Notes under the pieces: generated by a model
Database searches by the model: none
Told to the model about the DNA's origin: nothing
Seen by the model: the letters and a program-made list of their open reading frames with translations, nothing else
Position numbers and translations under genes: made by a program
IMG/VR virus record: IMGVR_UViG_3300028666_000002
Source of the DNA: a virus
DNA: 64,000 nt
Reading direction: 5' to 3' (one strand)
Shown here: piece after piece, positions 1-64,000 of the stretch
How positions within the stretch are numbered: position 1 is the first letter of the stretch
Layout: each line of letters starts with the position of its first letter

Positions 1-3000
1 GACACGTTCACTGTCATATTGGATAACAATGTAGCAAGTGAAAGTTTTCAGATCCCCCTTTATCGTATAGCGCTTGTCAATAATGGTATAGCCTCTAATC
101 CGTATACTTTTAACGCTTACGATTATTCGGCAAGTCCCACAACAAATTTTGCTTCCACCTTTGGACCAACTTTTGATTTTGCAAATTATAAAGTGTTAAT
201 GCAGGCAAAAAAGGTTCTCAAGCCAACACCGGCAAATACGGCTATTTTATATAGAGCCACCCCATGGGGAAGAAGTGGAGAGAAAATTACCGTTGAATAC
301 GCCTATCCTGCCTTTCCGAACTCTGCACTTAGCAGCACCGTTGTGGTTGATACCACCGTTGCAATAACAATTAATCTAGCTAGTGGAGCAGCTGTGACCA
401 CCGGCATTAACTCCACGACCGCTTGGAATGTCACCGTTCAGGCAAATACTCCTACGGCTGGAATTGATCAAGTCACCTATAGTTGGGCTGGAACCTATAC
501 TTTTACAATTGCCTCTTCAACGGTAACGGCTGGTTCTGTTTACAGCAATAACGGTCAACTTTTTACAGTAAACACTTCTATTTCTCCCGGCACCACCCTA
601 TCTACGACTGGTTCCGGAGGAGCACCCCTAGCCAGCGGAACGCTTACTTTTGTGAGTGGTACCGGCCCTGGCACTATTGCTTACTCTGCCAATGTTTTCT
701 CAGGAATCGGAGCGGCACCGGCCCTAACCTCGGTAATCAGCGGCAACTATGTTAATATTTCCTCACAAACTGGATTTAACATAGCGAATACTGGTGTGTT
801 TATTGTATCTTCATATGTGCCGCCCACTACTACAAGTTTTACCGTACAAATGCCGAGTGGTGTTGCTGTAGCAGGAATAGGTTTGCTAACAGCTATTAAT
901 AGTGGCATTATCTTTTATGCCTCCGTTCCTGCGTCTAATACGGCAAATGCAATTATTCTATATGTCAATGCCAATTTATCTCGATACGTATCTGCTACAT
1001 TGGCCAACAGCGGTGTGTCGAATACTGGTGCTGGAGTAGTTGTCCTAAGCACCTACGAAGATAGTGGATTTACTTATAAATACATTCAATTGTTGGACGG
1101 AATAAACTGGCTATATTCAGACAATTTGGTTGGATCTCCTCAATTCACTCTTAAAAATCCGCTTGCTTTGCCCACTGATTATGGTTATTCATTCAACAAC
1201 GGTGAATTAATAAGATTTATTCCAACCACGATGCCACAAGTAGAAGCTTTTATTTCTACATTGGCAGTTACGGGGTATACCAACGTTGGAAGTGCTGAAT
1301 TGGCAGAAAGAGGATCAGAATTAGAATTATTCACTGAAACAGTGGGTAGTTCTGGGTATATACAAATAGTTGGCGGTACAGGAAATGAGTATGGGGTACC
1401 AATTTTAAATTCTGCAAACATCCTTGATAATAATTATTGCGTAGTTTCCGTAGATAGTGTGGCCGCTCAAGGAGTTTGCAGTGATCAATGGTTTAGGCTG
1501 CAGGCTGCCGTGGCACAAGCGAAGTTGGCGGGTTTTGCATCCAATACCAGCATTACAATTGATGGGAATGTGCCCTTGGCAGGAGAATCCAAAGTTACAC
1601 TTTTGGGTAGGACTTTAACTGAAAGATATTTTGGTGAACCCAGAAATCATATTAGAACACAGGGTGACACTTTTAGAGTTGAAAAACAAGGCGATTTAGT
1701 TTGTCTTAGTTGGAATCCAAATGTTGGGACCAATCCAGTATTTGTAAAATCTTCTTTGAATTTCAATGACACTGGCGGTGGCACCGTTTCTGTAGCTTTG
1801 GTTGGTGGAGGATCTAGTGACGCTACCTATACCATTCTTTCCGGAAATGCTAACTTTACAGAACTTTCTATTGGAGACTATATCACCATTGCAGGTTTCG
1901 TTTTGCCCTATACTGCCAATAATGGATCTTTCGTCGTCACTGGCGTCTCTGATAATGGCAAAACATTACAGGTAACAAATTCTAATGCCGTAGCGGTTGG
2001 CCCTACAGTTTTTATTGCTGGAAATTTCAGTGCCACTAGCGGAGTTAGCGAAGGTGATACACTTTTTATTCCATCTCCCACTTCCAATATAAATTCTCCA
2101 TTTTATTCAGGCGTTGGCGGTCCAGTAGTTTTCTCTAGTCCATTTAATCCATTAAATCAGGGACGTTTTAGGGTTATCAGAGAATACAACAACAGTGTTT
2201 GGTTTGAAAATCCGAATGCCGTGGAAGAAGAGGTCACCTTACCATACAATCCGGTCAATCTGAACTTTGATAATACTACTGTTTTTGAAGTTATTACTAC
2301 CAACAATACTTTAAAATTAGAATGGACAGGAACCGGTACACCTCCCACGTTAGGAAATGTTACCATGGGTGATATCGTTAATTTGGGCACCGATTTTCTT
2401 GCTGGAAATCGAGGCAGTTTCATGGTATCAAGGTCTAGCGCCGCCTTGCAGCAAATTGTTCAGTTGACATTGCCGCCCGGCATAGCCTTCCCGATCTCCG
2501 GCCCAGGAGCATATTTTACTATTAACGGCATCAATGTTTCTGGAAGTGTAGTTCCATACTACGTATGGTTTCAAACTGGCGTCAATACTGATCCGGCACC
2601 ATTGGGCTATACTGGAATACAAGTCACCATATCTAGCGCATACACCAGCGTACAGGTTGCAGCCGCAACGGAGGCTGCAATAGGAGCCCTTGCTCTTTAT
2701 TTCACTGCTAATTCTTTAAATAATGTGGCAACAACAACCACGGTTGGCAGCGTAGAGGCTAGCGATCCAGTCAATGTCACTATGCCTTCACCATTTTCTA
2801 TCTTTGTAGTTCAAGAAAGTACAAAAACATTTATAGAAGCGATAAATCCTGATGCGGTGGCTCAGGCATCGGTAACTATTTCTACTAGCACCCTAACAGT
2901 TCATAGACCACAAATTCAATTCTCTGAATATGAAGCGACCGTAGTTGGCGATGTATTTGTTTCCACCGGAAGCGCTCTAACGATTCAGAACGCCGGATCA

Positions 3001-3726
3001 TGGAACATAATTCAAGTTCTAGACAGAGATCATGCAATTGTACAGGGCACTATGGCCAACGTTACTGATGTGAGCTTAAACAATAATACTACGGCTGTTT
3101 ACGTACAAGAAGGTGTATTTTATTCTGGATATAAACAGGTATTTCTATCTTCTGCACAGCCAGACGCTTTAACTAGGGATTTGATTGTTTTCAATACGAG
3201 TGCCCAATATCAAAAGATAGATTCTATCGCTAGCGTTGAAATGACAGCATTGAGTAAGTTAAATTTTAACACCAATCTAATAGAAGGGTTAGATGCCTAC
3301 AGATATAATACTGGCCTTCTTGGAGAGGCAAATCGAATAATTTACGGAGATCCACGCGATCCATTTACCTACCCTGGCGTCGGCGCTGCAGGAACTGATA
3401 TTTTCGTTCGTGCCCCTTTAGTGCTTCGTGTACAGCTGACAGTTGAGATTCGTTTGCTTACCGGTGCCCCGTTTAACACTATAGCACAACAGGTAAGAAG
3501 CAACGTTTCTTCTTTGGTTAATTCTAATCCCGTTGGTCAATCTATTGGTTTCTCTTCCATCGTAGGTGTTGTTTCTACGATTCCGGGAGTTCTATCTGTA
3601 GCAATTGCAAGTCCGATATATTATGCTTCGCCAACCTACAATGATTTGATTCTAGTTTCTCCCAATGAGAAAACCATAATCATTGATCCCACCACGGATA
3701 TTGTTGTATTGCAATTGGGGACTTAG
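1..3726 (+). CDS. Large baseplate wedge / baseplate J-like virion protein (5'-truncated; frame open from base 1)
   Basis: Gly/Thr/Ser/Val-rich beta protein; C-terminal ~120 aa (VRAP..VQLTVEIRL..G..IAQQVRSNVSSLVNS.PVGQSI.FSSIVGVVSTIPGV) has the baseplate-J C-terminal pattern. Confidence 0.7.
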   Translation, partial: DTFTVILDNNVASESFQIPLYRIALVNNGIASNPYTFNAYDYSASPTTNFASTFGPTFDFANYKVLMQAKKVLKPTPANTAILYRATPWGRSGEKITVEYAYPAFPNSALSSTVVVDTTVAITINLASGAAVTTGINSTTAWNVTVQANTPTAGIDQVTYSWAGTYTFTIASSTVTAGSVYSNNGQLFTVNTSISPGTTLSTTGSGGAPLASGTLTFVSGTGPGTIAYSANVFSGIGAAPALTSVISGNYVNISSQTGFNIANTGVFIVSSYVPPTTTSFTVQMPSGVAVAGIGLLTAINSGIIFYASVPASNTANAIILYVNANLSRYVSATLANSGVSNTGAGVVVLSTYEDSGFTYKYIQLLDGINWLYSDNLVGSPQFTLKNPLALPTDYGYSFNNGELIRFIPTTMPQVEAFISTLAVTGYTNVGSAELAERGSELELFTETVGSSGYIQIVGGTGNEYGVPILNSANILDNNYCVVSVDSVAAQGVCSDQWFRLQAAVAQAKLAGFASNTSITIDGNVPLAGESKVTLLGRTLTERYFGEPRNHIRTQGDTFRVEKQGDLVCLSWNPNVGTNPVFVKSSLNFNDTGGGTVSVALVGGGSSDATYTILSGNANFTELSIGDYITIAGFVLPYTANNGSFVVTGVSDNGKTLQVTNSNAVAVGPTVFIAGNFSATSGVSEGDTLFIPSPTSNINSPFYSGVGGPVVFSSPFNPLNQGRFRVIREYNNSVWFENPNAVEEEVTLPYNPVNLNFDNTTVFEVITTNNTLKLEWTGTGTPPTLGNVTMGDIVNLGTDFLAGNRGSFMVSRSSAALQQIVQLTLPPGIAFPISGPGAYFTINGINVSGSVVPYYVWFQTGVNTDPAPLGYTGIQVTISSAYTSVQVAAATEAAIGALALYFTANSLNNVATTTTVGSVEASDPVNVTMPSPFSIFVVQESTKTFIEAINPDAVAQASVTISTSTLTVHRPQIQFSEYEATVVGDVFVSTGSALTIQNAGSWNIIQVLDRDHAIVQGTMANVTDVSLNNNTTAVYVQEGVFYSGYKQVFLSSAQPDALTRDLIVFNTSAQYQKIDSIASVEMTALSKLNFNTNLIEGLDAYRYNTGLLGEANRIIYGDPRDPFTYPGVGAAGTDIFVRAPLVLRVQLTVEIRLLTGAPFNTIAQQVRSNVSSLVNSNPVGQSIGFSSIVGVVSTIPGVLSVAIASPIYYASPTYNDLILVSPNEKTIIIDPTTDIVVLQLGT

Positions 3727-3728
3727 CG

Positions 3729-5897
3729 ATGGCAATCACTACTCCACAACAGGAATATAAAAAATTAAGGAGTTACCTTAACCCTTACATTAAGGGGCCT
3801 AATATACAGGCCCTATTAACTGCGATGGGCTCTGCGTTCTCTTCTTATTTGGTTAATTCAGCCAGTTCAGTGAATGATCAACTTTATATCGTTACCGCTG
3901 AAGGCGTTTATTTAGATCAAAGATTAGCTGACTATGGCATATCTAGACCTGCAGGCATAGGTATTGCTGATGAAGAATTTAGTCAAATTGGCATACAGAT
4001 AAAAAACCGTAAACAAGTAAGAGATCTTCTAAATAATCTTTTAGACATTATTTTTGGAGATACATATGTTCGCGCTAGTAGCGATGCTGGAGCGATGGAA
4101 CCATACAATCTGACAAATGGCGATACTCTAGTTGTCAATTTTGATGCCGCTAACACTGTTTCTATTATTTTTAATACTAGCAATTTTGTCGATATTGCTG
4201 CCGCGACAGCGCAAGAAGTAGCAGATGTTATTACAAAAACTATAAATAGTATGGGTTTGAGAGGCATAGCTGTTGTTGGCAATAATGGTTCTGGCAATTT
4301 CGTACAACTTTTGAGTAATACTATAGGCCCAGCTTCATCCGTTACCGTATTAGGTGGAAGTGCCCAAGATCAACTTTTATTTGCGTCTATTGTTGCGGCT
4401 GGTGGAAATGCTTCTACTCAGTGGACCATTAGTTTGCCGCGTGCCGATATTGTAAGATTTACGTGGAGCGGAGGCGCAAATCCTCAATTGGGGAAAATTG
4501 TTCCGAATGATTACGTAAATATATTTGGTGGAGGATTTACCTCTTCTTCAAACGAAGGCAGTTTTACAATTATAGATGCGGTCGGTGGTCCTGTAAATAT
4601 ATCTTATTTTGAAATACACAATGCATTAGCGACTTCTGGAATTGTAACTCAAGGAATAGACGATGCGATGCTATTTTTTAATCCAGTGAAAAAAGTACTG
4701 GCAGATTTAAGATATTATGCTGCGGTCTATCAAGTAGAGACTAATAAATTACAAATTTTTCTTCCAGCCACCACAAAAGTTGTCATAAATAGTAGGATAG
4801 GAACTGCCCACATACATGATCCGCAAAATATAGTGTATACTTTTAACGCCAATCCTAATGTTGGGGATGTTTTTCACATAACCACCGCTACTTCTTTGAC
4901 TGCTGGAGTAGATTTTGCTGTTGGTTTGACTATACCAGAAACCATTGCAAATATGATCGCTACTATTGGCAGCATATCTGGACTAGACCCTGTTGCTGGC
5001 CAAAATCCAATAAAAAGTCCTAATTCTTTAGGTCAATATGCCTTCAATGTTTCTTCGGAGAATGCCACAGTCGGAGCCGTGTACGCCATTAACGGACAAA
5101 ACTTCACTGTGACTGGCACTATCTCTCTGGGAAGCAGTTTAGTTACAGTGGGATCTGGAATTGCTCCGCCTAGCACCGGAACACTCACTTTAGTTTCTGG
5201 AACCGGAAGTGCCACCATAACATATAGTTCGTATGTTTTTTCTGGCGTGAACATACTTACGATATGGCAGGATGATCCATCTTTAACTATAACCGGTACT
5301 TATACTGGGAGCGCCAACGTAGTTGCTACAGTGCAAGGAGATCCCATATCTGTTCAGCCCAATCAACCCGGTCCATATACCTATGATTTGGGGCAGCCAT
5401 TTACCGTGAGTAATATTGGCACTACTTTGACACAAAATTTAGATGCTACATATCCAAGAGTGTTTACGGTGAAGAATGCTACGCAGTTCCCGAATAGTCC
5501 AGGATATCTGATTTTTGGATATGGTACAGAACAGCAAGAGGGACCGGTGCCATACATAGCGACACCTTCCGACAATACATTGCTTTTAAGTCCAGCCTAT
5601 ACTCTTCAAAATAGTCACGTTATTGGGGAAGAAGTGTCTTTAGTATCTTTGAGATCTCAAGCTGTCATAACTCAAGATGGATTGGACTATCCGTTTTATC
5701 TTACAGATGAAGTTGGCGGACGCGTATACGCAGAAGAATTGGTAAATACTGTGGTTGCTGCGGGGATTACGGTCGTATTTAATATAATCTACCCTGGAGA
5801 CATAGGTCTTGGAAAATTTGGAACAAAATACTCTGAAATATCTATAGTTTATGGTGAAAATCAATACGGTCCAGCTAATGTAGCGGAGACAACTTAA
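3729..5897 (+). CDS. Baseplate/tail structural protein (gpI-like N-terminus)
   Basis: N-terminal TAEG.YLD..L.DYGI.RP.G..DEEF pattern typical of the protein following baseplate J; starts 2 nt after the upstream stop. Confidence 0.6.
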   Translation: MAITTPQQEYKKLRSYLNPYIKGPNIQALLTAMGSAFSSYLVNSASSVNDQLYIVTAEGVYLDQRLADYGISRPAGIGIADEEFSQIGIQIKNRKQVRDLLNNLLDIIFGDTYVRASSDAGAMEPYNLTNGDTLVVNFDAANTVSIIFNTSNFVDIAAATAQEVADVITKTINSMGLRGIAVVGNNGSGNFVQLLSNTIGPASSVTVLGGSAQDQLLFASIVAAGGNASTQWTISLPRADIVRFTWSGGANPQLGKIVPNDYVNIFGGGFTSSSNEGSFTIIDAVGGPVNISYFEIHNALATSGIVTQGIDDAMLFFNPVKKVLADLRYYAAVYQVETNKLQIFLPATTKVVINSRIGTAHIHDPQNIVYTFNANPNVGDVFHITTATSLTAGVDFAVGLTIPETIANMIATIGSISGLDPVAGQNPIKSPNSLGQYAFNVSSENATVGAVYAINGQNFTVTGTISLGSSLVTVGSGIAPPSTGTLTLVSGTGSATITYSSYVFSGVNILTIWQDDPSLTITGTYTGSANVVATVQGDPISVQPNQPGPYTYDLGQPFTVSNIGTTLTQNLDATYPRVFTVKNATQFPNSPGYLIFGYGTEQQEGPVPYIATPSDNTLLLSPAYTLQNSHVIGEEVSLVSLRSQAVITQDGLDYPFYLTDEVGGRVYAEELVNTVVAAGITVVFNIIYPGDIGLGKFGTKYSEISIVYGENQYGPANVAETT

Positions 5898-5900
5898 AAA

Positions 5901-5909
5901 TGATATAAT
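5901..5909 (+). promoter_or_regulatory. Extended -10 type promoter motif TGATATAAT
   Basis: TGnTATAAT 6 nt upstream of the ATG at 5916; same motif recurs at several other gene starts. Confidence 0.55.
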
Positions 5910-5915
5910 ACCATT

Positions 5916-6656
5916 ATGTTAGTATATAAATTAACAAATAGAATTAATGGAAAGGGTTACGTCGGCCAGACTACACAGACGCTTTCTGATAGGCTTAAGG
6001 CACATAAATGTTTAAAAACTAATAAGTGTCCATATTTAAAAAACGCTATCCAAAAATATGGTTTTGATAATTTTTACGTAAACGTACTCTCTCTTGCATC
6101 CTCCAAAGACGAATTAGATGGTTTAGAACAAAAATTTATTAAAGAACACGACACAATGCATCCTAATGGATATAATTTGAGAAGTGGCGGTCAACAAGGT
6201 GGCCCCATGAGTGAAGAATCTAGAAAAAAACTTTCCGAGTCTAGCAAAGGCAGAAAACATACACAAGAAACGAAGGATAAATTATCAACACTTTTTAGTG
6301 GATCAAAACATCCCATGTTTGGCAAGCATCATAGCGATGAAACAAAAAAGAAATTATCTGCCATAAATAGGGGTTCCAACAATCCTAGATTTGGAAAACC
6401 CAGAACGAAAGAAGTAAAAGAAAAAATTAGTATTAAAGCAAAAGCTAGAGGAGTTGACGGAACTAGAGTGGCGGTTGAAGTTTGTAAGAAATCTATTATT
6501 TGTGTGGAAACCAACAAAGTTTATGGTTCTGTGGCTGAAGCCTCTAGAGATTTAGGCAATACGGGGACCTCCAACATATGCAAAGTATTAAAAGGTAAAA
6601 GTAAAAGCGTTAAGGGTTTTACTTTTAAATATTACGATACTCAGGAGACAACCTAA
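5916..6656 (+). CDS. GIY-YIG homing endonuclease with NUMOD3/NUMOD1-like DNA-binding repeats
   Basis: LVYKLTNRINGKGYVGQT..R..H; GYN; repeated G.KH..ETK.KLS motifs; C-terminal YGSVAEASR.L helix-turn-helix. Confidence 0.9.
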   Translation: MLVYKLTNRINGKGYVGQTTQTLSDRLKAHKCLKTNKCPYLKNAIQKYGFDNFYVNVLSLASSKDELDGLEQKFIKEHDTMHPNGYNLRSGGQQGGPMSEESRKKLSESSKGRKHTQETKDKLSTLFSGSKHPMFGKHHSDETKKKLSAINRGSNNPRFGKPRTKEVKEKISIKAKARGVDGTRVAVEVCKKSIICVETNKVYGSVAEASRDLGNTGTSNICKVLKGKSKSVKGFTFKYYDTQETT

Positions 6657-6657
6657 T

Positions 6658-7080
6658 ATGCCAGCATTAGTTTTAGCAGGAGCCAATATTAATCTGTTCC
6701 TGAACAATAAAATATATAAAGTTGCACAATCCATATCGTTAGATGTGGACTATGGTGAAGAAGCAATTTATGGAATCGATTCGCCCTGGCCACAAGACAT
6801 AGCTGGCGGTCGAGTGACCGTGAAGGGTAATGTTAGGGGACTAAGGGTAAAAAATAGTGGCGGATTACAGGCCGGTAACCTACGTCCTCTATTTACAGAT
6901 CTGGCAGCGTCACCATATATTTCAATCAGAGTTCAAGATAGGGCTACAGGCGAGGATATTTATTTTATTCCAAATGCCAAGGTTTCCATGGAATCGCATT
7001 CTGTTAATATCAAGGAAACTTACAAACTCAACTTCAGTTTTACTGGCCAAATGATCTTATTTGCTCTTGATCGCAGTTAA
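6658..7080 (+). CDS. Tail-tube-like virion structural protein
   Basis: 140 aa with AQSISLD.DYGEEAIYGIDSP.P.DI..G..TVKG pattern resembling myovirus tube-fold proteins; tail operon context. Confidence 0.5.
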   Translation: MPALVLAGANINLFLNNKIYKVAQSISLDVDYGEEAIYGIDSPWPQDIAGGRVTVKGNVRGLRVKNSGGLQAGNLRPLFTDLAASPYISIRVQDRATGEDIYFIPNAKVSMESHSVNIKETYKLNFSFTGQMILFALDRS

Positions 7081-7514
7081 TTTTTGGCTAAAAGCTCAAG
7101 AACTTGATTAAGGTAATGCAGATTTCTAGGAACTCCAGGATACAAAGAACTTTCTACAAAAGAACCGGCGTTATAGGCGGCTATCGCCTTGTGTATATTG
7201 CCGTGATATCTATTTAATTGTTTTTTTAGATATATAGCGGCGTATTTGATATTTGTTTGCGGGTCCATCAAACCTTCATCTTTACCTTCGTAACCAAGAT
7301 CTCTGGCTGTTCCAGATTTAATTTGACATAAACCATAGGTAGGTGTGCCGTGGTCATTGGGGACTACGACATTTTGAAGACCGGTTTCGTGAGTGCATAT
7401 GGCCAACAATAGATGCCCAGAAATACCTACTTTCTTGGCTATAGCTAAGATAATTTGAGAGTATGACATAGGGCCTCCATTCCCTATCTTATAGGTAACG
7501 AGGAGGTCTGTCAA
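7077..7514 (-). CDS. Soluble lytic transglycosylase (SLT domain)
   Basis: Motifs HETG (catalytic E), YGLCQI, L.DP.TNI..A..YL, AIAAYNAG. Confidence 0.9.
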   Translation of the reverse strand: MTDLLVTYKIGNGGPMSYSQIILAIAKKVGISGHLLLAICTHETGLQNVVVPNDHGTPTYGLCQIKSGTARDLGYEGKDEGLMDPQTNIKYAAIYLKKQLNRYHGNIHKAIAAYNAGSFVESSLYPGVPRNLHYLNQVLELLAKN

Positions 7515-7735
7515 CCTGGCTTTCTAGTATAACTACCGTTACGATTGCTAAAATGTGGTAAATCTTTGGGACAAGCCTTCAATTCTTCTCGATTATTTGG
7601 AATACGTAGCTGTCCTTCATATCCATACCATAGATCACAATTGGCAAGTCCCACGCATATCTCTTGGCCTTCAATCCACCATATAGTACCGGCCTGTCCC
7701 GAATCAACTATTACAACTGTGCCTAATTTAATCAT
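7511..7735 (-). CDS. Hypothetical small beta (SH3-like?) protein
   Basis: 74-aa ORF with 4-nt overlaps to both neighbours. Confidence 0.55.
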   Translation of the reverse strand: MIKLGTVVIVDSGQAGTIWWIEGQEICVGLANCDLWYGYEGQLRIPNNREELKACPKDLPHFSNRNGSYTRKPG

Positions 7736-8112
7736 TTTTCACCATTTGTTAATATTCCTTTGACTGTTTTGGGATCATATCGCTGACTATCGGTTCTATT
7801 AGCACATTCATTGCATTGTCTATAATAATGCGCTTGGCCTATCTTAGAGTAGACTTTAATTTCGAGATATCCCTCTTCACATTCTCTACATTTCCAGATT
7901 TGTTTAAGATTTTCAAGTATTTCCTGGCCTTTTTCGTGCTTTTCATCTTGATAGTGTTGCTCGATGATATCTTTAACGGAATCGTATCTATCTAAGTCGA
8001 TTCTTGCAATTTGTTTCCTTAAAGCGGACAATTGTCTCTTAAGTGCTTGATTTTCTTTAAGTAATCGTTGTTCGCGAGTATTCCCAAATTTGTCAACGCG
8101 TGCTTTGGCCAC
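7732..8112 (-). CDS. Hypothetical coiled-coil + Zn-ribbon protein (likely GTG start near 8112)
   Basis: CRECEEG...CNEC Cys pairs; GGAG Shine-Dalgarno before GTG-GCC-AAA. Confidence 0.6.
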   Translation of the reverse strand: MAKARVDKFGNTREQRLLKENQALKRQLSALRKQIARIDLDRYDSVKDIIEQHYQDEKHEKGQEILENLKQIWKCRECEEGYLEIKVYSKIGQAHYYRQCNECANRTDSQRYDPKTVKGILTNGEK

Positions 8113-8167
8113 AGAGGATCTCCTAAGAGGATTATAAGGTAAAGATTGTAAGTATATAAGCTGAGAC

Positions 8168-8173
8168 AATCTT
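8168..8173 (+). promoter_or_regulatory. Candidate late-promoter motif AATCTT
   Basis: Same hexamer precedes + strand units at 8931, 51374, 54575 and 63711. Confidence 0.4.
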
Positions 8174-8179
8174 ATAAGT

Positions 8180-9013
8180 ATGTTGATCTATCAAATTGTT
8201 CACTTGGAAAGCGGCCACAAATACATAGGACAAACTACACGTCCATTAATTGAGAGATGGCGTGAGCATCTATACGCCTTGCGTAAAAGTAAACACGGGA
8301 ATAGATATTTACAGGCCGCTTGGAATAAATATGGAGAAAAAGCTTTTAAACTTCAAATAGTTAAAGAATTTTCTTCATTACAAGAATTGAATAAAGCGGA
8401 GATGGAATTAATTCAAAACGGTACAGATCTTTACAATTTATCTCCAGGCGGTGAGGGCCATACCCATTCTGAATATGCCAAGAAGATGATAGGGGAGGCT
8501 AACAAACTCCCTATCATTGGCATGGACGTAAAGACAAGAGAAATCAAAGAATATGATTCTGCCGCCGACACTAAGAAAGGTGGATTTAATGAAAAATGCG
8601 TAAGAAAATGCGTCACTGGTTTCATTAGTAAAAGAAAAGATGGTACTACCTTTACCTCTATTTCCCACAAAGGATGGGTTTGGATGTCAAAAGAAGAAGC
8701 AACTATGGAAAAGTTAAATGAAAAATGTGATATAGCAAAAAGAGGAAAAATTAGATTTGAAAGACCCGTTACCGGCATTAACATTTTTGACCAAAAAGTT
8801 AGATCTTTTAGATCTGCCTCAGAGGCTGGACGTAATGGATTTAATGCAACTGTTGTGCATGCGGCATGTGCGGGCAGGGTTTTGATACACATGGGTTTTG
8901 TGTGGTGTTATGCAGACATAGACAACCCCCAATCTTTACTAGAGAGGAAGAGAAAGTCTTATCTAGATAATCCTCCTAAAACAGGGCCAAAATCGTGGAA
9001 AAATACAGTTTAA
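8180..9013 (+). CDS. GIY-YIG homing endonuclease with two NUMOD1-like C-terminal repeats
   Basis: LIYQIVHLESGHKYIGQT..RW.EH; LYN; repeated SA..A...GFN...V...C...H.G.VW. Confidence 0.9.
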   Translation: MLIYQIVHLESGHKYIGQTTRPLIERWREHLYALRKSKHGNRYLQAAWNKYGEKAFKLQIVKEFSSLQELNKAEMELIQNGTDLYNLSPGGEGHTHSEYAKKMIGEANKLPIIGMDVKTREIKEYDSAADTKKGGFNEKCVRKCVTGFISKRKDGTTFTSISHKGWVWMSKEEATMEKLNEKCDIAKRGKIRFERPVTGINIFDQKVRSFRSASEAGRNGFNATVVHAACAGRVLIHMGFVWCYADIDNPQSLLERKRKSYLDNPPKTGPKSWKNTV

Positions 9014-9031
9014 TTCAAGGAAAACAATAAG

Positions 9032-11941
9032 ATGGCTGTTCAAAGGCGCCTGAATGTAATTAGTGCTCAAAGAGTAGATTGCCCAGACTTGCGTTCTATT
9101 GAATCGGCCTCAAGTAACGATTTTGATCAATTAATTCAATCATTTGTCACCGGAACCCAACAGGGATATGTCGTTAGGGGCTTCAATATCATCATGACAA
9201 ATGCCATTGGAGGTCCTGCTAACGGCCTTTTGATGCAAGTTGACCCCGGCGCCGTGTTGCATATCGCCGCAAGCCAATCAGGCACCGTCCTGATGGTTCC
9301 AGCGGGCACCCCTAATCAGATACTCAATTTTACTACCAATAGCACCAATGTTGTCGGATCTTTCACTGCAGGGGCTTTAAACTACGTTACAATCGATTAT
9401 ACGCGTTATTTAGACCAAACTACTTCTGCGCAAGTCTATCTCTGGAACCCTACTTCTAATACAGAAACCGTCATAAATGCTCCTCGTGCCGAAATTTTGA
9501 CCTATACTATCAACATCTCTACGGCTACACCAACCCCAAATCTATTACCAATAGCAGCGGTATTGACAGATTCTGGTAATAATGTTCTAAGTGTTGAAGA
9601 TATCAGATGGATGCTTTGTGGATTGGGAACTGGCGGATTAACCCCTGATCCCACCTATACCTATCCGTGGACACAAGGTAGAACCCCAGGACCGACTACA
9701 GCTTCGGCGCTTGGCGTAGACCCCTTTAGTGGTGGCGACAAAAGTATTGGCTCTTTAAAAGAACTTCTCAATGCTATCATGAGTGAAATTAAACTCATGA
9801 AGGGCACGCCATACTGGAGTTCCTATGTCAGTGGCTCTGGTTCATTAATTCATTTGAGAGAAGATCTTGGTAATACTGTTATCACCGGCAGTGGAAATAT
9901 TTCTCATGGTATCTTGCCAAATGCCATTCCGCTTCTAACTACGACTGGCAATACGATTTACGCCAATAATCAACTCACTAATGTTCCCTCTGTAGTGGGA
10001 CTATCAAACGGCGATTATATAATCGGATTTGGTATAGCACCCCTGTCAACGATTGCTAGCATCGCAGGTTCTGGTCCGTACACTATAACGATGTCGGAAA
10101 ACGCTACCGCTACCGCTACCGGCTCTACGGTTTCTTTTTATTCACCAAGCGTAGTCACTTCTCCTGGACAGATCAACTGGAGCGAACCGATCAACTTACG
10201 TGTTATAGGTTCCTCGCTCGATTATGTAATTGCCGCCAATCCCACTTCAGCTGATGTTATTTTGGCCAATGATCAAGTGGCTTATATAACTTTAACAAGA
10301 GATGTTCCGGTAACGCCTAATTTGGTGTTTACCAATGCTTCGATGACAGTCACGTCAGTTGGCTCTGTTCCTTGGACCACATCTTTGCTGGCAGGCGACT
10401 TTATCAGACTTGCCTCTGATACTGATGCTCATTATTATGAAATTGGAACTATCAATAATTCTTACACCATTACGCTGACTGGTAATTTCACAGAAGCTTC
10501 TACCGGCCCCTCCGGTGTTCAAGCAGTGTATGCTTTTGGAAACTATTATGCTGCCGCACTGCCGTCCGTAGACCCGCGTGTGGTTCAGGTTTCTTCTAGA
10601 GAATCCGTCCCTTCTAGCGGAGACGTTTTTTGGTTATTCATTAGAGAGGACGACGGTCTTCCGCAGGCAAAAGTTTATATACGAGTGCTGGGATCGGAAT
10701 TAGCGTATGGAGAAAATGTTGATGTTGGTGATGGAATCTCCAATGAGTTACTCCAATATATCGGATCTCCATCTTTAAGCGCAGCATATCCGCAGTATGT
10801 CAATGCTTTAAATCCTGGTTCTGTTTCACAAATCACCCAAATCACAACTGGTCCTGGCTCTGGAATGACAGCTAGTCAGTATTTCCTTATTGATTCTTCT
10901 GCAGATGCCAGAACATACGAAATATATTGTGTGGTAAATGGCGTTGGAGTTCAAACTACTTTAGGAAATGTAAACGAATATATTGCGTGGTCAGTACTTT
11001 CCACAGATACTGCGGCTCAAACTGCAACAAAACTTGCACTTGCCTTGGAAACTACTGGAAATAGAGATTTTACAGCTACAGCTGCTAGCAATATAACTAC
11101 TGTTACCAACAATTCTGCTGGTGCAACTACTGCACCAAACAACAGTACGATGTCTCCTGCGTTAACATTCAATATAACGCAAACTGGTACTGGATTGGGA
11201 AACTTCAATATTCAAGACGGCGACAGTCTTACGCTAGCTATCAAAGAATTGGACAAGGCTATTGGCAATATTAACTTTTTTGTCAACTACAACTATGAAG
11301 AGCAAGTTACCGTTGTGTCTTCTGGAGCAACTCCACCTACTTCCATTACGGGACCGATATCTCCTGGTACCGATATTACTTTGCCAAACAATACCAGAAA
11401 TGGCGATGTAGCCCAGTATTATACGGTTAATTCAGCCAAATTAGAAGTATTCCTTAATGGTCAACTATTATTTATAAACGATGATTACGTGGAAGTTGGC
11501 GTAGCATATTCTACTAGTAATCAGATACAAACCCTGATTCCGTTAGTAGTCGGCGATGTTTTAGAATTTTGCATAGGCGCCACTGACGCTTCGGGTTCTC
11601 CCGGCCCCGTTGGCCCTCCGGGACCTGCCGGTCCTGCTGGTCCTCCAGGTCCAGGAAGTCCAGTAAATATCTCTACTAAAACTGCCAATTATACAGTTTT
11701 AACAACCGACAATGCTTTGTTGGCAAATTGTGCTAGCAATCCTATTACTTTCACGTTGCCACCGGCAGCATCTGCTGTAGGGTATGTATTTTATTTCAAA
11801 AAGATAGATTCTACGGCCAATGCAATGATCATTCAAGCCTTTGGTGCAGAATTGATTGATGGGTTGGGTTCTCAGACGAGAAATATTCAATGGGAATCGA
11901 TTACTTTGTTAACAGACGGAACATCATGGTACATATTTTAA
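9032..11941 (+). CDS. Tail/baseplate-associated fibre protein with collagen-like segment
   Basis: 969 aa beta-rich protein; (Gly-X-Y)7 run near the C-terminus followed by KTANYT..TD..LL.N.....ITFTLP.A....G..FYFKK.D domain. Confidence 0.65.
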   Translation: MAVQRRLNVISAQRVDCPDLRSIESASSNDFDQLIQSFVTGTQQGYVVRGFNIIMTNAIGGPANGLLMQVDPGAVLHIAASQSGTVLMVPAGTPNQILNFTTNSTNVVGSFTAGALNYVTIDYTRYLDQTTSAQVYLWNPTSNTETVINAPRAEILTYTINISTATPTPNLLPIAAVLTDSGNNVLSVEDIRWMLCGLGTGGLTPDPTYTYPWTQGRTPGPTTASALGVDPFSGGDKSIGSLKELLNAIMSEIKLMKGTPYWSSYVSGSGSLIHLREDLGNTVITGSGNISHGILPNAIPLLTTTGNTIYANNQLTNVPSVVGLSNGDYIIGFGIAPLSTIASIAGSGPYTITMSENATATATGSTVSFYSPSVVTSPGQINWSEPINLRVIGSSLDYVIAANPTSADVILANDQVAYITLTRDVPVTPNLVFTNASMTVTSVGSVPWTTSLLAGDFIRLASDTDAHYYEIGTINNSYTITLTGNFTEASTGPSGVQAVYAFGNYYAAALPSVDPRVVQVSSRESVPSSGDVFWLFIREDDGLPQAKVYIRVLGSELAYGENVDVGDGISNELLQYIGSPSLSAAYPQYVNALNPGSVSQITQITTGPGSGMTASQYFLIDSSADARTYEIYCVVNGVGVQTTLGNVNEYIAWSVLSTDTAAQTATKLALALETTGNRDFTATAASNITTVTNNSAGATTAPNNSTMSPALTFNITQTGTGLGNFNIQDGDSLTLAIKELDKAIGNINFFVNYNYEEQVTVVSSGATPPTSITGPISPGTDITLPNNTRNGDVAQYYTVNSAKLEVFLNGQLLFINDDYVEVGVAYSTSNQIQTLIPLVVGDVLEFCIGATDASGSPGPVGPPGPAGPAGPPGPGSPVNISTKTANYTVLTTDNALLANCASNPITFTLPPAASAVGYVFYFKKIDSTANAMIIQAFGAELIDGLGSQTRNIQWESITLLTDGTSWYIF
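11594..11656 (+). repeat. Collagen-like Gly-Pro-X repeat
   Basis: GSP GPV GPP GPA GPA GPP GPG. Confidence 0.85.
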
Positions 11942-11950
11942 AGGTTAATT

Positions 11951-14437
11951 ATGTCGTATAATCCAAATTCAGCCATATTTGTAAATGATGTTTTGTCAGT
12001 TGTCGCCGCTACGGGCAATCAAAATACCTCATTGGCAATTTCTTCAGATTTTGAACGAATACTGTTGAACGGAGCTACGGATGATGGTGTTTCTGCACTG
12101 CAAGTAAACGGCAACTTAGCATTCCAAGGCACCGGGCTGATTGGCACCGCTCCTTCTACGGATAATACGTCAATATCTCAAGCTAATTTAGTTTTCTACG
12201 ATACTTATGGTGTTGGGGGCATTGTTGATGGCACCTACTTTGCTATAACCTTTCATTCTGGTGTTCAGGGTGGAGCTAATGCTGGATTAACCTATACTGC
12301 AATTTATTATTTAGCAGATCAAGTATTGCATCTAACGACGCCCACAACCTATCCGGTTGCTGCTGGCGATCAATATTCTGTGACGGGAACCGGGTATTCC
12401 GGAAGCAACGGAAAGGTTGGAAGAGATGAAACTAATCATTACTATAACTTCTTCTATGTTGCAAGCATTCCTGCGGGATTGGTAAATGGTGAGAGTGTTT
12501 CATACACTATCACTAGTGGTCCCAATACTGGAGATAGTGCTATTGGCACTTTCTACATTTTACCCGGCCCTGTTTATGAAATAGGTGGCCCAGTAACTAC
12601 TGGGCAGTTTTCCACTCTAATGAGTAATGGGGACACCTTCACTATTACTGGTGGAGTTTCCGCCACTAGCATGGATATTGTTAACCGATTGCTTTATGCA
12701 AGTGATGGTATTACGACAGCGCTTAATTGGAGTACTCCAGGAACTATTTTAATAAACAACTTACAGGTCACTGGGAACGCATCCCTTCTTGGTCGAACCC
12801 TCTTAGGAGGAGCAACAGACGATGGATCAAGCGTCTTACAGTTAAATGGAAATTTAGTATTTCAATCGGGTCTTATCGTTACAGGTGGAGGCGTAGCAAA
12901 CACTTCAATTAACTATACGGGCCAGATTGTAATGTGTCAATCTCTAACAGGTTTGGGATCTAGAACTATCACATTTACAAGCGGCGCCAATAATGGATTT
13001 TCTAGTACAGCAACTGGCTATAGTTGTTCTTTGCCAACATGTATTGTGTATTATTTAGATAATCAACCTCCTTTTGTACCTGCAATTAACGATACATATA
13101 CTAGAAGTGGCGACTTAACGACTTACATTGTTGGTCAAGATACGGGTGGAAATTGGTATTACCCATATATTTTAGGCGCGCAGCCACCTGGATGGACTGA
13201 CGGCACTTCGGAAAATGCTACATTTACCAACGGCAGTGAAGTTGGAATTTCCTTTAATATAAATTTTGATGTTTTAACTTCAGGAATCTATGCCGGTATG
13301 ATTCAGGTGCCACACGGTACTTCACCTAATCCCGCCGGAACATCTACAGAATTTAATGGCGGCGGCGGAACAGAGTCTATAGATACGATAAATCGTTTAT
13401 TAATAGCTAATAATGGTGCCACAACCAATTTAGATTGGTCAAATCCAGGAAGAGTTCTAATCGCCGGTGCCACAGATGATGGTAGTTCCGCTTTGCAGGT
13501 TAACGGAAACTTATCACTGCAGGGATCTGGTTTTGTTATAGACAATACTAATGATTTTAATAGTATAGATCCCACAAATCGCTTACTAATTGCCAATGAC
13601 GGCTCTACAACCAACTTAGATTGGGCAAATCCCGGAAGAGTCTTGATTAATGGCGCCACAGATGATAGCGTTTCTGCACTGCAGGTAAACGGTGCAATTA
13701 ACGTTGGAAATGGAAATCAATTTATCAATGCTGACGGTAGCATTGGTATAGGAGCGGTAAATTCTAATCCCGCCTCTTCAAACAATTTGGTTATCGGAAA
13801 CGGTAGTACTTTAGGTTCTACTTCCTCAAATACAGTAATTGTTGGTCCCAATATAATCCTATCGCCGGGCAATAATAATATGACGGTCATCGGATCGAAT
13901 ATTACGACGAACGATGATAATTCAGTTCTCATCGGCCATGCACTTACTGGAGGTTATGAAGCTGTCAACATAGGAGTCTTTAACAATGCTAATTCAGATA
14001 GCGTTGCTGTTGGTTCTGGATTAAATGTTGGATATTTAGGTATCGGAATCGGAACTGCAAACATTGTTTCTCAGCAAAGTATCGGAATTGGTAACGAAAT
14101 TACGATTGGTAATCAGTATTCTTGCGTAATGGGAATAGGTATTTATCCGACCATTCTCACCGATGTTAATGCGCCAGGAGGTTGGACGTTTGGTGGAGTA
14201 AATTCTACCCTGTTGACTGGTGAAAACTGGCTAATGATAAATCCAGGAACTGCCGCAAATACGCCTAGGGTTATAATCGGAAGTACCGTAACTGATGATA
14301 ACTCTTCAGCATTACAAGTTTATGGCGGCATTCGCCTTGCAGACTATACTACAATTTCTACGCCTGTTGAGGGACAGTTGGCGTATAATTATACTACCCA
14401 TGTAACCACTTACTACAACGGAACGGCGTGGGTATAA
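11951..14437 (+). CDS. Tail fibre / receptor-binding protein with repeated GATDD.SALQVNG modules
   Basis: Five copies of R.LI.GATDD.SALQ.NG; short ..IG.. beta-roll repeats; C-terminal P.EGQL.YN.......YYNGTAW motif. Confidence 0.75.
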   Translation: MSYNPNSAIFVNDVLSVVAATGNQNTSLAISSDFERILLNGATDDGVSALQVNGNLAFQGTGLIGTAPSTDNTSISQANLVFYDTYGVGGIVDGTYFAITFHSGVQGGANAGLTYTAIYYLADQVLHLTTPTTYPVAAGDQYSVTGTGYSGSNGKVGRDETNHYYNFFYVASIPAGLVNGESVSYTITSGPNTGDSAIGTFYILPGPVYEIGGPVTTGQFSTLMSNGDTFTITGGVSATSMDIVNRLLYASDGITTALNWSTPGTILINNLQVTGNASLLGRTLLGGATDDGSSVLQLNGNLVFQSGLIVTGGGVANTSINYTGQIVMCQSLTGLGSRTITFTSGANNGFSSTATGYSCSLPTCIVYYLDNQPPFVPAINDTYTRSGDLTTYIVGQDTGGNWYYPYILGAQPPGWTDGTSENATFTNGSEVGISFNINFDVLTSGIYAGMIQVPHGTSPNPAGTSTEFNGGGGTESIDTINRLLIANNGATTNLDWSNPGRVLIAGATDDGSSALQVNGNLSLQGSGFVIDNTNDFNSIDPTNRLLIANDGSTTNLDWANPGRVLINGATDDSVSALQVNGAINVGNGNQFINADGSIGIGAVNSNPASSNNLVIGNGSTLGSTSSNTVIVGPNIILSPGNNNMTVIGSNITTNDDNSVLIGHALTGGYEAVNIGVFNNANSDSVAVGSGLNVGYLGIGIGTANIVSQQSIGIGNEITIGNQYSCVMGIGIYPTILTDVNAPGGWTFGGVNSTLLTGENWLMINPGTAANTPRVIIGSTVTDDNSSALQVYGGIRLADYTTISTPVEGQLAYNYTTHVTTYYNGTAWV

Positions 14438-14446
14438 GGAGAAACA

Positions 14447-14713
14447 ATGACGACAAGGACAATGAAACTAGCAGTAGGTACAACAACCCAATGCCGTCCT
14501 ACTTTTTTGGACCAAAACAGTAGGCCGATGTATCCAGTTCCTACGGGCACTACATATACTTCTAGTACTCCTACTATAGCAACGATAGATACTAATGGTA
14601 GGCTGACAGCGGTTGCTGCGGGGACAACTGTTATCACGGCAACTAATGGTAGTCTAACCGCTACATTGAATGTAACGGTATATACTCCGGCGCTCACAGC
14701 AATGACTATGTAA
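14447..14713 (+). CDS. Ig-like (Big_2) domain protein
   Basis: LAVG.T.Q...TYTSS.P.IATID.NG.LTAVAAGTTVITAT..SLTATLNVTV; AGGAG RBS. Confidence 0.85.
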   Translation: MTTRTMKLAVGTTTQCRPTFLDQNSRPMYPVPTGTTYTSSTPTIATIDTNGRLTAVAAGTTVITATNGSLTATLNVTVYTPALTAMTM

Positions 14714-14719
14714 CTAATA

Positions 14720-14728
14720 TGATATAAT
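14720..14728 (+). promoter_or_regulatory. Extended -10 type promoter motif TGATATAAT
   Basis: Upstream of the AGGAG RBS and the ATG at 14747. Confidence 0.55.
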
Positions 14729-14746
14729 ACATCATAGGAGAAACAT

Positions 14747-14917
14747 ATGAAATACACTATTACAAAAGATCAATTAGTTAAAGTTTTACAATTTCTTTCG
14801 GGAAAGCCATGGCAGGAAGTTCATCCTCTAATACAGGAATTGTCTAACTTGCCACTGTATAAAGAAGCTAAACCTACAGAGGCTCCATCGGAAGAAACTA
14901 AGCCTACGGAAAAATAA
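14747..14917 (+). CDS. Small protein (56 aa, not in ORF track), possible tail-fibre chaperone
   Basis: Translated by hand: MKYTITKDQLVKVLQFLSGKPWQEVHPLIQELSNL...; AGGAG RBS; stop 1 nt before the next ATG. Confidence 0.65.
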   Translation: MKYTITKDQLVKVLQFLSGKPWQEVHPLIQELSNLPLYKEAKPTEAPSEETKPTEK

Positions 14918-14918
14918 T

Positions 14919-16697
14919 ATGGCCAATTTCTTGGATATCAGACAGTCAATATACAGACCAACGCCTGCAATGATAGGTACTGGTGTGGGCGGCGCAGCCG
15001 TTGACACCTTATTGGGTAGTATTGACTCTGAAATCCAAAAACTTTTCGAGGATCGCAACGCTATCATGACAGATGGCGGTGTCATTAGTTTAAGCACCAA
15101 TGGACAAACACTGAGTTTTACCGAAGATGTTAATTTGGTATTAAATTCAACGGCTGCTGGCGGCAATGCTATATCTCTTAATCTGGGATCTGGAAACGTA
15201 GCTTCATTGCTCACCGGATATCTATGGTATGCTGTAGTTAATAGAACTGCACCCTCGGTAACAACCAATATCGCTTCTGGTACTATTGGGTTGCCAGCCA
15301 CTACTTATGCCAATCAAGAAGTGTTCCTTTTGGCTGTTAGATTGGATTCTGCAGATGGTACTAAAACCGTATATTTGCGTGGCGGAACTACTATCGTTGC
15401 AGGCCAATCAGTTAGACTCGGCAGTTCTTCTGGACTTGACAATTTCTTTTCTATTGGTAATGCTTCCGATCCCACTAAACAGATTAAGTTTAGTACTGGA
15501 AGTGCTGTAACTGGTACCACCTTAACATTAGCTTCTCAGGCCCTTGTTAATCAAACATTTTTCTTTCCTCAAACCAGTGGCACGGATTATTTAGTATCAA
15601 ATACATCTACTTCCCTATTAACCAATAAAACGTTAGGATTTTTGCAAACTAGTAGCTTGACAGACCCCACTGTTTATGGTGCTGATGCTACATTACAGGC
15701 TGCCGATATAACTGTTGGGTTTGTTTCTCTCACTGGGGTTACTGGAACTACCAGCATAGCAGCTATTCCGGCTGGGGCTGCTGGCCAAGTTCTTACGGTT
15801 GAAAACCAAACCGCCAACACCATAACTGTTATAAACAATTACGGTGGTGCAAATAAGCCTATTTATACTGGTACCGGCGGTACCGTAACGATGACCCCTT
15901 ATTCTTCCCTCACATTTATCTATAATACCGCGCTTTCTGCGTGGTCAATAACTGGAGGAATCACCGGTTCGGTTTATGCCGTAGGCGCATTTGGCAGTAC
16001 ACCAAATGCTAATGGTGCGAGCATTTTAAATGGTGTCTTGACCCTACAGCCAGCTTCGAATACGCAACCCGGCGGTATTTCTACTACTACTCAATCATTT
16101 CTTGGAGATAAAACTTTTTTTGGTACAGTAGAAATAGTGGTAGGTGGCAATGCTAGCATATTTACTGTAAATTCTGTAAATGTAACAGGAATTTCTACTA
16201 ATGCATTACAATTGGGCGGTACCGGCGAAGCAAAAATAGCCACATTGGGTCCCACCACTATGGCTATTCAGAATCCTGGTAGCGGAAGTTATACCACTAT
16301 TGTGGGAGGACCCGTAAACCAGACTCAGCCGCTCGTTACGATTAGGGGTACGATTAATCTTGTTTATACCAATACCGGTGCTACCGATGCGGGAGCAAGC
16401 ACCGTACACGGAACTGGCTTTACTATCCATAGTGGTCTTTTTAATTATACTGCTTTAGGTATAGCTTTCGATGTGCCATTTGCAAGTCAACCTACTATTG
16501 TTTGTACTATACAAGTACTAAGCCCCTCAACGCCTGCATCGCAAAATAACGACCTTTACTATACTAGCAGTGGCACTCTTGGTGGAACAACCGATGCGGC
16601 TTATGGCGGCGTCAATGGTTTTCTCACGGCGGTATTCGGTGCTGGTTCTAATGTGTATGTAATTGACTTTATAGCGATTGGACCAGCTGCATATTAA
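14919..16697 (+). CDS. Tail fibre-like structural protein
   Basis: Thr/Gly/Ser-rich; C-terminal I.FDVPF.S.P.IV.T...IDFIAIG pattern resembling H-type lectin/gp53-like fibre tips. Confidence 0.65.
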   Translation: MANFLDIRQSIYRPTPAMIGTGVGGAAVDTLLGSIDSEIQKLFEDRNAIMTDGGVISLSTNGQTLSFTEDVNLVLNSTAAGGNAISLNLGSGNVASLLTGYLWYAVVNRTAPSVTTNIASGTIGLPATTYANQEVFLLAVRLDSADGTKTVYLRGGTTIVAGQSVRLGSSSGLDNFFSIGNASDPTKQIKFSTGSAVTGTTLTLASQALVNQTFFFPQTSGTDYLVSNTSTSLLTNKTLGFLQTSSLTDPTVYGADATLQAADITVGFVSLTGVTGTTSIAAIPAGAAGQVLTVENQTANTITVINNYGGANKPIYTGTGGTVTMTPYSSLTFIYNTALSAWSITGGITGSVYAVGAFGSTPNANGASILNGVLTLQPASNTQPGGISTTTQSFLGDKTFFGTVEIVVGGNASIFTVNSVNVTGISTNALQLGGTGEAKIATLGPTTMAIQNPGSGSYTTIVGGPVNQTQPLVTIRGTINLVYTNTGATDAGASTVHGTGFTIHSGLFNYTALGIAFDVPFASQPTIVCTIQVLSPSTPASQNNDLYYTSSGTLGGTTDAAYGGVNGFLTAVFGAGSNVYVIDFIAIGPAAY

Positions 16698-17401
16698 CCT
16701 TTAACCCCAGCATGGGTAGCTTCAATGAAGTTACCCGGCATAGCTTCTTGGGTTCTAACCAACTCTATAAGTTTTGCCCTCACATCTTTATCCTGAATAG
16801 TCTCTGCAAAATCATAAAAAGTCTTTAAAACATGAACAAAGACATTGCACAGAGATTCGCCTACCGGCGTTAGTGTTGCCTTACTACCTCTGGCTAGATT
16901 TTTAACTCTAGCTGCTACCTTATAGATATCGTTATTGTTGTTTTGCTTAGCTTCCCATTCATTGATTTCTTCTAAAGTCATATCAGAAACCGACACTTCT
17001 ACTTTTTTAGCGGGAAGTTTTTCCCCAAAATGTCTAGCCAATTCTTCTTCTGTCATAGGAGTTTCCGGACCCATTGATGTATTTAGGGAGTCGAGCATAT
17101 CTATAGGGGTAGATGCATCATTCATAACTTCATATGGGGAAATCACACCATCTTTATGGCCATTTTGTTGATCAAATCGCAAGTTGTCAAAGTCTTTAGC
17201 TCTGATATCCATTTCTTTTAACAACTTATCTGCTTCTTGAACCCATTCTTCGCCATTTCTTCCATCTCGTTGTATGTAGGCTACGGCAATTTTCAGATGC
17301 TCAGATAGAAGCGAAATGAGTTTATCTTGAGCTTGATGATTGCGGACTAAATCGCTAGCCATATTTTCTATGGCTTTACCGTCCAGGGGATATTTGTTCA
17401 T
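16694..17401 (-). CDS. Hypothetical protein
   Basis: 235-aa ORF, start overlaps the upstream stop. Confidence 0.6.
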   Translation of the reverse strand: MNKYPLDGKAIENMASDLVRNHQAQDKLISLLSEHLKIAVAYIQRDGRNGEEWVQEADKLLKEMDIRAKDFDNLRFDQQNGHKDGVISPYEVMNDASTPIDMLDSLNTSMGPETPMTEEELARHFGEKLPAKKVEVSVSDMTLEEINEWEAKQNNNNDIYKVAARVKNLARGSKATLTPVGESLCNVFVHVLKTFYDFAETIQDKDVRAKLIELVRTQEAMPGNFIEATHAGVKG

Positions 17402-18393
17402 TACTCTCTCCCAATTCCTATGGGCGCCTTATCGTCTGCTTTCGGGATCTTAAAAAGAAGTCTGAGCCGCTCTATTTCATCTGCTAAGTCCTTCTTTTCC
17501 CTGTATACTGCATTAACCAAGGCAGTAAGATGGTCGATGGTAAAACCACCACTATTCTCAACAATTTGATCTACATCTCTATGATTCTTAAGAATCGCTT
17601 TGAGATAAGCTTCTCTAGCTTTAGGTCCCGGCAATCCGATTTTTATCACATGGCTAAAACGACCAGGACGATTGTAGATTCTAGGATCAAGGCGCTCTGG
17701 ATAGTTAGTTGTAGCGATAAAGAGTACATTATCAATAGTTTTGGCACTATCAAGCATTTCCAAATATCTATCTTCACCAAAACTGCTAATGAGACTGTCA
17801 AGATCCTCAAGAATGACGATTGACTTTCTATTCTTTTCTATCCTAGCGAAATCGGTCAAAAAACTCTGAATTCTACCGGGATTTCCAGAAGCATAAAAGA
17901 CTATTCCACCGCGCTCAACAAGCTTATTGGACACGATTTTGATCGTACAGCTTTTCCCCGATCCCGGAGGACCGTAAAGCATGATCCCAGCTTTGTAGGC
18001 TGCACCACCAATAACGAAATCGTTACCTTCTTTGTAATCCTTTTCACTATTCCAAAAAATATCGACCAGACGAATTACATCCTCTGATCTCATTTCCGGA
18101 AGCTCTAATAGAAGACCGGCAGGTGGTAAAACAGGTTCCGCCCAAATACATTTGGGATCGGCGAAGATATCATAGCATCCAGCTGGCATCGTTTTAACTG
18201 TGGGTGTAGTAGAAGTATAGCCCCCGCCGTAGAGCGCCCATTGCGTGGGCATAGAAGTATCTACGTTCGCCGACAGCGGGGCATTTTCTGATACTGGGGC
18301 ACTTACATCTTCGGCTTTTGCGAAAGTTTTTTCTACAGGACTTTTAAAATTTTCCGCTATTTCATTGAATTCTTTGATGTCATCGTTAGTCAT
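17401..18393 (-). CDS. AAA+ ATPase
   Basis: Walker A YGPPGSGKS, Walker B ILEDLD, IATTNYPERLDP..RPGRF second region of homology. Confidence 0.9.
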   Translation of the reverse strand: MTNDDIKEFNEIAENFKSPVEKTFAKAEDVSAPVSENAPLSANVDTSMPTQWALYGGGYTSTTPTVKTMPAGCYDIFADPKCIWAEPVLPPAGLLLELPEMRSEDVIRLVDIFWNSEKDYKEGNDFVIGGAAYKAGIMLYGPPGSGKSCTIKIVSNKLVERGGIVFYASGNPGRIQSFLTDFARIEKNRKSIVILEDLDSLISSFGEDRYLEMLDSAKTIDNVLFIATTNYPERLDPRIYNRPGRFSHVIKIGLPGPKAREAYLKAILKNHRDVDQIVENSGGFTIDHLTALVNAVYREKKDLADEIERLRLLFKIPKADDKAPIGIGRE

Positions 18394-18401
18394 GAAGCCT
18401 C

Positions 18402-18992
18402 CTAATTTCTAACATACATTTCAAATAGTGAAAGTTTCTTGCGATTTTGAGCCGTAATACCTAGTGGTAGTAGGAACTTTTCATACTTTTGTACCACTTC
18501 CCATCCTTGTTCTTGAGTAAAATTAGCTTCTTCGCTGGCTTCTACCTCTATAAAACTAGCATATTTACCATCTTCATCCTCTACTGTGTAATATACCAAC
18601 GTGGCATCTTCATAAATGTAAATATCGCACATCTTATAGACAACAAAATTCTTTTTATATCCCAATTCCACACAGAAAGCGTTTACTAAATCAGAATCAT
18701 TCATATCTACCCGCAGATTGACTTCTGTTCTTACGATGTTGTTATTTACAGTATGCTTTTTCTTTAGGGTCAGTTCAGCCCGCTTATCGTTCTCTCTACC
18801 TAGAGTATTGTACATGGGCATCCGATACCTGATGAATTCGGCCTCTCCCTTAGTATAGTAGATATCCGGTGATTCAGCGTAAATGAAATGTTTTGGATTT
18901 AACTTCTTTGCGATGTCCTTGAATTTGATTCGATCAATACTGTCAGCATTGAACTTTACTTCTATTTCTAGGTATTCTTTTTTTTCATTCAT
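18402..18992 (-). CDS. CYTH-domain protein (triphosphate tunnel metalloenzyme / CyaB-like)
   Basis: N-terminal EIEVK (ExExK), D.YY, RYR, LTLK, R.EV, FIEVE. Confidence 0.85.
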   Translation of the reverse strand: MNEKKEYLEIEVKFNADSIDRIKFKDIAKKLNPKHFIYAESPDIYYTKGEAEFIRYRMPMYNTLGRENDKRAELTLKKKHTVNNNIVRTEVNLRVDMNDSDLVNAFCVELGYKKNFVVYKMCDIYIYEDATLVYYTVEDEDGKYASFIEVEASEEANFTQEQGWEVVQKYEKFLLPLGITAQNRKKLSLFEMYVRN

Positions 18993-18993
18993 A

Positions 18994-19593
18994 CTATACT
19001 CCTAAAATCTTATCTGCTAATCCTAATCTAACCGACTCTTGAGCAGTAAGAAAAGTGTCATGGGCTAGTAACTTTTGTAATTCTACCAGAGTGTAATTGG
19101 GATGTTTAGCCTGTATTTTACTTAAATACAACTTTTCCATCCACTTATCTATACGCTTGCTTTCATCTGCGTATTTGTAAGCTATTTTTGCATGATTGTC
19201 GAGATTCAAGGTACCATAGTGAATTAATTGAACGGCATTTGGGGCCATAACACGTTTGCTTGCAGCCTGCAAGATAACAGACCCCATAGAAGCTGCATTG
19301 CCAAAAACCTTGATCGTTACGGTAGCCTTGCAAGCCTTAACGGCATCATATATGGCCAGCCCATGATTAACATCCCCACCAATATTATTCATTACGATAG
19401 TTATTGGATCTTTAGATACGGATTCTAGAATAGTGATATTTTTAAGAAAACTCTCAGCCATTAAACCGTCTGTGCCATTTTCGCCACCATCATCGCTATA
19501 GTGTTCTGAGCCCATATAAATAGTACGAGCTGATGCGTACAGATTATAATCATGAAAACGATCAACCTCTTCCTTTACAAATCTTCTGGACAT
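18994..19593 (-). CDS. clpP: ClpP-like serine protease
   Basis: R.IY.G; I.I.MN..GGDV..GLAIYD; G.AASMGSVIL (catalytic Ser); LIH; DTFLTAQE....GLAD.I. Confidence 0.88.
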   Translation of the reverse strand: MSRRFVKEEVDRFHDYNLYASARTIYMGSEHYSDDGGENGTDGLMAESFLKNITILESVSKDPITIVMNNIGGDVNHGLAIYDAVKACKATVTIKVFGNAASMGSVILQAASKRVMAPNAVQLIHYGTLNLDNHAKIAYKYADESKRIDKWMEKLYLSKIQAKHPNYTLVELQKLLAHDTFLTAQESVRLGLADKILGV

Positions 19594-20168
19594 TTTGCCC
19601 CCTTTTTAAAATTATCTAACATCCAGAGGGGTTGCATATTGGTGTAATGACAAGATTTTAAAAATTGTTTTCTATCAGATAAATCAAACGACACAAGAGG
19701 CATAATATGATCTATATTCCATTTATTTTTACCAAAACCATAGTTTTCCCATGTCATGCCTGGTTGAAACTTAGATTCTAAATAATTTTTAAATTCATTT
19801 ATAGTGCAACCCAAATCTTTCACTGCTGAACCGGCTTTTGAACCTCTTTTTATGGCTGTTACGAGTCTTCTTCTTAAATTAGAAGCTAATCTAGCATTTA
19901 AATTATTTTTCAAAAAAACAATACTTTTATCGTTTATACTTTTTTTATTATCTTGATAATATTGTCTTTTATATTCCCTTATGCTTTCCTTATTTTTCTG
20001 AGCATATGCTCGATCTCTTTTGGCAAAAACCTCCTTATTGTTTTTTCTTTGTTCAGCAGCGTATTGTTTTTTCTTATCTGAATTTTCTACATAGTAATTG
20101 GCATAATAAACCCTAAGTTTATTGGCATTTTTTATAGCCCATTCTTTTTTATAAGATGCTGAAGACAC
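19575..20168 (-). CDS. HNH-type homing endonuclease with basic helical N-terminus
   Basis: LGCT..EF..YLE..F..GMTW.NYG....W.IDHI.P...FDL......CHYTN.QPLW..DN..K. Confidence 0.8.
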   Translation of the reverse strand: MSSASYKKEWAIKNANKLRVYYANYYVENSDKKKQYAAEQRKNNKEVFAKRDRAYAQKNKESIREYKRQYYQDNKKSINDKSIVFLKNNLNARLASNLRRRLVTAIKRGSKAGSAVKDLGCTINEFKNYLESKFQPGMTWENYGFGKNKWNIDHIMPLVSFDLSDRKQFLKSCHYTNMQPLWMLDNFKKGAKCPEDL

Positions 20169-21079
20169 TATTCTTTCCTTTCATAGGCCCATTTAAATGC
20201 ACTTCTAATGGTCGTTTCCCATTCTCTTTCCTTAAAATCTCTATCTGGGATAAAATACTTTCCCAATATTCCTATAGTATATTCTTCTTCATGTCCCGTC
20301 AATGCAAATTCGACCCCTATGGCGAACCAAGTGCGGTTTCTATTTATTTTTACTCCATCCATTAAAGCCTTGCATATCCATCCCTTAACTTTGCCAAAGT
20401 CTGGAGTATCTGAAACTACACGTTCTTGTTTTTCTTGTGGTTTTTCATTGGGATGTAGGTTTAACCACGCAACCAGATCTTCTATCTTTATGGCTCCATG
20501 AAATTCCACCGTAGTTTGCTTTTTGCCAGGTTCTCTAAAGGCACCGGGAACTCTAATGCTTCTAGATGGATTTTTGGTAGCCTGGTCTGCTAGGGTAACT
20601 ATTTTAAGAATCCATTCAGAAAACACCCTGTAAACCTTTTCCGAGGGAAGGTCTCTATCTAAAGAAATAAGAAAATGCAAACTTTTGTTACCACTAAAAA
20701 CCGCAGCGCTAAATGGCATGTTTATCTTTTTGATATATGCAAGCTGATGTTCGGTCGGACCTGAATCAAGTTCGACAAGAAAATTCCTATAGGCAGTACA
20801 GTTTGCGTCTTCACGAAAACCCTTTATTGGATTAAGGGCGCATAAGATAATCTGATCTGTTCCAATATACTCTATGGCTTCTACGGCTGTTTTATTCTGC
20901 TTAATGGCGCTGTGTTCGGGAGGGACTAAAACCACGGGACCGTAAATGGCATTATCCAGGGGGATGCTGTGATAACCATATTTATTATGGCTTACACAGA
21001 TCGTCTCCCCTGGTCGAAACATCAAATTAAGAAGTTTCTTTCCTGTTTCATCCATATCACGAAACAGCACGTCCAGCAT
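20168..21079 (-). CDS. Archaeo-eukaryotic primase superfamily (RepB/prim-pol-like) primase
   Basis: FLVELD metal-binding motif, FSGNKSLH, D....NPSR.IR.PG; near the helicase. Confidence 0.75.
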   Translation of the reverse strand: MLDVLFRDMDETGKKLLNLMFRPGETICVSHNKYGYHSIPLDNAIYGPVVLVPPEHSAIKQNKTAVEAIEYIGTDQIILCALNPIKGFREDANCTAYRNFLVELDSGPTEHQLAYIKKINMPFSAAVFSGNKSLHFLISLDRDLPSEKVYRVFSEWILKIVTLADQATKNPSRSIRVPGAFREPGKKQTTVEFHGAIKIEDLVAWLNLHPNEKPQEKQERVVSDTPDFGKVKGWICKALMDGVKINRNRTWFAIGVEFALTGHEEEYTIGILGKYFIPDRDFKEREWETTIRSAFKWAYERKE

Positions 21080-21446
21080 TGTCCTGGTTCAGCTTCAATG
21101 CAAGAGCTTCCTGTTCTTTCTTGTTTTTTTCTTGTTCTTTAATTTGTGCAATCTGTGCTCGAACGTTATCCATAGCTTTCTTTTGTTCCAGCATGTATTC
21201 CTTAATGGAATCAACGGTATGATAGATTCTCTTAATCTGCTTAGCGCCAAAAGAATTCAGGACGGGAACTCTCTCTGTATTTTTGACGTTTTCGCCACCT
21301 GTAGGAGATGGGTATTCTACTTCTTTTTCTTCCGTAAGAAGCTCTACATATCCCTTATCTACAACTTTTTGCCATCGACTTGATGTACCAAATACTTCTT
21401 TTGAGAGAGCATCTAATTCTTTTCGTTGTTTTCTATTGATTTCCAT
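21057..21446 (-). CDS. Hypothetical protein
   Basis: 129-aa ORF with AGGAG RBS in a tight operon. Confidence 0.6.
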   Translation of the reverse strand: MEINRKQRKELDALSKEVFGTSSRWQKVVDKGYVELLTEEKEVEYPSPTGGENVKNTERVPVLNSFGAKQIKRIYHTVDSIKEYMLEQKKAMDNVRAQIAQIKEQEKNKKEQEALALKLNQDNAGRAVS

Positions 21447-21448
21447 TG

Positions 21449-21736
21449 TTACTCCTTATTGGCAAAGTGCGAACTAAGCCCTACATCTTCAGTATAGTCT
21501 GTTTCTTTGTCTGCTACAATACTAATTTTGATATCGTCATTGGTACCTACGCACATTACCCCAACTTTATTGTCAGGAAATAAGTTCTTAAGTTGTTTAT
21601 ATAGGGAACGCATACTTTCTGCATCAATATCGTCATCTTTAATAGTAATCATGAGGACCTCACCAGGCTTCAAGTTAATCCTTTGAGCGCTGACCTCGTT
21701 TATCTTGATTTCACTCATCTTATTCTCCTGGCTCAT
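21449..21736 (-). CDS. Hypothetical protein
   Basis: ORF in a tight operon; the second Met has an AGGAG RBS. Confidence 0.55.
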   Translation of the reverse strand: MSQENKMSEIKINEVSAQRINLKPGEVLMITIKDDDIDAESMRSLYKQLKNLFPDNKVGVMCVGTNDDIKISIVADKETDYTEDVGLSSHFANKE

Positions 21737-22013
21737 ACGTAAGCGTAAAAATGTCAGGTTTACATGGGTAGAATTCGCCCTTCACACCTTTGATAATCCA
21801 GTCGCCAACTTCTGCTCGCATTTCTCCTTCAAGTGTGGCGATATAAATATCGGTATTATCATGCATGGCTCTTCCGCCGCCCCTGTTGATCCAATCAACA
21901 ACGGCATTCATATTTGCGTTATCAGCTTCGTTATTTGTTTTGAATTGTACTGCGTCAATTACTACCGGTTTCTTTCTGAATTTACTCACTTTCCACCTCT
22001 TCTGGTTCGACAA
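21720..22013 (-). CDS. Conserved phage protein (KKPVVI.AVQF...TLEG...GDWIIKG..GEFYPCKPDIF family)
   Basis: Recognisable widespread phage motif. Confidence 0.8.
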   Translation of the reverse strand: MSNQKRWKVSKFRKKPVVIDAVQFKTNNEADNANMNAVVDWINRGGGRAMHDNTDIYIATLEGEMRAEVGDWIIKGVKGEFYPCKPDIFTLTYEPGE

Positions 22014-23136
22014 CCATGGGGGCGATTTGCTTATTCAAATCAGAACTTTCCCTAGCTGCCTTTATTTGTGCTACTTTTTCTCTAAATCTATCATCGTATA
22101 AAACATAACTTCCTTTGTCATATCCAGTAATTATCTTCTCTCCGACAGATTCGTTGAAGCGACTCTTATGAATCCACCATTCTGTGGTCAGCTCTTTCCT
22201 ATTGGCTACCATTTCCAAACAGCACGTACAAACGTTTAAAATGACTTTACGGCCTTCGATACGGGTTTTGAAGGGTATGCGACGGTCATCCTCTGTCTGT
22301 GCTACCTGAGCAAACACAATGATCGGGGCAGGGTAAATATTCTTATATTGGTCCAATTTCCTAGCTAAAGCAGATTGGACTTCCCACTCATTCATATGAG
22401 GATTTTTCCTAGATTCTTTACAATTTTGATAGTAATCTAGGATAATTACATCATAATGCTGGTTATTAGCTATCAAGTTATCGAATACCTGACAAATCCC
22501 TTCCAAAGTGGTGGTAGTGCCAGAAGCGCCACCGAAATTGTCGTCTACCACCGTAATCATGCTAGAAAGGCCTTTTATATATTGATTGAACACTTCCACC
22601 TGTTCTTCGGTGAATTTATCGTGATTAGTATAAGGCCAACCCTTAATTAAACACGTAACTCGATTGTACACATCTTCTGACTTCTCTTCATTGCTCAAAA
22701 CCAAAGCCTTGAGGCGCTTTCCAGTATCTGGGTTGGTATGCCTCACAATTTCTCTTATGATATTGGCTACAGCCGTACTTTTACCTTCTCCAGTCTTGCC
22801 ACCAATAAGAATGATGTTCTTTCTGAAAAATGGAACAGCCATATTAAAAGCATCATTTATAAATTTCATCTTTTTCTTAGCTGCCTTCATGTAGAGAGTA
22901 TTTTCTTTTTGCTTATTCTGAATTTCTTCTTCTGTCAACATCCCATAATTGGTTTTCTTAGCAATTTCCGCATTTTTATCGCTCTCAGAAATTTGATTGA
23001 TGGAATTTTCTACACGACGTTCTCGTACAATAAGCTCCTTAGCCTGTAAATCAGTTTTTCTCTTCTCCAATAGAGCCTTTTCCTCTATTTGAGCATGAAT
23101 CGGATCTATGAATTTATTCTCATCACTCATCGTCAA
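21982..23136 (-). CDS. DnaB-like (SF4) replicative helicase
   Basis: Walker A GGKTGEGKS, LSNEE, IILDYYQ, IVFAQ, KSRF. Confidence 0.8.
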   Translation of the reverse strand: MTMSDENKFIDPIHAQIEEKALLEKRKTDLQAKELIVRERRVENSINQISESDKNAEIAKKTNYGMLTEEEIQNKQKENTLYMKAAKKKMKFINDAFNMAVPFFRKNIILIGGKTGEGKSTAVANIIREIVRHTNPDTGKRLKALVLSNEEKSEDVYNRVTCLIKGWPYTNHDKFTEEQVEVFNQYIKGLSSMITVVDDNFGGASGTTTTLEGICQVFDNLIANNQHYDVIILDYYQNCKESRKNPHMNEWEVQSALARKLDQYKNIYPAPIIVFAQVAQTEDDRRIPFKTRIEGRKVILNVCTCCLEMVANRKELTTEWWIHKSRFNESVGEKIITGYDKGSYVLYDDRFREKVAQIKAARESSDLNKQIAPMVVEPEEVESE

Positions 23137-23692
23137 AACCTAAAAATTTATCCATTTCAGGATCAGTATTGTCTATCACAGTGGGCTCATCGGTAACTCT
23201 ACTGGGATCAAAAACCTTTGTAAATAGTGTTTCTACTTCCGTTTTAACTGGTTCTGATATGTCTGCTTTATCCATCTCAGATTCTAGTTCATTTTCTATT
23301 TTTTCCTGTAAAGATGGAACCTTAGATTCTTCTACAATTTTTTCTGGCTCATTTTTGCGATATTCGCTATCGGTACCAAAGACAGAGTATATGGCCCTGT
23401 CCAAATCTTTAAATCCGCAGGACATTATAGTATTGTAAGTTTTTTTAGACTTATAGGAAGTTTTTGCACCGGCAGAAGCTTTAACTATCTTATCTCTTGT
23501 AGGGCCATTTTTGAAATTATCTTTTTCTGCTCCAAGATCTTTGAGAGTGTTCAGCAAAATAGTAAATAGTTCTTTTCTTTTTTTAAGATTGATTGTATGA
23601 GTTGTATAGCCTTTTTCGTTAGTGTAGTCTTCCCCATACTCCTCCACCCATTTAATGAGTTCATCTTCTAGAAGTTGGGAAGATAATGACAT
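23123..23692 (-). CDS. Hypothetical protein
   Basis: 189-aa ORF overlapping its neighbours. Confidence 0.6.
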   Translation of the reverse strand: MSLSSQLLEDELIKWVEEYGEDYTNEKGYTTHTINLKKRKELFTILLNTLKDLGAEKDNFKNGPTRDKIVKASAGAKTSYKSKKTYNTIMSCGFKDLDRAIYSVFGTDSEYRKNEPEKIVEESKVPSLQEKIENELESEMDKADISEPVKTEVETLFTKVFDPSRVTDEPTVIDNTDPEMDKFLGFDDE

Positions 23693-24603
23693 TATTGCAA
23701 TTCCTTTAAAAGTTTCCTCGCCGTCTTAATTTCTTCACGAAATGCCTTATTGTTCCTATTTGTTTTGATGAAGTTCCTGATAATGTTAACCTTAATTTCA
23801 CATGGCTTATTTGTAAATTCTTTCTGACGTTGTTCCCACACCTGTCCGTCTTCAAATATAAAAAAAGCATCCTCTGGATTCATGTTATGGATATTATCAT
23901 GAGGATTCATCCCAGCACCACTAAAATCGTCCATCTTGAGAGATTTCTGTTCTAATGGCACCGCAACGTAATAGTTATCGTTGAAAAGGAAAGTAGATCC
24001 ATAAAGAGTGCCGACCTTCTTTTTTATTGACTTGTAAACGGCGGTATCAAGCTTTCTAAATCCTAGTTTTTCATAGTTTTTGATGAGATCCCTCTTGATC
24101 TTTGGCGGCTTCTTGGGACCGTAGTAGTAATAGTACTCTTCTGAGGGCAATCCCTTAATGTTCCTAGCTTTTTGGCGACAAACCCTAACTACATCTTCCA
24201 TTCTCTGCTTGAGAAATAGAGTTAGATTGGCCTGATTCTTATCCAACAAATCAACTTCATCTGGAACCCTATTCTGTAGTCCCTTGAACTTGTTAATAAA
24301 ATCATTATATTTTTCTGGCATCTTATCCAAAGAATAAAGTCCAAGAAAACTGACCAAATGTACATTGGCTATATTTATAATATCTTCCACTTCAAATCCG
24401 ACCATGTTGAATAGGTTTTTATAAACAGAATATGTATTCTTAGCCATATAAGAAGCTATCGGCATGAACGGTTTCATTTCTTCCAAGGTAGGATTATACT
24501 TAACCCTTCTAAAGTATTGATGTCTTAGATAGCATAATTCAAATTGATCTTTAGAGTGTATCTTCTTTTTTTCTGCTTCAGGTCTAATCACTTCAGCTTG
24601 CAT
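23692..24603 (-). CDS. Hypothetical protein with weak sigma-region-2-like segment
   Basis: MPIASYMAK.......GFEVEDIINIA..HL..FL resembles sigma region 2; function not established. Confidence 0.45.
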   Translation of the reverse strand: MQAEVIRPEAEKKKIHSKDQFELCYLRHQYFRRVKYNPTLEEMKPFMPIASYMAKNTYSVYKNLFNMVGFEVEDIINIANVHLVSFLGLYSLDKMPEKYNDFINKFKGLQNRVPDEVDLLDKNQANLTLFLKQRMEDVVRVCRQKARNIKGLPSEEYYYYYGPKKPPKIKRDLIKNYEKLGFRKLDTAVYKSIKKKVGTLYGSTFLFNDNYYVAVPLEQKSLKMDDFSGAGMNPHDNIHNMNPEDAFFIFEDGQVWEQRQKEFTNKPCEIKVNIIRNFIKTNRNNKAFREEIKTARKLLKELQ

Positions 24604-24619
24604 GGTAGGTTCCTATATT

Positions 24620-24805
24620 TTTTGGCGAGTTAGTCGCTACTCTAACCGGGGCTGTGACGGCTATTCGCCTTCGGCGTCCCTAAACGCGATATCACAGTGC
24701 GTGTCTCCAGTGACCGAATAGTGTCTCTTCTAGCCAACATAACATCTATCCTTACGTTGGTTTATGGAAGAGGAAGTCACAGCGATTCCCACGCCGTCGC
24801 CAAAA
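24620..24805 (-). ncRNA. tRNA-like structured RNA, family copy A (186 nt)
   Basis: Terminal stem UUUUGGCGA/UCGCCAAAA, CG linker, GCGUG..GA-CACGC stem, GUUAG-8nt-CUAAC T-like arm; fills the intergenic gap. Confidence 0.75.
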
Positions 24806-24809
24806 CCTT

Positions 24810-25097
24810 TTAAAGCTTTTTGAAAAAATTCAACAGCTTAGTATACCAAGGGGTATACGGGGCTGGCTTGAGGTTAAAATTTTCAAGTTTGATATACGCA
24901 TCGTCAAATTTGGTATTAAAATCATTAACTTCTGAAATGCCAGGCACGCAAGATTCACCAGAATTGTAAATTCCCGCTACAAACCCAGTGGATGCATCGG
25001 GCTTATACGGCACTGTCGTTACGTCTCCAGTCTTGAGCTTCCTCTTAAGAACCTTCTTAGATTTGCCTTTTCCTTTTCCGTTATACTTCTTTGCCAT
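24810..25097 (-). CDS. Hypothetical basic protein
   Basis: 95 aa, AGGAG RBS. Confidence 0.6.
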   Translation of the reverse strand: MAKKYNGKGKGKSKKVLKRKLKTGDVTTVPYKPDASTGFVAGIYNSGESCVPGISEVNDFNTKFDDAYIKLENFNLKPAPYTPWYTKLLNFFKKL

Positions 25098-25099
25098 AT

Positions 25100-26146
25100 T
25101 TACTCCTTATCGTCCAACTTACGGACTTCTTCTAAAATTGCCTTGTAAAGTTCTGGATTATCTCGAATTGCTAGGGCACATTCCTTCTTGCCATTGAAAG
25201 ACTGTCCACCAAAATTGTAGGTACGATTATTTGGGGTGTTTATCACTCCGGTATTCTTACCAAGCCAGAAAACTTCTTCATGTTGATTAATGATACCATG
25301 ATCGTAAGACAAAGTAAATACTCCAGCACGACCAGAGGGGCCGATAGAAGATTCTTCCATCTTAACGTAAATTTTGTGGCCATTTAGCAATTTATTGCCC
25401 CTTGCATCAGTTGCATCATCTTCAAAAGTTTTACCTTCAAGATTTGCCTTATCCTCTGCTGCTCCAGCCTTTTTTAGCGAGATAAAATATTCAAAAGCAT
25501 GACGTACAGCAAAACTAGCTTGCATTTTAGTCTTAGGGCCATATTGACCGGCATCAAAATTGGCCCGCATTTGAGCTGTTCCAATAAGCAGGATCTTATT
25601 CCTTTTGCAAAAAGGGACCAATTTAGAAAATCCAGCTTGCAAAGTAAGGGCTGAATCTCCCATAAGATGATTGGCAACTGAATCTGCGTCTTTACGCTTA
25701 TTACCCTGTACGTTAGTGATAGAATCAATAACTATCATTCTAAGAGGCATTCCATCTTGGACCAATGCTTTGATAGAATTTTCTACTCGGTCAAAAATTT
25801 CTACGGGATCAGAAGTGTCATAAATAACAAGACGTTCTTTGTCAACGCCAGTAAATACTGGACTGAAGCTGCCCCTAATCTCTGTATTAAAATAAATAGC
25901 AATTCCTTCCGGATCTCGCTTGTGCATTTCGCCAATAAGACTATAGCAAGATAGACTTTTCCCAGCCTTAGGTTCACTAAAAAACAAAACAGAAGCATTC
26001 TTTGGAATTCCATGACTACTATTAGAAAAAATCCAATTAAAATAGGGACTTGGCGTGTAAAGACAATTTTCAGGTGCAAACGGATCATATTTAAAATCTA
26101 CTGCATCGTCATACGCTTTCAATTCTTTCATCCATTTATTGGCCAT
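25100..26146 (-). CDS. recA: RecA/UvsX-like recombinase
   Basis: GIP....LFFSEPKAGKS, YFNTE, MIVIDSI, AQMR; start chosen at MANKW after an AGGAG RBS. Confidence 0.88.
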   Translation of the reverse strand: MANKWMKELKAYDDAVDFKYDPFAPENCLYTPSPYFNWIFSNSSHGIPKNASVLFFSEPKAGKSLSCYSLIGEMHKRDPEGIAIYFNTEIRGSFSPVFTGVDKERLVIYDTSDPVEIFDRVENSIKALVQDGMPLRMIVIDSITNVQGNKRKDADSVANHLMGDSALTLQAGFSKLVPFCKRNKILLIGTAQMRANFDAGQYGPKTKMQASFAVRHAFEYFISLKKAGAAEDKANLEGKTFEDDATDARGNKLLNGHKIYVKMEESSIGPSGRAGVFTLSYDHGIINQHEEVFWLGKNTGVINTPNNRTYNFGGQSFNGKKECALAIRDNPELYKAILEEVRKLDDKE

Positions 26147-26163
26147 TTTTTCTCCTAAAATCA

Positions 26164-26673
26164 TTAATATAGATTTGTTCCAGAAAGTCCACTTCTGATA
26201 ATTAAATCCATTCTTTTTTTCATGTAAGCACAGACACGTTCCATAACCTTAACCTTGCCATCGAAATTGCTTTCCAGTGCCTTAAGTTGTGCAATTCTAT
26301 CTAATGCTGCACAATATTCTTCATCTCTAATCATGAAAGCCTTTCTTAGGTCTGCGTTGTCTTGCGTTTTAGGCTTATCTTTCATAAATTCTGGATACTT
26401 ATCCAATAGAACATTTGCTTTTGCCTGTTCTAAAGCCTTCTCTGCCATCATTAAATTGTATCCAATAGATGATAAGTATCTTTTTAAGTCTCTGTATGCT
26501 TCATTATAACAATGCTCCAAGTCAGAGTAAGTAGAGGGATTTACAGTTTTAGCTTCAATAAGCCTACTCTCTGCAAATCTAACATTGGACATATCCATTT
26601 TTAATGCGGGAGATCCCCCAAAAGGGGGAATCTCCAGGATATGATTGCTTGGTAATGTAACGTTTTCGCTCAT
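26164..26673 (-). CDS. Helical protein, possible UvsY-like recombination mediator
   Basis: Coiled-coil, lies between SSB and RecA. Confidence 0.45.
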   Translation of the reverse strand: MSENVTLPSNHILEIPPFGGSPALKMDMSNVRFAESRLIEAKTVNPSTYSDLEHCYNEAYRDLKRYLSSIGYNLMMAEKALEQAKANVLLDKYPEFMKDKPKTQDNADLRKAFMIRDEEYCAALDRIAQLKALESNFDGKVKVMERVCAYMKKRMDLIIRSGLSGTNLY

Positions 26674-27741
26674 TTACAGACCAAGGTTCTTGAGGAACTC
26701 CTCGTCAGTTTGCTCAGAAACCGCTTGTGCAGTAGTCTTGGGCGCTGCTGAAGGAGCCGGTGCTGCAGGGGTCGGGGTCGCGACCTGAACAGCTGCCACT
26801 GGCGTCGTAGTCACTACTTCTGGCGTTTGAGGGCTCGCCGCAGGAGCCGTCGTACTCTGGACAGTCTGGCTTGGTGCTGCCTGAGTAGGAGCCGGTTCAT
26901 CGTCGCCTTCTAGGCCGCTATCATCCTGTTCAACCGGCTCATTTACATGTGCCTTAGAATCGAAGATATCGTCAACAGCCTTTTCTCCTTCTCGAACAAT
27001 ACGGGCAACCTGTTCCTCTGAAAGCTTCCTGAAGAGTGTATCAAGGCGAGCCGCTTCCTTATAAGTGAACTTGCCATCTTTAGAGATAGAGAAGCAACGC
27101 TTAGCCACATCCTCAGTGATAGTATGAACGACATCTTGCTCAACTTCACCAACGTTAGGAATGGTCATCTTCTTCTTGTAAACACTCACGGAATAGAGGG
27201 TATCTCGACCGGCTCCAGATCGGGTGAACACAAAATAACGACCAGATTCGGGGTCCAAAGGCTCAACACCTTGGTCACGAAGCTTCTTGATAACAGTATC
27301 AAGAGCTAGCTTAGCCTTGTGACGAATCTTGAGAATTCCAATATTACCCTGAAGATCGATAACATTCAGATAGTGATTAGCGTCAAGATTATATCGAGAT
27401 TTCTGGCCACCAGCAAATTCTTGCAACTTTGTAACCAAAGCATCGTTCCCGACCTCTTTAGCTTGCTCAATTTTAGCCTTGATATCGTTGATACGATCCA
27501 AAGCTGCATCGCGCACCTCGACCATCTTGGTCTTGCCATTCTTGATCTCAGGACTAAGAAAAGTCCTCATCTCATTCTTTGAGTTACGATATCCATAATG
27601 AACCTTATGGTAAAAGCTCCATCGACCTTCTTCTTGAAGATCTCCAATAGGAGGAAGGATACGATAAACATTATCTCCATCCTTAATTTTAAACCAATTG
27701 CGCTTTCCGCCGCCATAATTTGCTTTACCGAATCCGTTCAT
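26674..27741 (-). CDS. Single-stranded DNA-binding protein (T4 gp32-like)
   Basis: WFKIKDGDN.YRILPP..H.VHYG; DPESGR.F.F.RSG.G.DT.Y; Pro/Ala linker and acidic C-terminal tail DEEFLKNLGL. Confidence 0.8.
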   Translation of the reverse strand: MNGFGKANYGGGKRNWFKIKDGDNVYRILPPIGDLQEEGRWSFYHKVHYGYRNSKNEMRTFLSPEIKNGKTKMVEVRDAALDRINDIKAKIEQAKEVGNDALVTKLQEFAGGQKSRYNLDANHYLNVIDLQGNIGILKIRHKAKLALDTVIKKLRDQGVEPLDPESGRYFVFTRSGAGRDTLYSVSVYKKKMTIPNVGEVEQDVVHTITEDVAKRCFSISKDGKFTYKEAARLDTLFRKLSEEQVARIVREGEKAVDDIFDSKAHVNEPVEQDDSGLEGDDEPAPTQAAPSQTVQSTTAPAASPQTPEVVTTTPVAAVQVATPTPAAPAPSAAPKTTAQAVSEQTDEEFLKNLGL

Positions 27742-27751
27742 TTGTTACTCC

Positions 27752-28525
27752 TTATTTTTTAAGTGAATCGCTAATAGTTTTCAAAGCATTTTCTACATTT
27801 TCATTTGTCGGATCTTTTACAAAGATAACGCCTTCTGTGCTTTTAGCAAGCTTGGAAGTCTTACCCGCAGATACAATGAAAATCCTTTTACTCAGTCTCT
27901 CAAGATCCTTCGCCACTGTCAAGGCAAATTTATCATCGCCAGAAGGAAGCAAGATGGGAGTAAATTTTGCAGCGTGCTCTCTCTTAATAGCCACATCAAC
28001 AAGGTTATGTACGGCTTGAATTCCAACCACTTCTCCGCCAACCTGTTCTGTAACAGCACGTTTAACCAAAGTCAAAAAGTCTTCTTTGGAACCGATATTT
28101 CCTGCATATTCCTGACGAAAAATAAGCTGTGGATATACAACGATATCCAGACTAGAAGCCTTATCTTCTAGATAACGACCCAAAACATCAAAGATATTAG
28201 ACATTCCCTCTTTGCCTAGGTAAAGAGAGGGAGAAACCTTATCAACCAAGCCCTTGTAAAAGGATTCTGGATTGTCACTAAAACATTTATAGTTTTCAAC
28301 GGCAACCGAGGAAAAAGCGTCTCGCTTATCGCCCACCACCACAATAAAGGCGGCAGATTGCAGAAGTTCTGCGACATAATCGCGTCTAAGGCGCTTCATA
28401 GACTCAATAGCCTGATTCTTTCGACCACGACGCCCTGTCATGGTCTCAACCGGTCCAGAATCTACATCCTCATTTACATATGGATACACTTTCTTGATTT
28501 CTTCTAGTACTTTACTTAGTGACAT
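27752..28525 (-). CDS. Hypothetical protein (likely start MSLSKV at 28525)
   Basis: AGGAG RBS before the ATG at 28525. Confidence 0.6.
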   Translation of the reverse strand: MSLSKVLEEIKKVYPYVNEDVDSGPVETMTGRRGRKNQAIESMKRLRRDYVAELLQSAAFIVVVGDKRDAFSSVAVENYKCFSDNPESFYKGLVDKVSPSLYLGKEGMSNIFDVLGRYLEDKASSLDIVVYPQLIFRQEYAGNIGSKEDFLTLVKRAVTEQVGGEVVGIQAVHNLVDVAIKREHAAKFTPILLPSGDDKFALTVAKDLERLSKRIFIVSAGKTSKLAKSTEGVIFVKDPTNENVENALKTISDSLKK

Positions 28526-28787
28526 TGTTTCTCCTTGCAAAATAGGCCTCAAATTCATCGATGGACTTAAAGCTATTCTCAAAAGCTTTAGCGTCTTCTC
28601 GGCCATAATATGTGTCTTGAAAACTTCTATGTAGTATCATCTTACCATCTTTGGAGGTAAATTCAACGAAAATTCTTTCGCTAGCTTCATTTTTAATGAC
28701 TTTTACGGTAAGTTCTTTGTCGAGCTTCTTCTTTCTTAGAACCTTGTTATCTAAACTTGGCTGTAGACGTTGTTCTCTTGTTATCAT
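28512..28787 (-). CDS. Hypothetical protein
   Basis: 91-aa ORF in operon. Confidence 0.55.
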   Translation of the reverse strand: MITREQRLQPSLDNKVLRKKKLDKELTVKVIKNEASERIFVEFTSKDGKMILHRSFQDTYYGREDAKAFENSFKSIDEFEAYFARRNNVTK

Positions 28788-28797
28788 TTGTTACCCG

Positions 28798-29190
28798 TTA
28801 CGTATTGGTACGTATAAATTTTTTTATTATTTTCAAAAATTCCGATATACTGTAGTCTTTTTTAAGGAAATTGCAAATATAGCAGCACGGTAAACAATTA
28901 TCTTTTTCGTATCCCAAATTATTATTTGCTCTATCTATTCCATTCATCTTTGCGGTGGCCCTATCTACGGTTACTTGAAGTCGATCTTTATGTTCGTGTT
29001 TTCGTTTGCCGGTGGCGTCCAAATACATATTGCTAATTTTTGGTTTTGCATTACAATAATAACAATTTAGACTTACTATATCAACAAACTCTTCTTTAGT
29101 TAAACGAAATGTTCTTCCCATTCTCTTAGCATTTATTTTGTATCTATCGAAATTTCTCTTGTAAGTTACATATCCTTGTTCTTTTTTCAT
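28798..29190 (-). CDS. HNH-family endonuclease
   Basis: CYYC...NGIDR.NN..GY...NCLPCC..CN..K. Confidence 0.8.
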   Translation of the reverse strand: MKKEQGYVTYKRNFDRYKINAKRMGRTFRLTKEEFVDIVSLNCYYCNAKPKISNMYLDATGKRKHEHKDRLQVTVDRATAKMNGIDRANNNLGYEKDNCLPCCYICNFLKKDYSISEFLKIIKKFIRTNT

Positions 29191-29949
29191 TTATTTTAAT
29201 ATATCACATTTGTTTTCATTTTGAAATAAAATTTTACCAGTGGCTACGGCAGTACTTTGTGAAGTGCCGCTAGCCTGTAAACCAAATCCAATTACTTTTT
29301 CTCCAATCTCCCAACGACTTATGACTCTTCCATAATTAGAGACTCTGGCTACGGTACCGTCCCTGTTCAGCATTCCAACGGAAATCACCCTAGGATCATA
29401 TGAAGATGGGTAGTGTCTGCGAAAAGGAAAGTCTAAATCTAATCCCTCGTTACCTGCGGCTGTAACAAAGGTACCACCACGGTCCAAAAAGCTAATCACA
29501 GCGATTCTTTCCTCTAAAGAAGGCGTATAACCGCCAGCGCTATAATTGATATATTTGGCTCCTATAGAAGTGGCGTAATTGATTGCATCTATAGTACTTC
29601 TCAGGGTATCTCTACTTCTATCTTTTCTGTAAAATTTCAGTACAACGATGCAATAGTTAATACCATGTGTATAATTATCTATAACTCCCACAATATTTGT
29701 ACCATGACCAATGGTGTCCAGGGGAATCAGATCTTGCGTATGGTATGTGTTAGTGAAGATATTCTCTCCAGAATAATCTCGATGACCAGTTTGACACAAT
29801 TTAGCGTCCAAACCCCTATCATCAAAACCAAAACCTGTATCTATCACTGCTACCTTGACAGGGTTACATTGTGCGTATAATATATTTAAATTTAAAACAA
29901 CAAATAATAATGCAATTAACCGTGTTATATCTTTTGTTTTTTTAACCAT
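29191..29949 (-). CDS. Subtilisin-like S8 serine protease with N-terminal signal peptide
   Basis: VAVIDTG (Asp), HGTNIVG (His), AAGNE (oxyanion Asn), SGTSQST (Ser); hydrophobic N-terminus. Confidence 0.88.
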   Translation of the reverse strand: MVKKTKDITRLIALLFVVLNLNILYAQCNPVKVAVIDTGFGFDDRGLDAKLCQTGHRDYSGENIFTNTYHTQDLIPLDTIGHGTNIVGVIDNYTHGINYCIVVLKFYRKDRSRDTLRSTIDAINYATSIGAKYINYSAGGYTPSLEERIAVISFLDRGGTFVTAAGNEGLDLDFPFRRHYPSSYDPRVISVGMLNRDGTVARVSNYGRVISRWEIGEKVIGFGLQASGTSQSTAVATGKILFQNENKCDILK

Positions 29950-30640
29950 TTTTATTTTTATATATAGTGTTGATTTTATTTAAAAATTCTTCTTCATCTA
30001 TATCTTGTTTCATAAAGTTGCATGGAGCACAGCAAGGAACACATCTATTTAATTCATAATTATCAGAATTATTTTTTCTATCTATACCATTTACTAAAAT
30101 TTTACGATCTATAGGAATATTATCTATTTTTTCTTGAGAAGTCAACGGTATTCGGACTGGAGATGCGTTGCAATAGTAGCAATTTTTAGAGATCAATATT
30201 TTAAATTGTTTAAAAGTTAACTTGAATTTCAAATTTCTCTTCTTGGCAGCATATTTGTACATTTTATATCTAGCCCTATACTGATTTTTCTCTAAATTTT
30301 TTCTACGTAAACAGCCACAGGAATTTATGTTCATAGACATCAATACATCATATCTTACCGGCCTTTCGGCACCACACCTACATTTACAGTTATAAAATGT
30401 TATTTTATCTCCTCTTCCCGCATAAGATATTACTGTTAGTAGTCCTATTTTTCTACCTATCATAGATTCACGTATAGTATTGGTTTTATTAATTTTTAGA
30501 TATCTATCCATACGTTTATTGATAGAATCTAAACTCCTTTTGAGCTTTATGGCCATTTCTTTGCGAGTCATGATCGTAAAATTATCTTTTAAAAATTGAT
30601 CTTGCTCTTCTGACCATGGATTTTTTATACGTCCGTCCAT
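29942..30640 (-). CDS. HNH-family homing endonuclease
   Basis: IG.K.G.LTV...C.C.CG...SCGC and CYYC...NGIDR.....Y...CVPCC..CN.MK. Confidence 0.82.
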   Translation of the reverse strand: MDGRIKNPWSEEQDQFLKDNFTIMTRKEMAIKLKRSLDSINKRMDRYLKINKTNTIRESMIGRKIGLLTVISYAGRGDKITFYNCKCRCGAERPVRYDVLMSMNINSCGCLRRKNLEKNQYRARYKMYKYAAKKRNLKFKLTFKQFKILISKNCYYCNASPVRIPLTSQEKIDNIPIDRKILVNGIDRKNNSDNYELNRCVPCCAPCNFMKQDIDEEEFLNKINTIYKNKNG

Positions 30641-30641
30641 A

Positions 30642-33600
30642 TTATCCTTCCACCACTATCTCTATGATATTCATATCTTTTTTACCAACCCTTTTTCTCA
30701 TAAAAACTGTAGCAATACATCCTTTTTTGAATTCTTTGGGATATACAAGCTCTCCAGTGTTATAATCTGGCCACAAAACTCTTTCGATAGTATCGCTACC
30801 ACTATCTAAGATTGTCTTCAGCGCCCTTTTGGTGGGGTTATTTTTGGGATATGAAAATTCCTTAGCTTCTACAACAAAACATGTCGATGCTACATAGATA
30901 TCTTTTTGTAATGACTCTCCGGATATATCATCTAATCGTTTCAGACGTTCTCCGTCAATCAGCAGAGTATCATATCCGCGAGAGCTTGTTACGGTAGACT
31001 GTGCTTTGGTAGGATCAGAACTTAGGACTTTAGAATACTTCTTTCCAAGACCATACAAATCTACCGGCAGGCTGGGCAATACCGATTTTCTCATGGCGGC
31101 ATCTTTAACAGGATGCAAATTGACGTATTCTTCTGGAATCTTACCGTCTTTTGGCTGTGTTGCTCTGATCTTTTTACCTTCTTTTTCTGCCTTAGCCAGC
31201 TTATTTTTAAAGTTTTTGCGTTCTACAGCATCTTCGTAAAGCTTCAACTTTTCCAGCAAATTGATCTTTGGAGGAAATAGACTATCCAAAAGGCCTACAT
31301 GTATCAGTTTATGCGATAGAGAATTTCCAGCAACCTCTTTATCTACAAAATCTTGAATGTCTTTGTAGGGTCTTCCAGCTACGATGGGCTCGATAGTAGC
31401 CTCTCCAATACCTCTGATAACGCCAAGCTTCGAGCGAATTTTCTCATTGGAATAGTCTACAACCATAGTGTCGCTGGATAAATTGATGTCTGGTGGAGAA
31501 ATGAACTCTTTAACATAAGGCCAAAAAGTTCCGGTGATTTCTTTTTCATCGGCATTGGTCAATACGGCAGCCCACCATTCCAATGGATAGTAATGCTTGA
31601 GAAACATGCAGGCATAAGTGATCATGGCATATTCTACAGCATGAATGATGGAAAATCCGTATCTACCGAAAGTAACCATTCGTTCCCAGATGGATTCTGC
31701 AGTTTCTTCGGAAACTTTATTTTTGGCACTTTTGATGAAATCAGGTTTCATATCCATGAGTTCTTTCATCTTTTTCTTGGCCATGTTCTTACGAAGTTTT
31801 TCTGCCTTTTCACCAGGAAATCCGGCTAAGTCACGAGCTATCTTGTTGAGTTGTTCCTGAAATACGATAATTCCGTAAGTTTCTGGCAGCAATTCAGCAA
31901 GTTCTACAATGTCTGGTGTAGACTCGCCACGCCTTCTCAAGATATATTCTTGGACCATGTTTCGCCCGGTCTTTTCGTCAATGAAGTCCATAGGACCGGG
32001 ACGGACCAGAGCTTGAATGGTAGCGATATCCATGATGTTTTTGGGCAAAATCTCTATAACGTTCGGAATCATTGATTTGGTGTTGATTTGGAAAAGAGTC
32101 TCACAAGCTCCGCCCCAGACGCTCTTAAATACTTCCGGAACTTCAGGAAGATCCCAAACATAGGCGAGTTCATTGTTGTGGGTAAAATATCCAACCGTAT
32201 TTTTCTCATTATTCTTTTTATTGATTAAATCAAGGCATACGCGCACATCTCGCAACTGATGGATAACTAGAAAGTCATATTTGATAAGACCGGCAGATTC
32301 GCATTCTTTAGCCTCATATTGAGTAACGTTGCCATCTTTTACCGGAACGATATCTTTAATCGGAATGTCACTCAAAACAAAAGCAGAAGCGTGTCGAGAA
32401 AATGATCTGGTTAAACCCATGGCTTTACTAACAATATCCCATTCTTCTGGCCTTTCTTGGGCATATTTTTGTAAATCATCAGATAATTCTACCAATCCGG
32501 GAATATGCTCGCCATCGCTATCTTCGTAACCAAATACGAACTGATGGTCATTTACGCCCTGTGGTGGCGTTGGAAGGCCCGTACTGAACGTTTCTATAGC
32601 AGCCTCTACCTTACCATTAAAATATCTATTGGTGTCCTTTATGGCACTTTTAAGACGTATTGTGGTGCGCGTGGATATCTGCGCCGCCTTACTTCCATAA
32701 CGGCCATATAGATACCCAGAATGGCCGTCTTCTCCCACCAAAAGTTCGCGTGATTCAAGGTCTACATCAATATCAGGAAGTTCTTTAGTCATGATACGAT
32801 CCATAGAGAAGAAGCGAGTGAATGGCAAATCGTATTTAAATGGATTAACTTGAGTAATTCCCAATAGATAACAGAATAAACTACCGCCAGCGCTACCACG
32901 ACCAGGACCGGCCAAAAGACCATTTTCCTTGTAGAAATTCAGAACATCTCTAATAGGAAGAAAATATGGAGTCAAATCTTTTACTGGATTTTTTGCAATA
33001 ACTTCAAGTTCTTCCCTAAGTCTAGCGGCATATCTGGGGTCGTCCCATCGCATACGACCATTTTCTTTAATGATCTGCATCGCTTGCTTAATAGGTTCCG
33101 GTCCAGAATCAGCTAAACGCCAGTCATATTTGAGTTCTAGTTTATCGTAGCGCTTACAAAACAACTCCTGGTTGTCAGTTATGCTTGAAATTAAACTGTC
33201 ACTTAGTTCCATCGCCTCTTTTAGGTATGTTGTCATTTCTTCCGATGACTTCATGTAAAGGTTAGGCTGAAGTTTATTGGTTCCCTCTTGTCGCATCGTT
33301 TGAACGACCTTATCCTCTTTTTTGGCGTAATATGCGTAATCACTAACCAAAATAGGAACATTATATTTTTGCGCTAGGGTTAAAAGCAATTTATTGACTT
33401 TTAGAAGAATATCTCCGCCTGGCAACGGCAGAAACCCCTTATGAAGCTTTACGGAGGCGATATCGCTATTGATTTCTTTGTTTACATTGTTGGAGAAAAT
33501 AGACTTTAATGTGGTATGGCCAGAACGCTCTGTCAAATCTAAGGCCTTAAATCTCCTAGCCCTATCGGTAGTTATTAAGTCATTGGCTAAGCAAGATACT

Positions 33601-34193
33601 TTGGTACCGTCTATAAGCTCTATTTCAATAACGCTATTCCATTTTTTAGTCCATGGTTCGCAAATTAAAGAAACGAATAGGCGATCTGGAAATATCTGCT
33701 TTAGCTTAAGAAATACAGTTTCCCCAACATCAGTGCCAGCCAACAACGTTTTCCCAACCATACAATGGGGGCCGCCAAGGACTATATCAATGTCGAATTT
33801 AGCAATAGCCTCTAAATCCTTCCAAGACCAAAGTTGTTGAACTTCTTCGTAAATTTCAATAGTTGGAAAGTCAGTTTGACTAACCACCCTACACAGTTCT
33901 TGATAAGCTTCCTGATTTTTACAGAAAAGAGTTGCCGTAAAATATTTGCAACGATTGGCGGTAGTGCCCGACACAATTGGACAGGTAGAATCTTTAAAAT
34001 AAATTTCTAGCCCAGGAATAAATTTTAGACCTTTTTTCTTAACTAAAGAATATGTTTTGAGACAAGAAGATAAGTGTCCATGGTCGGTGTAAGCAAAATG
34101 TGTGCGACCCAATGTTACCGCTCTATCAACCATGTTGGTGATAGTGCTACCGGTTAATGGTGATTCACAGTGAGTATGTAATGAAACTTTCAT
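30642..34193 (-). CDS. dnaE: DNA polymerase III alpha subunit (family C)
   Basis: PHP motifs LHTHCE, TDHG; GPGRGSAGGSL..YLLGIT; PDIDVD; HASA; GLIKYDFL; RPGP; YG.IVFQEQ; YGF...HA..Y. Confidence 0.95.
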   Translation of the reverse strand: MKVSLHTHCESPLTGSTITNMVDRAVTLGRTHFAYTDHGHLSSCLKTYSLVKKKGLKFIPGLEIYFKDSTCPIVSGTTANRCKYFTATLFCKNQEAYQELCRVVSQTDFPTIEIYEEVQQLWSWKDLEAIAKFDIDIVLGGPHCMVGKTLLAGTDVGETVFLKLKQIFPDRLFVSLICEPWTKKWNSVIEIELIDGTKVSCLANDLITTDRARRFKALDLTERSGHTTLKSIFSNNVNKEINSDIASVKLHKGFLPLPGGDILLKVNKLLLTLAQKYNVPILVSDYAYYAKKEDKVVQTMRQEGTNKLQPNLYMKSSEEMTTYLKEAMELSDSLISSITDNQELFCKRYDKLELKYDWRLADSGPEPIKQAMQIIKENGRMRWDDPRYAARLREELEVIAKNPVKDLTPYFLPIRDVLNFYKENGLLAGPGRGSAGGSLFCYLLGITQVNPFKYDLPFTRFFSMDRIMTKELPDIDVDLESRELLVGEDGHSGYLYGRYGSKAAQISTRTTIRLKSAIKDTNRYFNGKVEAAIETFSTGLPTPPQGVNDHQFVFGYEDSDGEHIPGLVELSDDLQKYAQERPEEWDIVSKAMGLTRSFSRHASAFVLSDIPIKDIVPVKDGNVTQYEAKECESAGLIKYDFLVIHQLRDVRVCLDLINKKNNEKNTVGYFTHNNELAYVWDLPEVPEVFKSVWGGACETLFQINTKSMIPNVIEILPKNIMDIATIQALVRPGPMDFIDEKTGRNMVQEYILRRRGESTPDIVELAELLPETYGIIVFQEQLNKIARDLAGFPGEKAEKLRKNMAKKKMKELMDMKPDFIKSAKNKVSEETAESIWERMVTFGRYGFSIIHAVEYAMITYACMFLKHYYPLEWWAAVLTNADEKEITGTFWPYVKEFISPPDINLSSDTMVVDYSNEKIRSKLGVIRGIGEATIEPIVAGRPYKDIQDFVDKEVAGNSLSHKLIHVGLLDSLFPPKINLLEKLKLYEDAVERKNFKNKLAKAEKEGKKIRATQPKDGKIPEEYVNLHPVKDAAMRKSVLPSLPVDLYGLGKKYSKVLSSDPTKAQSTVTSSRGYDTLLIDGERLKRLDDISGESLQKDIYVASTCFVVEAKEFSYPKNNPTKRALKTILDSGSDTIERVLWPDYNTGELVYPKEFKKGCIATVFMRKRVGKKDMNIIEIVVEG

Positions 34194-34243
34194 GTCTTTT
34201 TAGTATTACACAAAAAGTAATATTATTCAATCCAAAAAATATT

Positions 34244-34492
34244 TTATCCATCTTTACCATCTTGTACTATTTCCCATCCTTTTTCTTGAAACTTTTTACA
34301 CATTTTCTCTATAGATACTGCTATTCTAGCACTCTCAAATTTAAACTTATCTCTTAGATCATAGAAACTCATCCAAGATTGGATGTTATGCCATTGACCG
34401 TAGCTGTCAGTGTATCCAGATGCATGCAAGCCTAGATAGAAATTTTCTTTATCTTTACGAAGTAAGATGTCCTTACTTTCTAAATCTTTCAT
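34244..34492 (-). CDS. Hypothetical protein
   Basis: 82-aa ORF in operon. Confidence 0.5.
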   Translation of the reverse strand: MKDLESKDILLRKDKENFYLGLHASGYTDSYGQWHNIQSWMSFYDLRDKFKFESARIAVSIEKMCKKFQEKGWEIVQDGKDG

Positions 34493-34494
34493 TG

Positions 34495-35136
34495 TTATTC
34501 CGATTCCAACAAAACTATCAAATCTTGTGTTTGACCGCCATCTTTTTTACTATTCATAATTTCTAGGAGCTTCTTGTATACATCTAAAGTGGCAAGGGTA
34601 TCTTCTTTTGCGTTGTGAAAATTACGTTTAGGTAATTGAAGATAATCAATAACTGTATTCAAACTTCCTAAATCCTGAGGAAACCAACCACAATCTTTCA
34701 GAAAATCAACATTTTGCATAACATCAACATGTTTATAGTGTAGGAGGCCTTCCCATTCTTTAGGAGATAAAAGATAATGCTGACTCCATTTTACGTCAAA
34801 TGGTACGTTATATCCCAAAGGGCGAATATTGATCGATCTACCAATTTTCTTTGAATATCTTTTTAACATGGCCACAAGCTTATCGTGGCCCTCGGAGTAA
34901 GCAACAGTTTCTGGATCTGCCAGGTGAGCTTTAATGTCAATTCCATTAACCTTAAGGGCGCCAGCTTCAGCTATCGGTAACCTACCGTCATTAGGTTTCA
35001 ATTTGAGATATAGTTCTTCAACCAATTTCAGATCTTCATCAAAAATGCCGCCATAAAATGTAAGAAGGTCAGCATCTTGAGGATTTAACCCTCCAGTCTC
35101 AGTATCAAACGCCATCACAAACTTATCTCTAGTCAC
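34495..35136 (-). CDS. DEDDh 3'-5' exonuclease (DnaQ/RNase T-like)
   Basis: FDTETGGL, GYNVPFD, HNA..D. Confidence 0.88.
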   Translation of the reverse strand: MTRDKFVMAFDTETGGLNPQDADLLTFYGGIFDEDLKLVEELYLKLKPNDGRLPIAEAGALKVNGIDIKAHLADPETVAYSEGHDKLVAMLKRYSKKIGRSINIRPLGYNVPFDVKWSQHYLLSPKEWEGLLHYKHVDVMQNVDFLKDCGWFPQDLGSLNTVIDYLQLPKRNFHNAKEDTLATLDVYKKLLEIMNSKKDGGQTQDLIVLLESE

Positions 35137-35672
35137 GCGCTCTCCTTGGATATAAAAGTACTCGGCTTAATGAGATTTCTGTATTCGATCTCATAGCGAG
35201 ATTGGTCGTAAGTAAAGTTATTATTTCTAGTTCCAGCTGGGATGAGCTTTGCTTTATCTAGAAAACTCTTTTTTGAAATGAATCCGGTAATCCACACCTT
35301 ACTAGAATCATTTTTAACCCTGCAAAATATGTAGAAGCCAACTTCTCTATCGGCCTGTTCCTCGTAAAGTGTGCCTACAAAACTGAGGCCTGGAGCGCTA
35401 TTGCAACCCTGTGCTTTAACATCAAAAGTTACATCTTTCAAAAAGAAATCTACTTTTGGATCTTTACTAAACTCTAGCTTGCTATAAACTTCTTTAACAG
35501 CCATTTCTGCTAGATAGCCGGTCATTCTTTGTCTGGACTTATCTGTTCGGTGTGTTCCTGTGTTGCCTAGTTTCTTGAAGAATTCGTGATTACGCTTCTC
35601 AGCATTGGCAATCATTTCTTTAGTCAGTGTAACCTCTACAAAACCTGAATTATTGATTACCCAATTTTTCAT
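35133..35672 (-). CDS. Putative PD-(D/E)xK nuclease-fold protein
   Basis: GYLAE...VDF......FDVK...YIFCRV...VWI.G. Confidence 0.55.
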   Translation of the reverse strand: MKNWVINNSGFVEVTLTKEMIANAEKRNHEFFKKLGNTGTHRTDKSRQRMTGYLAEMAVKEVYSKLEFSKDPKVDFFLKDVTFDVKAQGCNSAPGLSFVGTLYEEQADREVGFYIFCRVKNDSSKVWITGFISKKSFLDKAKLIPAGTRNNNFTYDQSRYEIEYRNLIKPSTFISKESA

Positions 35673-36319
35673 CTGAGCTTATCCTCTCGAATCTCCAAGA
35701 GACTGCCTCTAGTACCGTGGATACTTCTATCATAGTCTTCGCATATGTTGTTGTCAAGATCGATAACTTTTAATTTGTCTTTATAGTAAAAACAGACGAC
35801 ACCTAGCTTTTTGGTACCTATGGCTGTTTTACCAGAAATAAGTGCTTCTATCTTATCTGCTTTTTTATTGACTTGAAGTCTGGCCTCGTTGGCAAGTTTA
35901 TCGCAGCGTTCATTATGTTCGTCACCGGTATGACCTTCTACCCATCTAGTTTGAACATTCATTAGGTTTACTAATAGTTTAAGTCGTTTATATTTTTCGA
36001 TTTTATCTTGTTGTCGAAAGGTATACGTACCGTTAGTCCATCCTAAAACCAATTGACTATCGGCAACCAGGGTAACGGTCGGGTCAGATATACGTACAAA
36101 TTTTGTTTTACTCAAATCTTGAGGTTGGTTAATAAAGCCATAGACTGCCTCTAGTCCCTGAATAGCGGCTTCTAATTCTGCATCATTATTGCTAGCTTTT
36201 TCTAAATGACCGGAGCCTTCTGAGTGTTTTATACCATCTACCAATACCACATAGCCCCAACCGCCAGGTTTACTATTGACAGTAGCTGAGCCGTCCGAGT
36301 AAACCTCGATGATGGTCAT
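35669..36319 (-). CDS. rnhA: Ribonuclease HI with C-terminal extension
   Basis: YSDGS...PGGWG, NN.AEL.A.I.GL, DSQLV, WVEGH.G...NERCD.LA. Confidence 0.92.
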   Translation of the reverse strand: MTIIEVYSDGSATVNSKPGGWGYVVLVDGIKHSEGSGHLEKASNNDAELEAAIQGLEAVYGFINQPQDLSKTKFVRISDPTVTLVADSQLVLGWTNGTYTFRQQDKIEKYKRLKLLVNLMNVQTRWVEGHTGDEHNERCDKLANEARLQVNKKADKIEALISGKTAIGTKKLGVVCFYYKDKLKVIDLDNNICEDYDRSIHGTRGSLLEIREDKLR

Positions 36320-36561
36320 TTTGTTTCGACTTTCTCGATTGGTGTAAGGGGAGTGCCCACGCCAGTGACCTGAAGAAGGGCGTTTGCAATATAATGGGCC
36401 TCTTCAGGAGATCCAGAGAATACAAGTTCTGTGGGTTGCAAATTGTTGAGTCCAGGAAAAATCTTGGGATCTGGAATAAAAGTTCTATGAATGTACACGG
36501 TCCCATTCATTTCTTGAACATCAAACTTATTCTCTTTAGTATTAATAGTTATCTTATTCAT
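36316..36561 (-). CDS. Hypothetical protein
   Basis: 81-aa ORF overlapping its neighbours. Confidence 0.5.
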   Translation of the reverse strand: MNKITINTKENKFDVQEMNGTVYIHRTFIPDPKIFPGLNNLQPTELVFSGSPEEAHYIANALLQVTGVGTPLTPIEKVETK

Positions 36562-36787
36562 CTTCGTTTACCATTCCTTCTCTTAGTTTCTCTATCGATT
36601 CCTCGTAAAGCTCTTCCACTTTCTCTTCTGGAATTGCCAGCAATCTGGCTATAACCGTATTATCTACCCCTTCCGGATTTTTTGCAAGAAATTTTGTTAT
36701 GGAATTGCTGCATTTAGGGCATCTGATGTAATCCTCTTCTTCAGCTATCTTTCTTTGAATTTCAACTTTGTCCATTTTTGCCCCCAA
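36554..36787 (-). CDS. Small HTH (sigma region 4-like) protein
   Basis: IARLL.I.EE.VEELY..SIEKLR pattern. Confidence 0.5.
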   Translation of the reverse strand: MGAKMDKVEIQRKIAEEEDYIRCPKCSNSITKFLAKNPEGVDNTVIARLLAIPEEKVEELYEESIEKLREGMVNEDE

Positions 36788-37151
36788 AATCTACCTGAAT
36801 CACATTATTATTAATGGCGTTTTGCTTTTTTTCCAATTCTTTCTTCAAATTAGATAAATAACCCTGAGTATCGCTTACCGCTTTACTCAAATCAGCCCTA
36901 TTATTTACCATCATAACAATTCTGGTTCTGGTTTTTGCCAACTCATCCCTTACTTTCTTAAATTCATGGGCCAAAACTACTATCTGATGACTTTTAAGAT
37001 ATGTAAGATTGGTCACTAAATCAGTTTCTAGAGTTGACAGAGCTTGAATATCTCTGCTTATTCCAGAAATATTAATCTGAACAGTTTTTATTCTGATTTC
37101 AGTATCTTTAACTTCTCGTTCTAATTTTGCCAGTTCTTCTATTTTGCCCAT
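36762..37151 (-). CDS. Coiled-coil hypothetical protein
   Basis: Heptad-rich 129-aa ORF. Confidence 0.55.
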   Translation of the reverse strand: MGKIEELAKLEREVKDTEIRIKTVQINISGISRDIQALSTLETDLVTNLTYLKSHQIVVLAHEFKKVRDELAKTRTRIVMMVNNRADLSKAVSDTQGYLSNLKKELEKKQNAINNNVIQVDFGGKNGQS

Positions 37152-37192
37152 ATTCCACGTATGGCTTAAATCACGATTATTCCTTTTATGGC

Positions 37193-37936
37193 CTAAAGCG
37201 TGATCAGCTTCCCCTCAATCAGGCAAGTTCCTTTGATGATAGGAACTGGAATCACATAAACGATACCAGTGGCCGTATCTAGATAGCCGATACCAAAACC
37301 CAAACTCCAGTCTTTCATGGCTTTAACCCTATGCATATAATCGATTTCTTCAACATCTCCGAGCCAGCCAAACATAGCTGAAACGTGTCTGTCACCATTC
37401 GCATTGCCTTCGACCATATATCCGATGCGATGGGTGTGACCGATAAGAACATTATGCTGAAACGTATCTAATGCTTTTTGGTGTGCGACTCTTCCACAAT
37501 TACCAGCATCATGGGTAATATTGAGTTTTCCGATCTTATATGCCTGCTTGTAAGGAACATACTTAAAGCCCTTTTCTTTCAATTCCAGAATCTTAGGAAT
37601 AGAAATAAAATCAAACAGTTCCGGGGCACGATCTTGAAGATATCTAAGCAGGCGATCTTCATGGTTTCCAGCGATGAATACATTATTTTTGGCACCAAGA
37701 GACTTGATTTGATCGAGAGCGGTCTTGGTAGATTCCACTTCTTCCTTAAGTTTTAAAGACCTATCGGGCGATTTGGAATGGCTGGAAACTCCATAAAAAT
37801 CTGCGAAATCTCCCATTATAACAATATGATGTGGTTTAAATTGTTTAGCCGCCTTTAACATCAAATTCCAGGCATTCAGGTCTACATATGGATGATGACA
37901 ATCGGGAATGAACAGGATTTTTTCAAGTTTAGACAT
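37193..37936 (-). CDS. Calcineurin-like metallophosphoesterase
   Basis: PDCH.P, GDFAD, GNHE, ITH, GHTHR. Confidence 0.9.
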   Translation of the reverse strand: MSKLEKILFIPDCHHPYVDLNAWNLMLKAAKQFKPHHIVIMGDFADFYGVSSHSKSPDRSLKLKEEVESTKTALDQIKSLGAKNNVFIAGNHEDRLLRYLQDRAPELFDFISIPKILELKEKGFKYVPYKQAYKIGKLNITHDAGNCGRVAHQKALDTFQHNVLIGHTHRIGYMVEGNANGDRHVSAMFGWLGDVEEIDYMHRVKAMKDWSLGFGIGYLDTATGIVYVIPVPIIKGTCLIEGKLITL

Positions 37937-38369
37937 CAGTATTTACTCCTAGTAAGTTATAGATTTCTTTCTTAGCTTTCATCGCTTTTACCGAAGCAGA
38001 TAGTCCACAATTTTGAGAGTTAGTGACCCATTCTACGTTGTCGAGGGTGTATCCTTTTTGAGAATTAATCCTATTTACCGTAGGGGTCATTTTCCTATCA
38101 AATTCACACATTACCCATCTTTTATACATTTGTAGAAAATCGGGATGATTTTTTGCCCAAGTGAGGAAGATATCCTTGGGCATTATAGGTTTTCCAATAT
38201 AAAGATCGGGACGATTAGTATTGGCCCCGGTAGTTACGCGATTTTTCATTGCACTATAAAGATTGTTTAAGAATCTACCTATTGTCACTTTTCTCTCATG
38301 ACTAGAGCAATAAACATCTTTATTACGAACATTCTTACTACAATCTTTATATTTGCAATTCTTCCTCAT
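37929..38369 (-). CDS. HNH-like endonuclease-fold protein
   Basis: PTVNRI.S.KGY.LDNVEWVT.S.N. Confidence 0.6.
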   Translation of the reverse strand: MRKNCKYKDCSKNVRNKDVYCSSHERKVTIGRFLNNLYSAMKNRVTTGANTNRPDLYIGKPIMPKDIFLTWAKNHPDFLQMYKRWVMCEFDRKMTPTVNRINSQKGYTLDNVEWVTNSQNCGLSASVKAMKAKKEIYNLLGVNTDV

Positions 38370-38374
38370 ATCAC

Positions 38375-39007
38375 TTAGTTAGCAGTAGTCGCGGTTGTAG
38401 GTGCTGCAGGAGCCGCTGCTGAAGAATCGGCTGGTGCCGCTTCTGTCGGAGCAGTGGTTTCTGTAGAAGTTGCCGCTGGCGCTGCTGCAGGGGCCTGAGG
38501 CGGAAGAATCGCGTAGGACTCCAAAATCTTGAAATCCAACTTTCCATCTTGAAGATGAAGGGTATCACCAACATTGGCGCCCTTGATTTTGCCCTGAAGT
38601 TCCGGAGAAAGTGCCTTGAGAGCAAATTGCACTCGCGGATTCTTAACGGTCCCATCAGTATCAAGTTCGCTACCAACAATGAAAGAATTCTCGCTAACCT
38701 GCGTCTCCGGAGCGATCACGCTCTGCAGAACCATATTATCGACCTTCTCCTTCAACTCCGAAATATTATTCTCAACCATAATGCGGTCCAGAACGGGGTC
38801 TGTAAGTTCTTCTCCACCGGCAGAGGCTTGAACAATGGCATTAACCTTATTATTCAAAAGCTTCACGGCATCCTTAAGAACCATGAAATCCCTAGCAAGG
38901 TTGTCAGATACGTTATAGAGCGAAAGAACTGCATTTTCCAAATCCGACAACTTTTGCGTAGCGCTACGGTTGTCAGTCTTTTTTTGATTTGCGGGTACAT
39001 TACTCAT
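38375..39007 (-). CDS. Hypothetical protein with Ala/Pro/Thr-rich tail
   Basis: AGGAG RBS; TGATATAAT motif upstream. Confidence 0.65.
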   Translation of the reverse strand: MSNVPANQKKTDNRSATQKLSDLENAVLSLYNVSDNLARDFMVLKDAVKLLNNKVNAIVQASAGGEELTDPVLDRIMVENNISELKEKVDNMVLQSVIAPETQVSENSFIVGSELDTDGTVKNPRVQFALKALSPELQGKIKGANVGDTLHLQDGKLDFKILESYAILPPQAPAAAPAATSTETTAPTEAAPADSSAAAPAAPTTATTAN

Positions 39008-39028
39008 TTTACTCTCCTTATTTTGTTA

Positions 39029-39037
39029 ATTATATCA
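39029..39037 (-). promoter_or_regulatory. Extended -10 type promoter motif TGATATAAT
   Basis: Reads TGATATAAT on the minus strand, ~20 nt upstream of the ATG at 39007. Confidence 0.55.
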
Positions 39038-40012
39038 CGTTTTGTTAGATATATCTTTTAGTTTAGACAAAATGTTTCCTATTCCAGTACCTTGAGATGT
39101 TAGAGCGCTAGCAGCCCTAGCAGCCATTTGTTGGGCCAAAAACTCTTCTTGAGCCAATGTTGGCATGGGAATAGCGCTAGGATTCTTAACTTGCACTCCA
39201 CGTCTGGCAGAGATTTGTTTATTTCTATCATGCTTTTCTTGTTCCGTAAGCTGATATGCAGGCTTATCCAATGGAACATAATCTTCTTCCAAAAGTTCTC
39301 GCGGTACCCCTTCTTCTCTAGCAATTTGGTCTATGGTGGCATCTCGCTTTGTTCTCTTTACTGGCGCCTGTGTCCTAGCTGGCAATGGTTTATTAGTCTG
39401 CGGAGCTTTCTTTTGGCCAGTAGCACCACCGATAGGATTCAGGGTCTTTCGTTTAACAGGAGTTTCTTCAGTAACTCGTTTAACACTAGGAGTATAATCC
39501 TCAGAATTTTGAGTAGCTCCCTTGGTAGCAGTAAATGCTAATCTCTTAAGAACATCTACTTCTAATGCATTGAACGGGAAATCGAATTCTAAATGTTCTA
39601 CCTGAGTAACCTCTTTGCGCATGCCGAGCATGATTTCCATCTGTTCCTTTGCAAACTTTCGAATTGCCCTTTGAACACTTTGAACAGCCTTAGGATCAGC
39701 ATCCACACCTTCGAAAAGATCATGCCGCATTATCAATTTATACAAACTACCCTGTTCTAGTCGCAGATTGGCATCATTCAGAATAAGAGAAAAATCATCC
39801 TCCTCTTCCAATACCGCTTCACTCAAATCAAGTTCATACTCTTCCTCTTCCTGTGGCGGAAGTGGCGCGGACTGTCTAGGTGCTGGTGGGGCAGCAGGCC
39901 TAGGCAAACTAACTGGAGCGGCAGCAATAGGCTGTCCATTTCCATCTAGCTGTACTTCATCCGGCATATCCGGAAATGTCGCTTCTTCATCATCCCAAAG
40001 ATTTTGACTCAT
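39035..40012 (-). CDS. Hypothetical protein (acidic/Pro-rich)
   Basis: 325-aa ORF in operon. Confidence 0.6.
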   Translation of the reverse strand: MSQNLWDDEEATFPDMPDEVQLDGNGQPIAAAPVSLPRPAAPPAPRQSAPLPPQEEEEYELDLSEAVLEEEDDFSLILNDANLRLEQGSLYKLIMRHDLFEGVDADPKAVQSVQRAIRKFAKEQMEIMLGMRKEVTQVEHLEFDFPFNALEVDVLKRLAFTATKGATQNSEDYTPSVKRVTEETPVKRKTLNPIGGATGQKKAPQTNKPLPARTQAPVKRTKRDATIDQIAREEGVPRELLEEDYVPLDKPAYQLTEQEKHDRNKQISARRGVQVKNPSAIPMPTLAQEEFLAQQMAARAASALTSQGTGIGNILSKLKDISNKT

Positions 40013-40622
40013 TTTTAACCCGCCTATAATGGTAACAAATTACGAGTCCTAAAGCGTCAGCTTCGTCCTCATCTTTCTTTCTCAATGGCACTTTGAGAAA
40101 ATCCTTAAAAATTTCATTTACACGTCTTATATTAACATGCTTCCTACCAACAAGTCCAATTCTTTTTCCATTTAAATCGTAGGCAAGCTTACTTTTGTTC
40201 TTTTCTTTATACTTCCTAACCTGTTTGTTTCTCTCTTTCTCCTCTTTACTCATGGAACAGCCAATTTCTCTTCTCCAACTTTCTGTCATTATATACACGG
40301 CTTTGATTTGAGTTTCCTTGATGTATCTAGCCAATAGAAAGTGTATAAACTCTAATATCTTTTGGCTCATAGCATTCTTTGAGCCTTTAGATGTTTCCTC
40401 AATCACCAGAACATCTGGCGCTGTTTGATCGATTAATTCTTCTATTTCTTTGTAGCAAGAATAGGCCCAATCTACATAAGATTCCGGATAGACAGCGGTT
40501 ATTGGTTCGTGAATTTGTGTAAGTCTACCGTGAGATTCTAGGCGATACACATCCCCGCTTATCAGAAGAGCAAAACCCGTCTTTGTTGAAACATCCAAAG
40601 CAAGGACGCGTTCTTCGATCAT
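39990..40622 (-). CDS. RuvC-like Holliday junction resolvase
   Basis: VLALDVS..TGF, PDVLVIEE, SWR..IG, DEADALGL. Confidence 0.8.
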   Translation of the reverse strand: MIEERVLALDVSTKTGFALLISGDVYRLESHGRLTQIHEPITAVYPESYVDWAYSCYKEIEELIDQTAPDVLVIEETSKGSKNAMSQKILEFIHFLLARYIKETQIKAVYIMTESWRREIGCSMSKEEKERNKQVRKYKEKNKSKLAYDLNGKRIGLVGRKHVNIRRVNEIFKDFLKVPLRKKDEDEADALGLVICYHYRRVKNESKSLG

Positions 40623-40900
40623 TCCCCACCCTTCTCTTTAAGCAACGCGATCACATACTTACTTTTTGCACGGATGGCTTTCTTGGCATCTCGATATGGG
40701 GCCGCAAGTTCTGCTGCTTCAGCTTTGGCCTGTTCAAGGGCTTCGTCATCTTCCTTAGCTGTCTCTGTTTCCTCGGCATATTTGGCCAGAGTGGCAAGTT
40801 TATTGTTGAGTTGGTCTGCGGACAGTCCCTCAACTTCTGTGGCAAACTCTGGATAATTCTCTTGAACCTGTTCTCTATTGGACTTCTTTGATCGTGCCAT
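40619..40900 (-). CDS. Hypothetical helical protein
   Basis: 93 aa, AGGAG RBS. Confidence 0.6.
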   Translation of the reverse strand: MARSKKSNREQVQENYPEFATEVEGLSADQLNNKLATLAKYAEETETAKEDDEALEQAKAEAAELAAPYRDAKKAIRAKSKYVIALLKEKGGE

Positions 40901-40909
40901 AATTACTCC

Positions 40910-41143
40910 TTAAAAAGTAAGCGGTTTTTGTTCCTTAACACACATATCTTTATCAACTAAAACCTTTTGATAATCAGTAGGTTTTCCATCAACATGAAAT
41001 CTCTTGACATCTTTACTAAAATCAACAACGTAGCGCAATTCATTTTCGAACAAAATCTTACCTTCTACGTCGGCCTTTCTCTCATAAGAAAAAGATCCAC
41101 CCGTATGAACGGTTATGAGGATAGTGCAAATGATATCAAACAT
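40910..41143 (-). CDS. Hypothetical protein
   Basis: 77 aa, GGAG RBS. Confidence 0.55.
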   Translation of the reverse strand: MFDIICTILITVHTGGSFSYERKADVEGKILFENELRYVVDFSKDVKRFHVDGKPTDYQKVLVDKDMCVKEQKPLTF

Positions 41144-41144
41144 G

Positions 41145-41501
41145 TTAGCTCCTATCAGTATGGTCGAACTTTACTAGCTTCTTAAGCAGGTTCATTTTTG
41201 ACAAATAGGATATGAATGACTCTATCATAACCACATGTGCCGTATCGTTTGGAGCCACTTCTTTCCTGCTGAGCGTAATTGGTAACTGTACTTTACTATA
41301 ACTCCTTTTTGCTTCACTTACAACATTAAAAAAATCACGATAGGTAACCAAGTGTTCTAATTTGGTTACTTCGAGATGCTTATTAAATATGGTTTGAAGA
41401 AAGGCGAGTCGGTCTGCCCTATTCAAATTTGGTTCTTTTTCAAGGTATTCTCTGAGTTCTTGTTCAATCTGTTTCGGATCTGACATTGCTGGTTTCTCCA
41501 T
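41145..41501 (-). CDS. Hypothetical protein
   Basis: ORF overlapping the SbcC stop. Confidence 0.55.
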   Translation of the reverse strand: MEKPAMSDPKQIEQELREYLEKEPNLNRADRLAFLQTIFNKHLEVTKLEHLVTYRDFFNVVSEAKRSYSKVQLPITLSRKEVAPNDTAHVVMIESFISYLSKMNLLKKLVKFDHTDRS

Positions 41502-43524
41502 TTCTTATGACTAAAATCTTATCAGAAATTGATTCTTTTACAATAGGATTATGGTCAACTACTAAAATCTTTTTATTGGAATGCGTATTCTTCAATATCT
41601 CTAATGCCATCTCTGAACACGTACTGTCCAAACCGTTGAATGGTTCGTCCAAGATGGAGACATTGATTCCTTTATTAGTTTCTCTTTCTATTAAGGTCAT
41701 GACAGACAAATCTATAGCCAAATCAACAGAAGAGCGTTCTCCACCAGATAAACTGCGAATATCTATGTTTTCTTCCCCATCCATATGTAACACAGCATTA
41801 ACTTCTTCTTTTAGCTTGCCTTCCTTTGTTTCTCTAATGCTAGTAAGTTGAATGGTAGAGTTAGCCATGTTGGGGACATTTCTAACTAATTTTGTAGCAT
41901 TTTCGCTTATATCTTCCAATGTTTGTTCGAAAGAACAAGAAAGATAACTCTTTATAGCCCTCTTCAATTCTTCACTTTTTAACAATTGTCCATCTTGTAC
42001 TGCTAATTCTTGAGTTATCTTAGATATTTCTTCACTATAAGACTTCTTTTGTTGTTCGAGACTAGTTGAGGTTTTTTCATATCTAGTACGAGAATCCTCA
42101 TACATCTTCATTTTAGTTACTGCAGATTCAAATAGTTTAGCATCCAACTGAGCTTGACCGCTGACTTGTTGAAGTTCTACTGCATGAGATGCCTTTAATT
42201 GTTTGTATTTGTTGTCAAATTCATCTTGCTCTTTCTTCTGCATTTCGAAATGGGCACTTCTAATCTTGGTTTCATCTGTCTTGTCCGATTCGATAGATGT
42301 TTTCAAATCTTGTATTTTTTTGGTTAATTCGGTATATCCATTTGGTATTTTAAGCTCTGTCTGCAATGATAATTCTGTTATTTCGGCTGTTAAACGTTCA
42401 GATTGTCCAATCCAATCAATTTTTGGATCTATAATTTCTTTATATTTCTTAATGGTTTCTAATAGTTCTGTTTCTTTTTTCTTGGCAGAATCAGTTAACC
42501 ATTGTTGTTCACAGGTGAAACAGACATTCTCTCTAAGTTTTCTAATCTCTGTAGCAGTCTTTACGGCTTCTTTTGTGGCCTCTTCCGCTTTTAGGATTTT
42601 ATTTTTAAGATCTGTTTTTTTAGCTTCTGTCTCTAAAATCCTCTTTTGTACTTCATGAACTCTGACGGTTTCATCTATAAGTAATTGATTTGCTTGTTTT
42701 TCTATCAATTTCAATTCATTTTCTAGGGCATTTCTTGAAGAATTGTCGAAAGTATATTGGGTTGAAACGGGCTTGGTCAACTCTAGATTTGCTATCTCTA
42801 ACTTATGTTTGGTCACCAATTCGCTTAAAATGGCATTAGAGGCGTCCGATTTAGTTTTGAGAGTAAGTATCATTTCTTTAGAAATCTCTTTAACAGGAGT
42901 CTCTCCAAGTGATTCTATGGCACTTTGGGTGGCTAATAGGGCAGATTTCTTATTTTCCAAAGAAATGTTAAAAGATGATACTGTTTTAGTCAAATCAGCA
43001 ATTTTTTCATCCAAATCAGTAATGTGTTTTTTAAACCGACTATATCCTAAACAATCGGTAAGAAAATCATTAGTTTCCTTTGGCGTCAAAGAAAGAAAGA
43101 AGCCCTTTTCTCCTTGCTTCTTATGAAGCATCGGTCTAAATAAGTTTCTAGGAATGGAAAGAATTTGATCTAATTTCTCTTCACTTAGTTTAGAACTTCC
43201 AGTAGTTACCTCACCATTTAATTCTATTTTGAGTTTTTTACTTCTAGTTATGATTAAAGGAAGACCGTCGAAATCGAAAGTGCCCTCAACAAACATGGAC
43301 TCATCAGTTAGTCTAGATTGAAGAACTGAATTGGGGGTTGTATTAAGGCCAAAAAGAAAATCCAAAGCATTGAAGATGGTAGACTTACCAGATCCACTAG
43401 AACCACCCGTATTACCATTCTCGCCATCTACTTGAACTAAATTGCCTAACTTTTCGACATCAATAACTTGCTCATCAACAAAACGACCGATAGCTCGTAA
43501 TCGTAATTTTTTAAGAATAAGCAC
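41464..43524 (-). CDS. sbcC: SbcC/Rad50/gp46-like SMC ATPase
   Basis: Walker A SSGSGKST, central CFTC hook, LSGGE signature, ILDEPF, VVDH. Confidence 0.93.
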   Translation of the reverse strand: MLILKKLRLRAIGRFVDEQVIDVEKLGNLVQVDGENGNTGGSSGSGKSTIFNALDFLFGLNTTPNSVLQSRLTDESMFVEGTFDFDGLPLIITRSKKLKIELNGEVTTGSSKLSEEKLDQILSIPRNLFRPMLHKKQGEKGFFLSLTPKETNDFLTDCLGYSRFKKHITDLDEKIADLTKTVSSFNISLENKKSALLATQSAIESLGETPVKEISKEMILTLKTKSDASNAILSELVTKHKLEIANLELTKPVSTQYTFDNSSRNALENELKLIEKQANQLLIDETVRVHEVQKRILETEAKKTDLKNKILKAEEATKEAVKTATEIRKLRENVCFTCEQQWLTDSAKKKETELLETIKKYKEIIDPKIDWIGQSERLTAEITELSLQTELKIPNGYTELTKKIQDLKTSIESDKTDETKIRSAHFEMQKKEQDEFDNKYKQLKASHAVELQQVSGQAQLDAKLFESAVTKMKMYEDSRTRYEKTSTSLEQQKKSYSEEISKITQELAVQDGQLLKSEELKRAIKSYLSCSFEQTLEDISENATKLVRNVPNMANSTIQLTSIRETKEGKLKEEVNAVLHMDGEENIDIRSLSGGERSSVDLAIDLSVMTLIERETNKGINVSILDEPFNGLDSTCSEMALEILKNTHSNKKILVVDHNPIVKESISDKILVIRNGETSNVRSETD

Positions 43525-43772
43525 TATTTATCCTTGAAATCTTTGGTGGATCTGTTGCGGATATCCTCAACAACTTCTAAATTCACTTCCACCTTCCTGG
43601 CCTGAAGGCCATTGTCCACTATCACGATACTACTATTGGCAGGAGCTTTCAAGGTTTTTTTAGCATTCTTACCACACTTTTCGCAAATAAAAAAGGCAGG
43701 TGCGTCTGGCACCCGCCTAAAGTATTTACTCATTGAATGGCTGCATTCGCAACTATAATGAATAAGTGGCAT
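43524..43772 (-). CDS. FmdB-like zinc-ribbon protein
   Basis: MPLI.YSC.C.H.....CEKCG. Confidence 0.65.
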   Translation of the reverse strand: MPLIHYSCECSHSMSKYFRRVPDAPAFFICEKCGKNAKKTLKAPANSSIVIVDNGLQARKVEVNLEVVEDIRNRSTKDFKDK

Positions 43773-43774
43773 AT

Positions 43775-44656
43775 TTAATACGTGGGCACGACAGTTCTTT
43801 GCCTGCTCATGTATTGCTCCACAAATTTGTTCTTGATTTCAATTTCCCTTTCCATAGAAGCTTCTACACTCTTACTTTCCTTTTTGTTTACTGTGGAGTT
43901 TTCTGGCGACACAATACGAATATTCATCGGACTAGTATTGATGGGACAATTGTCCAAATCATAATCGATTCTGATACCCAAAAACTCTGTGGTGTGAGTG
44001 GTAAAACCATCTAGAGATGAATCACACTTAACTGCCACAATTCTATCTGCATATCCGCCATCTACAGCTTGACCGCCAGTGAGCCAAAGCTCGTTAGCGT
44101 ATGCTTTTTGATAGCTTTCCAAGGTCTGCTTGCCCTTAGAACGTTTAACTGTCTGTAGGTCCATTTCTGTCAGTCTACGAGTCCAAAAATTAAGTCTATT
44201 CTCAACTTGACTGGGACTTTGACCGCCAAAGCTTCCCTCGAATCCACCGGATGCCCTATGGCTCATCAAAACTCCATTTTGCAAGACTAACCTTTCACCC
44301 AATCCCTGCACTACCTGAAATCCCATGCTGGCAGCAAAAAGCGTGACCGTATTAATGTGCCTGTTTAGGCCCCTAAACGCTTCCATTAGCTCAATTCCAG
44401 ATTGAATCTCTCCACCGGGAGTGTTCATAAAAAGATAGATAGGCTTTGAAGATCCGAAATATGTTCCCTTATCTAACTTCTTAGCCTTAGAAATTGCCTC
44501 TCCAACACTGTTACCGTCAATTACACCACCCAAAACCAAAGTATTATTCTTAGAAAGAGTAATAACCCCATCCTTATCGGTTCCAGAGGCATTGCCATAA
44601 GAAAGCAACGCTAAAAACAAGAAAATTGCTACCCATGTGAATTTATTAAATTTCAT
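43775..44656 (-). CDS. ClpP/crotonase-fold serine protease with N-terminal signal peptide
   Basis: IYLFMNTPGGEI.SG, AASMG, LMSH, WLTG.QAV..GYAD; N-terminus MKFNKFTWVAIFLFLALLSYGNA. Confidence 0.8.
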   Translation of the reverse strand: MKFNKFTWVAIFLFLALLSYGNASGTDKDGVITLSKNNTLVLGGVIDGNSVGEAISKAKKLDKGTYFGSSKPIYLFMNTPGGEIQSGIELMEAFRGLNRHINTVTLFAASMGFQVVQGLGERLVLQNGVLMSHRASGGFEGSFGGQSPSQVENRLNFWTRRLTEMDLQTVKRSKGKQTLESYQKAYANELWLTGGQAVDGGYADRIVAVKCDSSLDGFTTHTTEFLGIRIDYDLDNCPINTSPMNIRIVSPENSTVNKKESKSVEASMEREIEIKNKFVEQYMSRQRTVVPTY

Positions 44657-45348
44657 TTTTGCTCCTTTTGATTATTATCTATATCATATTTAGATTTTTC
44701 TAATTCTTTATCTTTCTCTGCCTGTCTATTGGCGTCAGCGTGCTGTTTTAGAAGTTCTCCAATTGTGGCGCTTTTGGGGGTTATGGTAATTTTGTTATCG
44801 CCATCTCTTTCCATGGTTACGCCATCTCCAATATTTAGGCCAATGGGCGATTTGCCTGAAGAGGATTTACCTGTACTGTCTAAATCATTAACTAATTCAA
44901 TAGCTTTCATCAATTGTCCCACTTCTTTCAAATCCAAAGAATCCATCACGGTTTCGTCATTGGTGGAAAGGTATCTGTTCAGTTTCCTCCCCAAACGCTT
45001 TTGATAGGCCTGTACCAAAAGTAGCATCCATTCCTGACTTTTGAGTTTAGAATCTACAACTCTGTTCTTTATTTTTTCCAAACTTTCGTTTATGTATTCT
45101 TCTTTAACGGCATACCAATTGTTAGTGTGGGCAAGATACAAAACTATCACTTGCTTTATCTCTAAAATAGCAGCTATTTGAGTATAAGTACTACCGCCCA
45201 AATACAAATCAAGCATTTGGAAAATATTAGAACTAGTTATCGCTCCTATGCCTGGAAGTCCATCCTCGATATATTGGGTTATCTTAGCCATCTCTTTTTC
45301 TGAGATGTCAGTCGTTTCTTTTAATACTACAGTAGGTAAATTACTCAT
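44653..45348 (-). CDS. HTH-containing hypothetical protein (terminase small subunit-like N-terminus possible)
   Basis: LYL.G.TY.QIA..L.I.......A...NW...KEE. Confidence 0.4.
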   Translation of the reverse strand: MSNLPTVVLKETTDISEKEMAKITQYIEDGLPGIGAITSSNIFQMLDLYLGGSTYTQIAAILEIKQVIVLYLAHTNNWYAVKEEYINESLEKIKNRVVDSKLKSQEWMLLLVQAYQKRLGRKLNRYLSTNDETVMDSLDLKEVGQLMKAIELVNDLDSTGKSSSGKSPIGLNIGDGVTMERDGDNKITITPKSATIGELLKQHADANRQAEKDKELEKSKYDIDNNQKEQK

Positions 45349-45701
45349 TCTTTACTCTCATACACTGGTTTGGTATTAAAATATACCTTTAAGGTTACAT
45401 CCTTCCAAAATAGGCTTCTTATGGCCGTTTCCAGTGCCAAAAATCTTTTATCTACAAATGACTGATTTGATTCTTCATTTAGCGTTAAGTAATAAGCAAT
45501 AAAAGACCTATGATTGATTTGTTTGCTTTTCTCATCTATAGCATGTCCTAGATCATAATCTATTCTGACTACCTGGACATCATTGAAGAAAACAAATGGA
45601 TAATTTTTGAGATTCTTCTCTTGAACTTCACTAATGCGGTTAGCTAAAATAGCCAACTGTGCCATTTCCTGCAACTTCTGTTTTAGTGTACTATCAGACA
45701 A
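45345..45701 (-). CDS. Hypothetical protein
   Basis: 118-aa ORF overlapping its neighbours. Confidence 0.55.
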   Translation of the reverse strand: MSDSTLKQKLQEMAQLAILANRISEVQEKNLKNYPFVFFNDVQVVRIDYDLGHAIDEKSKQINHRSFIAYYLTLNEESNQSFVDKRFLALETAIRSLFWKDVTLKVYFNTKPVYESKE

Positions 45702-46698
45702 TGCCCATCTCCTTTGCTGACTTAAGCAATTCTTGCCTATCCATATCGGTTACATAAAGATTAAGCAAAAAATCATCAAAACCCTTTCCGGCCTTTCTTT
45801 CAATTGTTTTCTTGGTATCGGTATATCGAGATCTCAATTGTGCTTTTCCCTTAAATTTGTGTTTTTCCTTATCAATCCACATTGATGTGCCGATCATTTC
45901 TAATGTAACCCTGGCATTGGCCGGAATAGTCGGTTCTATTTCCCCTTCCTTGTAGGTCATACTGTAGATAGGCTTACAAACAGAAGAGGTATCGATAAAC
46001 TCTTCTTTTATAATAAGCCCCGTATTGTCATCGTGCTCAACAAGCCACAAGCCCTTTTCTTCATTCGCATCAGAATTAGTTAACCATCTGGCTGTTCCTG
46101 GCAATATAACATTGCCAAATCTCTGCCTTTTGTGGATGTGTCCACCTATGATTAAAGGATAGTCCAATTTTGTTGGATCTACACCATTCGGTGCGTACAT
46201 CCCGCTTTCATATTGACTGCCATCTATATCTTGATGGATTACCAAAATCTTAGCTCCATAATTTTTCAATCCATTAGCGACTTCAAGAAATTTTTCCTGA
46301 TCATGCATATATGGAACGAATCCAAAAATACCATGAACTTGAGCGCTATCAATTATGGAAAGATTCTTTTTCTTCATTAGCTGAAGTGTACTAAGCGCGT
46401 GGCTCTTATAGGCATCATTTCCAGAATTGGCCAAATCATGATTGCCGACCATGACTATTAATTTCTGTGCTTCACTAAAAGTGTCTAGCCATTGTTTCCA
46501 GAATTCTAAGACTTCTGTTCTAACCACGGCAAAATTGTGAAATAGGTCGCCAAGAATAACGATCATATCTGGAGAATTCTTTATGGCAACATCCACCATA
46601 AAGCTCATTAGATTGTCAGACTCCTCTTCGTTAGAAACCTGAACATGCGGATCTCCTAGATATAAAACTTTCAAACAATTACTCCTTTGGCGAAACAA
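45694..46698 (-). CDS. sbcD: SbcD/Mre11/gp47-like nuclease
   Basis: GDPH, LGDLFH, GNHD, IHQ, GHIH..Q, PGT; near sbcC. Confidence 0.88.
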   Translation of the reverse strand: MFRQRSNCLKVLYLGDPHVQVSNEEESDNLMSFMVDVAIKNSPDMIVILGDLFHNFAVVRTEVLEFWKQWLDTFSEAQKLIVMVGNHDLANSGNDAYKSHALSTLQLMKKKNLSIIDSAQVHGIFGFVPYMHDQEKFLEVANGLKNYGAKILVIHQDIDGSQYESGMYAPNGVDPTKLDYPLIIGGHIHKRQRFGNVILPGTARWLTNSDANEEKGLWLVEHDDNTGLIIKEEFIDTSSVCKPIYSMTYKEGEIEPTIPANARVTLEMIGTSMWIDKEKHKFKGKAQLRSRYTDTKKTIERKAGKGFDDFLLNLYVTDMDRQELLKSAKEMGIV

Positions 46699-46999
46699 TA
46701 AACTCTACATGGACCAAATCAACGATAAGAAACGGCCCCTCTATGGCGTCGCACTCCAATGTTTTTTGTGCCCACGCTTGAGTATGTAGGATTTCCTCCT
46801 TAATATACACTATAGAGCCCTTCTGTACAAGGGTGTTATCGGATAGCATTGCCTCAATCAAAACTTTAAGGCCCTTAAGGGCAAGTTTCTGGGAGATACT
46901 GGCAAAGCCATTCCGTTCTACCGCCTTAAGACTTTCCTTCTTATATGTCTCAACAATCAATCTATTGTTAACTGATCTTTTCTTGCCGCCTATCATCAT
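46679..46999 (-). CDS. Divergent GroES/Cpn10-like co-chaperonin
   Basis: RSVNNRLIVE ~ RPL.DRV.V; mobile-loop-like ERNGFASI; VQKGSIVY ~ VKVGD.V; FLIVDLVHVEFIV ~ LIM.ESDILAIV; ~100 aa. Confidence 0.6.
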   Translation of the reverse strand: MMIGGKKRSVNNRLIVETYKKESLKAVERNGFASISQKLALKGLKVLIEAMLSDNTLVQKGSIVYIKEEILHTQAWAQKTLECDAIEGPFLIVDLVHVEFIVSPKE

Positions 47000-48033
47000 A
47001 TTTTTACTCCTTTTAACTTCAAAATCTTTCTATTGATAAGTGGTAATTCTCTAGCTAAATCCAGCATTTGATTAGTGACTTCTTCTTGTATATATTCTTC
47101 CTCAATATCTTGATGGGGGTCCATGGTGAAACTGTATACGTTGAATCCTTCATCAGTATTGCTGTCTGTACTTACAGTACTAGCGGCATTCATCAATGAG
47201 TTCAACTCGCTAACATTAATTTTGGTCTTAGGAATACTTTTACCATCTAAGGCATCTTCCTTAAACCCTTCCTTAACAGCTTCCGTCAATACCCTTACGT
47301 CATCTATACCCTTTCTACTTCTGAGAGTGTGAGCCTTATACAAAACTCTTTTGTCAGATGGATAAAAATGCAATACAGTTTCAGAGTAAGAGTCAATCAA
47401 ATTCCCTACCATGCGACCTATGCAAACGCTGCGAAAAACGGGAGAATATGGGCCGCACCATTTGTCTACACCAGAAGCAAGTCCCATGGCGCAAATGCCG
47501 ATCATATCGATAAGCGTCAGGTGTCCCTTGGGCGTTTTTCTGTAGAATAGCTTAGCCCTGTTTACCGCAAGAGGCATATTATTTTGAATCAATACGGTTC
47601 TAGCCTTGTCTACGCGATGATACAGCAATTCTGCCCTTTTGGGAAACGGTCCAAGCCAAGAATCCTTGATGAATTTGATTAGTTGAAAATTAATATTAAA
47701 AGTTTTAAGGGTTTCAATATCTTCTGCTTTAATGGCAGGGGTGATTTTTTTACTAAATGAAATAGCCGTTTCTCTAAAATAAGGTCTAGCACTCAAAATG
47801 TTCTTGTTTTGTACACAGATCTTTTGTAGAAATTTCTTATAAACTTCAGTAGCTTGTCGATATTTTAGGATAGTATCCTTAAATTTACTTTCCGCTTCTA
47901 ACAATTCTTCTACTTGATCTTGCTGCGTGCTGCCGTCATTGTTGTTCTCTATAGCTCGCGTTATCTCACCAGCCAGTACGTAAAATGAATTGTCGAACCC
48001 ATCTTGATATTTATGCTTGCTCATAAACATCAT
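46996..48033 (-). CDS. Sigma70-family RNA polymerase sigma factor
   Basis: ARTVLIQNNMPLAVNRAK.F......L.DMIG....GL..GVDKW region 2 pattern; C-terminal LP..NRKIL.L. Confidence 0.75.
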   Translation of the reverse strand: MMFMSKHKYQDGFDNSFYVLAGEITRAIENNNDGSTQQDQVEELLEAESKFKDTILKYRQATEVYKKFLQKICVQNKNILSARPYFRETAISFSKKITPAIKAEDIETLKTFNINFQLIKFIKDSWLGPFPKRAELLYHRVDKARTVLIQNNMPLAVNRAKLFYRKTPKGHLTLIDMIGICAMGLASGVDKWCGPYSPVFRSVCIGRMVGNLIDSYSETVLHFYPSDKRVLYKAHTLRSRKGIDDVRVLTEAVKEGFKEDALDGKSIPKTKINVSELNSLMNAASTVSTDSNTDEGFNVYSFTMDPHQDIEEEYIQEEVTNQMLDLARELPLINRKILKLKGVKI

Positions 48034-48046
48034 ATATCACAGGATA

Positions 48047-49543
48047 TTATTTGGTGAGTTTTATATGTTTGATTTCCGATCCAGATCTATTATAGTAAGC
48101 GATTCTATTTTCTAGGTGACGGACCATAATATCCACGTCATAAACATTAAAATCGAAGATAACGCACTTTTCTTTTGGTATACATTTATCTTTCCAAGGA
48201 TTATGTTTATAGAGCCTAACTGATCGTCCCACAGTTCCCTGCAAAGTTTTAATTTCCGAGGACCCTCCGACCCAATTAAAAGTGAAGTGATTAGCAAAAA
48301 TATTCGTACCGGTGGCTATACAAGAGGTTCCTATTAGATTCAGAGCCTGAGCCTTATTAAATTTTTCAACGCTCTCAGCCGGATCTACTTTAGACAGACC
48401 AAGTTCTGAGAGTCTTTCCGCTTTCTTTTCACTGTGGGCTATTACCGTTGGTGCTCTAAGCAGTGGCAATAACATAGCAATTTGTTCTAATTCTTCAACC
48501 AAAATAAGGGTTTGCAACCCACGATCAGATTGAGCATTTGCAAATTTGGCTATAAAGGCACAGATATTACGATTTTTAAGAAAGTGCTTCCTCTTCATAT
48601 CCAGAGCATCTTGCGTGTAATAGTTGGGATTTGAAGATTCCACATTTACGATGCGATATTCGTGTGGACATATGTAACCACCCTCTACGGCTTGTTGGGT
48701 AGTTAAAGTGTGTACAGTTTGGCCTATAATCGCCTGTAATAGCTTTTCTGCACCATCCCCTCTGGTTTGGGTGCCTGAGAAGAAGAAACGATAGGGAATG
48801 GCTGCCAAGACTCCAAAGCACATCTCTTCCAAAGTCTCCGCGCCAAACGTATGGCTTTCATCTGCTAAAAGCATATCTAGGTTAGAAAAAAATTTCCATT
48901 CCTCAGTATCACGAACTATGTTGACTAAAGAATCTCCGATACAAATTGTAAACTTCTTATCCAACTTTTTCTTTCCAGCCCCAAATGTGCCGACCATTCC
49001 CTTGCCAAAATGATATTCAAACTTTTCTAATAGTTCGTTGAATATACTTTTAGAAGGAGCCACAATAGCAGTACGAAATCCTGTTTCTCTACATAATTTC
49101 AATAAGATAGCAGATTTACCAGATCCAGTGCAAAGCTCTACGTTGCCATGTTTTACCTCTAATAGTTTCCCCCAACTTTCTTCTTGGTATGGGTATAATT
49201 CAAAAGGTAAGGGTTTTTTCCATGCAACTTTCTTTGGTGTGGGGTAAACGATTTTATTATCAATTTCTAAATTAAATCCAGTAAGATATGGAATGCTACC
49301 AGGGTAAATATGAGGTTGATTTTCTCCAAAAACCAAAATCCTTTTGGCCTTCCTTTTTAGGGTTTCAATATTGGCCATCCATTTTTCTTTATCTTTATTC
49401 CTGGCCCAATGGTTATTATATAACCTCTTAATATCATGAACTATTGAGGTATTAGTAAACGTAAGTTCCTTGCGTAGTCGTACCAATTCTTCATCAGTGC
49501 TATCGATAAATGCGCAGGTGGGATTTGATATGGTAATTTTCAT
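48047..49543 (-). CDS. Superfamily 2 DNA helicase (UvsW-like)
   Basis: LYPYQ, CTGSGKS, DESH, SGT, TGTNI, QGTVGRSVR. Confidence 0.9.
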   Translation of the reverse strand: MKITISNPTCAFIDSTDEELVRLRKELTFTNTSIVHDIKRLYNNHWARNKDKEKWMANIETLKRKAKRILVFGENQPHIYPGSIPYLTGFNLEIDNKIVYPTPKKVAWKKPLPFELYPYQEESWGKLLEVKHGNVELCTGSGKSAILLKLCRETGFRTAIVAPSKSIFNELLEKFEYHFGKGMVGTFGAGKKKLDKKFTICIGDSLVNIVRDTEEWKFFSNLDMLLADESHTFGAETLEEMCFGVLAAIPYRFFFSGTQTRGDGAEKLLQAIIGQTVHTLTTQQAVEGGYICPHEYRIVNVESSNPNYYTQDALDMKRKHFLKNRNICAFIAKFANAQSDRGLQTLILVEELEQIAMLLPLLRAPTVIAHSEKKAERLSELGLSKVDPAESVEKFNKAQALNLIGTSCIATGTNIFANHFTFNWVGGSSEIKTLQGTVGRSVRLYKHNPWKDKCIPKEKCVIFDFNVYDVDIMVRHLENRIAYYNRSGSEIKHIKLTK

Positions 49544-49570
49544 TTGTCATAAGAGTATATCGTAGCCATA

Positions 49571-49579
49571 TGATATAAG
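49571..49579 (+). promoter_or_regulatory. TGATATAAG promoter motif in the divergent helicase/groEL gap
   Basis: Same TGATATA core as elsewhere, upstream of the GAGG RBS of groEL. Confidence 0.5.
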
Positions 49580-49602
49580 CAAGTATCAGAAAAGAGGTAT
49601 TC

Positions 49603-51375
49603 ATGTCATATCGTAAGGCTAAAACAAGTCCCAAAATGTTTGAGACTGACCAGAAAAAACTTCAATCAATAGTTCTTAAAACAATGAAAAGGGTTAGCGA
49701 CGCTGTTGGAAGTAGTTTAGGACCTTGCGGAAAGTTGACAACGATTGAAAGCGATTATCCTGGAATTAGCAATACGATTACTAAAGATGGTGTAACTATA
49801 TTCAAATCTCTAGGAGATCAAAATGCTTATGCACACCTAATCATTGAAACAGCTAGAGATGTGGCCACCAGAACGGCTTCAGAAGTTGGAGATGGTACTA
49901 CTACGGCTACTATTTTGTCGTATAGTATTATTGAAAATCTTTTCGATTTTTGCGAAAAAAATCCTAAATATAGTCCGCAGAAAGCTACCCGCAGGATTAG
50001 AAAAGTGGTTAACGATATTTTGTTGCCATTTATTGAATCTAAAACCATCAAAATTACGGAAGAAAATAAACAACTACTCAAGATGGTAGCGCAAATCAGC
50101 GCTAATGGCGATTCTGAAATGGCAGATGCAGTAATCAAAGCCTTTGAAGAGATTGGTTTCGGAGAAAGTTCCCACATTACAATTCGACAACTTAGTGGAA
50201 AACCAAATTATGTCGTAGAGAGGATTGATGGATTTCCAATTCCCATAGGGTTTGAGGAATCTATTGGAAAACTACACACAGCTTTTATTAACGATCAAGC
50301 AAACCAACGCGCTTTCCTGGAGAAGCCCCTATTTCTTCTTTATGATGGTCACATTAATGATCTCCTTATGTTTATGCCTTTGCTAGACGGTCTTGGTAAG
50401 AAATATGTAGAGGAAGGGAACTCAGATTACAAGAATCTGGTCATCGTCTGTCATGGATTTAGCGAAAATGTTTTGACACAGCTTGCGTTTAACTTTTCCA
50501 ATCCAAATACCTTGAATGTCTTGCCGTTAATTACACCGATGGCACAATTTTTGAATAGCCAAACACATTTTCTGCACGATCTTGCAGCCTTTACTGGCGC
50601 CAAAGTTTTTGGATTGAGAGAACAGATTGGAAATGCAACTTTGGAAGATTTGGGTAGAGGAATGGAAAGTTTTGAGGCTTATCGCTTTCGAAGCACTGTT
50701 ATTGGCGATCCAGATCCCATGAATGTGGAGGTCAGGGCAGAAGAACTTAAAACAATGATGAAAAATGCCGAAAGTGCGGCAGAAAAAATCATGCTAGAAG
50801 AGCGCTTGGGAAAAATTACCAATGGCATCGCCAAACTTACTATTTTTGGTGGTTCTAACGGAGAGCTAAAAGAGGCTCACGACCGCTGTGAAGATGCTGT
50901 TTGTGCTGTCCGCTCAGCTATTATTCATGGTGCCGTTCCTGGTGGTTGCAGGCTTGCTATTGATATGGTTATGAAACTTTCTTCAGAATTTCCTGAAGGC
51001 GATCCGGCTAGTGAAGTTTTGATAAAAGCTTTACTTGCGCTTCCCCATAAGTTACTTGACAATGCTGGTTACCATAAAGAAGAAATCAATGATATTATGG
51101 CCAGACTTATAGAAGATAGCGAATCCGTATATGATGTTGAAAACCAAGTATTTGGAAAGGCTGAAGAGTTGGGCCTTCTAGATGCAGCAAAGGCAGTATC
51201 AGAATCATTGAGTAATGCAGTTAGTATAGCCAGTGTGCTTGGTACTATGGGCGGAATTGTAGCCTATCCTAGAGATGATGCCTTTGAAAGATCAGAAGCG
51301 CGTGCCGACGCTGAATATGGAAGAGCTGTAGACAACCCGGAACAGTATAAGAACGAAGCCAACGAACGGACGTAA
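49603..51375 (+). CDS. groEL: Phage-encoded group I chaperonin (GroEL/Cpn60-like)
   Basis: SLGP.G, ITKDGVT, GDGTTTAT, ISANGD, ERL..I..GIA, EDA..AVRSA...G.VPGG; no GGM tail. Confidence 0.93.
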   Translation: MSYRKAKTSPKMFETDQKKLQSIVLKTMKRVSDAVGSSLGPCGKLTTIESDYPGISNTITKDGVTIFKSLGDQNAYAHLIIETARDVATRTASEVGDGTTTATILSYSIIENLFDFCEKNPKYSPQKATRRIRKVVNDILLPFIESKTIKITEENKQLLKMVAQISANGDSEMADAVIKAFEEIGFGESSHITIRQLSGKPNYVVERIDGFPIPIGFEESIGKLHTAFINDQANQRAFLEKPLFLLYDGHINDLLMFMPLLDGLGKKYVEEGNSDYKNLVIVCHGFSENVLTQLAFNFSNPNTLNVLPLITPMAQFLNSQTHFLHDLAAFTGAKVFGLREQIGNATLEDLGRGMESFEAYRFRSTVIGDPDPMNVEVRAEELKTMMKNAESAAEKIMLEERLGKITNGIAKLTIFGGSNGELKEAHDRCEDAVCAVRSAIIHGAVPGGCRLAIDMVMKLSSEFPEGDPASEVLIKALLALPHKLLDNAGYHKEEINDIMARLIEDSESVYDVENQVFGKAEELGLLDAAKAVSESLSNAVSIASVLGTMGGIVAYPRDDAFERSEARADAEYGRAVDNPEQYKNEANERT

Positions 51376-51381
51376 TCTTTA

Positions 51382-51576
51382 ATGAATACGATAAGATGGC
51401 TGAAAAGATTAAAATGTAGACTAGGCTATCATGATTACAAAAGGACACCGTATGTTGTATACGATGATCGTTTCGAACCTTCGTGCATAGAATATGAATC
51501 TATGAAATGCCGAAATTGCACTGACGCGGTACTGTATAATGGATTGTTCAAATCTCACAGAATTAGAAAAAACTGA
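51382..51576 (+). CDS. Small Cys/His-containing hypothetical protein
   Basis: LKC.LG.H.Y.....C..C pattern; overlaps the terminase start. Confidence 0.45.
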   Translation: MNTIRWLKRLKCRLGYHDYKRTPYVVYDDRFEPSCIEYESMKCRNCTDAVLYNGLFKSHRIRKN

Positions 51577-54538
51577 ATTCTCTAAAATGATGTTTAGTCA
51601 TCTAAACTCTTCAGAGGATGTAAAAAATTGGGTTAGACTGTTTCTAGACTTGGAAATCCCTCTAGAAATAACTGATCCAGATAGCAATTCTAGTCCATTA
51701 GATGCTATTTGGCAAATCTACAACACTTTCAAAACAAATAGTGGTGATAAAAATCCTGGTTATATACTTATGTCATGTCGAGAAGGCATGAAAACAGTTA
51801 GTGTTGCTATTCTTGAGACTCTTCTTTTGACACACTTTTCCTTAGACATTGGTCACGCCGCCGCCACAGAAGAACAGTCGGCTGTTGCTCTTGGTTATAT
51901 AGATAGTTTTTTAATGAAAATAGAACCATTAATGTTAGTCGCTGGATGGACTAACTTAACTCAGAATAAACGTCTTTTTAAATTTAAAACTCCAGAACAA
52001 AAAAGACCATTCATAAAAATCGTTATTTGTACTCCTAAGGGAATGAACAGTCTTCACTCCAACGTTCTTTTCCTAGACGAGTTGGACTTAGCTGATCCCA
52101 AAGCACTTTCCGAAGGTAAATATATTACCAGTCATAGCAAAGGTATTTATGGTGTAAAGGTATATCTTTCTACTCGTAAATATGCATACGGAAACATGTC
52201 CATCGCCATTGATCGAGCGCCGGACATGAATTATAAGATTATCAACTGGAATATTATAGATATCTGTGAAAGATGTCCTCCAGAGAGACATTTACCAAAT
52301 GGTCCAAAACAAAACGTGTACATTGGTAAAAATTTACCATTAAAAAATTTGACAATAGAAGAATTCAATATTCTTCCAGATATAGAAAAGCCAAAATGGG
52401 ATCTCATAGAAAATGTTCACCAGGGATGTGCAAAATGTCCTCTGTTGCCTGTATGTAAAACGCGATTAGCTAATAAGTCTCCTGAAGCAACTGGAGGTTT
52501 TCATAAACCCATAGTATCCGTTATACAGTCTTTCCTAGAAAATGATCCAGATTCTGCTGAAGCACAGTTAATGTGTTTTGGACCGACAACTCAGATTCTT
52601 ATGTCTGATGGTACATCCAAAAGCATAGAAAATGTCAAAATAGGAGACAGAGTAATCACGCATGTTGGATCATCAAAAAGGGTTATTGAAGTTTTTAAGC
52701 GTAAATATGAAGGCGATGTTTATTTAGTTGACAATGTTAACTGGAAACATTTTGATTCCACTATAGCAACCCCAGAGCACCCGTACTTTATTAATGGAAA
52801 AGAATTTAAAAGTATTTCCAATATTTTACCATTTAAATTTGATCGCTTTGGAGGCCTTAAATCGAAAGGTGATTACGTTTCTTTGCCAATAGAGTATGAG
52901 CCCTATGATTCTACAGAAATTAGATTTAAAGATTTGGTAAACAAGGAAACTAAATCCTTGGGGGGAAAGATTAGACTTAAGCATTCAACGGGACGTTACA
53001 TTCCTGAAAAATTCAATTTAAACTATGATTTTGGGTGGATGATAGGCTATTATGCCGCAGAAGGATATGTTAGTGAACGTACATATTCTAAAGAAAAACG
53101 CTGTACTTCCATTACTTTTTGTTCAGATGTACGAGAGATAGATTACCATGAACGTGTTAGAAAATTTGCCTCTTCGATAGGATTGTCAACATCAGAACTC
53201 GCTTCGAAAAAGGGAAACGGGTATACAATTGATTACTACAATACCACTATTGCTGAATTATTTCTGGCAATGTGTGGACGATATAGTGACAAGAAAAAGT
53301 TTCACCCAAAACTTATGGATGCGAATCTAAATTTCTTGAAGGGAATTCTTGAAGGTTTTGATGCTGGAGATGGCACTAAGAGAAAAAAGCCCTATAAAGA
53401 ACTTACTACCACAAGCTACGATTTGGCATCACAATTGTTTACTATTGCGGCTCGATTAGGACTTTGTCCACGCATAACTAAAAAACCATCCGTTAAGGAT
53501 CGTAAACAAGCTTACCTGGTTCATTATATTGACATGGACCATATATATAAACAAAAGCGAACAAAGTTTAAGTTTGAAAATAAATACAATCAGTATCGTA
53601 TAGATAATCTCTCTACAAAATCATACAATGGGTATGTGTACAATATTGAAGTAGAAAAAGATCACAGCTACATTGCAAATGGCGTCGCGGTACACAATTG
53701 CTGGAAACCCGGCAGTACTGGATTGGTTTATCCTAGATTTAGTAAAACAGAAAATATCATCACATTAAAACAAGCTTGGGAAACTTTATTTGGACCTACA
53801 AACAAAGCCGTTAATGAGCTTATGTTACTTCATGCGATGAAAAATCTTGGAATACTTTTTTATGCTGGAATAGACTGGGGTTATGTTCATGATACGACTT
53901 TTTTGATAGTGGCTATGATTCCAAATGGTGAGGTATGGCTCATGGAAACATACGCTTCTCCAGGATTGGAATTTGCAGATCAACTAGAGGTAGGAAAGGC
54001 TTATAGGGATAAATATACAATACATAAATGGTTTGCCGATACTGCAATGCCCTCTAATCTAAAATCTTTCAATAAAAATGGTATGAAATGTCCTAATTTC
54101 AAAAAAGATGTACTGGGTGGTGTGGAGGCTGTACGGTCGAAGATATCATCTGCAAGTGGAAAAAGATTCTTTAAAATCATACAAAATGAATCCAACAAAA
54201 AAGCTATAACGGCTATTAGTAAACACAGATTTATTTTGGATGGGCAGGGAAATCCTACTATGAACCCGGATGATGAAAGAGGGGTGGCTGATATCTGTGA
54301 CTCCTTACGTTATATCGGTCAAAATTGTTTTCCGGTACGAGGCACCCAAAAACCAGAGGCTGTTTGGATGGATAATCACGGAAAACCTGTAAATCCACAC
54401 GATCCAGAGCAAATGGCCGCAGCGGAAAGGGCTTCAATTCATCAGAATCAAATGAAAGAAGAAATAGCCAAAAGGGTAGGTGGAGAGCCTAATGTGATAT
54501 CGTCTGGAAAAAAAGGTGGGTTCTATTTTACTTTTTGA
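51539..54538 (+). CDS. terL: Terminase large subunit containing an intein
   Basis: Walker A variant SCREGMKT, Walker B LFLDE, LST coupling motif, nuclease AGIDWG ... DICDSLRY; followed by portal. Confidence 0.88.
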   Translation: MDCSNLTELEKTEFSKMMFSHLNSSEDVKNWVRLFLDLEIPLEITDPDSNSSPLDAIWQIYNTFKTNSGDKNPGYILMSCREGMKTVSVAILETLLLTHFSLDIGHAAATEEQSAVALGYIDSFLMKIEPLMLVAGWTNLTQNKRLFKFKTPEQKRPFIKIVICTPKGMNSLHSNVLFLDELDLADPKALSEGKYITSHSKGIYGVKVYLSTRKYAYGNMSIAIDRAPDMNYKIINWNIIDICERCPPERHLPNGPKQNVYIGKNLPLKNLTIEEFNILPDIEKPKWDLIENVHQGCAKCPLLPVCKTRLANKSPEATGGFHKPIVSVIQSFLENDPDSAEAQLMCFGPTTQILMSDGTSKSIENVKIGDRVITHVGSSKRVIEVFKRKYEGDVYLVDNVNWKHFDSTIATPEHPYFINGKEFKSISNILPFKFDRFGGLKSKGDYVSLPIEYEPYDSTEIRFKDLVNKETKSLGGKIRLKHSTGRYIPEKFNLNYDFGWMIGYYAAEGYVSERTYSKEKRCTSITFCSDVREIDYHERVRKFASSIGLSTSELASKKGNGYTIDYYNTTIAELFLAMCGRYSDKKKFHPKLMDANLNFLKGILEGFDAGDGTKRKKPYKELTTTSYDLASQLFTIAARLGLCPRITKKPSVKDRKQAYLVHYIDMDHIYKQKRTKFKFENKYNQYRIDNLSTKSYNGYVYNIEVEKDHSYIANGVAVHNCWKPGSTGLVYPRFSKTENIITLKQAWETLFGPTNKAVNELMLLHAMKNLGILFYAGIDWGYVHDTTFLIVAMIPNGEVWLMETYASPGLEFADQLEVGKAYRDKYTIHKWFADTAMPSNLKSFNKNGMKCPNFKKDVLGGVEAVRSKISSASGKRFFKIIQNESNKKAITAISKHRFILDGQGNPTMNPDDERGVADICDSLRYIGQNCFPVRGTQKPEAVWMDNHGKPVNPHDPEQMAAAERASIHQNQMKEEIAKRVGGEPNVISSGKKGGFYFTF
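52574..53698 (+). mobile_element. Intein (375 aa) with LAGLIDADG homing endonuclease
   Basis: N-terminal CFGPTTQILMSDG, block B ATPEHPYF, MIGYYAAEG and ILEGFDAGDG, block F VYNIEVE..HSY, C-terminal VHN/C. Confidence 0.95.
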
Positions 54539-54574
54539 TATCCATAACTTATAGCGTTTTATTAGTTACAGAGC

Positions 54575-54580
54575 AATCTT
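54575..54580 (+). promoter_or_regulatory. Candidate late-promoter motif AATCTT
   Basis: In the intergenic gap before the head gene cluster. Confidence 0.4.
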
Positions 54581-54609
54581 AATGTAGGACTTTATCAAAA
54601 GGGTAAAAA

Positions 54610-55563
54610 ATGAGCACATTCAGTTTCTTAGTATATCTAAATGCATATTCTGATCGTAAGTCAACAAATTCCCCTGATCGTGGCAATTTTAAGTGGACCA
54701 GGGATGTTAACGGCCTTCCGGTAGGTGGTCCTACTAGCCTAGATTTCGATTTGGCGCCTGGAGAGACCAAAACCCTTGTCAACGGCGCTAGGACCCTTAC
54801 ACAAGACGGTACAACGGAATATAGCATAGCTTTGGCCCCCTTTTCGACTACCACTTACAATTTTTCATGGGTAGGCGGTACAAACCCGACTTTTAGGACT
54901 TCTAGAACGTCTGGCGCAGATGCTACCACTCAAGTAACGGTTACTGTCAATGGAACAGTGGTTACTTTTACCTCTACTGGTGGTACCCCATTAAATTTAA
55001 TCTCTGGTGGTGTTATAGCTGGCGATTACGTCACAATTGGTAATCTTTTCAATAGTTTAAATCAAGGACAATGGCAAATCATTGCCCTTACGGCTACTAG
55101 TTTTAGTGTAGTGAACCCTCAAGGGGTTAACGAAGGTCCAATTACGCTTGGAGCAGGATTTGCCAGTCAAGTTGACATCTATAGTGCGGCTGGGGTGCAA
55201 ATTGGGGATACTCTGCAGATTTTTGGTGGATTTTCACCAGTTACTCAAGGATATTACACAGTTACAGCGGTTACTGATAAATATTTGCAATTCTCTTCTC
55301 TCGGCTTACTTCCGACAGAAGGTCCTGTAACTACTGATGATATTGCTGTTTTCTCTGATGCACAGCGTTTTATCTATTTAGAATCTAACCAACATGTCTC
55401 TATGATAGTTAATAGTATAGCTGGTAATGAAATTAACCCGTTAGCAGACGGTGTTGGTCACAACGCTCCAGGTATATTTTTGAGAACATCGACGGTTTAT
55501 AGTTTGACAGTTACTAATATAAGTGTCAACACTGCTAAATTGTTCTTTGCAGCAGTAAGGTAA
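54610..55563 (+). CDS. Virion structural protein
   Basis: Beta-rich; G..AGDYV.I...F...NQG.W.I...TATSF.V.N module also seen in the baseplate proteins; between terL and portal. Confidence 0.55.
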   Translation: MSTFSFLVYLNAYSDRKSTNSPDRGNFKWTRDVNGLPVGGPTSLDFDLAPGETKTLVNGARTLTQDGTTEYSIALAPFSTTTYNFSWVGGTNPTFRTSRTSGADATTQVTVTVNGTVVTFTSTGGTPLNLISGGVIAGDYVTIGNLFNSLNQGQWQIIALTATSFSVVNPQGVNEGPITLGAGFASQVDIYSAAGVQIGDTLQIFGGFSPVTQGYYTVTAVTDKYLQFSSLGLLPTEGPVTTDDIAVFSDAQRFIYLESNQHVSMIVNSIAGNEINPLADGVGHNAPGIFLRTSTVYSLTVTNISVNTAKLFFAAVR

Positions 55564-55564
55564 T

Positions 55565-57433
55565 ATGAGTGATACCACAAATAACGATATCAGTAAACAA
55601 CTAGCCGATGCGGCGAAAGCTGCTCAGACTATTTCCGAAGCCAATAAAAAGGGCGTTGTTTTCTCTATGGGGCAATCTGCTGACGGTGTTTTAGAAAAAG
55701 CAGGATATGAGCCCACTAATCCCAATTCGCAATTGATGTATACGCTTCAACAGGCGGCTGGAAGTGCTAACAAGAAAGCTCCCAGATTAGCTTTTACTGA
55801 AAATCCAGCACCTACCGATAACTACCTTGGTTTGTATAAGTCCAAAAGACGACTTCTGCCCGATGAAGTTCTTAAGCAGATTCGCCTTCAAGACCATTTA
55901 GTGGCTTCCATCCTACGTGCTCGTGGAAGTACGATGAGCCTTTTTGGCCATCTACGAAAGGATCGTTTTGATGTAGGTGTGGAATTATCGTTAAAACAAG
56001 AATTTTATGATGTTTTGACTCCAGAACAATATGAAAAAGTTACGGAGCGCATGAAAAAGGTCGAACGCCTGATTCTTAATTGCGGCCATACTGCTGGTCT
56101 AGAACACCATGATAAAATGACTTTGGCTCAATTCATGGATATTCAAACCCAGAATGGATTGAACTTCGCAAGATTCGGAACAGAAATAATTTATGATAGA
56201 GAAGCAGAACCAGATGAAGATGGGAACTATCCTTTTCATCGTTTTAGACCGGTAGACGTTGGTACTATTTATAAAACTGTTCGTAAGGGTGAATATATCG
56301 GAAACACCTTGCGAGAAACAGCTATGAAGATGCTGGAAAGCATCACTGGTGATAAACCCAAGATTGATCTACAGAAGTTAAAAGAAGATAAATATGCTTG
56401 GTTGCAAGTTATCGATGGCACTCCACGTCAAGCATTTACTCACAGAGAAATGTTAGTTTACAATCTTTTCCCATGTACTGATATCGAAATGAATGGTTAT
56501 CCAGTGTCTCCTATTGATACTGCGGTTAGCTCCATCACTACCCACATTTCTATTGATGCGTACAAGAAGCTTTACTTCCAAAACGGTAGAGCCACAAAGG
56601 GGATGTTGGTTATTAAATCGGATGAAGTTGATGAATCAGTCCTTAACAACATCAAGCTTCAATTCAATGCTTCTGTAAACAACGTTGCTAATAGCTTCCG
56701 AACGCCCATATTCGGCCTTGGGAAAGAAGACGATATCGATTGGTTGCCATTTGCTGGGGAAGGTCTGCAAGATCGTGAATTTGAATTTATGTACGATCAA
56801 ATTGCTAGAAATATCATGTCCGTATTCAGCATGTCTCCTGATGAACTTCCTGGATATAGTCACCTTTCTCGCGGAACTAACAGCCAAACGCTTTCTGAAT
56901 CAAATAATGAATTTAAACTCACAGCGGCTAGGGATACTGGATTAAGGCCTTTGATTGCAAAGTTTCAGACATTCTTTAATCAATTATTGTTTCCACTCAT
57001 AGATCCGCTGTTGGCCAAAATCTGTGAAATCAAATTCTGTGGAATTGATGCTCAATCCAAAGAACAAGAATCTACGCGTTTACAGCAAGATATGTCTACC
57101 CACATGTCTTACGATGAAGTCTTGAATGCGGTAGACAAAGATGCTGTTGGCGAAATGATGGGCGGCTTGGTTCCGTTCAATGAACGATATCAATTGATTT
57201 TAGACAAATACAAAAACGTTGGCGAGATAATGGGTACGTTTTTGGGCGATGCTTCTGCTATGGTAGACCCATTGCTTAGATATAAGCGTGACCCGTTCTT
57301 TTTGCAATGGCTACAACTTGTAGCTCAAGTTAATCCTGCAGCTGCACAAGCTTATTTCTTGCCACGTCCGTTTGCTATGGATATACTTAAAATGGTAGTC
57401 GCTGATTCATTAGAGGAAGAAGATGAAAAATAG
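55565..57433 (+). CDS. Portal protein
   Basis: GYPVSPI....SI..H......YFQNG..TKGMLVI; D.EF..MYD.IAR.I.SVF.MSPDEL; D.GLRPL. Confidence 0.85.
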   Translation: MSDTTNNDISKQLADAAKAAQTISEANKKGVVFSMGQSADGVLEKAGYEPTNPNSQLMYTLQQAAGSANKKAPRLAFTENPAPTDNYLGLYKSKRRLLPDEVLKQIRLQDHLVASILRARGSTMSLFGHLRKDRFDVGVELSLKQEFYDVLTPEQYEKVTERMKKVERLILNCGHTAGLEHHDKMTLAQFMDIQTQNGLNFARFGTEIIYDREAEPDEDGNYPFHRFRPVDVGTIYKTVRKGEYIGNTLRETAMKMLESITGDKPKIDLQKLKEDKYAWLQVIDGTPRQAFTHREMLVYNLFPCTDIEMNGYPVSPIDTAVSSITTHISIDAYKKLYFQNGRATKGMLVIKSDEVDESVLNNIKLQFNASVNNVANSFRTPIFGLGKEDDIDWLPFAGEGLQDREFEFMYDQIARNIMSVFSMSPDELPGYSHLSRGTNSQTLSESNNEFKLTAARDTGLRPLIAKFQTFFNQLLFPLIDPLLAKICEIKFCGIDAQSKEQESTRLQQDMSTHMSYDEVLNAVDKDAVGEMMGGLVPFNERYQLILDKYKNVGEIMGTFLGDASAMVDPLLRYKRDPFFLQWLQLVAQVNPAAAQAYFLPRPFAMDILKMVVADSLEEEDEK

Positions 57434-58073
57434 TCAATTAAATTACAAAAGCAAATATTTTGAATTGCGTTCCAAGTACATTAATGATTTGGATACCGCT
57501 TTTAGGTTGGGCGTTGAAGAAGGAATGAAAAGCGCTCAACAACAGCAGGCTATGGATGCTCAAGCTCAAGCTCAAGAGGCTCAGATGGCACAAGCTCAGG
57601 CGTTGGCCGGTGGACAGCCTGGAGAACAACCTGGCGGAGAACAGCCAGGTGGAAATGACCAACCGGGCATGGAGAGTCAATCTGAAGAGGGGCAGCCGCA
57701 GCCTGGTATGGAAGGGCAACCTTCTGAACTTGATCAGCATATTGGGAAACTCGAAGGAATGCTTGGTCAAAATACAGATCCTGAAATTCAAAAGAGTTTG
57801 AATGAGATCAAAAACCTCAGAAAGGCAGAGAAGTTTGCTATAGAGATGAAGAAATCAGAAAAAGCCATTGCTGGCATAGCCAAAGCTTTGCATAAGCCAG
57901 GTTTCAAGCTAAACGCATTGGCTCAGCATAATTTGTCTGATACTGCAAAGAAATCTGTCAGCATGCAGCACAAAATCGTCAACGATATTATGGAAAAATG
58001 GCAAAAAGAAGAAAGCAACGCTTCAAAAGATATTACAAATATTCTTAATATTGAAAATCTGATTAAGGAATAA
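57423..58073 (+). CDS. Hypothetical head-associated protein with Q/G/P-rich low-complexity segment
   Basis: AQAQAQ and GGQPGEQPGGEQPGG repeats; follows portal. Confidence 0.55.
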   Translation: MKNSQLNYKSKYFELRSKYINDLDTAFRLGVEEGMKSAQQQQAMDAQAQAQEAQMAQAQALAGGQPGEQPGGEQPGGNDQPGMESQSEEGQPQPGMEGQPSELDQHIGKLEGMLGQNTDPEIQKSLNEIKNLRKAEKFAIEMKKSEKAIAGIAKALHKPGFKLNALAQHNLSDTAKKSVSMQHKIVNDIMEKWQKEESNASKDITNILNIENLIKE

Positions 58074-58077
58074 AAAA

Positions 58078-58839
58078 GTGTTTGGCATTAGTAGTAATGG
58101 TAAGGAAGCTCTAGGCCAAACCGTAGAAGATATCTTCGACCGAATAGCACTTCAGCTATTGGGGAACATCCCTAAGTTACAAAGCAAAAAGCAACTAGTA
58201 CTTTCATATCAGCCTAACTTTGGTCTATCCCATTTGTTCGTACAGGGAATGGCCAACAAAGCTCCTAATGAAATTGAAAAAGATGTACTAAAAAGCATGC
58301 TTGAAAGTGCTTATGGCTATATCGAATCTCTTAAAAACAAGACCAAATCAGACATCACAGAGCAATTAGATGGTCTAGCTAGAGAAGCCCGCCTAGGAAA
58401 AAGAAAGATTTCCAAGGAAGAAGTGCAGTCGATTCTTAATAAAGAATTTAAACGTGCCAAATCCCATATGGCCGCCATTGCAGAGCAAGAAGGAACCAAA
58501 TTTCGTAACCTGGGAAGCATGATGGATATCGCACGAGTTTCATCTTCTTTGGGCGATGCAGATCCTACTGTTTTCTTTGTGGTTGTTAGGGATAATGTCC
58601 TGTGCAATGAATGTCGAAGATTACATTTGATGCCGGATGGCGTTACGCCGCGTCTATATAAACTTTCTGAACTCAAGCAGGGATACCACAAACGTGGTGA
58701 GGACAATCCATCAGCCTTTGGCTTGCATCCCCATTGTAGGTGTACGCTTACGTATTTATCTTCCGGTTTTGGATTTAAAGAAGGCAAGTTAAAGTATCAA
58801 GAAGAAGGATTTGATGCCTATCAAGAACAGAGAACTTAG
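58078..58839 (+). CDS. Head morphogenesis protein (SPP1 gp7 / Mu gpF-like)
   Basis: IAEQE, D..LC.EC..L, LHPHCRCTL. Confidence 0.8.
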   Translation: MFGISSNGKEALGQTVEDIFDRIALQLLGNIPKLQSKKQLVLSYQPNFGLSHLFVQGMANKAPNEIEKDVLKSMLESAYGYIESLKNKTKSDITEQLDGLAREARLGKRKISKEEVQSILNKEFKRAKSHMAAIAEQEGTKFRNLGSMMDIARVSSSLGDADPTVFFVVVRDNVLCNECRRLHLMPDGVTPRLYKLSELKQGYHKRGEDNPSAFGLHPHCRCTLTYLSSGFGFKEGKLKYQEEGFDAYQEQRT

Positions 58840-59024
58840 TCTTTCACGCCCCATTTTTCGTGCATTATAATTACTTTTTCTCCATCTGATGCTATATCAT
58901 TTGCTGGAAATTGATATTGACATTCTTCAGGTTCATTTACTTCAATCATCAAATCTACTTCGGCATCAGGTGGCAATTTTAATTGAAACCATTGCAATCT
59001 TTCAATTAGCTTAGATAGTTTCAT
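58836..59024 (-). CDS. Hypothetical protein
   Basis: MKLSKLIE.LQ...LP.DAEV, a common small phage ORF pattern; GGAG RBS. Confidence 0.55.
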   Translation of the reverse strand: MKLSKLIERLQWFQLKLPPDAEVDLMIEVNEPEECQYQFPANDIASDGEKVIIMHEKWGVKD

Positions 59025-59038
59025 TCACACTCCAAAAA

Positions 59039-59299
59039 TTAATTTCTCGGAAAATAATGGTAATAAACAATCAATCCCCAACTCAGAGCCTCTACAAGAT
59101 AGTTAATCGTCAAAATTAAATCAAAACCATAATTCAAGAATAAGTAAGAATACATAAAGATCGCGCCCAAGAAGATCATCCAGGCGATGGATACCGGCGT
59201 TCCTACACTTTTCCCCGCCTTAAATGTTTGATATGCAGCAGGAACTCCGCAGTATCCAAAACAAAAACCGCCTAAAACTCCCAACAATTTTGTGATCAT
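59039..59299 (-). CDS. PQ-loop / SemiSWEET-like 3-TM membrane protein
   Basis: LG.LGG..F....VPAAYQTFK.GKS.G.....W...LG...MY.Y......D..L.INY; 86 aa. Confidence 0.7.
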   Translation of the reverse strand: MITKLLGVLGGFCFGYCGVPAAYQTFKAGKSVGTPVSIAWMIFLGAIFMYSYLFLNYGFDLILTINYLVEALSWGLIVYYHYFPRN

Positions 59300-59312
59300 A
59301 TATCGCTTCCTG

Positions 59313-59492
59313 TCATCTTAAATTATCTATATCTTCATTTGCAGATATGGTTGTTACTATAAAGAATTCTACAAGTAACACAACAAATATAACCATTGAA
59401 ATCGGATATGTATTAAAAAGCCATCCCAATAAAAGTGGCACCGCGAAGGCACTAACAATAATCAGATGTACTGCCAGAATCTTTTTTAACAT
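59313..59492 (-). CDS. Small 2-TM membrane protein (59 aa, not in ORF track)
   Basis: Hand translation MLKKILAVHLIIVSAFAVPLLLGWLFNTYPISMVIFVVLLVEFFIVTT...; GAGG RBS. Confidence 0.6.
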   Translation of the reverse strand: MLKKILAVHLIIVSAFAVPLLLGWLFNTYPISMVIFVVLLVEFFIVTTISANEDIDNLR

Positions 59493-59511
59493 AACTTTCC
59501 TCTAAAATATT

Positions 59512-59820
59512 AACTACGATTCGGGATTTTGCCACTCGTGCGCCTTGTCTCCCCACATCAGTGCTAACTTAGTGGAACCTTTGTGCAGAACGCTTTCAGT
59601 ACCCAAAAATTAAGGCTCGTTTGTTTCTACCCTTAGCACGGGCCGTAGCTTCATCATGTGGCACGTCTTACGACTCAGGCTTCTCAGCCCTACCTTACGG
59701 GCAAGTACACTAGTTACCTCGCCGCCACTGACTATTAATGGGCAGGCCCCTTCACGGTCCTTTTCACCAGGCTAGTGCGGTTGTTGACTTCTAGCTGCCT
59801 CACGCATTGTACTGGCACCC
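59512..59820 (-). ncRNA. Candidate ~310-nt structured ncRNA
   Basis: GC-richer ORF-free stretch; three minus-strand GNRA hairpins; nested long-range helices and a possible pseudoknot. Confidence 0.6.
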
Positions 59821-59830
59821 AATAAAATGT

Positions 59831-59921
59831 GCTGGTGGGTCGGTGAACTGCCAACTCGAACGCGACCAATCAAAACAGAGCCGACCTGTGTATCCTCTAA
59901 GCGACTTACATCGCCACCAGC
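59831..59921 (-). ncRNA. tRNA-like RNA, family copy E (91 nt)
   Basis: GCUGGUGG/CCACCAGC, CG linker, UGUA..GA-UACA stem, GUUGG-CAGUUCA-CCGAC arm. Confidence 0.7.
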
Positions 59922-59931
59922 TAAAAATTTT

Positions 59932-60171
59932 TTTTCAAAGAATCGGAATTACACCGACTTGCCATATATGAAGTCATTGAGCATCTGCCGACTCCATCAC
60001 ATTCTTATTCCGCAAATTACTTAAATACCCAAAAGACTTAACTTGCAAGGTTTCGTTATTACCCTAATGTCACGGGTATCCACCTCGAACTCTTAGGCCA
60101 AATACCGGTGGGCTAAACGCCGTAACGGTACGTTTCATTTGCACGTGTCATGTCCACGCCGTCTTTGAAAA
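59932..60171 (-). ncRNA. tRNA-like RNA, family copy C (240 nt)
   Basis: UUUUCAAAGA/UCUUUGAAAA, CG, GCGUG-GACAUGA-CACGU, GCAAAU/AUUUGC, GUCGG-UGUAAUU-CCGAU. Confidence 0.75.
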
Positions 60172-60174
60172 TCT

Positions 60175-60232
60175 GTGCGGATCTCTCTCCGCTTGTCACG
60201 ATTTCACTCGTCGCCTACAGAGCTACTGTAAG
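60175..60232 (-). ncRNA. Small three-hairpin RNA element
   Basis: UUACAG-UAGCU-CUGUAG, ACGA-GUGAAA-UCGU, GCGGA-GAGAGA-UCCGC. Confidence 0.45.
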
Positions 60233-60239
60233 AACGGTT

Positions 60240-60349
60240 GCTGGCGGGCTAACTTCGGGGGCGACCCTGTTTTAACATCCTAGATTCCTCAAAGGTGCGG
60301 AAGATTCGCGCAATCATCCGAGCGTTTCTCATTCAACGCCGCCGCCAGC
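60240..60349 (-). ncRNA. tRNA-like RNA, family copy D (110 nt)
   Basis: GCUGGCGG/CCGCCAGC, CG, GCGUU-GAAUGAGA-AACGC (compensatory change), CGGA-U-GAUU..AAUC-U-UCCG; T-like arm degenerate. Confidence 0.7.
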
Positions 60350-60354
60350 TAAAC

Positions 60355-60489
60355 TTAATCCTTTTTGCTTCGTAATCTTTTAATTCCATGATAAATCAGA
60401 ATAATAAATCCTACTGGAACTACTACTAAACTAAAAAACAAACCAAACGCTATATAAAGCGCTAATATAATTGCGACAAGCGTATCCAT
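60355..60489 (-). CDS. Small membrane protein (44 aa, not in ORF track)
   Basis: Hand translation MDTLVAIILALYIAFGLFFSLVVVPVGFIILIYHGIKRLRSKKD; purine-rich RBS. Confidence 0.55.
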   Translation of the reverse strand: MDTLVAIILALYIAFGLFFSLVVVPVGFIILIYHGIKRLRSKKD

Positions 60490-60495
60490 AATTCC

Positions 60496-60777
60496 CTACT
60501 TAGCAGCGCCAGTATCAACCCAATTAATGATCAGATCTCTTTCAGACTGTGGCATATCATTAGTGCCTGCTGGCATTTCCTTAGTATACACTTTTTGTTT
60601 GATTTGTAACCTAAAATTATAAGCTTCTTCATACTTTTGCCAGTTCTTTCCAGCCATATAATCATGACATCTAGAGCATCGATTTTTGAAGATAGCTTGG
60701 ATGTCTTCTGTATAAGTGGGATTTCGGGCATATCCCAATGAATTGATTAGTAAAATAGCAAGAATTGTTTTTTTCAC
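60496..60777 (-). CDS. Secreted monoheme c-type cytochrome
   Basis: GGAGG RBS + GTG start, signal peptide KKTILAILLINSLGYA, PTY..DI..IF..RCSRCH (CxxCH), distal MP motifs, ER.LI..WV..GA. Confidence 0.8.
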   Translation of the reverse strand: MKKTILAILLINSLGYARNPTYTEDIQAIFKNRCSRCHDYMAGKNWQKYEEAYNFRLQIKQKVYTKEMPAGTNDMPQSERDLIINWVDTGAAK

Positions 60778-60795
60778 ATAGTCCTCCAAATAAAG

Positions 60796-60971
60796 TGCTG
60801 ATGAGTCGGTCTTATTCCTAGCTTGCGGTTAATTCCGCTTACTTTTTGCCGCGCTCAGTAGATATGTCTGGTCAAACCATATTCTACTTCCCCGTATGTG
60901 AATTTGCGGACCAGAATCGTCGGACTTTCGTCCCTAACATACGTGCGTGTCCTTCCACGCCGCCACCAGCA
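60796..60971 (-). ncRNA. tRNA-like RNA, family copy B (176 nt)
   Basis: UGCUGGUGG/UCAUCAGCA, CG, GCGUG-GAAGGA-CACGC, CGUAUGU/ACAUACG containing GGAC-GAAA-GUCC. Confidence 0.75.
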
Positions 60972-60976
60972 TCTAA

Positions 60977-60985
60977 ACTATATCA
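60977..60985 (-). promoter_or_regulatory. TGATATAGT extended -10 motif directly upstream of RNA copy B
   Basis: The -10 hexamer TATAGT ends 5 nt before the 5' end of the terminal stem at 60971. Confidence 0.55.
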
Positions 60986-62134
60986 TTCATAATCTCTAAT
61001 TGCAATTCCTACAGGAAATCGCGGAACTTTGGCTGCCCCAGTAAGGCCTTGGTATTTAACTGTAAGTTGCTTGTTCTGCCAAAGTTTATGATTTTCAAAG
61101 TATTCTTTGAGCTTATCTGTCTCTCCAGACATTTTAGCAAAAAATTCTTTCCCATCTGTCGTGACGCACACAAAAGCACCAACGTGTCCTGCGAGTTTTC
61201 CACGACCTTCATCAATTCCAATAATTTTGAATTCAGCATCGTCAAACTCCTTTACTTTTAACAAATCGTAACTGCGTTTATTTACATAAAGACCCGCTTC
61301 ATTGCGCACCATCGCACCTTCGTATCCTTCTTTCTTAAATTTGTTAAAACTATCAATGACTTGAGTTTCATCATATATTCTGATAGTCTCTACCACTTTT
61401 AAATATGATAGATGATTTTCCATAATCTTATCACGTAAATATTTAGATAAACTCATTTCTCTACTATAAAAAGTAGACTCGTTAATAACATCATAAATAT
61501 GATATTGAACGTTCAGATACCCATCTTCTGGATCTTCTTTTCTAACGGCAGATACTATTTTTTCAAAATCATTCTTAAAATCATGATTATACAGCTCACC
61601 ATCTAAAAACAAATGACCATCTATATGCATACCAGTTAAGGTTTCTATATCTTTAACAATATGTGGCATGGAGGTGATTTGTTTCCTGGTACGAGACCAG
61701 AGAGTACATTTACCATCTTTTAGAATGGCAATGCAGCGAATGCCATCTAATTTGGGCTGTACATAGGCCGGATACTTTACCTTATGTCCATGATCGGTAA
61801 ATTTGTGAGCTAACATAGGGACAATGCCACCTTCAATTAGATCGTCAAGCTTATCATTTTCCGCATCTTTGATAGATTCGACATATCCCTTTTTCTTTTG
61901 TTTTTCCCATTTAGCCTGCGCTTCTGCTTCCGCTTGTTGTAAGGCTGTTGTTTGGTTCTTTTTACCGATATTTTTGCCTTTCTCGATATAGTCAGTAGTT
62001 GTTTGTGGACTATCAGTGCCTAACTGCCCATAAGTGGTTTCAAACCAAGCAATTCCATCATATTCGCCAGTTTCAATTTCCCAAAATTGAATGGAGCCAG
62101 AATTATTTTTCTTATAAATTATAGGTAATTTCAT
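60983..62134 (-). CDS. ATP-dependent DNA ligase with N-terminal WGR-like domain
   Basis: PMLA, QPKLDGIR (adenylated Lys), LDGELY, EGAMVR, LLKVK, PRFPV. Confidence 0.92.
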   Translation of the reverse strand: MKLPIIYKKNNSGSIQFWEIETGEYDGIAWFETTYGQLGTDSPQTTTDYIEKGKNIGKKNQTTALQQAEAEAQAKWEKQKKKGYVESIKDAENDKLDDLIEGGIVPMLAHKFTDHGHKVKYPAYVQPKLDGIRCIAILKDGKCTLWSRTRKQITSMPHIVKDIETLTGMHIDGHLFLDGELYNHDFKNDFEKIVSAVRKEDPEDGYLNVQYHIYDVINESTFYSREMSLSKYLRDKIMENHLSYLKVVETIRIYDETQVIDSFNKFKKEGYEGAMVRNEAGLYVNKRSYDLLKVKEFDDAEFKIIGIDEGRGKLAGHVGAFVCVTTDGKEFFAKMSGETDKLKEYFENHKLWQNKQLTVKYQGLTGAAKVPRFPVGIAIRDYE

Positions 62135-62775
62135 AATTTTAAATACTCACTAGCTTTTTTAATTATTTCTGAATTATCTTTAAATAAACCTAATCCTTTA
62201 TTACACGCACCGCATAAAAGTCCCCTAATTTTACCACTTCTGTGATCGTGATCTACCACAAGAGATCTTATTTTATTAGCTCTTTTATCAAAAAGAGTTT
62301 CTTGCGAATTGCATATAGCACATAAATTACTTTGTTTTTTTACCATTAGTTCAAATTCATGTAAAGATATACCAAATTTATATAACAAAGAAAGATTTTT
62401 AAATTTTGATTTATCTGTTTTCATTCTTGCTCTTTTGCCCTTATCTTTAACTTTTTGTGGATTATTTTTTCTCCATATTTTTTGTCTCCCATATTCTTTG
62501 TGTTTATTGTTTAATCTATATAATTTATCATTTTTTTTAATTTTTTCTTTGTTATTTAATTTGTATAATTTATGTCTCTTGAGTTCCTTGTCTTTATTGT
62601 TTACCAAATATTTAATTCTTGCTAATTTATTGCAATTATTACATTTATAATTTAATCCATCTTTGCTTGCTTTATTTTTACAAAATTCTATATGTAATTT
62701 ATGTTGTTTACATACATTGCAAACTTTTCTATTTTCCATATCCGCCCTTATAAATAGCATTAAGTCTTTCATCAA
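62131..62775 (-). CDS. Recombination endonuclease VII-type (HNH) endonuclease
   Basis: N-terminal C..C...C..C; Q..LCAIC...LVVDHDH.SG.IRGLLC..CN.GLG.FKD. Confidence 0.85.
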   Translation of the reverse strand: MMKDLMLFIRADMENRKVCNVCKQHKLHIEFCKNKASKDGLNYKCNNCNKLARIKYLVNNKDKELKRHKLYKLNNKEKIKKNDKLYRLNNKHKEYGRQKIWRKNNPQKVKDKGKRARMKTDKSKFKNLSLLYKFGISLHEFELMVKKQSNLCAICNSQETLFDKRANKIRSLVVDHDHRSGKIRGLLCGACNKGLGLFKDNSEIIKKASEYLKL

Positions 62776-63565
62776 GGTATTGTTGTGCCGTAACGCCTGG
62801 TACTAGAATAGTATCACCATTGGCATGAACAAACAATGGGATTGACAACCTATCCGAATTGGAATTATCAGGGTTGACAACCCTATGTGTAGTAGACTTA
62901 AACCGCCCACCGCTAGCAAGCTGAAGCATATCTCCTGCGTTTACGATCAAAGAGTTTTCTTCAAAAGGTACGGAATGCCACCGTCCAACATTATCTTGAA
63001 CTTCTAATCCTGGAGCACTAGCGGCAACCAATAGTGTAAGAATGTTGATGTCCTCATGAGCTGCTGCCCTTACGGCACCCGGTTCTTGTTTGATACTGTC
63101 CAGGGATGGGTAATAAATTGCCCTCATGAGGGTATTATTGCTATTTCTACACACCTCAACAAAATCTACTGGGATTGATTCGTTCCTATTTAGGGCGTGA
63201 AGCAAACGACCAGAAACATCTCCTTCTAGAAGAGAATAAAGTTTTTGAGTAAGAACTGACACTTCATCTGGAAGCCGTACTCCTGGTTTATAGTGAAAAA
63301 ATTCTTTAATATCAGCAACTTGTGCTCCTACAGCCTTTTCGCCACCAAATCCCGTAAATCCCAAATTTGAATCTTTGGAATTGACAAATTGATCCTTATA
63401 GCTTCTATTTTTATTGAAAAACTCTTTCCATCCGGCTTGGGTATCACGAATAAGACCTAGGTCTACGCCGAAATTCTTCACCACCGCAAACCCCGTAGAA
63501 ATTATGGATTCCATGAAATCATAATCGAAATCTTTTGACCTTAAACTGATTACCTTTACATCCAT
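62729..63565 (-). CDS. 2-oxoglutarate/Fe(II) dioxygenase, IPNS-like family
   Basis: TGFAVV.N.G, HEDIN (HxD), NAGDMLQ, STTHRV, RLSIPLF (RxS). Confidence 0.9.
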   Translation of the reverse strand: MDVKVISLRSKDFDYDFMESIISTGFAVVKNFGVDLGLIRDTQAGWKEFFNKNRSYKDQFVNSKDSNLGFTGFGGEKAVGAQVADIKEFFHYKPGVRLPDEVSVLTQKLYSLLEGDVSGRLLHALNRNESIPVDFVEVCRNSNNTLMRAIYYPSLDSIKQEPGAVRAAAHEDINILTLLVAASAPGLEVQDNVGRWHSVPFEENSLIVNAGDMLQLASGGRFKSTTHRVVNPDNSNSDRLSIPLFVHANGDTILVPGVTAQQYLDERLNAIYKGGYGK

Positions 63566-63583
63566 ATATTCTCCAAAATTAAG

Positions 63584-63709
63584 GCTAACGAATCAGGATT
63601 CGAACCTGACATTTTCACCCGTCCTACCGGACGGTATTGTTCCTTATACCGAATCGAACGGTTTCACCGTGATTCCCATCACGATGGGGCTAGCCAAACC
63701 CTCGCCAGC
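63584..63709 (-). ncRNA. tRNA-like RNA with canonical T-arm and multiple internal hairpins (126 nt)
   Basis: GCUGGCGAG/UUCGUUAGC terminal stem; UCAGG-UUCGAAU-CCUGA; no normal anticodon arm, no encoded CCA. Confidence 0.75.
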
Positions 63710-63717
63710 TAATCTTA

Positions 63718-63746
63718 AGTATATAAGGACACTTTAATAAAGGCAA
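63718..63746 (-). promoter_or_regulatory. Sigma70-type promoter TTGCCT-N17-TATACT
   Basis: 17-nt spacer; predicted +1 near 63710, at the 5' end of the 126-nt RNA. Confidence 0.7.
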
Positions 63747-63754
63747 GGTGATTT

Positions 63755-64000
63755 ATGGATTGGACAAATGGATCAGAACAAGTAACTGAGCATTTTACAG
63801 TAGCAGACTGTTTAATGTTACATAATTGGAATAGATTGGCAACACTAGATGACAATGCAGACTTCGATAAACTTACTGCATTGTGTCAAAAACTTGAAGA
63901 AGTTAGAACAGCGCTCGGCTGTCCAATGAATGTGCATTGCATTTTTAGGTCTAAAGCCTACAATATCGCTCAAAGAATCCTATTGCCTACCGGTTTAGAT
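63755..64000 (+). CDS. Peptidase M15-like (endolysin candidate), 3'-truncated
   Basis: Hand translation MDWTNGSEQVTEHFTVADCL...LCQKLEEVRTALGCPMNVHCIFRSKAYN resembles the M15A N-terminus. Confidence 0.6.
   Translation, partial: MDWTNGSEQVTEHFTVADCLMLHNWNRLATLDDNADFDKLTALCQKLEEVRTALGCPMNVHCIFRSKAYNIAQRILLPTGLD

Follow-up and report, generated by a model that had tools for sequence, protein, structure and literature searches.

A GC-rich non-coding block in the RNA island of a soil phage is probably a remodelled member of the island's tRNA-shaped RNA family

Results

The RNA island and its surroundings

In the window (the whole 64-kb stretch of phage DNA analysed here), the portal gene and the head genes meet an island of minus-strand genes encoding a 2OG-Fe(II) oxygenase, endonuclease VII, an ATP-dependent DNA ligase and several short membrane-protein ORFs (Table 1). 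The ligase protein is 100% identical on contigs of up to 165,937 bp, and soil and peat metagenomes are the main source of its relatives, which number in the thousands at 60-67% identity. Several of these relatives have true tRNA genes near the ligase. ARAGORN finds none in the window, which instead has GC-rich, ORF-free elements with long terminal stems, here called A to F.

Two other genes of the island have recognizable relatives. P0122, a PQ-loop/SemiSWEET-like membrane protein, has homologues 57-78% identical in other phage contigs, where they are packed into tight operons immediately before the DNA ligase or neighbour a macro-domain gene; in the window, P0122 has been relocated and lies beyond the RNA array. 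Directly after the ligase lies a gene for a secreted monohaem c-type cytochrome, with a weak match to Pfam Cytochrome_CBB3 below the curated cut-off. Its homologues occupy the same position in L006/L021 and L048.

The stretch examined here (hereafter the target) is bounded by A/U-rich spacers, ACAUUUUAUU at the 5' end and AAUAUUUUAGAGG at the 3' end. The flanking genes have 31-36% GC. The target exceeds the genes around it by 13-20 points, a GC level that it shares with the other RNA elements of the island. In none of the frames does an open stretch between two stops exceed 58 codons, and the density of stop codons matches that expected for non-coding sequence of equal composition. The target is a genuine, compositionally distinct non-coding block, and it does look derived from an RNA gene, being GC-rich, ORF-free and set between A/U-rich spacers like its neighbours. 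Neither internal repeats nor copies elsewhere in the 64-kb window were found. Predictions placed neither promoter nor terminator within the target, which makes its co-transcription with the array probable.

Table 1. Positions of the target, its parts and its neighbours in the window.
Feature	Position	Strand	Remarks
Portal gene	55565-57433	+	
P0122	59039-59299	-	86 residues
59-codon membrane-peptide ORF	59313-59492	-	Shine-Dalgarno GAGGA; AUG 20 nt after the target
Target	59512-59820	-	309 nt, ORF-free, 52% GC, 59% purine
3' flank of target	59512-59650	-	fold z +0.63 to +1.30, no better than shuffles
Cloverleaf core of target	59651-59736	-	86 nt; sole part of the target that appears to fold better than chance (post hoc z)
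5' flank of target	59737-59820	-	fold z +0.76, no better than shuffles; first 8 nt predicted to pair with 59534-59523 in the 3' flank, not with the partner drawn in the sequence-only reading
Degenerate counterpart of the two-hairpin leader	59741-59771	-	from alignment; GTGAAA block
Element E	59831-59921	-	tRNA-shaped, directly upstream of the target; MFE frequency 0.13
Neighbouring unit	59922-60239	-	two-hairpin leader plus 240-nt tRNA-shaped copy C; highest alignment z against the target among 15 comparators
Two-hairpin leader	60174-60227	-	
c-type cytochrome gene	60496-60789	-	
Element B	60899-60974	-	
Sigma-70-like promoter	60977-61005	-	TTGCAA-17-TATAGT with TG (extended -10); array head, just before element B
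ATP-dependent DNA ligase	60983-62134	-	

Folding of the whole target

A sequence-only reading had described the target as a GNRA-rich, possibly pseudoknotted RNA and as a candidate for a large structured non-coding RNA or ribozyme. All the segments quoted in that description lie on the minus strand where it had placed them and are complementary to their partners. These are the strands closing a 5' domain (GGGUGCCAGUACA, 59820-59808, with UGUACUUGCCC, 59709-59699), the GNRA hairpins at 59693-59700, 59678-59689 and 59665-59674, the CCACAU/AUGUGG and GUGCUAA/UUAGCAC pairings, and the putative pseudoknot strands (AGCUACGG, 59650-59643, with UCGUAGUU, 59519-59512).

We compared the target with dinucleotide shuffles. 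Its minimum free energy (MFE) is -86.1 kcal/mol, compared to -94.5 +/- 5.1 kcal/mol for the shuffled sequences (z = +1.64), and 95 of 100 shuffles fold as well or better. The plus strand gave a z of +1.51, and the sub-domains drawn in the sequence-only reading values between +0.6 and +1.4. With the identical tool, the E. coli RNase P RNA (377 nt), which served as positive control, reached a z of -2.98, and the neighbouring elements, all with well-defined ensembles, scored -2.16 (E), -1.87 (D), -1.58 (B), -2.76 (F) and -1.61 (C). The target also contains fewer uninterrupted stems of at least 6 bp than its shuffles (53 vs 73 +/- 9.5), a single 7-bp Watson-Crick stem where 1.8 are expected, and GNRA hairpins at a frequency that is not enriched (P = 0.14-0.24). 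Its ensemble diversity is 120 and the MFE frequency close to 0. Only two features exceed a probability of 0.5 in the full-length ensemble, namely a pairing of the two ends (59820-59813 with 59534-59523, 8 bp, probability 0.58) and a central four-way junction.

The long helices proposed are hardly populated in this ensemble. The helix closing the 5' domain has a probability of about 0; of the nested helices of the 3' domain, CCACAU/AUGUGG is likewise found at about 0 and GUGCUAA/UUAGCAC at 0.05, while the 'pseudoknot' helix reaches 0.17. The nested model as a whole lies 14 kcal/mol above the MFE. Two of the three consecutive GNRA hairpins, those with the GAGA and the second GUAA loop, do form with a probability of about 0.6, as arms of a cloverleaf; the third, CC-GUAA-GG, is displaced by another arm of the same cloverleaf. 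This hairpin and the helix closing the 5' domain are in any case mutually exclusive, because both need the same two C residues. Folding no better than dinucleotide shuffles had been named beforehand as an outcome speaking against a large structured RNA, and this is the outcome obtained. A single large pseudoknotted RNA or ribozyme is therefore unsupported. Complementary segments that are spotted by eye in a purine- and GC-rich sequence can lie fully within chance.

A cloverleaf core with the signature of the island's RNA family

The four-way junction corresponds to the core listed in Table 1. Folded alone, the core has a z of -2.17 (7 of 200 shuffles), a post hoc value, as the sub-window was chosen after the centroid had been seen. 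Its pair probabilities in the full-length ensemble range from 0.52 to 0.76, which makes it the best-defined part of the target. A closing helix of 9 bp with a single bulged A (59732-59724/59662-59653) holds three arms: arm 1, GGCGAG/CUUGCC with a 12-nt loop (59723-59718/59705-59700); arm 2, GGGCU-GAGA-AGCCU (59690-59677); and arm 3, GUC-GUAA-GAC (59674-59665), which lies 2 nt from the 3' strand of the closing helix. The two GNRA tetraloops thereby occupy the positions of the anticodon loop and the T loop of a tRNA. No tRNA or tmRNA was detected in the target by ARAGORN, either at default settings or with thresholds relaxed to 80%, with and without introns. The idea that the stretch may be two adjacent RNAs survives as far as its composite nature is concerned, in that the 86-nt cloverleaf appears to fold beyond chance and its flanks do not.

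The 5' start of the core, GUCAGUGG-CG-GCGAG, carries the family signature stem-CG-GCGNG. The same junction is found in elements A, B and C, as stem-CGGCGUGG, and in D, as stem-CGGCGUUG. Typical of the family is a terminal helix of 8-10 bp that runs straight to the CG linker. In the core, this helix is GUCAGUGG(C)/(G)CCAC-A-UGAU, and its bulge makes it less clean than in A to D. The linker is directly followed by a D-like hairpin, GCGAG-12 nt-CUUGC (family pattern GCGNG...CNCGC), whose loop is longer than those of B, C and D. A survey of all 54 CGGCG sites, covering both strands of the window, showed a terminal helix running to the CG together with a hairpin right after it in B, C, D and the core alone; as a background, 3.2% of arbitrary positions satisfy this stem-plus-hairpin rule. 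The core lacks a T-arm-like hairpin (about 5 bp, 7-nt loop) directly beside the 3' strand of its terminal helix.

A covariance model, R1, was built from the core alone and searched in 316 kb comprising the window and related loci. Its best non-self match, with 13.6 bits, falls on the 5' end of element B and runs in register from the first model position. When the search was confined to the 5.2-kb island with filters off, B was recovered with 13.5 bits and an E value of 0.017, and D and F were also among the top five matches. Between the core and B, both sides of the pairs have changed in the D-like arm (GCGAG/CUUGC vs GCGUG/CACGC) and in arm 2 (GGGCU/AGCCU vs GGAC/GUCC), and 7 of the 9 positions are identical in the linker between the arms (CGUAAGGUA in the core, CGUAUGUUA in B). 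Local alignment of the target to B alone was not significant (z 1.1).

Kinship with the adjacent unit

Over almost its whole length, the region 59505-59830 (326 nt) is collinear with the neighbouring unit of leader and copy C (318 nt). In global alignments, this unit ranked at the top of 15 comparators, with a z of 2.9-3.2 (4 of 400 and 1 of 200 shuffles); the other 14, which included the other elements, RNAs of related phages, rnpB and coding DNA, did not exceed 2.3. After correction for 15 comparisons, P is about 0.08-0.15. The alignment thus yields a weak to modest hint of paralogy, which would fail a strict multiple-test correction, and nhmmer did not report the target when the C unit was used as the query.

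Exact blocks occur in the same order in both sequences: GTGAAA, CGGCG, TAAGA, CCCGTG, AGGGTA, TTTTGGGTA and TGGCAA. Both hairpins of the leader have aligned counterparts in the target, CCU-GGUGAAA-AGG for ACGA-GUGAAA-UCGU and GGACC-GUGAAG-GGGCC for GCGGA-GAGAGA-UCCGC. Further downstream, the target hairpin GCCC-GUGCUAA-GGGU (59643-59629) is the counterpart of ACCC-GUGACAUUA-GGGU, a predicted hairpin of copy C, the block UUUUGGGUA is common to C and the 3' flank of the target, and the end strand UCGUAGUU aligns with UCUUUGAA, the 3' strand of the terminal stem of C.

Copy C has a well-defined tRNA-like shape (z -1.6), with a centroid close to the MFE structure. The helices that make up this shape, i.e. 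its terminal stem, the long GCAAAU/AUUUGC helix in the anticodon position and the T arm, are non-complementary or deleted at the aligned positions of the target; of the T arm, it is the 5' strand that is deleted. A copy C that folds well next to a target that does not is the pattern that a relaxed duplicate would show. The lack of a T arm with a 7-nt loop in the core and the bulge in its closing helix speak against the target as a paralogue. Decay in a genome of 39% GC should lead to a drift towards A+T, so the 52% GC of the target point to a recent origin or to continuing constraint and argue against long-standing neutrality. That none of the long-range helices has survived speaks against a conserved ancestral fold.

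Related RNA elements in other phages

Some RNA elements of the island recur elsewhere. The two-hairpin leader, GGCGACGAGUGAAAUCGUGACAAGCGGnGAGAGAnCCGCAC, is 90.7% identical to positions 288-341 of Rhizobium phage B1VFA (L074, MT770738) and is also kept in L013 at about 2845-2886. Only 2 nt separate it from the annotated tRNA-Cys that follows in B1VFA; the copy in the window precedes the tRNA-shaped copy C. The second hairpin shows a compensatory change from A-U to G-C. This leader may serve phage tRNA(-like) genes as a conserved element, either for processing or close to the promoter. The 5' end of element B, GCUGGUGGCGGCGUGGAAGGACACGC, is 93-96% conserved in two related phage contigs (L001, 808-836; L004, 3497-3521), so other phages have the tRNA-shaped family, too.

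Other non-coding RNAs were seen in the related contigs. L009 has an ORF-free RNA of 374 nt directly after a tRNA-Arg (9272-9645, plus strand; z -2.81, 1 of 100 shuffles), which has no match in Rfam and contains GAGAGGAAGUUCCG...GGGUGCCAG, a succession that recalls CR-I/P7 of RNase P; RF00010 and the rnpB profile HMM left it unmatched. A 155-nt homologue lies just upstream of the ligase in L012 (5751-5905, plus strand; nhmmer E 6e-26). In L001, a non-coding RNA closes an ncRNA array (1213-1515, plus strand). It starts with GGGUGCCAGCAA, like the target, and ends at a terminator, and its middle matches 2877-2959 (plus strand) of L013 with an E value of 1e-7. The segment common to the L001 and L013 RNAs, GUGGUGAGG-AUGGCCUGCUGGCUACUUUU, could encode a mini-ORF (MACWLL...) behind a Shine-Dalgarno-like GAGG.

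Search for homologues of the target

For the target itself, about 100 related phage loci yielded no homologue. The searches comprised blastn against the INPHARED phages, blastn and nhmmer against 13 IMG/VR and 56 metagenome loci around relatives of the ligase, the whole records of ten related phages by BLAST and of five by the covariance model of the core, and the contigs with homologues of the downstream PQ-loop protein, which held nothing resembling it. Two pattern scans of IMG/VR returned chance matches only. In the most syntenic relatives, in which the ligase is followed by the cytochrome, tightly packed small ORFs lie where the target would sit. Independent assemblies of the same phage were recovered from two other public samples (L072, Logan SRR8464959; L073, ENA ERZ27245401). 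Over 3.4-5.8 kb, a span with the entire RNA island, neither differs from the window at any position (100% identity), so they provide no population variants of the target.

Two candidate matches were discarded. The start GGGTGCCAGCAA, common to the target and the non-coding RNAs of L001 and L009, is a coincidence of 9-12 nt, at most a 5' motif, and does not extend into any further alignment. A 20-nt match in L088 proved to be a terminator hairpin with the same GUAA loop.

Known families and alternative readings

A search with the 4227 families of Rfam 15 gave no match at the gathering score for the window, its 10-kb end or a 381-nt stretch around the target, and lowering the threshold to E <=10 for the 381 nt yielded noise only (snoRNA sR19, 11 bits). 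Together with a negative rnpB profile HMM, this bears out the earlier impression that the target is not RNase P RNA, SRP RNA, 6S RNA, an intron or a known riboswitch. We nevertheless considered that the phage might have a relic or mimic of bacterial RNase P RNA, comprising the specificity domain and part of the catalytic domain, since the motifs GGGUGCCAG, GGUGAAAAGG, GAGGUAAC and CUACGGCCCGUGCUAAGGGUAG are reminiscent of regions conserved in class-A RNase P and follow the RF00010 consensus in approximately the same order. In local alignment with rnpB of E. coli, the best match spans hairpin P17 and the GGU of L15 (a score reached by 4 of 300 shuffles), and a tRNA-like array would be a natural partner for such an RNA. 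Against this, RF00010, whose gathering score is 100 bits and which gives E. coli rnpB 318.6 bits with the same tool, left the target unmatched even at E <=10 on 381 nt, and it also had no match in ten related phage records. A profile HMM of 73 diverse type-A rnpB genes recovered held-out rnpB genes with E values of 1e-34 to 1e-106 and reported nothing in the target at E <=100 with relaxed filters. The global alignment to rnpB reached a z of 1.3-1.6 only, CR-I (GAGGAAAGUCC) and the 5' strand of P4 are found neither in the target nor directly upstream, and copy C, with its ACCC-GUGACAUUA-GGGU hairpin as counterpart, offers a better explanation of the 'P17-like' hairpin. The sole GAAAGUCC of the island lies 1.1 kb away in element B and is non-significant; B also contains a CR-I-like string, GGGACGAAAGUCCG, that is non-significant against the rnpB profile. 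With both the covariance model and the profile HMM negative, this lead was closed, and we give it hardly any credence. For one large structured, possibly pseudoknotted RNA or ribozyme of a new class, about 310 nt in length, one can cite the presence of every quoted complementary segment, a purine- and GC-rich composition that resembles large structured RNAs, the 8-bp pairing of both ends, and a phage RNA island, which is the setting of GOLLD and ROOL (PMC5737381). But a real ribozyme of 377 nt stands out clearly in the tool that places the target on the wrong side of its shuffles, the ensemble is diffuse, the proposed helices are hardly populated and their nested model is far from the MFE, stems and GNRA loops occur at or below chance, and related phages hold no homologue. 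Such an RNA is highly improbable here.

The target could also be an unrelated, lineage-specific leader or spacer, i.e. a long 5' UTR of the ORF group formed by the 59-codon, the PQ-loop and a 62-codon ORF, with no discrete fold and a merely compositional likeness to C instead of kinship. This would suit the lack of an internal promoter or terminator, the Shine-Dalgarno sequence and start codon 20 nt downstream, and the marginal statistics of the paralogy. Positive fold z values on both strands and fewer stems than in the shuffles are what an accessible leader would show, and the downstream ORF is an orphan like the target. However, other ORFs of the island start no more than about 20 nt from the preceding RNA element, which would make a leader of 338 nt an exception; 52% GC is unlike other untranslated or coding DNA nearby; and the signature of the core and the model matches to B, D and F would have to be coincidence. 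We regard this explanation as unlikely, if worth keeping in mind. A decayed protein-coding gene or a captured fragment of foreign (host) DNA would account for the GC excess over the surrounding genes and for a target that is an orphan in every collection searched. But the six read-through frames have no Pfam match at E <=1, the frame with the fewest stops is unmatched among 1.84 billion representatives, the stop density fits non-coding sequence of such composition, a 20-mer scan of the genomes of 185,579 species returned nothing, and the other RNA elements of the island are equally GC-rich. This origin, too, appears improbable.

Discussion

The target is probably a seventh, remodelled member of the tRNA-shaped RNA family represented in the island by elements A to F. 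More specifically, we read it, with about an even chance, as a diverged and partly decayed tandem paralogue of the adjacent unit of leader and copy C. The target would have arisen through a local duplication within the tRNA-like island of the phage and would since have partly decayed or been remodelled. The island of this phage of about 166 kb from soil seems to grow via local duplication and divergence of tRNA-like units.

The predicted promoter upstream of element B would allow transcription of the island as one array. Processing of phage tRNA clusters by host tRNA-end enzymes is established. By analogy, these enzymes (RNase P; RNase Z or E) might cut the array at its tRNA-shaped elements, and element E is a likely processing point that would free the 5' end of the target. 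Two outcomes can be envisaged. The target may end up as a short-lived spacer or leader ahead of the 59-codon ORF, which encodes an orphan protein for which no relatives were found, or the core, if it is still recognized, may give rise to a small stable tRNA-shaped RNA. In our model, the 86-nt cloverleaf would be the sole candidate for a functional part of the target. It is conceivable, if rather unlikely, that the core is still live and represents a minimal form of the tRNA-shaped RNAs of a phage family, with flanks that are the remodelled remains of a larger ancestor. A live core could then mark a site for host tRNA-end processing, by which the membrane-peptide mRNA downstream would be freed, or, alternatively, mimic a tRNA or act as a decoy.

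A new large ribozyme-like RNA would have been important, and the evidence does not carry that reading. The objects of greater interest are the family of tRNA-shaped RNAs and the conserved leader shared with the Rhizobium phage.

Among the sequences with which the target can be compared, the C unit is the closest. It lies in the same island on the same strand, is of similar length, equally GC-rich and shares the collinear blocks, and the stem-CG-GCGNG start, the D-like arm, the inner hairpin and the NCCC-loop-GGGU hairpin are found in the target, too. In contrast, the 10-bp terminal stem, the GCAAAU/AUUUGC helix and the T arm of C are without a counterpart in the target, which closes a far smaller cloverleaf with a different 3' strand. 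Overall, the target folds worse than its shuffles, whereas elements C, B, D, E and F fold better than theirs. The likeness to class-A RNase P RNA (RF00010) is limited to a few short purine-rich motifs and one hairpin, whereas P1-P4 are missing and both the covariance model and the HMM fail. GOLLD and ROOL are large non-coding RNAs that are often found in phages and prophages near tRNA genes (PMC5737381). They average about 580-800 nt and have many conserved multistem junctions with strong covariation, while the target neither matches them in Rfam nor shows any sign of a large stable fold. The T4 species 1 and 2 RNAs (rnaC/rnaD) are stable non-tRNA RNAs inside a phage tRNA cluster. RNAs of this type are small, of unknown function, have tRNA-like ends and are processed from the cluster transcript. 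The target may be likened to them, although the island described here has no tRNA detectable by ARAGORN.

Follow-up and report, generated by a model that had tools for sequence, protein, structure and literature searches.

Analysis of a stretch of phage DNA revealed a 126-nt RNA module shaped like a tRNA, here called element F, in the intergenic region upstream of a 2OG-Fe(II) oxygenase gene. The whole stretch, referred to below as the window, is the 64,000 nt of IMG/VR record IMGVR_UViG_3300028666_000002. F is the extreme 5′ end of the predicted oxygenase mRNA, which would be transcribed from a conserved promoter. We propose, from comparison of the corresponding loci in related phages, that F belongs as a cassette to a family of closed-stem RNAs specific to the lineage (GCUGGYGR, its complement and an A/U-rich tail), and that in a clade of ~170-kb tailed phages this putative family takes up both the leader slot and positions resembling those of a tRNA array. 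By analogy with T4 species 1 RNA, F may be cut from the mRNA and persist as a stable non-decoding tRNA mimic; this is the function that we tentatively favour, with a confidence a little short of even. F is a variant of a kind of phage RNA already known, and it is the behaviour of the cassettes that is unexpected.

Position, promoter and gene context

F occupies 126 nt from 63709 to 63584 on the minus strand. The intergenic region around it is divergent and 189 bp long, with a peptidase M15-like gene running the opposite way from 63755. The features of the locus are as follows.

63718-63746, minus strand: sigma-70-type promoter TTGCCT-N17-TATACT, promoter score 9/12, with TAAGATT after the -10 hexamer
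63584-63709, minus strand: element F, tRNA-shaped RNA module of 126 nt, analysed by MFE and shuffles
63566-63583, minus strand: discriminator-like C, U-rich spacer UUAAUUUU and Shine-Dalgarno sequence GGAG, all unpaired
62729-63565, minus strand: 2OG-Fe(II) oxygenase gene, 278 aa (Pfam 2OG-FeII_Oxy 2e-20, DIOX_N 2e-10)

The promoter, already pointed out in the initial annotation, was found at 63746-63718 of the minus strand. It places the predicted +1 at about 63710-63709, i.e. 1-2 nt upstream of the terminal stem of F, and the sequence between the -10 hexamer and F is TAAGATTA. On the 3′ side F is followed by C-UUAAUUUU-GGAG-AAUAU-AUG, in which the AUG is the start codon of the oxygenase; the distance from the 3′ end of F to the oxygenase Shine-Dalgarno sequence is 9 nt. 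Given the divergent intergenic position and the oxygenase AUG just 3′ of it, F is read as the 5′ leader of the oxygenase transcript. Neither this leader position nor the existence of a slot with different cassettes in relatives had been recognised in the initial annotation.

Downstream of F, the same strand carries the oxygenase gene, an EndoVII-domain ORF, an ATP-dependent DNA ligase gene, an element designated copy B and a cytochrome c-like ORF; this same-strand island continues with a small ORF, copies D, C and E, and a structured stretch of ~310 nt. Copies B, D and E start with GCUGG as F does, which the initial annotation had noted for D and E and which was borne out for B too. The longer start GCUGGYGR is common to F, copies B, D and E and the leader cassettes of four related loci (L008, L009, L011 and L146). 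As a separate observation, GCTGGTGG equals the E. coli Chi sequence and GCTGGYGR is enriched in the window, where many of its copies lie inside coding sequence.

UUUAUUUGGAGG and a start codon come immediately after copy B. D, C and E are grouped as an array that no gene directly follows, an arrangement resembling tRNA arrays rather than per-gene regulators. ARAGORN and Rfam found no tRNA in the 64-kb window, and 6-18 tRNA matches were found in each of three complete relatives. In L001 a tRNA-Met follows the ligase gene, at the position of copy B in the window, and in L010 a weak tRNA lies 630 nt upstream of the oxygenase gene. As relatives have true tRNAs nearby, the island corresponds to a phage tRNA locus.

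Predicted fold of F

The MFE of F was -52.2 to -52.4 kcal/mol versus -36 for dinucleotide shuffles (z -4.2 to -4.9), and none of the 200 shuffles folded as well. Addition of 55 nt of downstream mRNA left the fold unchanged, with the Shine-Dalgarno sequence still unpaired; autonomous folding and a free Shine-Dalgarno sequence make F unlike an expression platform. The fold consists of the following parts, in the order terminal stem, D-like hairpin, capped stem, extra arm and T-arm.

63702-63709, minus strand: 5′ strand of the terminal stem, GCUGGCGA, paired with 63591-63584 (UCGUUAGC); 8 bp, p 0.98
63687-63701, minus strand: D-arm-like hairpin GGGUU-UGGCU-AGCCC with GG in the loop, abutting the terminal stem; p 0.98
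63665-63686, minus strand: 9-bp hairpin CAUCGUGAU-GGGA-AUCACGGUG with a GNRA tetraloop, at the place of the anticodon arm; p 1.0
63648-63662, minus strand: second T-loop-like hairpin ACCG-UUCGAUU-CGGU, part of the MFE fold and excluding the AAGGAACA hairpin; p 0.83
63632-63651, minus strand: alternative hairpin CGGUAU-AAGGAACA-AUACCG; p 0.06
63619-63634, minus strand: hairpin CCGUCC-GGUA-GGACGG, part of the MFE fold; p 0.93
63592-63610, minus strand: T-arm GUCAGG-UUCGAAU-CCUGAU, exact match; p 0.97

Two pairs of the terminal stem are G-U, so that the pairing is possible in the minus-strand RNA only. The T-arm is stacked on this stem to give 8 + 6 = 14 bp. The T-arm sequence GGTTCGAATCC has a single occurrence in the window, at 63606-63596 with zero mismatches, where simple arithmetic gives a chance expectation of ~0.03 exact matches in 128 kb of two-strand sequence. 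A UUCRANN T-loop closed by G-C is present in the T-arm, and the second hairpin, ACCG-UUCGAUU-CGGU, also fits this pattern. F encodes no CCA and has no 7-nt anticodon loop, as the initial annotation had said of the CCA and the anticodon arm.

The conformer containing the AAGGAACA hairpin lies just 2 kcal/mol above the MFE. In it, the AAGGAACA hairpin and the CCGUUC/GGACGG pairing make up a long 'variable arm', and the modelled outline of this higher-energy conformer is that of a class II tRNA cloverleaf with a tetraloop replacing the anticodon loop.

All features listed in the initial annotation are present in the sequence, correctly placed. The T-arm that it called perfect is an exact 11-mer (p 0.97), the D-like hairpin with GG in its loop forms (p 0.98), and its GUCC-GGUA-GGAC hairpin lies within the longer CCGUCC-GGUA-GGACGG (p 0.93). 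The terminal stem also forms (p 0.98), with 8 bp in the computed fold and not the 9 given. By contrast, two small hairpins, CCAU-CGUG-AUGG and ACGG-UGAAA-CCGU, had p 0 and are replaced by the single 9-bp GGGA hairpin, and the CGGUAU-AAGGAACA-AUACCG hairpin, with p 0.06, holds good for the conformer within 2 kcal/mol of the MFE. The complete fold as first drawn had an energy of -34.7 kcal/mol.

Searches for known RNA families and further copies

ARAGORN with default settings found 0 tRNA and 0 tmRNA genes in the 64-kb window, and its tmRNA mode at a lowered threshold found nothing. Rfam 15 gave no match at gathering scores; with E up to 10 allowed, the 500 nt surrounding F gave only a chance sRNA match (sau-31, E 8.8), and no tRNA, tmRNA, Y RNA, T-box, riboswitch or other cis-regulator was found at F. 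Two structural features of tRNA are lacking: where a tRNA has a 5-bp anticodon stem and a loop of 7 nt, F forms a GGGA-capped stem of 9 bp, and where a tRNA stacks a 7-bp acceptor stem on a 5-bp T stem (12 bp in all), F stacks 14 pairs. The initial annotation had described F as a tRNA mimic and not a tRNA, which agrees with a T-arm on the terminal stem, a hairpin with GG in the loop and a tetraloop-capped stem in an RNA that neither ARAGORN at default nor Rfam calls; by the same two programs F is neither a conventional intron-containing tRNA nor a member of a known Y RNA family.

We consider it very improbable that F works as an intron-containing class II tRNA, tRNA-Leu(AAG), or else as a metabolite- or tRNA-sensing riboswitch or attenuator of the oxygenase gene. 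With introns allowed and thresholds lowered (-i -ps), and only then, ARAGORN reported a tRNA-Leu(AAG) with a 33-nt intron; its acceptor and anticodon stems are mismatched, and it falls below the default thresholds. The two conformers within 2 kcal/mol of each other might suit a switch, and UUAAUUUU after the terminal stem might serve as a weak terminator-like tail. However, no minus-strand terminator was predicted, the Shine-Dalgarno sequence was not sequestered in any predicted fold of F, the cassette of L142 lacks a U-tract, the presence of different cassettes in one slot argues against a single ligand, and Rfam at E up to 10 recognised no tRNA, T-box or riboswitch.

An exact 27-mer covering the T-arm and the 3′ strand had 0 matches in IMG/VR, and a 25-mer from the 3′ part of F had 0 matches across 185,579 species genomes; because of this, a reading of F as a host-tRNA fragment or an attP site was rejected as unlikely. 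A blastn search with F against 50,697 phage records gave no match. A pattern scan for CTAAGATTNGCTGGNG in IMG/VR yielded 120 loci, to which a closing-stem filter was applied; nearly all of those left were chance matches inside genes, and only L044 and L088 (the L008 contig) seemed related. Model R1, built from F alone, was run on 313 kb of related loci and on five related phage records and recovered only F and its 98% relative, a set that yields no covariation for F as a whole. The window contains no other full or partial copy of F. A reading of F as a MITE or repeat was rejected, as there is no second copy and the cores of copies A-E differ.

The leader slot in related phages

About 40 orthologous oxygenase loci were collected. 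Oxygenase relatives number in the thousands, many of them on 160-177-kb phage contigs, and the closest (P0003, P0004, P0006 and P0007) share 67-70% identity. The promoter arrangement CCTTGC...TATACT...AAGATT lies upstream of the orthologous oxygenase in most relatives. At most loci the promoter is then directly followed by GGAGG-ATG, with 11-24 nt from AAGATT to the start codon. At nine loci, this distance is 98-150 nt, and at a tenth, L005, an element of 62 nt closed by a stem (CUGGCGG...CCGCCAG) precedes an inserted DUF559-type ORF.

The cassettes in the slot of relatives with a leader are structured and 62-128 nt long. Like F, all the inserts, among them the cassettes of L006, L008, L009, L011, L142, L146 and L217, start 6-8 nt past the -10 hexamer. 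Most cassettes open with GGCUGG or GCUGG and close with the complement; a U-rich tail and a Shine-Dalgarno sequence follow those of L005, L006, L008, L009, L011 and L146, and no U-tract was found behind that of L142. On a maximum-likelihood tree of the oxygenase, 9 of the 11 rows on one side carried a cassette and 0 of the 17 on the other; the cassette label required 3 changes, a number as low as which was reached in 0 of 500 label shuffles.

The cassette cores are unrelated among relatives. F itself was found only in this phage and in its 98% relatives L003 and L004. In the same slot, L006 has a 71-nt tRNA-like element (3914-3984) that scores 32.3 bits against Rfam tRNA and has a 6-nt 'anticodon' loop. 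L146, L008, L142 and L217 share a different core containing AUCGYGGGUAAAA, and L009 and L011 have two further folds of 81 nt; Rfam gave no match at the loci of the L146-type, L009 and L011 cassettes. MAFFT places GGACGGGUGAAAAU of F against AUCGCGGGUAAAA of the L146 type, the consensus fold of which is weak. L006 and L146 are well-supported sisters (100/99) with different cassette types, which indicates that cassettes are replaced and do not merely diverge. Since the other slot cassettes lack the T-arm, tRNA mimicry is not the feature common to the slot.

These findings bear on the main rival to a processed mimic, a purely cis-acting 5′ leader, which we consider possible though doubtful. A structure at +1 would shield the mRNA from 5′-end-dependent decay or insulate the ribosome-binding site; on this doubtful but possible view the internal sequence would be free to vary and the T-arm would be a leftover of tRNA-derived source DNA. 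Leaders of the E. coli ompA type are known to stabilise mRNA by 5′-terminal stem-loops, and such a role would suit cassettes that all start within 1-2 nt of the predicted +1 and end just before the Shine-Dalgarno sequence, that keep a closing stem and tail around unrelated cores and that have a counterpart in copy B, directly before UUUAUUUGGAGG and a start codon. One hairpin would be enough for this purpose, however, whereas F combines four or five helices (z -4.9) with one or two perfect T-loops; no gene stands directly behind the D-C-E array, and a leader of 11-24 nt suffices in most relatives. A cis-acting leader thus explains the position and the variable cores, but leaves the elaborate fold, the perfect T-loops and the gene-less D-C-E array unaccounted for.

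Comparison of the window with L003

Around F, the window and L003 are 96% identical. The 189-nt intergenic region has 4 differences, which are adjacent and all fall in the loop and 3′ strand of the D-like hairpin; in L003 the hairpin reads GGGU-UUGGUAG-ACCC, so that its stem is preserved despite the 4 changes. Compared with a third-codon-position divergence of 3.7%, 4/189 gives P 0.16. As the two sequences are too close and P is 0.16, purifying selection is not claimed.

Elsewhere the comparison is mosaic. Identity falls to 70-74% in the ligase gene, L003 lacks the endonuclease VII-domain ORF of the window, and where the window has the 510-nt D-C-E block L003 has, between the same flanks, one 83-nt element with a GCUGGCAG/CUGCCAGC stem. 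F and this L003 element (4668-4752) have in common the motif UAAGGAAC(U)AAUACC, displayed in a hairpin loop. This shared motif supports the AAGGAACA arm of F and suggests that hairpin modules are shuffled.

We regard it as improbable that F is a functionless relic, whether a tRNA gene in decay or a chimera pieced together from tRNA fragments. A relic would account for the synteny of the region with tRNA loci of relatives, for the gain and loss of cassettes among 98% relatives and for the lack of measurable purifying selection. Against this, the fold is very strong (z -4.9) with all helices intact, the two G-U pairs of the terminal stem still pair, although compensation is not demonstrable without a closer relative, and the only differences in L003 preserve the hairpin.

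Relation to Ro60 and YrlA RNAs

The initial annotation had suggested a YrlA-like RNA, and had seen no Ro60 gene in the window. The latter agrees with a tblastn search of the 64-kb window with the TROVE protein of L001 (best E-value 0.51), and three complete related phages were likewise without TROVE, as were four related fragments, three with a leader cassette. In L001, however, a gene for a TROVE+vWA protein lies directly upstream of the orthologous oxygenase gene. About 280 nt before it lies a tRNA-like RNA, closed by a stem, in which a GUAA tetraloop caps the anticodon stem; a second RNA also precedes the TROVE gene, and CGGUUACUUCAUU is common to both RNAs. L001 itself has no leader of the GCUGG type.

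The 5′ strand of F recalls GGCUGGUCCGA, with which vertebrate Y RNAs begin. YrlA RNAs have the arm order V-T-AS-D, end at the anticodon side and lie within about 4 kb of the Ro60/TROVE gene, on its strand (Chen et al. 2014, PMC4201824); they carry the motif GNCGAAN0-1G and match an Infernal model (PMC4201824). Nucleotides 4-10 of F, GGCGAGG, are one mismatch from this motif. YrlA and the other bacterial and mycobacteriophage Y RNAs resemble F in being non-decoding, in having tRNA-like T and D arms and a closing stem, and in occurring in phages. YrlA is, on the other hand, circularly permuted, lies near Ro60 and matches its model, whereas F has the normal arm order of a tRNA, no TROVE neighbour in the window and no Rfam match; a YrlA-like RNA in the strict sense is not supported.

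We find it quite improbable, more so than a relic, that F is a Y RNA-like partner of a phage or host Ro60/TROVE protein, with the GCUGGCGA stem as a handle and the tRNA-like part as the effector. The TROVE+vWA gene beside the orthologous oxygenase gene of L001, the L001 tRNA-like RNA near it with an outline like that of F, the near-motif GGCGAGG and the likeness to the start of vertebrate Y RNAs would fit such a partner. They are set against the lack of TROVE in the window, three complete relatives and four fragments, the lack of an Rfam Y RNA match at E up to 10, the unpermuted arm order and the lack of a GCUGG-type leader in L001 itself.

Proposed function

In the processed mimic that we favour, transcription would begin 1-2 nt before the terminal stem and the module would fold on its own. 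Host cleavage of the tRNA type or RNase E type, in the U-rich spacer that adjoins the stem on its 3′ side, would then free a stable RNA of ~126 nt and set the 5′ end of the oxygenase mRNA. With a 14-bp acceptor-plus-T stack in place of 12 bp, F may escape recognition as a tRNA by RNase P, RNase Z and the CCA-adding enzyme. The freed RNA would present a T-arm, the tRNA 'elbow', without an anticodon loop; F could therefore occupy proteins that bind the body of a tRNA, while being neither decoded nor cut in an anticodon loop. Possible targets are T-arm modifiers, tRNA-targeting nucleases and repair enzymes. Phage tRNAs are reported to counter anticodon nucleases (PMC10264068, PMC11555353).

Several observations speak for a processed mimic: the strength of the fold, the T-arm, the autonomous folding and the free Shine-Dalgarno sequence; the placement of the stem 6-8 nt past the -10 hexamer, the short leaders of relatives without a cassette and the clustering on the tree; the L006 tRNA-like element in the slot, the context of a tRNA locus, the gene-less D-C-E array and the outline shared with rnaC of T4; and the two G-U pairs of the terminal stem, which allow pairing in minus-strand RNA only. 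Speaking against it, a model of F finds only F and its 98% relative, a pair too close to show selection, the 14-bp stack departs from the 12 bp of a tRNA, the other slot cassettes have no T-arm, and a structured 5′ end alone would account for the position.

The cassettes might together form a system in which a constant frame delivers interchangeable structured 'bait' RNAs, exchanged between co-infecting phages, as decoys or inhibitors against host defences directed at tRNA or other RNA; this wider reading seems to us unlikely. The frame would be the strong promoter or operon position, the GCUGGYGR closing stem (as handle or recombination joint) and the U-rich processing tail, and the baits would be tRNA bodies without anticodon, GNRA-rich folds and the RNA with the AUCGYGGGUAAAA core. 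If the released RNAs do act on tRNA-binding enzymes or defence nucleases of the host, they would be an RNA-based counter-defence tool kit, and the cassettes would offer swap experiments made by nature. Should the cassettes be leaders and nothing more, the phages would be building the 5′ ends of mRNAs out of tRNA parts.

Comparison with known tRNA-like RNAs

Phage-encoded tRNA look-alikes that do not decode have been known since T4 species 1 RNA, and to our knowledge none has an assigned function. To these the present locus adds a clean non-decoding look-alike at the very start of an mRNA, unrelated structured RNAs in the same slot of sister phages, and the exchange of whole cassettes between 98%-identical phages with the short closing stem kept.

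T4 species 1 RNA (rnaC; NC_000866 70908-71046) is 139 nt long compared with 126 nt for F, and both have the setting of a tRNA cluster. Its fold strength is similar (z -4.6 versus -4.9 for F). Like F, rnaC has a terminal stem stacked on a canonical T-arm (CCGGG-UUCGAAU-CCCGG) and long hairpins where the anticodon arm would be. In a search of the T4 tRNA region with the F model, rnaC was the top match, a weak one (E 0.009 in 6 kb) whose 13.5 bits are no proof of homology, being mostly due to the T-arm, to which the sequence likeness is confined. The two differ in that rnaC lies behind tRNA genes, is a late RNA and has no stem of the GCUGG type, whereas F is placed at an mRNA 5′ end behind a sigma-70-type promoter. 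The function of rnaC is still unknown (PMC9697503).

A further comparison is offered by tRNA-mRNA co-transcripts, in which, as at F, a tRNA-shaped module adjoins a coding region with an A/U-rich spacer of the RNase E type on its 3′ side. Processing of mRNA linked to tRNA is known from the thrU-tufB co-transcripts of E. coli and from the 'tRNA punctuation' model of mitochondria. The modules in these co-transcripts are real decoding tRNAs, whereas F is non-decoding and its processing is only proposed.

The nearest counterparts of F within the same phage lineage are two tRNA-like elements, that of L006 (3914-3984, in the same slot) and one in L001 (862-934). Both share with F a canonical T-arm and an anticodon arm that is shortened or capped by a tetraloop. 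Against Rfam tRNA they score 32.3 bits (L006) and 44.5 bits (L001), and ARAGORN reports nothing or 'tRNA-???'. They differ from F in having a compact tRNA body of 71-73 nt that scores as tRNA, while F has 126 nt, extra arms and no tRNA score.

RNA blocks that differ between the window and a close relative

Comparison of the window with L003, a 98% relative, revealed that positions 59831-60349, which hold the array of structured RNAs D-C-E (510 nt), correspond to a single 83-nt element in L003 (4668-4752); this replacement has flanks identical to those in the window, and the stem GCUGGCAG/CUGCCAGC. The short stems that are conserved resemble joints at which cassettes are exchanged. Copy E is followed by:

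Window 59512-59835: GNRA-rich structured stretch of ~310 nt

Despite the swapped block alongside, this stretch is 97.6% identical to L003, and it found no match in Rfam at E up to 10.

Two further features are each present in only one of the two sequences:

Window 62131-62775, minus strand: 214-aa ORF with an endonuclease VII domain at its C-terminal end, between the oxygenase and ligase genes
L003 4174-4240: short element closed by UAGCAG...CUGCUAA, with a GG-loop hairpin

The oxygenase and ligase genes adjoin in L003, and the endonuclease VII-domain ORF probably represents the insertion of a mobile nuclease. Between window and L003 the neighbouring ligase shares only 70-74% identity, whereas the oxygenase shares 98%. 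The short element of L003, which folds weakly (z -0.8), lies just 5′ of a cytochrome c-like gene, and it is closed by a stem that matches the acceptor in the tRNA-like leader element of related locus L006.

Distribution of GCTGGYGR

The two strands of the whole window together contain 16 copies of GCTGGYGR where 3.5 are expected, a count that 0 of 100 shuffles attained. Six of the 16 are termini of the RNA copies B, D, E and F, and the other 10 are intragenic and mostly oriented with transcription. GCTGGTGG is the Chi sequence of E. coli, which may or may not be the phage's host.

Structured RNAs in related phages

Four related phages carry, between promoter and oxygenase ATG, a structured RNA unlike F, the 126-nt tRNA-shaped leader of the window:

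L146 263-364
L008 1351-1478
L142 138-252
L217 308-421

Its conserved core reads ...AAAAUGCCGU/GCCAUUAUCCGC ... GGAUCGYGGGUAAAA; the consensus fold is weakly resolved, and Rfam gave no match at E up to 5.

Another relative, L001, encodes a Ro60-like protein:

L001 1219-2772: TROVE+vWA gene, directly upstream of the oxygenase gene
L001 830-1100: two structured RNAs 5′ of the TROVE+vWA gene, both containing CGGUUACUUCAUU

One of these RNAs is tRNA-like and stem-closed, with a GUAA-capped anticodon stem; it scored 44.5 bits with the Rfam tRNA model and was called 'tRNA-???' by ARAGORN.

In T4, the 3′ 93 nt of rnaC, the species 1 RNA (L218 2410-2502), scored 17.5 bits (E 0.92) with the Rfam tRNA-Sec model and 13.5 bits with the model built from F, in both cases through an 8-bp stem stacked on a 5-bp T-arm.
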